Below, in pieces: positions 1-49,928 of a stretch of 49,928 bases of DNA. Where the stretch lies: the NCBI GenBank assembly GCA_003990765.1, contig RBNJ01000029.1, forward strand, positions 1 to 49,928. The letters run 5' to 3'. The position numbers were made by a program, and so were the translations under genes. This stretch comes from Jimgerdemannia flammicorona (taxonomy: Eukaryota). The notes beneath the pieces were generated by a model. The model saw only the letters and a program-made list of their open reading frames with translations, did no database searches and was not told the origin of the DNA. Within the stretch, counting starts at the first letter, position 1; the number at the start of each line of letters is the position of its first letter.

Positions 1-2780
1 TACAGTCCACCAGCTTCCGGTGCCTCCCCCCTCCCTCTCCCCACCCTCGCCACCAACCATTCAAAGTGTCCAGCATTAACCATTCCCAGCGCACTACCCT
101 CGCCTCCATGGTAACCACCTGGCCCACCTCAAAGACTTGTAACCAATGACTGGCCATCCCAACCCAGATTGTCAGAGCCCAACCCAGGGTCAACCACTCA
201 TCCCCAACCCCCCCCACTAACCTCCGCCGAAGGTTTCCCCATCTCCCTCCCTCCCCCTCCAGCAGAGGCTATAACCCCAACCTACTAGCAATAATGTCCC
301 AAAAGTCCCCCATTACTTCACACTCCCCAAGCCAATGTTCAGGCATCTGCATCACTCCCCCCTCCTGGCTCATGTACAAGCATTCCTCACACTCAAACAC
401 GCCATTAGGCACTAAGTGCCCTGACCGATAGTTCAGCATCACATTCCGCCTTAAGAATCTCCACCATATCACCCAGAACTTGGGGGGAAGCCACCATGAC
501 ACCTGCTTGCTCCAAAGCCAGGCCCCATTCCAATCCCACTCCTCTCCAATCCCAGCTCGCTGCCAAGCCTCAGGCCATGCATCCCCCCCAAGACCCATCA
601 GACATTCCATACCATCACCAAGCTAATAATTCTCTACCAAAGTACCACCCAACAGCAGCCGGTCCCATCTCCACATCTGTGGTCCCCATTCCTCCTCCCC
701 CTCATCACCCCTCCATCGAAGTCCAATTCGCCTTGTACTGTCCACCACTCTCCACCAAAAACCCTTGTAGCACATCCTTCGACTACCATCCAAAGCCACC
801 AGCGCCAACAGATCACCAGTCATGCCATGAGGGGAGTACTGAACCTCCCACACCCTCTGCATAAGCAGCACCCATTCCCTTCCATGCAGCTCACTAGCCC
901 TCTCCAGCCACCAAGCTCTCAGACAGTGTAGACACTTGGCCAAGTCCACCAAGCCCAGCCCACTCCTGTCAACAGGTAGGGACAGAACCTCCCAACCAAT
1001 TTGGCTTCGCCGTCCTGCCCAAATCCACGAACTTGCCATTTTTAGAAGCTGCTTGACCACCCATGCAGGGAAGTCCAGATGATACCCCATATACCACAGT
1101 TTCGGCAGCCAATGCACATTCAGCACTGTCACCCTTCCTGCCAAGGATATATGCCAACCACCCCACCATAAGAGAACATTCCCCCATGCCAGGAGCTGCT
1201 GTTCCCACCATGCATGCGGCAGGAGAGACCCATACACCAAGAAATATATCCCCAAGTACCAGACCGGTTCTCCAGCAGGGACCACCGTCCCAATCACTTC
1301 GCCGCCAACTATTCCCCCTCCTAGTATCATAGTTTCACATTTGTGCCAGTTGAGCCATGCACCTGAGCCCCTCTCATACCATTCCATAGTCCTCCGCAAT
1401 TCCTCTACATCAGCAAATGAACCCAGACCAACCACCATATCATCCACAAAGGCTCCAACCTTCCAGTTAATCCCCAAAATGTCCAAACCCCCAATTCAGC
1501 ACCAGATCCTATCTAGGAGGGGCTCCAAGGACAGGGCATATAGGATGGGTGACAGAGGATCCCCTTGTGGCACCCTGCGACCTAGCGGGAAATTCATTCC
1601 CCTGTGACCGTTCACCACCAAGGCTGCTTAACTGTTCTCCAATAGGCTGATTAAAGACCTCCGAAAAGCCAATGGAATTCCTATATGCCTCAGTACTCTT
1701 TCCAGCCAGACTCTCCTCACTTTGTCATACGCCTTCTCCTGGTCCAGAAATACCAACTGGCCATCAACCCCAGCTGCCCAAGCCCCTTCGATCACCCCAT
1801 GGACCCAAGCAGTTCTATCTCGGATCAACCGACCCCCAACAAACCCTCGCTGCTCCACTCCCAATACATGCTGAGCGATCCCCTGTAGTCTATTCACCAA
1901 GATCTTCATCACCAACTTGTGGTCTATGTCGAGGAGCATGATCAGTCACCAATTCTTCCAATCCTCTCTTCTCCCCTTATCCTTAAAGAGCAGGGAGACC
2001 AGTCCTAGGTGCTGACCCCCAATCCAAGCACCAGATTGAATAACTTCATCACACATTGCAGTCATCTCCTCCAAGGCCCCTTCCACCTTAACCATCCTCT
2101 TCCAAAAATCCCAGGGGAGTCCATCCTCTCCTGGAGCAGTCCCTTTACTTGTCGAGACCAGGACTTTACACACCTCCTCTCCTCGTATTGGGTCCCCTAG
2201 TGTCTCCAAACCCAGAGCTGGGTCAGGATGCCAGTCCTCCAACTGCTGGTCAATGTTCAGTGCATCCTCACCTCCCTCCTCCTTACTCCACAAAATCCCC
2301 AATGATTGCGCAACAATCCCAAAAATTCTGGCATACCCGTCACCATCTCCCCATCCTCATCCAAGATACTATCCCACCACTGCCTGGTTCTCTGTGCTTG
2401 GAGCAGCTGGGATAGAAATTTAGTAGGTCGCTCCCCTTCCTCCAACCCCTGCCACCACAGCCTTGCCACCATTCCATTCATCTGGTTCTCTTCCTCCCTC
2501 TGTAGCACCTCCTTCAGCTTCTCGACTTCCTTCTTTATCTACAAAATTTGCCAATCCACTGCTCCTTCAACCTCTGTCCACTCTGCCCATTTCTCCAAGA
2601 GTGCCACCAATCTTTGGGATGCCCATTACACTCGCCTCCACCTTTGTGCACTCTTTCCTTTCCCTGCTTCCCTCCAGAACCTCTGAGCACTTGATTTCAG
2701 CCTCCGCCAGCGATCTCCAATTACCAATCCCTGCTCCTGCCATCTAATAATCTTCTCCGTAGCCTCCACCTCTTCTCTCT
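1..2780 (-). mobile_element. L1-clade LINE, partial ORF2 (RT plus C-terminal CCHC), disrupted; 3' end lies outside the window
   Basis: Minus-strand ORFs show RT motifs (KGTAPGEDGLP, LDQEKAYDKV, AFVDDM, YLGI, GLGLVD) and CEEC...EHWLGEC. Homologous to the 40106-45888 copy. Confidence 0.92.
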
Positions 2781-2901
2781 TTTATTATATATATTATTTA
2801 CAATTAGTTTTACTATTAACTAAGAAGAAGAATAACTAGATTGAGAGTAAGTGATGTAGTGTAAATGTTTGAGACTTTATATATAATATAATTGTAGTAA
2901 T
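2781..2901 (+). pseudogene. Left part of an old, heavily decayed LINE RT that was the target of copia-1
   Basis: Reads ..DFIYNIIVV, a decayed AFADDIIVV, and continues colinearly at 18919 after the copia 3' LTR. Confidence 0.55.
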
Positions 2902-3026
2902 TGTTGGAATAGCAACTCAATATATCAATATATGATTGGTAATTTCATCAATCTTATATTACCTATCAGTAATGTATGAAATATGTATCCTATACAAGTT
3001 CAATAAAAATGCCCCTCTTTTCAGCA
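2902..3026 (+). repeat. copia-1 5' LTR
   Basis: TGTTGG...CAGCA with an internal AATAAA; matches 18789-18913. Confidence 0.9.
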
Positions 3027-3028
3027 AA

Positions 3029-3040
3029 GGTTATGAGCTC
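3029..3040 (+). promoter_or_regulatory. copia-1 primer binding site of GGTTATGGGCCC type (internal tRNA-iMet fragment)
   Basis: ggttatgagctc lies 2 nt after the LTR; copia-2 has ggttataagctc at the same offset. Confidence 0.75.
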
Positions 3041-3133
3041 TGTTAGGACTAAGTATATATAGTAAAAAAATAATATTAAAATACATATACCTCATAAATA
3101 CATACTAAGTATCACTTTGTTCCAGACCATTTC

Positions 3134-3314
3134 AGAGTTGGTTTCTACCATCCTGAAAGTGTTGGTGTGCTTTATTTTGTCTTAAACATGGGTTTATCCA
3201 TGCGAATTTCCTTCTGTCTAAGATATATATATATGAGACATTTCATGTAAAACATGGTAATAAAAGAATGTCTCGACTCTCATAGAGTCCCTTTGCTATT
3301 TTGAAAGCTTGGCA
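3134..3314. repeat. DIRS-1 left inverted terminal repeat
   Basis: Reverse complement of 7686-7863. Confidence 0.9.
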
Positions 3315-3361
3315 GTTTACCTCTTCTTATAACCCATAGAATCTTTTCTTATTATATTACT

Positions 3362-4429
3362 ATGAGCAATAAATAACTTCTTCAACAACAATAGGCCACT
3401 CTGGCTGAGCGCACTGAGTTCCTTCACCAGATCACTGAGACTGTTGCGGTCAGCCTCTGCCCTCCTCTGCCAGATTCAGAGATCACAAACCAGTGCAACC
3501 AACAATGCCTCATTGATGCCCTTTTCCTTCAGTATTCCTGATGTTCCATCCCTACAGTCCTTGGACTCAATGGAAATCCTCATGGTATGGACCTCTGTGA
3601 TGATGCCAACAGTAGTGATGATGAATTCCTCACAGCAGCCAAGTCTCAGGCCATCAGGAGATATCATGTATCCCCTACATTCGCTGACACCATTCTACCA
3701 GAATGTGTCAAAGTATATCTCTCCTCTGCCAGTTTCAAGAAACTCCTCCATTGAAACCCCAAACCCAAACAGGGTGTTCTCTATACCCCCTCCATTGACA
3801 AAGCATTCATGGATGATTTCAGCAAATCTGCCAAAGAAGCAGACAAGGTTCTTGCTGACACCTAACAAGTGATCTACAACACCCTCTGGCCCATTGCCAT
3901 CACCCTCCAGGCCCTCGAACCTCACTCTGATGGAGCTGATCTCCACCACTATGAGCTGGTCTATGACACTGTCATTCCCCCTTTGGTGGAAAAACTGCAA
4001 GACTCTCTCCAGATCGGATTCCACAAAGCAGAACATATCCATATCTGCCACTGCATTGAACTTACCAAATCTGCAAGATGGTCACCTACCCTCATCTCTA
4101 CCTGCTACACAGTGGTTTCTGACTCCAAGTATAATGGCGACCTGTTAGGTATCAAATTTATCTGCTATTTTTACAATGATGCCAAACACTATAAGTATCT
4201 CCTCATAGTCAAGACAACATCCAAACTAAGAGGTAATCCAATCCTGTCCCATGGTCCTGATGATCACAGCCAGGAAAACGGGTCCCAGAGTGGCCACTGC
4301 CCCGACTACCAAAATTCTCAACAACAGAGCTCCCGGAACTACACTCTGAGTACATACAGCCAAGGAGGTTCCCAGTACCAAGCTCTGAATCTGGGCAACA
4401 GCACGTCAACACCTGCTGCTCAACTCTGA
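3362..4429 (+). pseudogene. DIRS gag-like ORF1 (frameshifted)
   Basis: ATG at 3362 follows the ITR; ORF pieces 3444-3872 and 3869-4429; colinear with the copy at 27095-28150. Confidence 0.65.
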
Positions 4430-4437
4430 AGGACCAA

Positions 4438-5960
4438 TTGATCTACCATACCTTTACTGCCAAGACCTTGAATGTCATCTCAAAGGTGGGGGCATGGTTA
4501 GCCCAGGTCCCTGAGACCATTTGGACAACCCTGGGCATCAACTGCTGGGTCATCAATACAGTCTATGGCAAGAACTGCATCAAATGGTTACAACCCCCAA
4601 CCCCTCTCTGGACTGAACCCAGGTTCTCCTATGAGAAGGACATGTCAGTGATGGAGAAGGCCCTGGTAGACACTGCTATCACTGAGTTCCAGGACAAGGA
4701 GGCCATCTATCCCACCCAGGATGGGGAGCTGCTCTTCTTCTCCAACATCTTCACAATCCCCCAGGTTGACAAGAACTAAGCCTGCCTCAATGTCCATCCA
4801 CTGAATGAGTTCATGAGGTGATTGCACTTCAAGATGGAAGGTATTCAGACCCTATGCCATATGGTCTGGCCTGGCAACCACCTTGTCAAGATCGATATAA
4901 AGGATGTCTACCTACACATTTCCTTACACCCAGCCAATCAACAGTTCCTCGCCTTTCAGTAAAGGAAGATCAACTAGAAATTCCATGCTATACCATTTGG
5001 CCTGTTGTCTACTCCATGCATCTGGACAAAGATGATGGCAGCTGTTCTGGAGCCTCTCTGAGCAAGAGGCATCTGGCTCACCTATTACATCAATGACATA
5101 TGTCTCCTGGCCTCTATGAGGAATGAAGTGCTCCAACATAGGAGGATCATTTGCAACTATCTGGAGATGTTGGGCTTTCTTCTACATCCAATGAAATGCA
5201 TATGGGAACCTATGCAGCAACAGATGTTCCTGAGGTTCCTGGTCAATACCATCAATATGGAACTCCACTTACCCAAGGACAAGGTATGCAAGATCTGTAA
5301 GGAAACTGCATCCCTCCTCCACCTACCAACCACGATCCCCATATGCAAGGTGGTGTCGCTAGTTGGTCTTTGCAATACTATAGCACAGGCGATCTTTCCG
5401 GCCTGGTTTCAAGTATGGTCACTCATTCGGGACATCCAGGACTCCCTTAATGCCAACAACCATAACTGGAATGGTCTCATATTCATCTCTCTAACATCTC
5501 AGGAGGACCTCTATTAGTGGTCCCTCGAGCTCTCCAGCTAGAATGGCTGGTCTCTACTTACCAAACACCCCAAGGTCACAATCGATACAGATGCCAGCGA
5601 CCTAGGTTGGAGCTTCAAAATCACTACTTCCATGTCCACCAACCAAGTGACACAGCAAGTGACAGGTACTTGGACCCCTGTGGAATGATACTGCTCCATT
5701 AACTACCACAAACTCAAGACAGTCCTGTTTGTACTCCAGATCAATAACCACCATTGGGAGGGCCACATGGTCCTCATTCAGACAGACAACATGACCATGA
5801 GGGCTTTCATCAACAAGCAAGGGGGCTCTCTCCTCTATCTGAAAGAGATCACTGCCAAGATATACTATATCTGCATGATGAGGAGGATACACCTCTTCAC
5901 CAAATTCATCCCTGGGATCGAAAACATGCGTGCTGATTTTTGGAGCTACATCTGCCCCAG
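4438..5960 (+). pseudogene. DIRS reverse transcriptase / RNase H
   Basis: FFSNIFTIP, HFKMEG, KIDIKDVYLH, IPFGL, YYINDI (decayed YIDD), LGFLLHPMKC, IDTDASDLGW, IQTDNMT, FIPGIENMRADF. Confidence 0.9.
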
Positions 5961-6300
5961 TCTGGATGAATGGCAACTTAACCCGATGATATTCCATCAT
6001 CTTCTCTATTGGGGTCCCATATACCTGGACCTCTTCACATCATGAACAATGACTCAGACCCCCCTCTTCTACAGCTGGCAGACAGACCCCGAGGCCCTGG
6101 GCACTGATGCTTTCCAACATCAATGGCTGATCTCTAGTGTTTATGTAAACCCACCATGGATCCTCCTCAACCGCACACTGTATAAGATCAGGGAGAACAG
6201 GTGTGCTCACCTAGGCCTCATCATACTGTTTTGGTAATAACAGAGCTGGTGGCCCAAACTCCTGGAAATTGTGACTGCTCCCCCCATTCTCCTTCCTTAT
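5961..6300 (+). pseudogene. DIRS N6-adenine methyltransferase-like (MT) domain
   Basis: W..IYLDLFTS (DLFAS-type), FYSWQTDPEALGTDAF..W and VYVNPPW motifs. Confidence 0.82.
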
Positions 6301-7349
6301 CATCTCCTGATGACAATGATGATGATGATGATGACACAGATGATGCACTGGGATGCCCTGGCATGGCGAATCAGCAGTGATCCCCTGATATTGCAGTGCT
6401 GGTACTGCAGGCTCACAAACTTATCTGGGCCAGCATATGGACATCCTCACACAAGAACTACAAGTTAGCATACCAACACTTTGTCTGTTGGTGCCATCAA
6501 TAACATTTCGATCCCTTATGAGCTTCTATCAAGCAAAGTACTAACTGCTTAGCTCAGCTTTTCAAGGAAGGGATGAGCATGCATCAGCTTCAGAGCATCT
6601 GTACTGCCATTGACCAGTGGACCCCCATGATAAACAGTATTCATTTCTCCAACCTTCTGACCATCTCCTGTCTGATCCAGAGTACTGCAAATCTTTGACC
6701 CTCTCCCTCAAAATACAAGGCTGCCTGATAGGACATTACCACTCTTATTCAGTGGCTAGCTTCCCTGGGCCCCTATGACTCCATCCAGTGACATATACTC
6801 TATAGTAAGAAAACACACACTCTTCCCACTCTATACACCTCCTGGCAGGTGGCAAGCAATTTTGTGAAATGTCAGACAACCATCAGTTTTCATGGTGGCG
6901 TTGGCGATTGGCCTGCCAAAATGGTCCTGACTACTGATATGACAAAGGAATGTACCCCCGATATTACCACCAAGATCTCCCATCCCATTCCAGCCCTCTT
7001 AGAGGATAAGAATATATACCCTGTATACTGAGTTTTCCACTGGGCATGTGAGATGGATCCCCTCTACCCATGGACAAATGGTGACTGCCTGTTCATCAGT
7101 ATGTACTCTCTCCATCACAACCTTACACCTGACCATCTTTGAAATTGGTTTTCTGAATGTATAGTGGCCACAGGCATCAATCTAGTTCATCGCTCAGACT
7201 CCATTCGGGCTGAATCCTCCACCAAAGCCCTGGAAGGAGGTACACCCATTGACAAAGTCCTCGAGAGTGGTAATTGGAGTTCCAAAACTATGTTTGAACA
7301 TCACTATCATCTACTACACCAGACACCAGTCCTTTCACAATCCACTTAG
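6300..7349 (+). pseudogene. DIRS tyrosine recombinase
   Basis: N-terminal poly-Asp from a (GAT)n tract, S..KNY..F..WC, and C-terminal SDSIRAESSTKA...GNWSSKTMFEHHY. Confidence 0.82.
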
Positions 7350-7447
7350 GCCACTTCCCTTGTTTACATGATCCTCAAATGCAAGAGTAAAGTCATGGCT
7401 GTTGGTGCACCCCTGGCCAGACACTCCACTCATATAGATCTGTAAAC

Positions 7448-7550
7448 AACCAACTCTGAAATGGTCCAGAATAAAGTGATGCTTAGTTCTAGATAGATGA
7501 GGTACTGTAGGTACTGAAGTCTGTCCCAGACTTTACAAGCTTTGGGAGGA
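7448..7550. repeat. DIRS internal complementary region (ICR)
   Basis: 7448-7487 is the reverse complement of left end 3104-3143; 7488-7550 is the reverse complement of right end 7870-7935. Confidence 0.92.
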
Positions 7551-7685
7551 CCATGAAGAGTTGGTTTCCCACCCATTTCTGATCCTTCTTTCATTTTTCT
7601 TTGGGTATATTTCATTTTCCTATTTTCAGCTATGCTTCACCAGCCAGTTTTTTCCTATATTTCCCTTTGGGTTTTCTGGCTCACA

Positions 7686-7863
7686 TGCCAAGCTTTCTAG
7701 GCTAAGGGACTCTGTGGGAGTCAAGATGTTCTTTTATTACCATGTTTTACATGAAATGTCTCATACATATATGTCTTAGACAGAAGGAAATTCGCATGGA
7801 TAAACCTATGTTTAAGACAAAATAAAGCATGTCAATGCTTTCAGGATGGCAGAAACCAACTCT
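7686..7863. repeat. DIRS-1 right inverted terminal repeat
   Basis: Reverse complement of 3134-3314, followed by a unique right extension to 7935. Confidence 0.9.
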
Positions 7864-7953
7864 TCACAATCCTCCCAAAGCTCATAAAGTCTGGGACAGA
7901 CTTCAGCACCTATGGTGCCTTGTCTATCTGAGACTATACAATATATGCTAGAA

Positions 7954-10854
7954 ATGTCAGACAGTCAATCTAGTAATGCAAGCAATTGGATATACCTATC
8001 ATAAGTATTCTAGCAATGAGAGCAGTTCTGTTATAAGCATAAATGCAGCCAAGACATCCATCCTAATCTTCAACAGAAAAGATTATATCATCTGGGTATT
8101 CCATATAATGAATCTCCTTGACAAATGTAGCCTAGTAGAGAATATGAAGCTACAAGTACAGATTCAAGACTATGACCCTATAAATGATTATAAAGCATTA
8201 TGTAAGATTATATTCACATTTTCAAACTCACAAATAAAGCTTGTAATGCATACAGACAGAGTCAATGAAGTATGGAAAGCCCTGTATAATCATTATGTAC
8301 AAGCATCTATATTGAATAGATTCCATCTGAAATCTCAGCTATTCAATCTTTGCATGAAGCCCAAAGAGAGCATCTATGAATATAACAGTTGAATTGATAA
8401 TTTAGTGAATTAAGTGAATTCCCTCAGCATGTCTATGAATTGTATTGGTAATGAAGATAAGGTTATAGCACTCACAAGGGGACTTCCAGATGTATATAAT
8501 ATTGTCATCATAGTTATATATGAGAGCAGCAGTCTTTCAGACTAAACCTATATAATAATGAGCCTTATGAATGAGAAAATGTATCAAGAAAATGATGCTG
8601 AAGAAAACAATAACAAAAGGGCATTCTATGGATTCTATGGATACAATACTAAATGAGGTCAAAAGTGCATTCAACAATAAGGCCAATAATCCCAAACTCA
8701 AAATCAACAATGTAATAGCCAATCAACTAAGTATGATAGCTACTGTGAATACTGCAGCAAGTATAGATATAGAAAATACCAATGTTATTGCTGAGAAAAT
8801 GAAAATAAGTATGGAAACTGGTATTGACAATATGGGAATGGTAGAAAGAACTATTGTAAAAGTGGCAGAAGTCAGTATAGCAATGCAAATACTGCTGCAA
8901 CAACTGATGAAAGTGGTAATCTATTTTTTATACAAGCTGCCAGTTCTACCAGTTCTACAGCCTCTATATCTATGATATCTGGTCAGAAGAATGACAATTT
9001 TGGACCAAAAAATTCTACCAAATCTACAATCAGTACCAGTTTTGCTAGCATAAGATCAATATCTATAAACAGTTCAACTGCCAAATTCACCAACTCATCA
9101 TCTATAAGTACTAGTTAGTGAAATACTTTTAGACTGATGAAAAGTAATGATGATGTCAGTACTGCCAGCAGTGTGGATAGAAAGACCACCAACCATATGC
9201 CTAACCCTATATCTACTGAATACACAGCAAATGCAGCCAATGACAATGATGTCTAATTAATGGATTCTGGAGCTATATATTACATGATACTATACAGAGA
9301 ATAGTTCCCCACATATCAACTGTTTGAAGAGATAATAATGTTATCTATACTCAAGGAAAGAGAAATATCAACATACATCTCAACAGAAATATCATCAAGC
9401 CCACTGCTATTCTTATAGACATACTATAAGTTCTGAAGATAGAAAAGAACCTCTTCTCTATAGGCAAAATGATAACCTATAATAATAAAGAGATACATAT
9501 ATATTCAAAAGAAATAACAGTATATGATTCACATGATGATAAGAGATTAATGACAGCCTCAAAACATGGCAATCTTCATATAATCAATAGTATGCTGAGT
9601 AGTACAAAAGTCTTCACATATGTGACAACTATGCCTGATACATCTAATTTATAATATCAATGCTCAGGAAATATCAGCAAGATGAGCCTCAAATGGATGA
9701 TAAGGAGTGGATCCATCAGAGGATTACTGGTAGTATATGTATCTATATATCAGTTTCTGTGAGAATTGTATGGTAAATAAAGTATTCTGGTGACTATTCA
9801 AAGAATAATTAAAGTGCATATTTAGAATCCTCAACCTCATGCATACAGATATATGCAGACCAATATATACTCTATCACATTCTGGTAAGAGATACTTTCT
9901 CACATTCATTGACAATTATATATATAAGGTATATATATATCTTCTATTGGCAGAGAGCAAAGTCTTGGATAAATTCAAAGAATTCAAAGTGATTGTCAAA
10001 AATGAAACTAGATATAGAATATATACTATATGATCAGATAATGGATGCAAATATATCAATAATATATTCAAGTAATTCCCAATGAAACATGGTATAAGTC
10101 ATCAAACAATAGCTTCTTATATATCTCAGCAGAATGGTATAGCTGAGCAATTTAACCATATGGCTATAGAAATAGCATATATAATGATCAGTGCTACCAG
10201 ATTATCATATTCTTATTAGGCCAAAGCTATGAACACTATGGCATATATCTGCAATCAGTGTGTATCTTTATTGCTGAGTAAGAATTCTGGCAATAATGAG
10301 CATCTTGGAGATGATGATCTTGCTCCAAAGAATTATAAAGTGGATCTAAGCTAGTTATATCTCATATGCATATATATATTCAGATCCAATACATATATCC
10401 TTAATAAAAGTAATGCTACCCAGAATAAATTCAAACTTAAGATGAGCAAGCATATGATTCTTAGATATTCTGGCAATGTGTATCAGCTATAGGATCTATG
10501 CAAGCAGCATATAGTCATCTCTTGTAATGTTCAGTTCAGAGAAAAAGACTTGGAAATCTACATAGAAGTACCAGTCAAGACCTCTACATCTACATCTACA
10601 TTCTAGCTAGTATAAATACAGCAACCAATACAAATGTCATCCACCTCTCCAGCAGTCAATCAAAATTATTTTCAACTGCTATCTATACCTGAGCCTGAGC
10701 TAAGGATAATGGAGATCAAAGATGAAAACAGCAGTGAATCCTCCAATGACAAGAGATCCTCTACCTCTATAAAGAGTAAAAAGTATCCAAATATTTGGTA
10801 AGAAACTCATTTGAAATTGGGAAATTATTGAGATATGCCAATAAGCTCCCAATA
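7954..10854 (+). pseudogene. copia-1 gag-protease-integrase
   Basis: FNRKDYIIW, decayed zinc knuckle YCEYCSKYR near 8740, LMDSGA near 9258, HTDICRP/YFLTFIDNY, SDNG, QQNGIAE. Confidence 0.88.
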
Positions 10855-10859
10855 CAAGC

Positions 10860-13800
10860 CATCTTTTTCCAGTAACATTCAGGTTACACAATCTTTTGGC
10901 AATACTTTTGACACAGTTTCTGGAGAAAAACTACTAGTATCATGGCAACTAATGAGCATCTTGAGATATATACTGGGCAGGGTGGCCCAGGAATATTTGA
11001 CTGGCAGTATGTGGAGAGGGGCTCTGGCTTGGGGGGAAGCATGAGGGGCCTGCTGGTGGGAGGACATGGTAGGGGAGGGGGCAGTGCTAGAGGTTATGGG
11101 ACAGAGAGGACAAGCTTTGTAGATAAGGTGAAGGGGGGTCAGCAGGGAGCTGGGCTGGAGGGCTGGCTAAGGAGGGGCAAGGAGATGAAAAAGACTGCAG
11201 GGCAGCAGCCTCAAGGAGGAGTCTCTCTGGGGGGCCAGAGTAGTGGGGCTGGTGGTATAGGGGCTGAGGGAGTGACTGCTAATGGAAATGTGATGGGTGA
11301 TCAGGAAAAAAATCTAGATGGGACTGCTGATGGTGGACCAAGCAGTGGGAAAGGCATGAGGCCTAGTGATCTGGCAGATGGTATAATGGGACTGATGGTG
11401 GCACCATTACTTAAGAAGTCGATCTTGGAGTTCACAGTCACCTTGTATTTCTGGGGCTTGGCAGTGATGGTGAAAATGGTCCTGGGGCTGATTATGAAGC
11501 AGGTGGAAGGTGCAGCATCTGTTAAATTCCTAAAGGGCCTGGAAGGGGTAGAGGTGGGCTTTGAGAAGGTGGAGCTACTGGAGGAGACACTGAAGGCTAG
11601 GTTGATGATTGGAGAGGTGTGTGTTCCAATGACACACTGCTTGTGATGAGACCCCAGGGTGATATAGCTTCTGGTGAAGAGTGTGCCTATGGTGACCATT
11701 GGGGAGACAAGGAGGAGAGTTGAGGAGGTTATGGTGGAGTATGGGAAGGTGGTTGATATAGGGTTTAGGGTCTGGGAAGGGACCTCCTTCTAGACAGGAG
11801 ATGTTGATATATGGATTTGACTGGTATAGAGAGAGGCTACTGGAAAGGTACATGATTGACCTTTGGTAATGATGTGGAGAGCCTTTGTGTGCAAGGTGAT
11901 GAGAGTAAAAGAGAGTGGAGAGGAGGAAGAGGACTTGCTAGAGGCACTGAAGGAGTTGAGTAGTGTGGTGGAGTGGAGGGAAAAGGCATGGAAAGTGTAT
12001 GAGGAGTCAATGTACTTGGAGATTGTTGATAGGAGGTGAGTTCATATTTACAAGGGGCTGTGGGAGAGGTCCTAAGGTCGCAAGAGGCAGAGGGAGTTAC
12101 TGGTGAGTCTGGAGAAGAAGACAACAAAAATGATGATGGCTGCTGATAGCATTGAGGATGCCAGGGGAGCTATGGCGAGTGTCTGAGCCAGTGGACAAGA
12201 TGAGATTGAGGAGGTGGATCTGGAGGAGGCCAGAAAGGTGCTGAGTGAGGACTCATATGAGAATGGTGCATTTGAAGTCTGGGAGCAGTTCCTACCCCTA
12301 CTCCTCTTATCAGGCAAGGACTGGCTGTAAGGGGCCAAGCAGTGGAGGATGTGCCCATATATGGAGCCCAGTGGGTGCACTTTGGGGTCTCTGAGGTAGC
12401 TAAAGGAGGACAAGTGGTGACAGTTGGTAAGGAGAAACTGGTGAATGTCCCAGAGGAGGGGTGGAATGAGACTGTAAGTATGGGGGAAGATATCTTGATA
12501 CTGAGTAGAGGATGGCCTATGACTCCTGGGGGGAAGGAGGTGGGAAATCTTCTGTAGATATGCCAAATGATGAATAATCTTGTGGCTGAGGAGCTGGTAG
12601 AAGTGGACCTGAGAGTGATGAGTGATGAGCATTGGGCAGGAATCTTGCATGGTAATAGATTAGTAGAGATATTGAAGGCAGAGGTACTTGTAGTGTTCCT
12701 GGAGAAGGAAGGGTATAAGATATATAGAGAGAGGGAGGCTGCATTGACAGTTGTTGCTGGAGAGCAGGCCACCTATTGTTGGGAAAAGCATCATAGTTTG
12801 TAGCTCTGGCAGGAGGCCTGTTTGGAGTATCATGAGGAATTTGAGGAAAAGGAGGATGGGGAAATGGCTGCACTACTGGAAGATTGGAGGCTAAGAGGAC
12901 TGAAGAGGAGGAGGTGTCAGCTGAATACAAACTGGACTTAGTACAGGAAGTGATGGATATGGAGCAGTAGAGGAGATACCTTTATTTTCACAATATTCTC
13001 TATAAACAGTATAACTAACATTTTCTCTCTAAATGTGAATGAGTTATGGGGTTCTTTTCAGCATCAGAATATTTTTGCTCAGCTAAAGAAATTGGAGGCT
13101 GATCTTTTTCTTTTGCAGGATATCAGGTGTGAGGATGATTTGGATAGACTGAAATAGACAAAGGAATAGAGAGGTAAGGCTGTATGGAAAGGCAAGATGG
13201 GAATTCTAGTCTGGAGATATAGAGGAGAGATACATATGAGAGATGGGGAGCTGGGGTGACAGGTTGGTTTGGGGAGAGTGGATTCAAGCTAGTTGGGAGC
13301 CAGTTATAGTGGGGTCTTGCTACTGTCCTGCTGTATGGGGAGAGTGAGTGAACTGGGTAAAGGGTCTCCAGGAGAGTGGGGCACTTACAGAGGCTGGAGC
13401 AGATGTGCTTGGTGGGGACTTCAATATGGTCTGGGATGTATTGGTGGATAGAACTGATGGAGGGTGGGGGGCTGAGGGTAGGAGTGGAGGTCTGGAGGTG
13501 TGGGAGGACGTAGAGAGGCTGAGTATACTGGTGGATGTGGGCAGGGGATTTTGGGGTAATAAGAGGGTATATACACACTGGGCCAGAGGGCTGGGGACAA
13601 GGATTGACTGGGTTTTGATGGCAGACTGCTGGGGCTTGGATGTTTGGAAATCACTGGAGGTTGAATGGTGTCCATGGTCTAACCATTGGGGGCTGTTGAA
13701 ACAGGGGTATTTTGGGGAGAGTGAGGATGGGCCTGGATATTGGCATCTCAATTCCTCTTTATTGGACAGTGAGGGGTTGTGGGATAAGTGGGCTGTGGAC

Positions 13801-16711
13801 ATTCAGCAGAGAGTGGAGGGCTAGATATAGGAGAGTGTCCCAGTGGGTGTCTGGTGGAAGAGGCTGAAGGAGGCTGCTAGGGTCTACTGGTGAGAGGCTG
13901 ATAAGATGGCTGGCAGACAGAGGAGGAGAAGGGTGGGGTGGGCTTCTGCTAGACTGGCTCAGCTTCTGGAGGATTGGGCTGATCTGTTGGCCCTAGAGGG
14001 GGGAGAGGGCTGAAGATTGCTGTGGGCATAGAAGGAGATTGAGAAGTTGCAACTGGTGGTGAGAGAGGAGGACAGAGTTTGGCAGTACAGCTACATTGGC
14101 AGGGACTAGAGGAGGGAGAGAGGCCCTCTAAGTTTCTCATGAGGGCCCTTTGGGTGAGAAGAGTTAAGCAGTGGTGGGAGGGGGTACTGGATACTGATAG
14201 TCATCTGGTGCACAGTATATATGATATTCTTAGATTATTGAAGGAGAGGTGGAGTGGTCTGTAGAGTGAGGAGGAGGGGGGGCTGACAATGCTGCCATTG
14301 AACATACTTTGGAGGATTGCCACCAACTACCAGTGGAAGGGCTGAGTGTTCTGGTGTTGCCAGTATGGGAGGAGGAGATTCACCAGTTCTTACTGTGACT
14401 ATGCTGGGCATAGCACTAGGGGAGGATGGTCTGCCCTAGGACTTTTGGGAAAAGATGGTAGGAATCTCTGATATAATAAGAGAGCTGATGGCTATGTGTA
14501 ACTTAGTGCTATGGTCAGATTGTTGGGTGGGCAAGTGGGATCTGGGACTGGTAGCACTGCTCTATAAGGATAAAGACAGAAGAGAGGACTGGAGGAACAG
14601 GAGGGTGATTATGCTGCTGGATATAGATGGAAAGTTGGTTACTAAGTTAGTGGTGGCAAGGTTGCAAAAGGTGGCCCAGCAGGTCTTGGGAGAGGAGCAG
14701 CAAGGCTTTGTAGGAGGCTGGCTTATCAGAGATGGCACAGCTTGAGTATATGGCATTATTGAGGAGGCATGAGCCTGTGGACTAGATGGGCACCTAGTCT
14801 TTCTAGATCAAGAGAAGACTTATGACTATGTTCAGTAGGTCTGAATGGCAAAGGTCTTGGATAGGATTGGTGTTCCTTGGCAATTCAGAGTGGTAATGAT
14901 CAGTCTACTGGAAGAGAGTAGAGCTGTACTCATGTATAATAGACACTGAGGGGGGGCCTTCCATCTGGGTAGGGGGGTTCCCCAAGGGGACCCTCTGTCT
15001 CTCATTCTGTATATGCTCTCATTGGAGCCATTGATGGATAGGATTCAGCAGTAGATAGTAGGGCTCTCAGTATTGGGCTAGAATGGAAGGTTGGAGCCTT
15101 TACAGATGATATAGTAATTGGCCTGGGATTGATCACAGTTGTTGAAGAACTCAAGGCAATAGTAGAGTAGTATGAGATATATTCTAGGGCTAAGCTCAAT
15201 TGAAACAAATGTGAGACAATGGTATTAGGTAATGGTCTGGTGGGGGGGGATGTTATTGGAACAATTGTCCCAGCTAGGAAGATAGTGTGATATCTAGATA
15301 TTTATCTCTTAGTGTATGGATCAGTCTTATTGAGAGCTTGGTGTGAGCAGTGAGTTGTGATCTGGGGGGAGGCCCTGCAGAGTTGGGGTGACCACCATAT
15401 ATCCCTAGCAGAGAGGGTTTCTATCTTAAATATATACTGGCTACCAAAGCAGTGGTACTTGGCCTATTATCTGGACTTCCCAGCCTGGGTGGTGAAGAGA
15501 TTGTGAAACTGGCCAAGGGGTGAATTTGGGCTGAGAGGAGGAGTCAGATTAGCTGGGAAATCTTGTCTTTACCAGTTACTAGAGGAGGTCTTGGGCTGGT
15601 TGACTTTCTGAAGAGGCTGCACTGCCAGCGAGTATGATGGCTGAAGAGAGCAGTAGAGTAGAGAGAAGGCAGTTGGGTTCTTCTGATGAAGAGGGTCTGG
15701 GAGATGAGGTCTATACCAAGAGGCTCTACAGGTGATCTGCTGTCCTTAGTCAAGCTTCAGAACAATAGTTACATATAATACAAGGACTTCTGGTAGGGGG
15801 TTGTAGATGGGGCATACTGTATTGAAATTTGCTAGTGGGGAGATAAAGGAGAGCTGCCTTGGGGCCCCACAATGTGGAGATGAGACCATATACTGTTGGG
15901 GGGCATCTCATTACTTGACTTTGATATTGGTGATGGGGTCAAGTATCAGTGGGGGTTAGGACAGGATTTGTGGCCTAGTAGATAGCAGCAGACAGATATT
16001 GGGAAGGAGTAGGACTGGAATTGAGTCTGGGCCTGGAGTGCTGAGGTCAGGCAGTAGTTACCACTGAAGTACTGGGTGGTCTGGTGGCACATACTGAGGA
16101 GGAATATCATGCTCAACTTTCACTCAGGCAATCTGGTTGAGGGGGGAAATTTTGACTGTGAGGAGTTCTATAATGTAGGGCAGAATGGGGGTTTTATATA
16201 GATGCCTGAACATTAGCTGAGAGAGTGTGAGGTGCTGGGTGATTTCTGGTTGGCAGTTGGGTATCAGTTGGGTGTAGTGTATAGGGGAGATGGTGTGAGA
16301 GACAAATGGGAGGATTTGTGGAATAGATTGGTAGGGGGGATTGGGAGGGAGTGGCTCACTCTGGGTTGGGTTTTGGCTGTATGAGTGGGGTTGGTAGATT
16401 ACTGGTTGTTTGTTTTTAAGAATGGGAGGAGTCTAGGACTAAGGGTGTGGTTGCTGAGATGGAAAGGATTGATGGAGGACATCTTGACAGGCTGGTGGCT
16501 TGGTTGGAGACTACAGAGTGGTCAGCAGTATAGTTTGATAGAGAAAATATATGAGCAGAGTGGGGAGAGAGTTGGGGTAGTGGGTGATAGGGTATCTTTC
16601 AAGCATGTGGAGTTAGAGAGTAGGGGCTTCTCTGGGTATTGAGTAGTGGGAAGGAGCACTGTAACTATATCTATAGACTGGTAACTGGTATAAAGCAGAA
16701 GTCCAAGTAAC

Positions 16712-16748
<37 letters not shown>
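10860..16748 (+). mobile_element. Full-length L1-clade LINE copy 2 (ORF1 from 10942, ORF2 about 13000-16642, many stops) with poly(A)
   Basis: 5' end CATCTTT..CCAGT..CATTC is shared with the 45888 end. APE motifs (LQD, GGDFN, RIDW), RT (PQGDPLS, FTDD), A-run 16715-16748, TSD ataagctcccaata / acaagctctcaaca. Confidence 0.93.
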
Positions 16749-16749
<1 letters not shown>

Positions 16750-16761
16750 AAGCTCTCAACA

Positions 16762-18455
16762 GTAATATAAGCACCACATGAGCTATACTGAAGTATATGA
16801 ATGCACATATACCATGATATCTTCTGGTGTACCAAGCACATATGATGAAGCTATAACTAATTCCAATAGTAAGAAATAAAAACAAGCTATAGATAAGGAA
16901 TATAATTCACTCATCAAGAATAGCATGTGGGATCTAGTACTCCTTCTACCAAACCATCAAGCAATTGGATCAAGATGGATATATAGGATAAAGTATAATG
17001 CTGAAAGAAATGTAAAGTAGTATAAAGCTCATTTCATTGCTAAGGGTTACTTATAATATTACAGTATAGATTATGATGAAACCTTTTTACTAGTATTCAA
17101 GCTTACTTTACTTAGAATACTCCTTCTGATTAGCATACTATATGACCTAGAAATCTACAAAATGGATGTTAGGACAGCTTTCCTGAATGGTGATGTAGAC
17201 ACTGAACTATATATTAGTCAACTACAAGGATATGAACAATATGACAACTGGAATAGTAAACTCATATATAGACTATATAAAGGATTATATTACATTAAGC
17301 AAGCAGTGTATCTATAGAATAAACAGATTGATAAACATCTCCTTAACAATGGATTCAAGTATTGTGAAACAGATAATTGCATATATATTCAATATTATGA
17401 TGATGGCATAGTATTATTAGTATATAGATTGATGATATCATCATTATAGCAAGCAAGAATAGGCTTAATGGAGTAAAGAAAACTCTATGTCAAGAATTCA
17501 AGATGACCAATATGAGTGACATATCTTTTCTTTTGGGGATATCTATCATATATAACAGAAATATATATGCTATATATCTCTCATAAGAAACTTATATCAA
17601 AGCCATCCTCAAATACTTTAATATCAGTAATTATAAGTCTGTTGGAATTCTAATGGAGACTTTCATAAAACTAAGAAAGCCCAACATTATGCTTAAAATA
17701 GATAATGAAATATACTCACTAAGAATACTAGTAATAATATTTCCTATAGATAAGCAGTTAGTTTTCTTATATATCTTATACTAGAAATGAGGTCCAACAT
17801 ATTATATACTGTGAATAAGGTGGCACAGTATTCCTCATACTACAATAATTTGCATTGGACAGCAATCAAGAGAATACTAAGGTACTTAAAGAGATCAGTA
17901 TACTATATACTTATGCTGGGTAGCAATATTGAAATAAGCAGAAGCAAAAGCAAGAACAATAGCAAGAGCAACAGTATCTGACTATCTGGTATATGTGACC
18001 CTAATTGTGCTGGAGACTTAGATGACTACTGGTCTATAACCAGATACCTCTTCCACATTAGTGACTAAGGATCCATCATTTTATGGCAAATACATAAACA
18101 GAGTTCTTTGGTAATATCCTTAATATAGATGGAGTACCAGATATCATCATTAGTAATAAGAAAAGTCATTTGGCTCTATGAACTATTAAAGGAGCTCAGC
18201 TTCACTCAGGAATGGAACCCTATGCTAATCAAGCAGAATAATCAATTGATAATAGTGCTCACCAAGAACCCAATATACTATAGCAGAATAAAACATATCA
18301 ATATATAGTATTAATTCATTTATGAATATATGGTAAATGGCACTATATACTTAGAATACATCTCTATGGAGTATAGGATTGCAGATTCACTTACTAAAGC
18401 CTTTACAAAGCCAAAGTTCAAGCTGTGTACTAAAGGAATAGGCCTTTCTGATTAA
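16762..18455 (+). pseudogene. copia-1 reverse transcriptase / RNase H
   Basis: WDLVLLLP..AIGSRWIY, YKAHFIAKGY, DYDETF, QMDVRTAFLNG, HWTAIKRILRYLK, KHINI, IADSLTKA. Confidence 0.9.
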
Positions 18456-18788
18456 TTATGGGATACTTTTCAGGCTAGTAAAAGCCCCTCATACTGCATT
18501 CTATATCTATATATATTGGTTATATCTCTTATCTGAAAGTGAATTATATGGATAACATTATATCATATTTCTATAAATATTTTAGGTATTTCAAAATACT
18601 TTACAATCTGTAAAAATATCTTAAATATAGAATTTTATATTTTTTTGGTATTTGGGTTATATATAATTCTAGTTTTTTATTTTTTGCATGCATTATGCAT
18701 TGCTTTTATTTCTCTCTAGTTTGTATTCTATTCTTCTTTTTAGGTATATTTTGTATTCTTTTTGTTTATATATCTCATTGAGTGGGAG

Positions 18789-18913
18789 TATTGGGATGGC
18801 AACTCAATATATCAACATATAATTAGTGATTTCATCAATCTTATATCATCCATCAGTAATGTATGAAATACATATCCTACTCAAGTTCAATAAAAATACC
18901 CCTCTTACCAACT
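18789..18913 (+). repeat. copia-1 3' LTR
   Basis: Follows the PPT; same 125-bp length and sequence as 2902-3026. Confidence 0.9.
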
Positions 18914-18918
18914 ATAAT

Positions 18919-20185
18919 AGATATAAGAGAAGATATTAATATAATATTGAAAAGAGTGATATTAAATATATGAGAAGATAGCAGAAGTAAGACTTATCTA
19001 AGATAAGTATAAGATAATTAATATTTAAGAAGTTTGAGATAGAATGAGTAATTTGAAAAATAGTTAAAAGAAGTTAAATGGTTTATTATCAAGAGATATT
19101 ATTTTTAATATATAGAATAGTTCTAATATAAAATTCATAAAAGGATAAAAGGAGAAGAGAAATAATATTAAAATGACAAGTAGAGAGAAATTTATTATTA
19201 ATAGAGAAAGTGTGGTAATGAATATATATTAATTGCTAAAATTAGAGTATTTAAATTTTCCAGAGTAAGTAGTAAAGAAGTGAAAGAAGATTATAAAAGA
19301 GTGATTGTAGAAAGAAAAATAGTTGTTGGGGGATATACTGGTAGATAACTTTAGCTTGGAGAATGATATAGAGTATCTTTAGGAGCATAGACAAGATCTG
19401 TAACTAACAGCATAGTAAGGAGTTGGAATCAGTAAGGAGTGAAACTGAAATGAGGTTTGGTCATAGAGCAAAGAGGTGATATTGTAGATCCCCCCTAAGT
19501 TCTGAGTAGTGTGGTAGAGACATTTATAGTGAAATATAATATTGAACTATTGGTCAGGACATTTGGTAGATGGGAGAGTATTGGAGTATAAGGAGTGTCT
19601 CAATATCAGACAGGAGGGTGAGATGGTACAGACTCATGAGTATTTGTTGGGAGAGTGTGAGGTGATAGGAGACTTTTGAAGGGCAATCAAGGGTCTTTTG
19701 GAGGTCCACTCATTAGAGCTTATATATATGTAGTGGGGGGAAGGTGAGGAGATCTTTGGAGGAGGATGGTTTGAGGAGTTGGTGATGAGTGGTTAACTAT
19801 TAGGTGAGAAATAGTTATTTAGGTTGGGTTTACTGGACATTGACTGTATGTATTTGAGAATAAACAGTAGTTGGTACTTAGATTATGTCATAAGATGGGA
19901 GTGGCTGTTGTTGGACCTCTTGAATGGCTGGTGGAAGGGGTGGGGACCTGGGGGGCCCCATAGGAGGCTGGTAAAAAAGATTTCCAGGTAGAGTAGAGAG
20001 AGGATTGGAATAGCTAGGAGATAGTGACTTTCTGGAGAGATGGAGAGCAGAGGGAGCAGAGAAGGAGAGAGGGAAAAGCCCTTTGTAAAATTAGATGAGG
20101 GGTGGGTTTGTATTAGTATAACATATGGATAGTAATAAAGTAGAAGTCTGAGTGACTATAAAAAAAAAAAAAAAAAAAAAAAAAA
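18919..20185 (+). mobile_element. 3' part of the old LINE split by copia-1, with poly(A) 20160-20185
   Basis: Decayed YEKIAEVRL.DK, VMNIY.LLKL..LNFPE.VVK and HEYLLGECEV motifs; family 3' end gactat-(A)n. Confidence 0.8.
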
Positions 20186-20737
20186 TAGCTATAAGTAAGT
20201 TGAGTAGTATAGTATTAGAGCAAAGAAGAGTATTTGGAATTTAGTAAATTTTCAAAAAAGACTTAATATATTGAGAGAATGATAAGAAAAAAGATAAAAG
20301 AGTTAGATAATAAGAAGTTAAGAAGTTTGGTAAAGAAAAATATATAAATTAGATTTTATCTAAGAGAAGAAATTGAGTAGAATATGTGAAGTTTAACTAA
20401 GATAAAAAAGATGAATAAGTTATAACATAAGAGCTTTTGATAAAAAAACAGTAAAAATTTAAATAATAATAGAACTGAAGAGTATAGAGGTAAATTAGTA
20501 GAAAAAATAGAAATATCAATATTGAATACTAAATAATCTAAAGATAAAGAATAGAAGAGAGATAATTATTCTCTAGTAGAGATATTTAATAGAATAAATG
20601 AGAGTAGAGTTATTGAGAGGTGGTCAATTGAATGATAGAAGGTTGAGATAGTAGAAGAGTTGAAATATAAAAGATATAGCTTTGAATTAATAAGTTATAT
20701 AAAATTATACTATCTCAGTATTGAGTAATATAGTAGT

Positions 20738-20872
20738 TGTTGGGATGGCAACTTGATATATAAGTACATAACTTATGCAATTCTATTAGTTCTACATTAT
20801 TCATCAGTAATATATAAAATATATAACCTATATAACTTCAATAAAATTACCTCTCTATCTCATTTTACAATA
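20738..20872 (+). repeat. copia-2 5' LTR
   Basis: TGTTGGGATGGCAACT...CAATA, homologous to the copia-1 LTRs. Confidence 0.85.
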
Positions 20873-22161
20873 AAGGTTATAAGCTCTCCTAGTACTAAGC
20901 AGCTATAGTAAATAAATGCACCTCTTTGAAATATACTATGCTAAAATGTCAGACAACTAGCCTAGCAATATAAGTGTGAAAATAGATATACTAATTACAA
21001 GCATTCCTATAGGTATAACCACAACAACCACAGGTATGAGAAATACAGTTCCAGTTGTAAGCATAAATATAGCCAAGAGGTCTATCTCAATCTTTAATAG
21101 GAAAGATTATATGATCTGAGCATTCTGTATGATAAATCTCCTTAACAAATATGGCTTGGTAGAGTATATAAAGCTATAAATGCTGATTCAAGATTATAAT
21201 GCTATAAATGACTATTAAGCATTATGAAAGATTATATTAATATTATTGAACTCTCAAATGAAGCTCATAATGTATGCTGCAAATACTCATGAGGTATGGT
21301 AGACTCTATACAATCATTATGTATAAATATCTATATTAAATCAATTTCACCTAAATTCTTAGTTATTCAATCTATAAATAAAGCCAAAGGAGACCATTTA
21401 TAAATATGCTAGTTGCATTAATAATCTTGTGAATCAGGTGAATTCCTTAATTATGTCAGCACAGTACATAAGCAATAAAGACAAAGTCTTGGCTCTTATA
21501 AGAAATCTCTCTAAAATATATTATATCATAGTGATGGCCATACAGGAAAATGACAAGCTTGCTGATTATGCTCACAACATCATGAGACTCATAAATGAGA
21601 AAATGTACCAAGGAAATGGTACCACTGATGATAACAAAAACATATTCTTTAAGTTATGTAGATATGGTACCAAATGAGATCAAAAGCACAGATAATAATA
21701 AGGCCAACAAACTCAAACCCAAGCCTAATAATCTGATAGTTACCAATCTACCAAATATGATAGTTACTGTGAATACTGTGGCAAGTATGGATACAGGAAG
21801 CAAAATTGTTATCATTGAGAAAATAATAAGAAGAGCAGTGAAAATAATAAGCAACAATATGGAGATCAGTATTGGTAACATAGAGATTATAGAAAGATCT
21901 ATCAAGGCAAAGAAAAGTATGACAATACAAATACCACTAAACCTGATGAAAGTAGTAGTATATTCTTTACATAAGCAATATATATATATTACAGTTCCAC
22001 TACTAAATTCACCAACTCATTATCTATATGTATAAATTCTGGTCAATAGCAAAAGACTTTTCACTTAATGAAAAGTAATAATGACATAAGTACCATCAGC
22101 AATGAATATATGGTAAATATAGCTAATGACAATAATATCTGACTAATGGATTCTGGAGCTA

Positions 22162-23269
22162 CCCCTCTATCTCGGGTTGGTTTGCTGTACCTGCAGGGGC
22201 ATGGTGGGAGGAGGGCAATGGTGATGAGTTGCTCCTTTATTGGTGTCAGATCAGTGCTTCCTCCACTTTTTCGCGGATTCTGGTGCCTTCAGCTGCATCT
22301 GAGGTATACCCGTTTTGGTGCGGCACTTTCTTCCTTTTGCTATTGCCAACAAGGTGCTGTCTCGGTGTGTCTCGGGCTATGTAGGGAGTTGGCTGACCTT
22401 GGGCATCAAGTGCTCAGTGTAGGTTACCTGCAGGTCCTCGGTGCCTGTGGTGGGGCCCTCTGGCTTTGGCAAGCTTCCCGGCGAGTGCGGTTCTGGTGTA
22501 GGTGACTGTTTTTCAGGTATTGTTGGAATGGGAGGGGAGATGGCTATCACAGATAGGAGGAAGGGTGATTATGGTGAACCAGTAGGGTGCCAGACTGGGG
22601 GCAGTCATCGGGGCTGGGGTGGGTGCTGCTTCAGTGGGGCCTTTTGATTGGTGCAGCGCAGTTAGGTGGTAGGTGTCACTCTTTGCTTCTTTTGGTGATT
22701 CATGGGGTTGGGCCCCGGTCATTGGGGGGGGTCAGGGGGCCCAAGGCTACCCATTTCAGGCATCTTGGCTGCACTCAACTGGAACCGGGAGCTGACACGG
22801 CAATGTGATCGAGGCCCGCAGGCTTGAGTAGTGGGGTATTGGGGGTCTCCTCCCGCCTCACGTGTAAGTTCTCTACTCACCTTGACTGGGAGAACCAGGC
22901 CCTACCCACTGTGTTGTGCTTTGATGAGGGTTTTTTCTTTGCCTGTCATTCTCTTTGGGGTGGCAGGGGCTATTCTATTCAGCTCAGGCATGGTCTTGTA
23001 CATACGTTGGGTTCTCGGGCGTGCGCTTTCGGTCATTGGCATATGGCTGGGTTTTCTCCTGGTGGTAGGGAGAGCATGGTGCGCAGAATGAGGTGTGGGC
23101 TACTTTGCCCTGCTGCGCCTGGCATGGTCAAGCTGCTGGACAATAGCTAGCCTAGGTTAATGGGGGGGCAGTGCTTGATGGGTGGTGGGGGAGAGTTTTG
23201 GCCTATATAGTCTAGGTTCTCTTCCAATAAAAATCTGCGGGACATAGAGTCTGTTAAATAAAAAAAAAA
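22162..23269 (+). mobile_element. Retroposed 1.1-kb insertion, probably the 5'-truncated 3' end of a second non-LTR family
   Basis: Perfect TSD atggattctggagcta (22146-22161 / 23270-23285), AATAAA near 23225, A tail, GC/CpG-rich; homolog at 36441-37170. Confidence 0.85.
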
Positions 23270-26200
23270 ATGGATTCTGGAGCTATGCAATATATAATAC
23301 TATACAGGAAATGGTTCTCTATATATAAGCCTTTTAAATATCCTATATCTATCAAATTAGGAGACAATAATGTTATCTATGCTCAAGAAAAGAGAAATGT
23401 CTGGATATATCTCTATGACAATATTGTCAAATCCACCAGTATCTTCCTAGATATACTATATACTCCAGAAATTAATAAAAATCTCTTTTCAATAGGAAAG
23501 ATGATATTACATAGTAATAAAGAAATATATATATATATAAAGAGTACAACAGTATATAATTTATATAATAATAAAGTGATGATAGCTTCAAAACATTAAT
23601 CTTTATATAATCATTAGGATGCTGAATAGTATGAAAGCCTCTATATATACGATAAATATATATTCAATATATTCAATATATAGTATCAATGCTTGGAACA
23701 TATTAGCAAATCAAGCCTTGAAAGGATGATCTAAAGTGGCTCAGTAATTAGACTACTATCATATATATTTAGAAGATGACTTTTGCAAGATATGTATAGA
23801 AAATAAGACATATAGACAACTATTTAAGAAATGGTTAAAATATATATTTAGGATTCTTGACCTTATACATATAAATATTTGCAGGCTGATATATATGCCA
23901 TTATACTCTAGGAAAAAGTATTTCATTACATTTATTGATAATTATACATACAAGATATATATATACTTCTATCAATAAAGAGCAAAGTACTGGCAAATTT
24001 CAAGGAATTCAAAGTAATTACTAAGAATGAAATAGACAAAGAATATATACTATATGATCAGATAACAGATATGAAGATATTAATGACATATTCAGATAAT
24101 TCCTGAAAAGGTATGGTATATAACATTAAATGATAGCTCCTTATACACCTTGGCAGAATGGTGTAGCTGAGTGATTTAACCATATGGTCATAGAAATGGC
24201 TTGTATGATGATCAATACAGCTGGACTGGGGTACTCTTATTGAGCTAAAGCTATCAATACAGTAATATATATATATAATCAATTTGTATCTTAAGTATTA
24301 AGTAAGAAAGCCAGCAACAGTAAGCATAAGGATAATGATCTCAGTTCTAAAGAATTATTGAGTTAATCTAAGCCCAATATATTGCATATATATATATTTA
24401 GATACAATATATATATTATCAATAAGAGCAATGTCAATTAGTATAAATTTAAGCCAAACCAGTAAGTATATGTTTCTTGAGTATTTCAGCAAGAATATAG
24501 GCTCTGGGATCCACATAAGTAGTGTACAGTCATTTCACATAATATACAATTTAGAGAAAAAGGAAATAAAGAATTTCATATAGATATATCAGTCAAGACC
24601 TCTATATACCAGCTATTACAAGTGTAACAACTATTGCCAATCTCTTTAGCTGTTAATCAAAATTATTTTCAACCATTATATATACCTGAGCCTAAGCCAA
24701 GAATAATGGAGATCAAAGATAAAGATGAATCCTCTAGTAATGAGAGATCCTCTACAAAGAGTAAGTAAAAGTATTCTAATGTCTGCTGAGAAATTCATTC
24801 CAAATTAGAAAGTTATTGGTACATGCCAGTAAGCTCTAGATAGTAATAAAGACAGAACTACATAAGCTATACTGAAGCTTACAAATAAGCATTATTACAA
24901 CTTCCAGCAAGCCAAATATATATGATAAAATAATGCAATCTCCAGATAGCAAAAAATAGAAATATACAATAGATGAGGAATATAATTTACTCATTGAGAA
25001 TAATATATAGGATCTTATATCCCTTCTACCAAATGGCTATACAATTGGATTAAAGTAGATCTATAGAATCAAGTATAATATTGATGGAGGTGTAAAGTAA
25101 TTTAAAGCTCATTTTATTACTAAGAGATACTCATAGAATTATAGTATTGATTATGATGAGACATTTTTATCAGTATTCAAGCTTACTTTGCTTACAATAC
25201 TCCTTATGATCAGTATATTATATGATCTGAAAATCCATTAAATGGATGTCAAGATAGTATTTCTGAATAGTGATATAGATAATAAACTATATATCTGTCA
25301 ACCACAAGGATATGAACTCTATGATAATGATAAAAATGAGCTTGTATATAAATTACATAAGAGATTATATAGTATCAAATAAGCAGCATAATTATGGAAT
25401 AAAAGGATAGATAAACATCTCTTTGATGATAGATTCACCTACTGTAAAGCAGATAATTATATATATATCCAGTACTATATAGTCTTTATCAGTATTTGAA
25501 TTGATAATATAATCATATTACCAGCAAGAATAGGCTTAACAATGTCAAAGAAGCCCTATACTTAGAGTTCAAAATGACAGACATGAGTAATATATCCTTT
25601 CTTTTGGGATTATCTATCATATATATATAATGGAAATATATGTACTATATATCTCTCACAAGCAACTTATGCTCAAACAATCCTCAAATATTTCAATACA
25701 AATGAATTTAAGTCTGTTGGCACTCTTATGGATACTTCTGTAAAGTTAAGAAAGCCAAATACTATGTCTGAGGATAATGACAATATGCTAACCAAAAACA
25801 GTACCAAAAACAAATTCTATCAGCAAGTGGTTGGTTCTCTTATCTATCTCATACCAGGAATGAGGCCCAATATATCATATACTATAAATAAGAGAGTACA
25901 GTATTCCTCCTACTATAATAATTTGCATTAGAGTACTATTAAGAGAATCAGATATATTAAGAGTATAGTATACTATATACTTAATTGAGTAATAGTGATA
26001 GTGAGAGAAATAATAAGAAAAATAGCATTCAACTATCTGGTATATGTGATGCCAATTGGGGAGGTGATCTTGGTAACTGCCAATCTATGACAGAGTATCT
26101 CTTTTACATTGGCAAAAGGTCCATCATCTTATGGCAAATGTGCAAGCTAGCAGTTTTGACAATATTATCAATATAGGCAGAATACCAGATATTGTCAATA

Positions 26201-29200
26201 GTAATAAAAGAAACCATATAGCTTTATGAACTGTTAAAATAACTTGAATTTGCTCAAAAATGGAGCACTATACTATACTAGGATAATTAGTCTATAATTG
26301 TACTTGCTGAGAATTCAGTATATCATAGTAGAATGAAATATATTAATATATAATTTATTGTATATAGGAATGTATAGAAAATAATACTATATATTTGGAA
26401 TATATCCCCACAGAGTACATGATCACTAATTCACTTATGAAAGCCCTTCTAAAGCCAGAGTTTAAGCAATGCATTAAAGGAATTAATCTAATGAGCAATT
26501 TACTAGTATTTGGAGGATTTGGAGACACCATTAGAGATATTTTTCAAGCTGCAAAAAGCCTTCCTTACTGTATTATATATTACATATACATATATGTATT
26601 TTTTTACGTTCTTACTATATCTATTATTAAGATTGGATTTTTGTGGATATTTCAGATTTTTTAGATATATTTTGAAATACTTTTCAACCTGCAAAATTTT
26701 CTTAGATATAGGATTGTATATTAGTTTTTTAAGTTATATGTAGTTCTCATTTTTGTATATATTATATTGTTTTTTACTCTAGTTTGCATTCCTTTTTTTA
26801 GTTACTTATCTCATTAAGCAGGAGTATTGGAATAGTAAATTAACTAAGCTTTGCTTTGGTCTGGACCATTTCAGAGTAGGTTTCTGCTATTCTGAAAGCA
26901 TTGGTATACTTTATTTTATCTTAAACAAGATCTTATATTGGAAATTTCATTTGTCTAAGACATATGTATGAGACATTTCATGTAAAACATTATAATAAAA
27001 AGAATCTCGACTCCCATAGAGTCCCTTAGTCATTTTGAAAGCTTAGTAGTTCACCTCTACTTGTAACTACAAAAAACCCCTTTACTATATAACTATGAGT
27101 AATGAACAACTTCAACAACAATAATAGGCTGCTCTGGCAAACATGCTGAGTTCCTTAGATAAGTCACTAAGACTGTTTCAATCAGCCTCTGCCCTCCTCC
27201 ACCAGATTTAGTAGTTATGGACTACTGCAAATAACAGTATCTCATTGATGCCCTCTCTCTCCAGAGATCTTATAATTACAACTACACAGCAATTAGGACT
27301 AACAACCATCCTGATAGTATGGACCTCTATAGTGATACTAATAGTAGTGATAAGGAATTCATCACTGCTGCAAAATCTCAGTCTATTGGATGCTATTATG
27401 TATCTTCTACTTTTATAGATACTGTCCCCCTAGAATGTATTGAAGCTTACCTCACTACTGTCAGTTTCAAGAAACTTCTCTATTGAAACCCCAAACCCAA
27501 ATGAGATATTCTTCATTCACTCTCTATTGATGAAGCCTTCACTGATGATTTCAGCAAGTCTACCAAAGAAGCAGACAAGGTTCTTACTGACACCTATTGG
27601 GTAATTTACAACACTCTTCACTCCATCACTATCACTCTCCAGGCCCTCAAACTCTACTCCAATAGTACCAACCCCCACCACTATAGCTTGTTCTACAATA
27701 TTGTCATTTTCTCCCTGATGTAAAAGCTGCAAGACTCTCTCTGGATCAGTTTCCATGAAGCTGAATAAATCTAGATCTACCAATATATTGAACTAGCAAA
27801 ATTCACTAGATGGTCACCCACTCTTATCTTCATCTGCTATACTATAGTATCTGATTCTGAATATGATGTAACTTATTTGGTACTAAGTTCACATGCTATT
27901 TCTATAATGATGCCAAGCCCTTCCCATCATCAAGTAATCCTCTAAGCAATAAGGCAATACTCTTCTATCTTATGGATACAGTAGCCAGAGCTGGGGAAAT
28001 GGATCATAGGGTGGTTCTCACTCTGACTTCTGCAACTCTCAACAACTGAGTCCTAGGAACTATACTCTGAGTATGAACAGTGAAGGAGATCCCCCATACC
28101 AAACTCCAACCTCAGGAAATAGCACATCAACACCTGCTACCTACCTCTAAAGGATTTTACAATATATTATACTATTGCCCCCAAGACCCCAAACATTATT
28201 TCCAATGTTGGGGTATGACTAGCTCTGATCCCTGAGGCCATTTGGACATCTCTGGGGATCAACTACTGAGCCATTGACACAGTATATGGCAGGAACCACA
28301 TCAATTAATAGAGCCCCCCAACACTCCTTCAGACCAAACTCCAGTTCTTCTATGAGAGGAATATATCAATAATGCAGAAGATCTTGGTAGATACTGCAAT
28401 AGCTAAATTCCAAAATAAGGTAGTCATCTACTCTGCTTATGTTGTGGAACCACTCTTTCTCTCCAACATCTTCATGATCCCCCAGATTAACAAAAACTGC
28501 ATCTGTCTCAATACATATCTACTGAATGAGTTCATTAAGTGATTATACTTCAAGATAGAAGATATTCATACTCTTTGCCCTATGGTCTGGCCAGGTGACC
28601 ACCTAGTCAATATAAATATCAAGAATGCTTACCTTTACATCCTCCTAAATCCTGATGACCAATGTCTTCTGACTTTTCAGTAGTGAGAGATCAACTGAAA
28701 GTTCTGTGCCATACTGTTCGGCCAGCCATCTGCTCAACACATTTGGACAAAGTTGATGGCAGTGATATTGGTCCCTTTCTGAGCTTAGGGCATTCACTGA
28801 CTTACTATATTGATGATATATACCTCCGGAAGCCACTAAGAGTGAAGTACTCTGCTATAAGCAGATAGTTTGTAACCATCTGAAAACATTGGATTTCCTT
28901 CTTTATCCTACCAAATATATATGAGAACCTATATAACAACAGATGTTCCTGGGTTTTCTGATTGACACCATCAAGATGGAACTCTGCTTACCCAAAGATA
29001 AGATATACTAGATTTGCAGAGAGACCATATTTCTCCTTTAATAGACAGCTATGATCCCTATCCACAAGGTGGCTTCAGTGATAGGTCTTTGCAATTCTAT
29101 GACTCAGGTAGTTTTCCAGTCCATTTTGGAGTCTGTTCTCTGATCTGGGACATCTAGGCCTTCCTTAATGCCAACAATTACAACTGGAATAGCCTTATGC

Positions 29201-29523
29201 TGATCTCTCCCAATGCTCAGGAGGACCTTCACTAGTGGTCCCATGAACTTTTAGGATAGAACAGACAGTCTCTACTTGCTGAAAAACCAGAGGTTATCAT
29301 TGATATCAATGTCAGCAACTTGGGCTGGAGTTTTGAGATCACTGTCTCCTCAATGGTCTCTATAATACTATAAGCTTCAGGAATCTGGACTTTAGTGGAA
29401 CAGGACCTCTCCATCAACTACTGGAAACTCAAGGCAGTCTACTTTACCCTTTGGATCACTGAAGGATACTGAGAGGACCATATGGTCCTCATATGGATGA
29501 ATAATATAACTATACAGGCCTTC

Positions 29524-29770
29524 AATGAGTGGGCTCACTCGAGACCACAGGTCAATGAATACAGGAAGGTCTTGGGCATATAGTGCCCAAAATGTTTCAA
29601 CGCTGTTATTTGTAAGGCATTTCTAAATCAGGCATAGTCTTTCCTTTTTTGGTACTAGTGTGGTATGCACATTACTTCTATATGTAATTCTATCATTCAC
29701 CCAACATTACTTCATACATGCTTTACACTTATACTTTTGCGCTTCTGTACATTTGTATGCATTTCATTAC
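29524..29770 (+). repeat. Ngaro split direct repeat A1
   Basis: Direct repeat of 34712-34958. Confidence 0.92.
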
Positions 29771-29776
29771 ATTACC

Positions 29777-31228
29777 ATGGTCCTCTCTGCAAATTCCTGC
29801 CTTTTGTGTCGATATGACCCTTTCCATATATCGAAGAGCCAACACGACCTGGGCTCTACCACCTGCCCTTTCCACTCGGATGTTAATTTTATCGAGGGTG
29901 TGCTCCGCTTTCTGCAAGATGACCTGGAATCTGATAGCGAGAACTCTGATGTTGCTATCCTCATGGATTATCTCGCTACTCTCCCTGATCACTCTACTTC
30001 TGCACCCCACTGAATCACGTGTCTATTGGCATGTGCCACATCCAAGGCTCCCGCTAGCGCTACGGCGGCTGGACCAGTTTTTTTCAGCACACCGGCCTCT
30101 GATGTTTCCATTGAAGCCAGTCTTTCTCAGCTCCAAGAGCATGCATCCATGCAAGACCATCGGTTCAACAAACTTTTTCAGCTTTTACACTCTTGCCCCG
30201 ACATCATACCTTCGGCAGCACCGGCTAGTGCAGTTCCTGCCATTTCTGGTCAGGACACGTCTCCCATCATCGATCAAGCCTTTATCAATCATACTACTAC
30301 CTCTCTTTCAGCAGTTCTTGCATCCCTATCCTTATCCCAGCCCTTACTGACTATCTCTTTGGTTTGGTCCACCAGCATTCACGGCCCTGCCAGTAATCCC
30401 CAGGGTGAGTCTATCCCTATACCTCCTTCTGTCATCTCTGCTCGTACTATTGTCTGAGGCATCAATCTCTCTTTAAAATATGCCCATGTTAATCAACAGC
30501 TGTTGGCTGCAGTCGTCAACAATTCATTCACTGCCGTGTCGCTTGACCGTTTCTTGGAGTGAAACATCATTTCTATCGGTGGTCTTCCTGATGCTCAATT
30601 CATTGAAACATTTCATGAATCAGGTGCTCGGATCATTCTTCGAAAGCTGCCATCCCTTATCAAAGATCTTCCGGATGTCCCTGCTTTTCTCGCCACCTTG
30701 CTTATGTATTTCAGCATTCTTCATGACACATACCTGGGCCTCACCGATCCTACTCCATTCTTTTCATATGCCGCGGATTTTATTTTACTATCAACGTCAT
30801 TGTATTGGTCTGCACTTCTTGATTATCATGTCTCCTTTCACACAAAATGACTGGCGGAGATCGCGAATGATGGTGTTTCTTTGGTATGATGCAAGCACTG
30901 GGCCTGGCATGACCCCGACCTCTTTATGATCCTTAGTCTACATCAACGTCCACGAACTCCGACCTCTACATCTAATCCGCTTAAGCCCTTCAAGTCTTGC
31001 AACATACAATGGGGGCTACATCTTACTGATGGCTCCTCTGCTCTATCTACCGAGAATGCCTCTCAACGGTCTACTTGTCAGGCATACAACGGCATTCTAT
31101 TCAATGTATCACCCATGAAGGATCCTGGGTGCAACAGAAAAAGATGCCCTTATGTGCATTCCTGTTCTCGCTGCAATGGTGATCATCTGTGGTATCAATG
31201 CTCCCACAATCCATCGGCTCGCCCCTAG
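29777..31228 (+). pseudogene. Ngaro gag-like ORF1 with Cys/His finger
   Basis: ATG just after A1; C-terminal CNRKRCPYVHSCSRCNGDHLWYQC; several in-frame stops. Confidence 0.8.
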
Positions 31229-31229
31229 G

Positions 31230-32900
31230 AACTTGCCCCCATTTATTCTTTACACATACCTCTGGCCACTCCAAATACCCTACTCTGTTGCCCATTTACC
31301 ACCCCTCTTAATGAAGCTGCTCAAGATATTCTACATCGTTTTCCTCTTCCTTCTTCTGCTCTTCGCCCTGTCGCATGGGCGTATGAGCTCCAGTTGTATC
31401 CTGACCCACAGGTAGCTCAGGCTGCCATCGCCGCTATTACTCAAGGCGCTCTTCTTGGCTTTGATGGGCCTCGTCGTTGCCTGCTGTCCTACAATCATCG
31501 CTCTGCTCTTAACCACCCAGAAGTGATCATGTCTGACATTGAGTGGGAAGTTGCCGCCGGTAGAATTTGTGGCCTGTTCTTATCTCCTCCGTTCGAATGC
31601 TTTCGCTCATCTCCTCTCAGTGCCGTCATGAAGAAGAATTCTAATAGCGCATGGTGTCATATTCATGACCTTTCTTGGCCCCGTCATGGCGATTCGGTGA
31701 ATGCCGGCATAGATACTGACGCCTTCTAGTTCTCTTACATTAAGTTCGACGAGGGTTGGACTTGGTTCGTGATTTTGACCAGGGATGTCTTCTATCGAAG
31801 ATCAACCTCGTCGATACATATCGTCATATTCTCATCCATCCTACGGATTGGGAGTTGCTGGGTTTCGAGTGCTCAGGGCAGTTTTATTTCGATCGGTTCA
31901 CTCCTTTTGGTGCATCCTCATCACCATTTCTTTTCAACCTTTTCGTGGAACTTCTCATATGGATCGCCCACCATCATGACATATGCATGCTCATCCACTA
32001 TGTCGACGATTTTCTCCTCATTTTGCTGCCATTACAGCCATTTGCCCTCTCTGACCTATGTTTACTTCTTGCCATCTGTTGTCATCTCGGCTGGTTGATT
32101 CAAGAGCACAAGGTCGAAGGCCTGACAATGTCACTTGTCTTTCTGGGCATCGAATTGGATACAATGGCTATAGAAGCCCATCTGCCTCTCGGCAAGCTTG
32201 ACACATTGCTCGCCACTCTTCAGCAGTAGCTATCATGCACGTTATGTACATGCCCTCAACTGCAGTCTCTTATTGGTTCCTTGGCATTTGCCTGTAAAAT
32301 CATTCCACTGGGCTGCCCATTCCTGTGGCGGTTTATCGACCTTCTTTCTGGCAATACCTCATTCCATGTCTCACTGAATGAGGAATTCTATGCCAACATT
32401 CGTTGGTGGCTCGAATTCCTACCCCACTGGAATGGTATTTCCGTTATACATCTGGTGGCATGGTTCCATGAGCCTGATGCACAATTATGGATGGACGCCA
32501 GCAGGATCCAAGGCTTTGGTGCACATTTCAATAGCGAATGGTTTTCCGCTCCCTAGCCTCCCGATATAGTCTCATGCGACATTCAGTTCAAGGAACTTTA
32601 TGCTGTGGTCGCTGCTGCTGCTACCTGGGGTGCTCAATGGCATTTTCACTGTATATTGCTTCATTCTGATAATCAGGCAGTCATTGCTATTATCAACTCA
32701 GGCTCTTCACGCAACCCTCTTCTGCTAGAACTTCTCCACCAGCTCTATTTTCAAATGGCGCATCACACTTTTCAACTTCACGCCATATTCATCTCAACAT
32801 CCGATAACAGCATTGCTGATGCTTTATCTTGCGCTGATCTTCCTCATTTCTGTCATCTTGCCCCTTATGCTCAGATGCTCTCGAACACAATTGGTATCAT
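31230..32900 (+). pseudogene. Ngaro reverse transcriptase / RNase H
   Basis: FRSSPL, IHDLSWP..SVN, PFGASSSP, HYVDDFL, FLGIELDT, WMDAS..GFGA, KELYAV, HSDNQAV, NSIADALS. Confidence 0.92.
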
Positions 32901-32909
32901 TTGTATTCC

Positions 32910-33907
32910 ATGCTTCCACTTATTGTTGCCTTCTTTTTGTGGTTTGGACTGGCAAAATCAATGCACCCTCATACTCTTTAAGACAATGCAGCTTCCTCCT
33001 ATTCTGCAATCTCCATGGTGGTAATCATGCCTCTGGCGGGCCTTTGCCCACGTCCGAACTGGTGCTAATGTGGTGGGTCTGGAGCTTGGCCTTGCGACAG
33101 CTTCAACCATCCACAATCAAATGTTACCTCTTGGCCATTTGTTCTCTACACATTGACTCTGGCTTTACCGATCTGTTCATCAGTCTTCACCAACTTCCCC
33201 GAGTGATGTGTGGTGTGAAGTGGTAGCTAGGTGTATGCCCAACTTGACCTCGGCTTCCTATCACACTCAGTATTCTTCGCAGTCTTATCAGTCTGCTTCG
33301 GCTATCTGATTATGACAATCTGTATCTTGTGACTGTGATGTCACTTGCATATTTCAGTTTTCTTCACTCTGGCGAATTTACGTGGGACAGGTCTTTCGAT
33401 CCTGTTTCCCAGCTGTCCTGCGGCTCTGTGGTCTTTCAACCTAGCATTGCTGACCCTACCCATATTACGCTCACCCTGCCGGCCTCTAAAACAGACCCAT
33501 TTCGCCAGAGTGCATCACTTTTTATTGCCAAAACAGATCCCGCCACGCCATGCGTTGTATTCTTACTTTGCCTTCTTTATCTGGTGCACACAGCCCCACC
33601 TGACACCCCTCTGTTCCAGCGTTCCGCGAATCGATTGTTCTCTTGGGCCTATCTCATTAGTCGTCTTCATGTGTTACTTCCACGGAATGGTCTGAATCCA
33701 CTTCTTTATGCCGGGCATAGTTTTCAGATTGGTGCAACATCTGATGCCGCTGCGGCCGGTTTATCTGATTACGAGATTCAGATGTTGGATCAGTGGGAGA
33801 GCGTGGCGTTTAAAGGCTATATTCACATGCCTATTTCTCACATTCTCCACCTTCAGGCTTCGTTAACTCATAATACTTGTTCTGCTACTCATATTACTTG
33901 CGGTTAA
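32910..33907 (+). pseudogene. Ngaro tyrosine recombinase
   Basis: RLPITL, FLHSGEFT (normally R-S-G-E), SKTDPFR, YAGHSFQIGA, QWESVAFKGYI. Confidence 0.9.
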
Positions 33908-33931
33908 CGATTTCCCATTCCTCTTTTTCAA

Positions 33932-34297
33932 CTGCATAGTCCGTGACACCAGCTTATTCCAGGTCCCATGCAGCACATGACACCAGCCTTTATCTCTCCT
34001 CATTGGCCTTACATCACCATGCAGCTCGCAACACCAGTCTTTAATCCACCCACCTCAGCCTCTTGCCACCGTGTAGTTCACGATACCAATCTTTTCCAAC
34101 ATTGTGCGGCTCGTGACACCAGCCCTCCTTATTTTCGTTATCGCGCAGCTCGTGACACCAGCCTACTCGGACCCCCGTGCAACTCGCAACACCAGTTCTA
34201 TCCCTCGATCACTGGGCTCATTAAATCAGCTTCTTGGCTTTCACACGATTTGCAACACCTGCCCTCGGTTGTAACTGCGCAGCTCGTGACACCAGCC
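33932..34297 (+). repeat. Array of about ten 23-nt repeats (consensus YYGYGCAGCTCGTGACACCAGCC) with non-repeated spacers
   Basis: Copies start at about 33932, 33966, 34017, 34069, 34102, 34141, 34175, 34209 (degenerate), 34241 and 34275. Confidence 0.85.
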
Positions 34298-34478
34298 ATA
34301 TCATCGACATTGGGTGCAGCCTTTCTATTAAGCCTTCAGTGCCTTTCTATCTTCTACACCACTCACATTTCCATGTCCATAACCCCCCTTTTTACTTCAT
34401 TTGGGCTGAGTTCTTTCTTTCAGCACTGCCAACTCACACCGCTACACATTATCATTTCGCACATTTTACATATAACAT

Positions 34479-35225
34479 TTGGGCCAGTCTTTTATACCAT
34501 GTGTTTCCACCCAAATACAGAACAATCGATCATTTATTTGAGGTTTCTTTCCTAGGATTTCGGGGTGATGCATGGTCATTTCGGTGACATGGGGTTATTG
34601 GTGTTTTATCATGAAGATTGACATCACGTGAGTGTAGCATAGTTGATATTATGCAAAACATAGTATAGTTACGCCTCCCTAGCATAGATCAACATTACGG
34701 CAAAAACATTGAATGAGGGGGCTCGCTTGAGACCACAGGTCAATGAATGCAGGAAGGTCTTGGGCATATAGTGCCCAAAATGTTTCAATGCTGTTGTTTA
34801 TAAGGCATTTCTAAATCAGGTGTAGTCTTTCCTTTTGTGGTACTAGCGTGGTATGCACATTACTTCTATATGTAATTCTACCATTCACCCAATATTACTT
34901 TGTATGCGCTTTACACTTATGCTTTTGCGCTTCCGTACATTCGTACGCATTTCATTACCACCCACCTCACCCTACATATATATACATAGTGGTTGGGCCG
35001 GTCTTTTATACCATGTGTTTCCACCCAAATACAGAACAATCGATCATTTATTTGAGGTTTCTTTCCTAGGATTTTGGGGTGATGCATGGTCATTTCAGTG
35101 ATATGGCATTATTGGTGTTTTATCATAAAGATTGACATCACGTGAGCATAGTGTAGTTGATATTATGCAAAACGTAGTATAGTTACGCCTCCCTAGCATA
35201 GATCGACATTATGGCAAAAACATTG
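34479..35225 (+). repeat. Ngaro B1-A2-spacer-B2 terminal repeat block
   Basis: B1 34479-34711, A2 34712-34958, B2 34993-35225. Confidence 0.92.
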
Positions 35226-35681
35226 ATCAACAATAATAGAGCTCTCTCCACTACCATAATGAGATTGTGGCAGTAATCCACAGGATTTGCATGATGAGTA
35301 GGATCCACCTCTTTACTGAATATCTCCCTGGGACAGAAAACATGTGCACTGATTTTCTGAGTCACATCCACCCTAGCCTAGATAAGTAGCAGCTTCATTC
35401 CACAGTATTCAAATATCTATACCAATGGGGCCCCATCTATCTGGACCTCTTTGTCTCTTGAATAATGACCCAGATACTACTCTTTTTTAGCTAGAAAGCA
35501 GACCCCAATGCCTAGGGGATCAATGCCTCTCAACACCCATAGCTAATTTCAGGAGTATATATGAAACTCTCTTAGATTCTTCTCAACTACACTCAATCTC
35601 CAGATATTGTGACATAGTGCTTTCAGCTTGCAGACTCATCTAGGTCAGTATTCAGACATCCTCCTACAAGAACTATAAGTC

Positions 35682-35683
<2 letters not shown>

Positions 35684-35720
<37 letters not shown>

Positions 35721-36360
35721 GTCTCTCAGACTTCTTTATTATCAAATCTATCTATCTTTAATAGAATATAGTGATCTCACTCTCAACCAATTCCCTTCTG
35801 GGGATCACTCTCTATCTCTTTATATGTAATAAAAGATTATCTAATTATTAACTATTACTACTCTCTCTCTACTCTACTTACAAATCTCCTCTATAAGATA
35901 GTAGTAATAATTTCCTTAGGGGCTCTACCCCATCTACCAGCCAGATATAACCTCTCTCAATAATTCTTCTCACTTTACTAAATACTCCTCTAAGCTTATC
36001 TATCTTCTCTCCTTAAATATATAACCAGTATTCAGCTAGCCCCACTCATACTACCAAGATCTACTTAACTATAAGCTACTTATTATCAATACAATCTACT
36101 AATTGCTCTTTTAAATCATTTCACCAATCTCTCTCACCAATCTCTCTCCTTACTACTTCTAGATAAGATTCAACTACTATTTAGAAGTCTCTAAGAATCT
36201 TATACTCACTTAGTCAATATTCAGATATATATACAAAACCTCTCTCCTATCTTATATCATAATATTCCTTATAGTCAAAGCACCTACTATCTACTAGGTA
36301 ATCTGACTAAAAGTTCAATATAACATTCTTTTGCAATAAGTATTACTATACTACCTAGAC
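35684..36360 (-). mobile_element. Decayed LINE 3' end with poly(A) tail
   Basis: T-run 35684-35717 then atagtc; colinear with 40124-40770. Confidence 0.8.
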
Positions 36361-37170
36361 TCAATACTCTTTTCTCTACTACTTTATCAGTTACAAGATT
36401 TGGTAGATAATCTTTTGAGTCTCTTTTCTATAATATATATCTCCTCTACCTTAGATTAATTTGCTATATCTATTGTAGAATAGTGAGAGAGAGGTAATGG
36501 TAATGAGTTACTCCTTTATCAGTATCAGATCTACTTTTTTATAGTTTCTGATATCTCTGACTATATCTGAGATATATATATATCTATTTTGATATAGTAT
36601 CTTCTTTTTTTTTTACTTGTATAAAGAGTTAGCTAACCTTAGATATTAAGTACTAATATAGATTATCTACAGATCCTCAGTACCTGTAGTAGAATTCTCT
36701 GAGCTTTGACAAGCTTTTTAATAAGTACAGTTCTAGTATAAATAACTGTTTTTTAGATAGAGTTGAGATAAGAGAAGAGATAACTATTACAAATAGGAGG
36801 AAGAGTGATAATAGTGAACTAGTAAAGTACTAGGCTGGGGGTAATCATCAGAGCTAAAGTGAGTACTATATTAGTGAAGTCTTCTAATTGATATAAAGTA
36901 GTTAGATAATAGATATTACTCTTAGCTACTCTTAGTAAACTACAGTATTACTTAAGAATTATTAAAAGGCTCAAGGCTATATATCTAGATTAGACATCTT
37001 GGCTATACTCAACTAGAACTGAGGACTAATATAGCAATATAATTAAAACTTATAAACTTGAGTAATGGAGTATTGGGAGTCTCCTCTCACCTTATACTAC
37101 TTATCTCATTAGAGAGAACTAGATCCTACCTACTATTCTGTACTTTAAGGGGGGTTTTTCTTTACCTATC
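36361..37170 (+). mobile_element. Heavily mutated second copy of the 22162-23269 sequence
   Basis: 36441-37170 aligns by eye with 22162-22960 with C>T/G>A changes. Confidence 0.8.
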
Positions 37171-37710
37171 ATTAGTACTCTCAATAAATTAAATTAAAAA
37201 TCCAATTCAATTTAATTCAAATTAAATAAAAGGTCTAATTTGATTTAAGATTCAATTTAAACTCTATTTTTTGAAATATAATAATTCAATAAAAATATAT
37301 CCAAATTTAATAATCTTTAGCTTATTAAATTTGAGGAATCTAACATGTTAAAGATTATTAAATTTAGACATACTTTTGTTAAGTTATTATATTTCAAAAA
37401 ATAGAGTTCAAATCAGACTCTTAATTTAATTTGAATTTAATTCAATTTTAATTGAAAAATCTCCAATTCAATTTAATTTAAATGACTCTCAATTTAATTT
37501 AATTTAAATTAATTCAATTTATTTGAGAGTACTAATCTTTAGCTTATTAGATTTTCCTATATAAGGTAAATCTAATAAGCTAAAAATTATTAAATTTAGA
37601 CATATTTTTATTAAGTTATTATATTTCTAAAAATAGGATTTGAATTAGACTCTTGATTCAATTCAAATTTAATTTGATTTAAATTAATTTAATTTATTTA
37701 GGAGTACTAA
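37171..37710. mobile_element. Foldback / MITE-like palindromic element (one full hairpin 37171-37536 plus a further right half)
   Basis: attagtactctcaa...ttgagagtactaat termini, inverted arms of about 150 bp, and a second right arm ending ggagtactaat at 37710. Confidence 0.7.
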
Positions 37711-37884
37711 TTAGGAATCAGATTCAGGTATTATAATTAAATATCTATCTCTTGATTATTATTTCTAATTTAGATCAACTATCATAACTTCCTTCTGAAT
37801 AAGTGATTTTACCCCTGAATTATCTTATTTAAACTCTTATACTTTAACTAATTATATATTCTTATACTATATAATCAGTTTGAT

Positions 37885-37911
37885 TTTTTTTTTTTTTTTT
37901 TTTTTATAGTC
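37885..37911 (-). mobile_element. Ultra-truncated LINE insertion (6-nt body plus tail)
   Basis: T-run plus atagtc (the family 3' end), flanked by tataatcagtttgat / tataatctgcttgat. Confidence 0.7.
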
Positions 37912-38314
37912 TATAATCTGCTTGATTATATTCTTTCAATGATATCTTTTTACTTACTAGAAATCTCCTAAGACTACTTCTCAGAAATAGGCCAGAGCTT
38001 ACTCATTATTCTTGAATAGTTTATAAATCTACTTGACTATAGTGATCTGAGTATAGGATATCTGATACTCTGTAATTTTTTTTTTTTTAATCATATTCTT
38101 CTTATTTAATAATTTCTCTAACTTGAAATACTCTTAAAACTCAGTATAATGTTAGTAGACTCTAAAGTGTGAAATTTATAATAAGTGAGTCTATATATAT
38201 AATACTTTAAATACTATCAAAGAATCTCTCTATAGCTAATAGGAATACTATTGTTTTTCTATAACTTGCTGAGCAGTACTTATAATCTTGAGAGTTAGAG
38301 CAGTACTTCATTAA

Positions 38315-38520
38315 TTAGTCATAGTACTTCTTAAGTCAGTTTCAGTAGATAGTAATAGAGATGATTATATCTGATAATTTTTATAGTCAAAAGATAGTTT
38401 TTTTTTATATTTTACATAATATAAGATTCTTTCTGCTTGGGCTTTAGTTTTTATAACTATGAAGTCTTTATTATATTCTAATATATTAAGACTTTGTCTC
38501 CTATCTTGATAATCTCAAGA
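38315..38520 (-). pseudogene. Ty3/gypsy integrase C-terminal (GPY/F) remnant
   Basis: Reverse strand reads KIGDKVL..KLKPKQKESY..Y*N*LKKY, a decayed KLxPKWKGPY..HGNRLKKY. Confidence 0.55.
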
Positions 38521-38610
38521 GACTTATACATAGATCTTCTCTACATTATTCTATTATAATATTTATATCTTAATTATATAATCTTCAGTCTTCTTTCTTA
38601 TTTGGTACAA

Positions 38611-39730
38611 TTTTTTTTTTTTTTTTTTTTTTTATTATAAGTACTAGACTCTTTTATTAACTAATCTATAACAAGTATATAGTTCTCATATTACACTGAT
38701 AGCTCTAGCCCAATACTACTCTACTTTACTCTAATATACTCTCTCCTCTCCACTCTCTCTCTCTCTTAAAAATAATCAGATTATTAATCATCTTAACTTA
38801 TCTACTATTTTTCTTATATATTCCTTTTATCAGATATCTATAGTAGTTCTCTTGAACATTCTACTCCCTTCATCAGCCCAATAGAATATCTATCATTAAC
38901 TTTTCTCACCTCACTATCCTTTCTCTCAAAACTATCTGCCTCTTATCCTTAAATATATATTATTAGTATCTAGCTAATATAACTCATATTATCAATATCT
39001 ATTTAACTGTAAGCCACTTATTATTAATACAACCTACCAACTACTCTCTCAAATCATTCTATCTCTCTTTCTCTCCATTATTCTACTGTCTTACCCTCAG
39101 ACAACTTCTCACTATTCATCAGAAGTTATTAAGTATCTTGTACTCATCTAATCAATATTTTGATATCTATATAATCTCACTCTCTTATCAGACATTATAA
39201 TACTCTTTATACTCAAGAGTCTCTCCTTCTATCAAATATCTCAACCTAAAGTTCAGTATGATATTTCTTCTTAAGATATATTACTATACCATCTAGAACT
39301 TTAGAGAAAGCCACTACAATACCTTAATACTCTAGGACCAGACTTTAGCTCAGTTCCACATCTTACTAATACCTACTAACTGCTAGTCTACTGGCTATAA
39401 ATCCTATCTCACCCTCTGCTAATACTCAATATTAATACTAATATTGAAGTTCATTACTAATACTCCACTCAATAAAAACCTATCTCATCTCTATATTAGA
39501 GATCTTTAATATATCTCTCTCTTATTACTCTACTAATATAAATCAATATAGTAAGCCTTCTCTATCACCCTTTATCAGAATCTTTTATATTGTAAGTATC
39601 TATTATCTCTCAGTCTAATTATTGATAATAAATTATCAAAAAATTCTTTAGAAGAGAACTTTGTCTCTCAGACCTTCTATATCAAATATATCTACTCTCT
39701 ACTCTATAACTTGATAACTCTTTTTAACCA
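38611..39730 (-). mobile_element. Decayed LINE 3' end with poly(A) tail
   Basis: T-run 38611-38633; colinear with 40124-41210. Confidence 0.78.
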
Positions 39731-39734
39731 CCAA

Positions 39735-39870
39735 TTAGAGTTCAAATAGAAAGAACTTTATCTTATACATATATAATATTAGAGGAACTAGTATATATTT
39801 AAGAAATATGAATAAATATATCATGAGAACTCTAGTTTATATTAATTATTTCAAGATATATCTACTATCT
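39735..39870 (+). pseudogene. Ty3/gypsy integrase C-terminal remnant
   Basis: LEFK*KELYLIH...VYINYFKIY, a decayed LEPKWKGPYLIH..VHINRLKIY. Confidence 0.5.
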
Positions 39871-40190
39871 ACATAATAAATCAGAGAATTGACTAATATC
39901 TTTAGACCCTTATTCTCAGTTTCTTTCAAGCTCTATCAGTTCCTTTGTCTCAGTTCTGAGAAATCAATAGAACCTGCCTTCAATAGATTTAAATATACTA
40001 AGGAAATCTTATCTTAGCAGAATACCTACTATAAATTCACTAACTACAGACTTACTATATAATTAATCAACTATTGTAAAAACTTTCAGATCTAGAATAT
40101 ATCTATTTTTTTTTTTTTTTTTTATAGTCACTTGGACTGCCCTTTATTACTGAAGTCTATAGTACTAATAATACAATATCGCTCTCCCCT

Positions 40191-43100
40191 TCAACCAATG
40201 CCCTGTGGGCCCAGGCCACCCCCTTCGATCTCCCCCTGCCTGAGCACCACCTGACTACCCACAACCCAAATCCTTCCACCACTCTTCTGAGAGATGCGCT
40301 CCACCAGCCCCCTGCAGCACCCTCTACCCAGCCCCCAACCCTGCCACCATCCATTCAAAATGTCCAAAAGCAACCATTCCCAATGTGCCAACTTGTCCCC
40401 AACCCCAACCCAATGCCCTTCCTCAAAGACATGAACCCAATGTCCAGCCAACCCGACCCATATAGCCAAGGCCCACCCAAGGGTCAGCCACTCATCCCCA
40501 ACTCCCCCCACCAGCCACCGGCGGAGCTCTCCCCATCTCCCCCCTCCCTCTCCTTCCAGAGCACTCTGCCCCACCCAGCTCCTAATATCCCTCCAATAAT
40601 CTTCCAAAACCTCACACTCACCAAGCCAATGTTCAGGCATTTGTAACATGCCTCTCTCCTGACCAACATTGAAACACTCCTCACACTCAAATCCTCCACC
40701 ATCCACCAAGTACCCAGATCTATAGTTCAACATCACATTCCTCTGCAGGACACACCACCATACCACCCAGAACTTTGGGGGCAGCCACTGCCTCACCCTT
40801 TTGCTCCAGAGCCAGAGGCCATTCCAGTCCCACTCCTCACCAATTCCGACTCTCTGCCAGGCTTCAGGCCACAGGTCTCCACCTAGGCCTCGCAGACACT
40901 CCAGACCCTCACCAAGCTTAAAGTCCTCCACCAGGACACCACCCAGTAACAACCTGTCCCACCACCACATCTGTGGTCCCCAATCCTCCTCGGCTTCATC
41001 ACCTCACCACCAAAGTCCAATCTTCTTCGCGCTATCCACCACCCCCCACCAGAAGCCCATAAACTGCATCCTCCCGCTCCCCTCTATGGCCACCATCGCA
41101 AGCAGATCACCCGAGTCACCACATGGGGAGTACCGAACCTCCCACAATTGCTGCATGAGTGGCACCCACTCCTGACCATGAAGCTCGCTTGCTCTTCTCA
41201 ACCACCAAGCTCTAAGGCATAGGAGCCACTTAGGAAAGTCCACTAAGCCTAGCCCACCTCTTTCCAGGGGTAGTGTGAGCACCTCCCAACTGACCTAGCT
41301 CTGCCTCCCTCCCCAGATCCATGACCTCGCCATCTTCAACAGCCCCTTGACCACCCAGGTTGGGAAATCCAAATGATAACCAATGTACTACAGCTTTGGC
41401 ATCCAATACACATTCAGCACCATTACCCTTCTAGCTAGGGACATATGCCAGCCTCCCCAGCGCAGCAGAATATTTCCCCACTCTAACAATTTATGATCTC
41501 ACCACACCTGGGGAAGAAGAGACCCGAATACCGAGAAGTAGATCCCCAAATATCACACTGGTTCTCCAGCTGGTACCACTGTCCCAATGACCTCGCCACT
41601 AACAATTCCAGTACCTAGCACTAGAGTCTCATACTTGTGCCAGTTCAGCTTCACCCCAGAGCCCTTCTCATACTATTCCACAGACCTCTGTAACTCCCCC
41701 ACATCCACCAGGGAGCCCAGCCCGACCACCATGTCATCAGCAAAGGCCCCCACCTTCCAATTAACCCCTAGAATGTCCAAACCCCCAATTCGACGCCGAA
41801 TTCAGTCCAGTAGAGACTCCAGAGAAAGGGCATACAATATGAGCAACAAGGGATCCCCTTGGGGCACCCCTCATCTAAGGGGAAAGGTCACCCCCCTGTG
41901 GCCATTAACAACCAGCACCACCTGACTGTCCTCCAAGAGGCTGATCAGCAATCCTCAGAACCCTGGGGGAATACCAATCCGTTTCAGCACCCCCTCCAGC
42001 CATATCCTCCACACTCTGTCATAAGCCTTCTCCTGGTCCAGAAACACCAACCTGCCATCAACTCCTGCTGCCCGGGCACCTTCAATCACTCCATGAACCC
42101 AAGCTGTCACATCTTGAATCAACTGACCACCAACAAACCCATGCTGCTCCACCCCAAGCACCTGCTAAGCAATTTCTTGCAGCCTCATCACCAAGATCTT
42201 GGTCACCAGTTTGCAGTCCATGTCGAGAAGCATAATAGGCCACCAGTTCTTCCAGTCCTCATGCCTCCCCTTATCCTTGTAGAGCAAGGAGACTAGCCCT
42301 AAGTGCTGTCTCCCAATCCAGGCACCAGACCGAAGAACTTCACCATACATAGCAGTCATCTCCTCGAGCACCTCCCCAACTCCAGCCATTTTCTGCCAAA
42401 AATCCCAGGGAAGCCCATCCTCTCCTAGAGCAGTCCCTTTACTCGTCGAGGCCATAACTCTGCAAATTTTCTCGCCATACACTGGGTCCCCTAATGCCCC
42501 AAGTCCCATCGCAGGGTTTGGGTGCCAATCCCCTAGCTACCTCTCAACATCTATAGTGTTCATCCCTCCTTCTTCCTCACTCCACAAATTCTCCCACTGG
42601 TTCCGCAATAGGCCCAGAATCACTGGAGACCCCACTACCCACTCGCTGTTCATGTCCAGAACCCCCTCCCAATGCTGTCTCGTTTGTCGTGCTTGTAACA
42701 ATCTTGATAAAAACCTAGTAAGTCTCTCTCCTTCCTCCAGCCCCTACCACCACAAGCAGGCCACCATCCCCTGCAGCTTCACCTCATCCTCCTTTCATAA
42801 CACTCCTTTAAGCTCTTCAACCTCCTGTTGGATTCGTACAATACACCAATCAGTCACCTCCCCATCCTCCAGCACACCTGCCCATCTCCCCATAAGTGCT
42901 GCCAGATGCCAGGAGGCCCATAGCACCCTCTGCCTTCACTGAGTATACTTCCCTTTACCTGCCTCCCTCCAATACCTCTGGGCAGTTGCCTTTAGTCTTC
43001 TTCAATGATCTCCAATTCCCAAGCCCTGTTCCCACCACCAACTAATATTCCCAACCACCTCCATCTCCCAACCCTCCCACAATACCTTATCTTCTAATAA

Positions 43101-43853
43101 AGAGAAATTTAGCCGCTAATGTCCAGGCCCATCCTCATTTCCCCCAAACCTCCCCCCTCCAAGCAGCCCCCAGTAATCAGACCACGGACACTATATCACT
43201 TCCAGCACTGACCAGATATCGGCTTCCCAATACTCTGCCATCAGAACCCAGTCAATCCTGGAGCCCAGCCCTGCCACCCAGTGGATGTACACCTACTGAT
43301 CGGCCCAAAGGTGTCTTCCTGAGTCCACTAAAGAACACAATCTCTCTATTTCCAGCCAGTCCCCCAGCCCACCACTTTCGCCCCACACACCACTCCCACC
43401 ATTAGTTCTATCCATCTCCTTATCTCATACCATGTTGAAGTCACCTCCCATATAATCCAAGCCAACTTCTCCCAATACACCAGCCTCTTTCAATTGGTGA
43501 ATCCAATCCACCCTCTCCCCTCTTTCCACTGGGCAATAACAAGACCCAACCATCAACGGGTCCCGTCCAGGCCTCTTCCACAAACCCCACACCACCTGAG
43601 ACCCCCAATGTCCAATGTCCACAATGTCCCCCATCTCCTTCCAAATGAGAATACACACTTTTCCCCTCCATACTGCCACGCCCCCCCATTCCTTAGTCCA
43701 ATCCTGTAAGTCCACATCTTCCTCATATTGAACATCCTGTAGCAAGAAGAGATCCGCATCCAGTCCCTTAAGCCACCCAAATATGTACTTCCTCCTAGCT
43801 GCCCCCCATAACCCATTAATGTTCAATGAGAATATTCTAGTTGTACTATTCAT
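40191..43853 (-). pseudogene. LINE ORF2 (APE endonuclease - RT - CCHC) with premature stops
   Basis: SLNING, LLQDV, GGDFN, RIDWV, WSDH, LDQEKAYD, PQGDP, AFADDM, CEEC..EHWLGEC. Confidence 0.93.
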
Positions 43854-43884
43854 ATTGAAGAAATGTTGAATTGACTACCCCAAC

Positions 43885-45579
43885 CTAGTACTCCATGCTC
43901 ATCTCATCTCCAGCCAGATCCAAGCGCCGTTCCGCCTCCAAGTCACCCTCCACATTAGCCTGAGCATCCAGTGCCTCCAAGATTTCCTGGTATTCCACCC
44001 CATCCACAACCTCCATATCTGACTGGTAGTCTAGGCAGACTGCGTGCCACTTCTCCAGTCCCTTCCTCGAATTCCACAAGAAAAGTGCCCTGTCGCTCGC
44101 AATCTTCTGGAGCTCCTCCTCCTGCTGATCATCCACTTGATACTTAACAGATTCCAAGAGAATGGCCAGGATCTCATTCCTCATCTTCCTTGGCACCTCC
44201 TCCCCTCGCAGAATCTCCTCCCAATGCCTCTTCTCCATCACTCGGAAGTCCTCACCTCCCAGCTCTTCTGCCACTACCTCTTCTAAGGTCTTCCACATCC
44301 ACTTTTCCTCATCCACTGCCTCTACCGCACCCTGAGCAATATGACCCCCATCCACCTCTGGGTCCATCAGCGCGCTCCTCCTCACTGACTCATCCCACTC
44401 CTCATCTGGCACATCCATCAGCTCCTCCTCTCCCTCAGCCCCACCCGGGACACTATACTGAGGGTGCACGCCCTCACCCATTTCAGTATCTACTGCCAAC
44501 ACACCTTCCTCCTCTACCCTCCCTCCAATCTGAGCCCCACTCTGGGCCATTTCACCCCCCTCAGCCCAAGCGCTCTCCTGCAACCCTGCAACTCCTTCTT
44601 CTGAGCTTCTACTGGCCCTACCCTCACCTAGCCTTGCCAGCAGCTCCTTCTGTATTTTCCTCCCCTGCATCTTCTCCCAAACCCCTTTCTCCATCTGGAC
44701 CTTCTTCCCATCCACCTCCCCTACCACCGTCCTGGCCTCAAACTCCTTCCAGGCCAATCTCCTCCTTGCAACCGCCCCTTCCAGATCCTTCAGCGCCTCC
44801 AACAGGTCCTCCTCCTCCTCCTGAGTCCCCTTCACCCTCACGACCTTACACTCCACTGGTCCCCACCTCAGTGTCGCCGGCCAGTCCCTCGACCTTCCCG
44901 TATTCTCCTTCCCAAACAGCCTCACCCTGACATCAATGTCACCAGTCCTAAGCACAGTGCCCTCCCAGACCTTGAACCCAACATCCACGATCTCGCCATA
45001 CTCCTTGATCGCCTCTACAACCATCTTCCTGGTCCTCTCCTTCGACACAGTTGGGAGATCCAACACCATCAACTGTATCACCCAGGGGTCCCAGCATATG
45101 CACCAGGTCATAGGAACCACAACCCCACCAACTATCACCCCCTTTTCCATGGCTGCCAACATGGCATCTTCCTCCTCAAACCCCACCTCAACCCCCTCCT
45201 TTCCCCTCAAAAACTTCACTGAGGCCACTCCCTTAGCCTCTTGCGCCACCAATCCCAAAATCATCCTCGCCATTACTGCCAAGCCCTGGAAGCACATAGT
45301 GACTGCGAATTCTGACCTCGACTTCTTGAGTAATGGGGCCAACACCATACCTGTCATGCTATCTGCCAAGTCCCCAGGCCTCGTGCCCCCTCCCAGTCCC
45401 GAATCGCTAACTGCTATTATATCTGAATTTTTTGTCAGATCCCCAGTCACAGCCCCATCAGCAGTCACAGCCCCATCTCCAGCCCCTACTCTGGCTCCTA
45501 CCCTACCACCAGAGGCTCCCCTGGGCACACCTCCTTGTCCTCCAGCAGCAGCGTCGAAGCCTTCCCCAGGCCCAGCCAA
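43885..45579 (-). CDS. LINE ORF1 protein (564 aa open; the true N-terminus is probably upstream across a frameshift)
   Basis: Long ORF directly upstream of ORF2; homologous to 10942-12970. Confidence 0.8.
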   Translation of the reverse strand: MAGPGEGFDAAAGGQGGVPRGASGGRVGARVGAGDGAVTADGAVTGDLTKNSDIIAVSDSGLGGGTRPGDLADSMTGMVLAPLLKKSRSEFAVTMCFQGLAVMARMILGLVAQEAKGVASVKFLRGKEGVEVGFEEEDAMLAAMEKGVIVGGVVVPMTWCICWDPWVIQLMVLDLPTVSKERTRKMVVEAIKEYGEIVDVGFKVWEGTVLRTGDIDVRVRLFGKENTGRSRDWPATLRWGPVECKVVRVKGTQEEEEDLLEALKDLEGAVARRRLAWKEFEARTVVGEVDGKKVQMEKGVWEKMQGRKIQKELLARLGEGRASRSSEEGVAGLQESAWAEGGEMAQSGAQIGGRVEEEGVLAVDTEMGEGVHPQYSVPGGAEGEEELMDVPDEEWDESVRRSALMDPEVDGGHIAQGAVEAVDEEKWMWKTLEEVVAEELGGEDFRVMEKRHWEEILRGEEVPRKMRNEILAILLESVKYQVDDQQEEELQKIASDRALFLWNSRKGLEKWHAVCLDYQSDMEVVDGVEYQEILEALDAQANVEGDLEAERRLDLAGDEMSMEY

Positions 45580-48206
45580 CTATCTAGCTCAGAAGCCATC
45601 TTCCCCATTCTGACTGTATCAGCAAAGGTTGACCTCTCCCCTCCTCTCTGCCTCAGACTGCCCCTCCCTCCACTGCCGGTACCTCTGCTCACTCTCGAGG
45701 CCTCTGGCATCCCCAAACCATTACCCCTCCTCCCCACCTGCTGCCAGCCAAAGGCACTGTCACCTCCCTGGCCAGTACGCTCACCAGTTCGATCGGTGCT
45801 GTCTATGTTGCTAGTCGTCTGATACCAAAAACATTGTAAAAAGTATTATCTGAGTCTTGTGTCACCCGAATGGTACTGGTGAAAGATGTCTAGAATATAT
45901 CTATATCTATAATACTACTAATCTGTTCTGAAGAAATACTATTGCTTTAAACAGACTCTATACAATCTATAAATAAAATATTACAGTACTAACCTAGGCC
46001 TAGTTCAATCTAAATAACTTTTAGAGAATGATTATGTCCACCTATCTAAGTATTATTATGTAATTATATTAAAGTCATATTTTCCCTGAAGAAGAAGAGT
46101 TACTGAAATAGAGTAATTCAGATATAGAAGAAAATAATAATATAGATATAGTTACTGAAGATATATATTTAAAATATCACAATAATAACTAAAGAATAGT
46201 CTAGAGATAGACTATTCTTTAGTAAGAGCTGATGTAATATACAAATAACATAATATGGCTAGATAATATAAATACTTAGTATAGTATAGTTATCTATATC
46301 TAGTTACTTATATATACTACTACTTATAATTAGCCAAAGATATTAAATTAGATTTATTAATTTATATCCTAAGAATATATTTATACTCATTAAACATATC
46401 TATATCTATTAAATATATATATCTATATCTATTAGATATATTTATATATACTTAGTAAATATACTTACTTACTCTCTCTTTTAAATAGTATTACTATATT
46501 CTATAGTTAGTCTTATAATAACTAAATAATAACTATAACTATATAAAATAACCTAGAGATTTAAATGAATAAATCTCTATCTCTAAAGTTTAAAAGCAAA
46601 AACTAATTATCTAGTATACTTAAGAGAAATATCTGTTAAAAATTACTTAATTATAATACTTAAGAGATATACCTATCAATAAGTCTCTGTTAAAAATTTA
46701 TAAGTATTATTTTATTTCCACTCTAGTCTACTTTCTGATATAAAGAAGTCTACTATATTTTTGATATACTTGTCAGATAAAGTCTGAAGTCTGCTAATTC
46801 CGAAAAAAATCTACATTATCTAAGTTATATATCTGTCTAATAAAAAAGTCTGTCAAATTATTTATATAATATTAAGACTAAGATCATCATATAGAAATTA
46901 TATATATATATGTATAAGAAAACTGCTCTTATTATACAACTTATTTAAAGAAAAAGAACTACCAAATTATTAAAAAAAATCTATCAATTTAGAAAAATCT
47001 ACTTGCTCAAGAAAAGTCTATTAAAATTATTATAAAAATCTACTGAAATTATTCATATTATGCAAAATAGAGAAACTATTAAACATTTTATTACTTTTGA
47101 CAAAGTAACTAGAGCTCAAGCCAAACTATATAACAGCTTCAACCTTATAATTTATCTCTATTAAACTGGTATATTTATAATATAAATAAATTTAAATATA
47201 TATATTTATAATTAAAAAAAGTTATTAGAGAGTATTAGTTCTAAGAATTAAATAATATATAAGTTATTTTAAAACTAATATAAAAGAAATATATATATAT
47301 ATTTAGTTAACTATTAAGAGATAAATAATAAAGTATAAAAAAATAATAATATATATAATAATAATAAAGTCTCTAATTAATTAGTTTTAAATTAATATAT
47401 ATTATAGTAAAATTAGTATAATTAAAAATTTACTTTAATAATTATATTTCTCTCTTTTATATATTTTTTCTCTTTATATATTTCTTTCTTTTTATATAAA
47501 TATACTTACTTCTATCTTATATATATATATAAGTTAAAGGTCTTATCATAGATACTCTTATTATAATATAAAAAACTAGATAATAAAATAATAATAATAA
47601 AAAGAGAGAGAGAGAGAATATACAGAGATATTCTGACATAAATATTAGTTTTTGATATTAATAAATAATTAAATATAAATAAACAGAATACTTATAATAT
47701 TAACAGAGAACTAAGATCTATTTCTGACTAAATAACTTATAGTTTATTAAAAATATATACTATATAATACTCAGCTATTGAGCTGATAATATATATTTTA
47801 TATAATAATAGATATTTTTATAATAGATAGATAGATTAAAAATTATCCAAATATCTAAACTACTATTATTATTATTAACATATAGCTCATTATAAAATAA
47901 TTTGATATTCTAGTCTTGAACTTCTGAAAAACTATATCATTTAACATAAAGCTTCTTCTAGAATTTAGATATATATAAAGAGTTTTTTGTAAAAACCACT
48001 TCATCTGTTACATAGTATGCTCACATAATTATTGGTTATTATAAATATCAGGAAATAGCAATATCTATAAGATTAAAGTTGGTTAGTTTTAATTTGTTTT
48101 ACAGCTATAATTATTTGCTTTAATTGTGAGCCACTATATATAAAAATAACAAAACCACACACTACATAAGCCCAATCCCAATCCCATCACACCTTCACAT
48201 ATCCTT

Positions 48207-48470
48207 TCTATGACAACCAGGGCAAGTTCGACAAAGCGGAGCCACTGTACGAGCGAGCGCTGGCGATCATGGAGAAGACATTGGTTTCTCTACAAATATC
48301 AGGACAAGTACAACAAGGCAGAGTCGCTGTGTTGGCAAGTACTAAGATGGTGAGATCAGAGCATTCAAACATGGCATTAACTCTGAACACACTCTACAAC
48401 AAACCAGGACAAGTACGACAAGGTGGGGTCGCTGTACGAAAGGGCGCTGGCGATTTTGAGAAGTTGTTGG
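48207..48470 (+). pseudogene. TPR-repeat (kinesin-light-chain / NLR-type) gene relic with about three repeats
   Basis: YDNQGKFDKAEPLYERALAIMEKTL; LYKYQDKYNKAESL; SEHSNMALTLN..QDKYDKVGSLYERALAI; frameshifted. Confidence 0.8.
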
Positions 48471-48575
48471 AACGCAGAACGACGACTGCAAATTCGAATT
48501 CCAGGAGCGCCCAATTCAGGATGGCGCCCAAAATTTTTGAATCCCACAACCGCGCGCGAGGGGGGTCAAAACTAG
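48471..48575 (+). mobile_element. Possible non-autonomous Helitron 3' end
   Basis: GC-rich imperfect hairpin ccgcgcgcgagggggg, then tcaaaa-CTAG|T. Confidence 0.4.
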
Positions 48576-49928
48576 TGTTGATAAGCTGGCGTCTTCCATA
48601 TACGTTTCAAGTGTTGTTGGTAACGAGGCACTCTAAAATACGTCGACCAGCGCTTAAGGGTGGGCACGGCTTTGTGGTCGGTCCGGGCGCTTAATAAATT
48701 CGGACCGGGTAAAGCTATATTTTTCATAGTTTTTGTGACCCCGCTCTGGATAGATAAAGCCTGGCCTTCGGGTCTCCTTTTTTTTGCTTTCGAAGATATG
48801 TGTTTTTCACCGTTTTTGCAACCCCACTTTTGTCTTTACTGACCTTCTTCATTTCACTTCCCTGGTTTTCGCGGTTTTCGCGACCTCACTTTTGCATTGT
48901 TATTGAAGGTGCCAATTCTCTGCTGCGTGTATATACGGTTCAGCCACAACAGACGCGTGTTTACTTGAGGACAGTCCCCCAACTCTCGAAATCCCTCCAA
49001 ACCCGTGCATCACCTACGTGTACCTCACCACCGCGCGCTCCGTCAGCCCCCTCAAGCACCTCAAACACCATCAACAGCAGTTCAAGGCCCATACTATACG
49101 ATGCGCTCTGCAACAGCATGACCCTAGCAGGTGCGGGCGCCATCACTGACCTGACCCGTCCGTTCGAATCTGGCACCTCCGCGTGCTGCACGATCTTTTG
49201 CCACACAAGCTGTCTGCATCGTCTACGCGGTCGGTGTCCATGAGCCGTGTTCGTGAATCCCGTTGTCACAACTAGCGGCCCGGTAGGCGGTCAGGGAATT
49301 GTGGTGTATGTATGTGGATCAGGTGGGTTTCTAAAGTAGCAGAATAGTATCGTATGGTGAAGATTCGCATGAGTAATTGTTTCAGTCGTCTATATACTCG
49401 AACCTCTCCAATTCCCCTCTCCACCAATTCAGCCCGATTCTTCCGTCACTCCTTCCAACCGCACCTCACCTCAGCTGGCGGGCCTGGTGCTCTGCGCTGC
49501 TGCCAAGCCGAGTCAAATGGAGCTGCTCAAGAAGAATCCGCTCAAGAACTTCGACTCTGAATCTGATCCGCGCGTTGTCTCTGCTCTGCCGCCGATTTGT
49601 CCACGAGGCAACCAGCTCGTGCCATTAAGCTGTCTTCACGCATCAAGACTCCTGCTGCCCTGATCCCCCCTGGAGGAAGGAAAGGCTGACTGTCAATCTT
49701 TCGCTGGTGTATATAATGGGGAAGAGATCTGTTTTGAGGAGATTAGGGCTAAAGAGGGAAAGTGTTGTCAGTGGGATGAGAGGTTGCGAGGAACGGCGCG
49801 AGGAGTGCCAGGAAGATGGATGTGGAAGTCGAAGACAATGATAATAAGGAAGAAATAGTGCTAGGGAAGAGAGTCAAATCCATTGCCGAGAACACCGGTG
49901 AAAGGTGAGTTTCATTTTTTTTTTTTTT

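Follow-up and report, generated by a model that had tools for sequence, protein, structure and literature searches.

A family-specific array of short CpG-rich cores, a candidate cluster of protein-binding sites, in the 3' non-coding part of a decayed Ngaro-type retrotransposon of Jimgerdemannia flammicorona

What are ten copies of a 23-nt motif, set apart by fillers that do not resemble each other, doing between the tyrosine recombinase (YR) gene and the closing repeats of a retrotransposon? The question arises from a stretch of DNA of Jimgerdemannia flammicorona, 49,928 nucleotides in length (GenBank assembly GCA_003990765.1, contig RBNJ01000029.1), which we refer to as the window, and in which an initial annotation made from the letters alone had noticed such an array. 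That annotation offered a menu of possible explanations: a binding array for the recombinase or for Gag, an RNA packaging or processing array, or a cassette-like array built by the YR. As will be seen below, it is the protein-binding part of this menu that best fits near-identical cores among unrelated spacers, although nothing singles out the YR or Gag as the binder; folding lends the RNA part no support, and the cassette part is rejected. Our preferred reading, to which we give a probability of about 0.5, is that the array is a selected cluster of putative DNA-level protein-binding sites, inherited as a non-coding part of an element of which this copy is dead.

The setting has to be established first. 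The initial annotation had placed the array in an Ngaro element, and all of the parts named in that assignment, namely A1, the reverse transcriptase (RT), the YR, B1, A2 and B2, were found between 29521 and 35226 on the plus strand, with the array in the 3' non-coding part:

29521..29770, plus strand: A1 terminal repeat, 91% identical to A2 (34709-34958) over 250 nt
31744..32229, plus strand: reverse transcriptase fragment (Pfam RVT_1, E 5.7e-10, 39.7 bits against a cut-off of 29.6)
32557..33024, plus strand: weak RNase H-like fragment (Pfam RVT_3, E 0.0034, 17.7 bits, below the cut-off of 21.6)
33053..33907 (start approximate), plus strand: decayed tyrosine recombinase, 70 homologues at E<=0.001, the best at 45% identity
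33932..34297, plus strand: the array, ten direct 23-nt cores and dissimilar spacers of 9-29 nt, from the unit table and the weight matrix
34298..34478, plus strand: pyrimidine-rich non-coding stretch from the array to B1 (GC skew about -0.36 to -0.40 over 33800-34549)
34479..34712, plus strand: B1 repeat, 94% identical to B2 (34993-35226) over 234 nt
34709..34958, plus strand: A2 repeat, overlapping the end of B1 by 4 nt (TTGA)
34993..35226, plus strand: B2 repeat, the 3' end of the element, 94% identical to B1

Ngaro elements are defined by split direct repeats in the order A1-[ORFs]-B1-A2-B2 (PMC8547959 and PMC3783388). The element has this split-repeat order, an RT (the RNase H-like match being weak) and a YR in the place of a DDE integrase; judged by its sequence, it is an Ngaro-type YR retrotransposon of the DIRS order, and this copy is dead. 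Its coding region (29627-33907) is split into many short frames, and the YR itself is divided between a frame holding the N-terminal part (32729-33226) and another holding the catalytic part (33248-33907, with the stop at 33905-33907). In an alignment of the window YR with 33 relatives, the invariant residues H157, S158, W183 and Y191 are kept, while this copy reads HSFQ in place of HSFR and DQW in place of GRW. Several of the 70 homologues carry Pfam PF00589; the named relatives are from Agaricales fungi (Termitomyces, Mycena, Tephrocybe, Ephemerocybe) plus one mussel protein, and the nearest Atlas clusters are eukaryotic Tyr-recombinase clusters that are commonest in Basidiomycota. Taken by themselves, these YR relatives would point to a fungal host, probably a basidiomycete. 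The RT fragment has 13 matches at E<=1e-10, 12 of them unnamed and one named as an RT-domain protein of a bacterial MAG. No Pfam match to a Dam-like methyltransferase, the domain whose absence sets Ngaro apart from DIRS1/PAT, was found in the eight frames scanned, which cover part of the broken coding region. The window holds no further copy of the element.

The ends of the element have features of their own. The end of B1 and the start of A2 have TTGA in common, B2 ends in TTGA, and A1 starts with TTCA right after unrelated flanking sequence; no target-site duplication is visible at 29500-29530, 34700-34715 or 35215-35240. Such end sequences lacking a target-site duplication would fit a recombinase-type insertion at a 3-4 nt crossover.

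The rest of the window offers a few observations in passing. An uninterrupted frame of 564 codons on the minus strand (43885-45579) encodes a protein rich in E, G and V that matches no Pfam family and has no homologue in a word-indexed search. Among the 17 ORFs scanned against Pfam, those outside the element gave only sub-threshold TPR matches, at 48170-48694. Two long T runs, at 35676-35732 and 37872-37922, lie 2.2 kb apart and are each followed by ATAGTCT; they may be the opposite-strand poly(A) ends of copies of another retroelement.

We now turn to the array. The about ten copies of the initial annotation are borne out as ten direct cores, all on the plus strand, eight of them clear and two (at 34209 and 34241) near noise:

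33932..33954, plus strand: core 1, 17/23 identical to the majority consensus, 24.7 bits
33966..33988, plus strand: core 2, 19/23, 29.7 bits
34017..34039, plus strand: core 3, 18/23, 30.8 bits
34069..34091, plus strand: core 4, 15/23, 21.9 bits
34102..34124, plus strand: core 5, 19/23, 32.3 bits
34141..34163, plus strand: core 6, 22/23, 34.7 bits
34175..34197, plus strand: core 7, 17/23, 28.0 bits
34209..34231, plus strand: core 8, degenerate, 13/23, 15.8 bits, below the shuffle maximum of 18.8, recognized mainly by its position in the period
34241..34263, plus strand: core 9, degenerate, 13/23, 19.3 bits, just above the shuffle maximum of 18.8
34275..34297, plus strand: core 10, 22/23, 34.1 bits

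The scores come from a weight matrix that was built from the ten cores and is hence circular for them; the background is given by 20 shuffled windows, the best of which reached 18.8 bits, against 21.9-34.7 bits for the eight clear cores. The support for the cores at 34209 and 34241 is mainly positional, in that they fit the period. When a 19-nt piece of the core was searched for at up to three mismatches, it matched five times in the window, always within the array, and never in 100 dinucleotide shuffles; a repeat finder independently grouped six of the array copies together, and a search of both strands found no further core-like site elsewhere in the window. Conservation goes slightly beyond the 23 nt, by one position on the 5' side (A at -1 in 7/10) and two on the 3' side (T in 6-7/10).

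The position and the rhythm of the array are much as first described. Core 1 begins 24 nt after the YR stop (about 25 nt in the initial annotation) and the last core ends 181 nt short of B1 at 34479. The start-to-start distances of 34, 51, 52, 33, 39, 34, 34, 32 and 34 nt were reproduced exactly, and six of the nine fall at 32-34 nt; the spacers, in array order, measure 11, 28, 29, 10, 16, 11, 11, 9 and 11 nt. The prevalence of regular 32-34 nt periods points to an origin by unit duplication, followed by a divergence of the spacers only.

We turn next to the contrast between cores and spacers. With ten cores in 366 bp, the layout is that of a cluster of binding sites: the mean pairwise identity of the cores is 0.63 for all ten, 0.70 for the eight clear ones and 0.77 for the 13 non-CpG positions of those eight, and the ungapped identity of the spacers is 0.29, with 0.31 expected from their composition. 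The spacers had been described as mutually unlike, and this holds. Over the 9 nt that directly follow the cores, they resemble each other no better than shuffled sequences do (p 0.71 and 0.48, ungapped), and the gapped all-against-all local alignment of the spacers gave p 0.65, or 0.18 when the bases were collapsed into purines and pyrimidines. Two features depart slightly from this: the 9 nt 5' of the cores are weakly alike (p 0.003-0.03), and the long spacers, 2 and 3, give a borderline alignment (p 0.05). Units 2 and 3 also have an identical core variant, and together with the borderline alignment this is the sole trace of a shared ancestry of units, as a unit duplication would leave it. 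A plain minisatellite was considered and rejected: the units cannot be aligned over their whole length, Tandem Repeats Finder returned no rows for the array at a minimum score of 30, and the spacers, at the p of 0.65 given above, do not align with each other as those of a decayed minisatellite would; it was such an alignment that the initial annotation had named as fatal to its view of the array.

How different were the cores when the element inserted? Counted against the majority consensus, the differences consist of 49 transitions and 6 transversions (n=55); counted against the ancestral unit proposed in the initial annotation, 36 of 61 are CpG-type and 14 of the 50 CpGs of the units are kept, in agreement with its remark that the copies differ mostly by CpG-type transitions. 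Under the replication model of Goodwin and Poulter, the A1/A2 and B1/B2 repeats are reportedly identical at insertion. Of the CpGs in these pairs, 4 survive in both copies and 14 in one copy only, from which the loss of CpGs since insertion would be roughly 64% per copy. CpG decay on this scale is enough to account for most differences among the cores; most of the present core divergence hence appears to be post-insertion decay of this copy, and the cores of the active element would have been near-identical and CpG-rich. The fit is not perfect. Differences that are not of the CpG type make up 25 of the 61 in the cores, or 0.11 per site, against an estimated 0.02-0.03 per copy in the A/B repeats, and this excess implies some variation among the cores by the time of insertion, when the two weak ones had probably already diverged. 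Two CpG palindromes, one of 8 and one of 6 nt, would be present in a core restored to its CpG state; they are absent from the sequence of today. The observed/expected ratio of CpG is 0.80 in the array, 0.63 in the element and 0.25 in the whole window, which looks old, CpG-decayed and repeat-rich and has no tRNA gene according to ARAGORN.

Other copies of the family provide a test that the initial annotation itself had proposed, i.e., whether the array, and the same spacers, recur in them. The only public runs having words in common with the window, each to a small share, are two soil metagenomes and one run of a further organism; none of them is listed as RNA. In one of the soil runs (X1), metagenome contigs aligned at an 80% threshold are, among the rows listed, about 90% alike (80-99%) to the window over 25 of 30 bins of the element, and the array is present among them. 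One contig covering 33759-34018 reaches from the YR across cores 1 and 2 and their spacers to 2 nt inside core 3; it is ungapped and differs from the window at 23 positions. Both array bins have depth, and the sole indel in the array among the rows listed is a 1-nt deletion at 34249. Going from the window to the contigs, most changes are T>C or A>G, which means that C and G have been lost more often from the window copy. Since these contigs have the same array start and the same spacers without gaps, the spacers were inherited with the element and their acquisition is rejected; by this comparison of copies, the array with these spacers was in the family before the present copy inserted.

Two more sets of contigs belong here as observations; among the rows listed, neither set covers the array. 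In the second soil run (X3), short contigs are near-identical to the window at 34404-34582 and 34949-35043 in B1 and B2 (0 of 83 nt and 1 of 95 nt different), and that run probably includes, at low depth, this organism or one very close to it. In the remaining run (X2), guessed to be RNA, high-depth contigs contain short pieces of A2 and B2 (window 34522-35226), all of them running into unlike sequence, and one piece of 325 nt is 94% alike over the end of A2 and the whole of B2; these pieces may be solo A-B remnants or a related family.

Beyond the family, the array is not found. Metagenome contigs were scanned with the YR alignment, which gave at least 526 confirmed stretches among the 600 pattern matches examined, and 80 loci were kept. 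None of these 80 has the window motif as an array (16-nt core, up to three mismatches); there are six scattered single matches only. In L001 and L002, which at 39-40% YR identity are the closest among the matches listed, B1 starts at the YR stop with no gap, and the repeat that starts at the stop codon recurs 509 nt downstream; the family of the window has a gap of 571 nt between the YR stop and B1. (In L002, the last 190 nt of the YR gene and the start of B also recur 4.3 kb upstream at 89% identity, positions 1-265 and 4300-4564, which suggests two elements placed head to tail.) At least six copies of some 12-mer were found just past the YR in 5 of 62 loci, in the upstream coding part in 0 of 69, and in the far flanks in 11 of 52; among all 71 loci that extend 500 nt or more past the YR, 6 have such an array. 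Given that the closest listed relatives are gapless and that related loci show no enrichment past the YR, the array is, from these comparisons, specific to this family and no general Ngaro feature. The idea of a recurrent short-repeat array past the YR of Ngaro relatives was dropped, the far flanks having the higher frequency. The core has no match in viral contigs, and in contigs of prokaryote genomes it occurs 38 times, each time singly in a bacterial record and never as an array; we take these matches to be due to chance.

Short motifs of other kinds do form arrays past the YR in some relatives (L021, L017/L029, L032, L059 and L071). In L021, a 19-nt motif rich in CpG is repeated seven or more times at 4979-5220, paired in a 63-nt higher-order unit (81% identity); this array begins about 330 nt past the YR match, and the contig ends inside it. 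L032 has a tandem array with a 73-nt period downstream of the YR. In L017, and also in L029, a run of a GC-rich motif of about 19 nt lies inside the B repeat and is hence in both B copies (L017, 4975-5156 and 5803-5968), and in L059 the array begins at the end of B2.

How can these findings be put together? In the reading that we prefer, the active ancestor would have had some 8-10 near-identical, CpG-rich cores of 23-26 nt in one orientation, mostly 32-34 nt apart, and purifying selection would have acted on the cores alone, leaving the filler between them free to drift. Selection on the cores alone is suggested because the spacing is regular, the cores are constant and the filler is randomised. 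The cores would serve as docking sites at which a single kind of sequence-specific protein, in several copies, would be loaded onto the DNA a short way upstream of the B1-A2 junction. Were the element circular or arranged head to tail, this array would come to lie about 0.4-0.8 kb upstream of an A repeat. That the recognition would take place at the DNA level we infer from the lack of RNA structure and from the two CpG palindromes of the restored core, which would suit dimeric binders; going by this reconstructed motif, the binding might also be sensitive to methylation. As for the protein itself, we lean toward a host factor, in an enhancer, UAS or insulator-like role, over the YR, because the closest listed relatives have no array and the relatives of the YR show no extra arm-binding domain.

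Dense motif clusters in the non-coding parts of transposons are already known, and the best comparison for a host factor is the gypsy insulator of Drosophila, in which 340 bp of a retrotransposon 5' UTR contain 12 Su(Hw) sites (PMC2374998), several of them being needed for the effect. Both systems have about 10-12 short cores in about 350 bp of a retrotransposon non-coding region with an unconserved filler. The gypsy sites belong to the 5' UTR of an insect Ty3/gypsy LTR element, with cores of about 12 bp, an AT-rich filler and both protein and function demonstrated. The array described here sits in the 3' non-coding part of a YR retrotransposon, has CpG-rich cores of 23-26 nt, and is known from sequence alone.

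Sites for a protein of the element itself, as in the subterminal repeats of CACTA elements, would be our second choice after a host factor. According to PMC2613891, TNPA binds the CACTA subterminal repeats, whose sequence is specific to the family; more generally, the CACTA/hAT subterminal repeats are cis sites for a DNA binder encoded by the element, either a TNPA-like protein or the transposase, with a GC-rich part, and methylation may block them. The CACTA (En/Spm) and hAT repeats resemble the array in being many short family-specific motifs at irregular spacing near an element end. They differ in belonging to DNA transposons, where each end has its array and the motifs point either way. 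The present array is the only one in its element, keeps to one orientation and lies 0.4 kb from the presumed junction, and the element is a retroelement for which no accessory DNA-binding protein is known.

The main rival to our preferred reading is that the array is neutral, an internal repeat made once by slippage, RT template switching or unit duplication that has been hitch-hiking ever since with no function. We consider this somewhat unlikely. It gives a ready account of an array that is family-specific and absent from the closest listed relatives, and it draws support from the far flanks of related loci, where short-repeat arrays are as common or commoner than just past the YR (11/52 against 5/62), and from the plain tandem arrays downstream of the YR in L021 and L032. 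Units 2 and 3 leave what looks like the trace of a duplication, as noted above. A one-off origin with unrelated fillers, followed by hitch-hiking, would also suit the material, which consists of one copy and fragmentary contigs. A neutral repeat is, however, difficult to reconcile with the state of the spacers. Duplication copies core and spacer together and drift erodes both, yet the spacers stand at the chance level and the cores at 0.63-0.77; Tandem Repeats Finder returns nothing; and fillers of 9-29 nt at a mostly fixed period of 32-34 nt are hard to obtain from untemplated additions. A neutral origin thus accounts for the family-specific presence and leaves the contrast between core and spacer unexplained. 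Tandem repeats are common in the non-coding parts of other retrotransposons. Those of plant LTR retrotransposons, in the 3' non-coding region and said by Macas et al. (2009) to be a source of satellites, are likewise family-specific arrays between the last ORF and the 3' terminal repeat. Those arrays are true head-to-tail repeats of which whole units align and the copy number varies, whereas in the present array the cores alone align.

A more specific version of protein binding would take the cores to be putative arm-type-like accessory sites for the recombinase or the ORF1 protein of the element, on which a complex controlling integration would assemble on the circular cDNA near the B-A junction, with methylation of the five CpGs per core acting as an off-switch. 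We think it improbable. The arm-type sites of the lambda family are the parallel: there too, a tyrosine-recombinase element has a motif in several direct copies next to its recombination site. Lambda Int has a separate N-terminal domain for arm binding. The aligned YRs (n=34, up to 373 aa) show the N-terminal core-binding and catalytic parts only, with PF13495 on two of them (P0037 and P0038). The array lies about 415-780 nt from the B1/A2 junction, where the crossover site is assumed to be, and L001 and L002, the closest listed relatives, do without the array.

Could the array work as RNA? It lies in the transcribed 3' non-coding part with all of its cores on the sense strand, and the cores are conserved and the spacers are not; one could imagine sites on the genomic RNA for the ORF1 (Gag-like) protein or the RT, for packaging or for the priming of cDNA. 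The core moreover has an ACACCA, which presumably resembles a tRNA 3' end. The folding results speak against this possibility, which we judge to be just as improbable as the accessory sites. The RNA of the array has no more stable fold than shuffled sequences (z +0.25), 57 of 100 of which equal it or do better, the single cores and the CpG-rich unit of the initial annotation, which had asked for its folding, do no better and give no better hairpin, and a scan of the array against Rfam returned no matches; by folding and Rfam the array is no structured RNA. The conservation continues past the CCA (GCC, then T T), which a mimic of a tRNA end has no need of, no complementary copy of the core occurs elsewhere in the element, and the absence of the array from the closest listed relatives counts against this role too.

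A third ORF is very unlikely. A frame of 202 codons without a stop (33947-34555) does run over the array, and in 1000 dinucleotide shuffles of 33908-34600 its length was equalled or exceeded in just 3.6%, which might suggest a real frame with the motif as a coding repeat. As had been remarked in the initial annotation, though, the copies are in different reading frames: the core starts modulo 3 are 2,0,0,1,1,1,2,0,2,0, with all three frames used, and periods such as 34, 52 and 32 nt are no multiples of 3. The frame has no Pfam match and extends into the B1 repeat, and its one hit among 1.84 billion representatives (P0088) is a single 29-bit match to a repeat protein counted six times, and is spurious; the other copy, in the soil run, has no gaps over the part of the array that it covers. 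The array is non-coding.

The weakest reading, a cassette or CRISPR-like array into which the YR inserts new spacers, can be dismissed on the evidence that, behind a likeness of layout alone (repeats alternating with dissimilar spacers), which is all that the initial annotation had granted to CRISPR, the other copies have the same spacers ungapped, these are irregular and at 9-29 nt too short for cassettes, the two long ones have no match of at least 80% identity elsewhere in the window and the 16-nt one a single match there (three mismatches, at 26789), and the host is a eukaryote, as are the relatives of its YR. A CRISPR array proper has repeats of one length and spacers of nearly one length, with spacer sets differing from lineage to lineage, and comes with cas genes in a prokaryote.

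What would a cluster of binding sites mean for elements of this kind? To our knowledge, the transcription, circle formation and integration of Ngaro and DIRS elements are known from models only. The literature searched, on Ngaro with tandem repeats or satellite DNA and including a fungal Ngaro survey in which the word "tandem" does not occur, describes no such array; it is consistent with the statement of the initial annotation that none was known, and dense motif clusters of the type discussed above are not on record in it for this class of elements. Nor does it describe any cis-acting site outside the split repeats for Ngaro or DIRS, and the array is a candidate for such a site. If nothing binds to it, the array would join the internal repeats that are peculiar to a lineage; the copy described here is dead in any case. 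If the cores were accessory sites after all, they would be the first cis-acting array of recombination accessory sites in a eukaryotic tyrosine-recombinase retrotransposon. And if the binder is a host factor, the family would be another case, as gypsy is, of a retrotransposon carrying a dense landing pad for a protein of its host.
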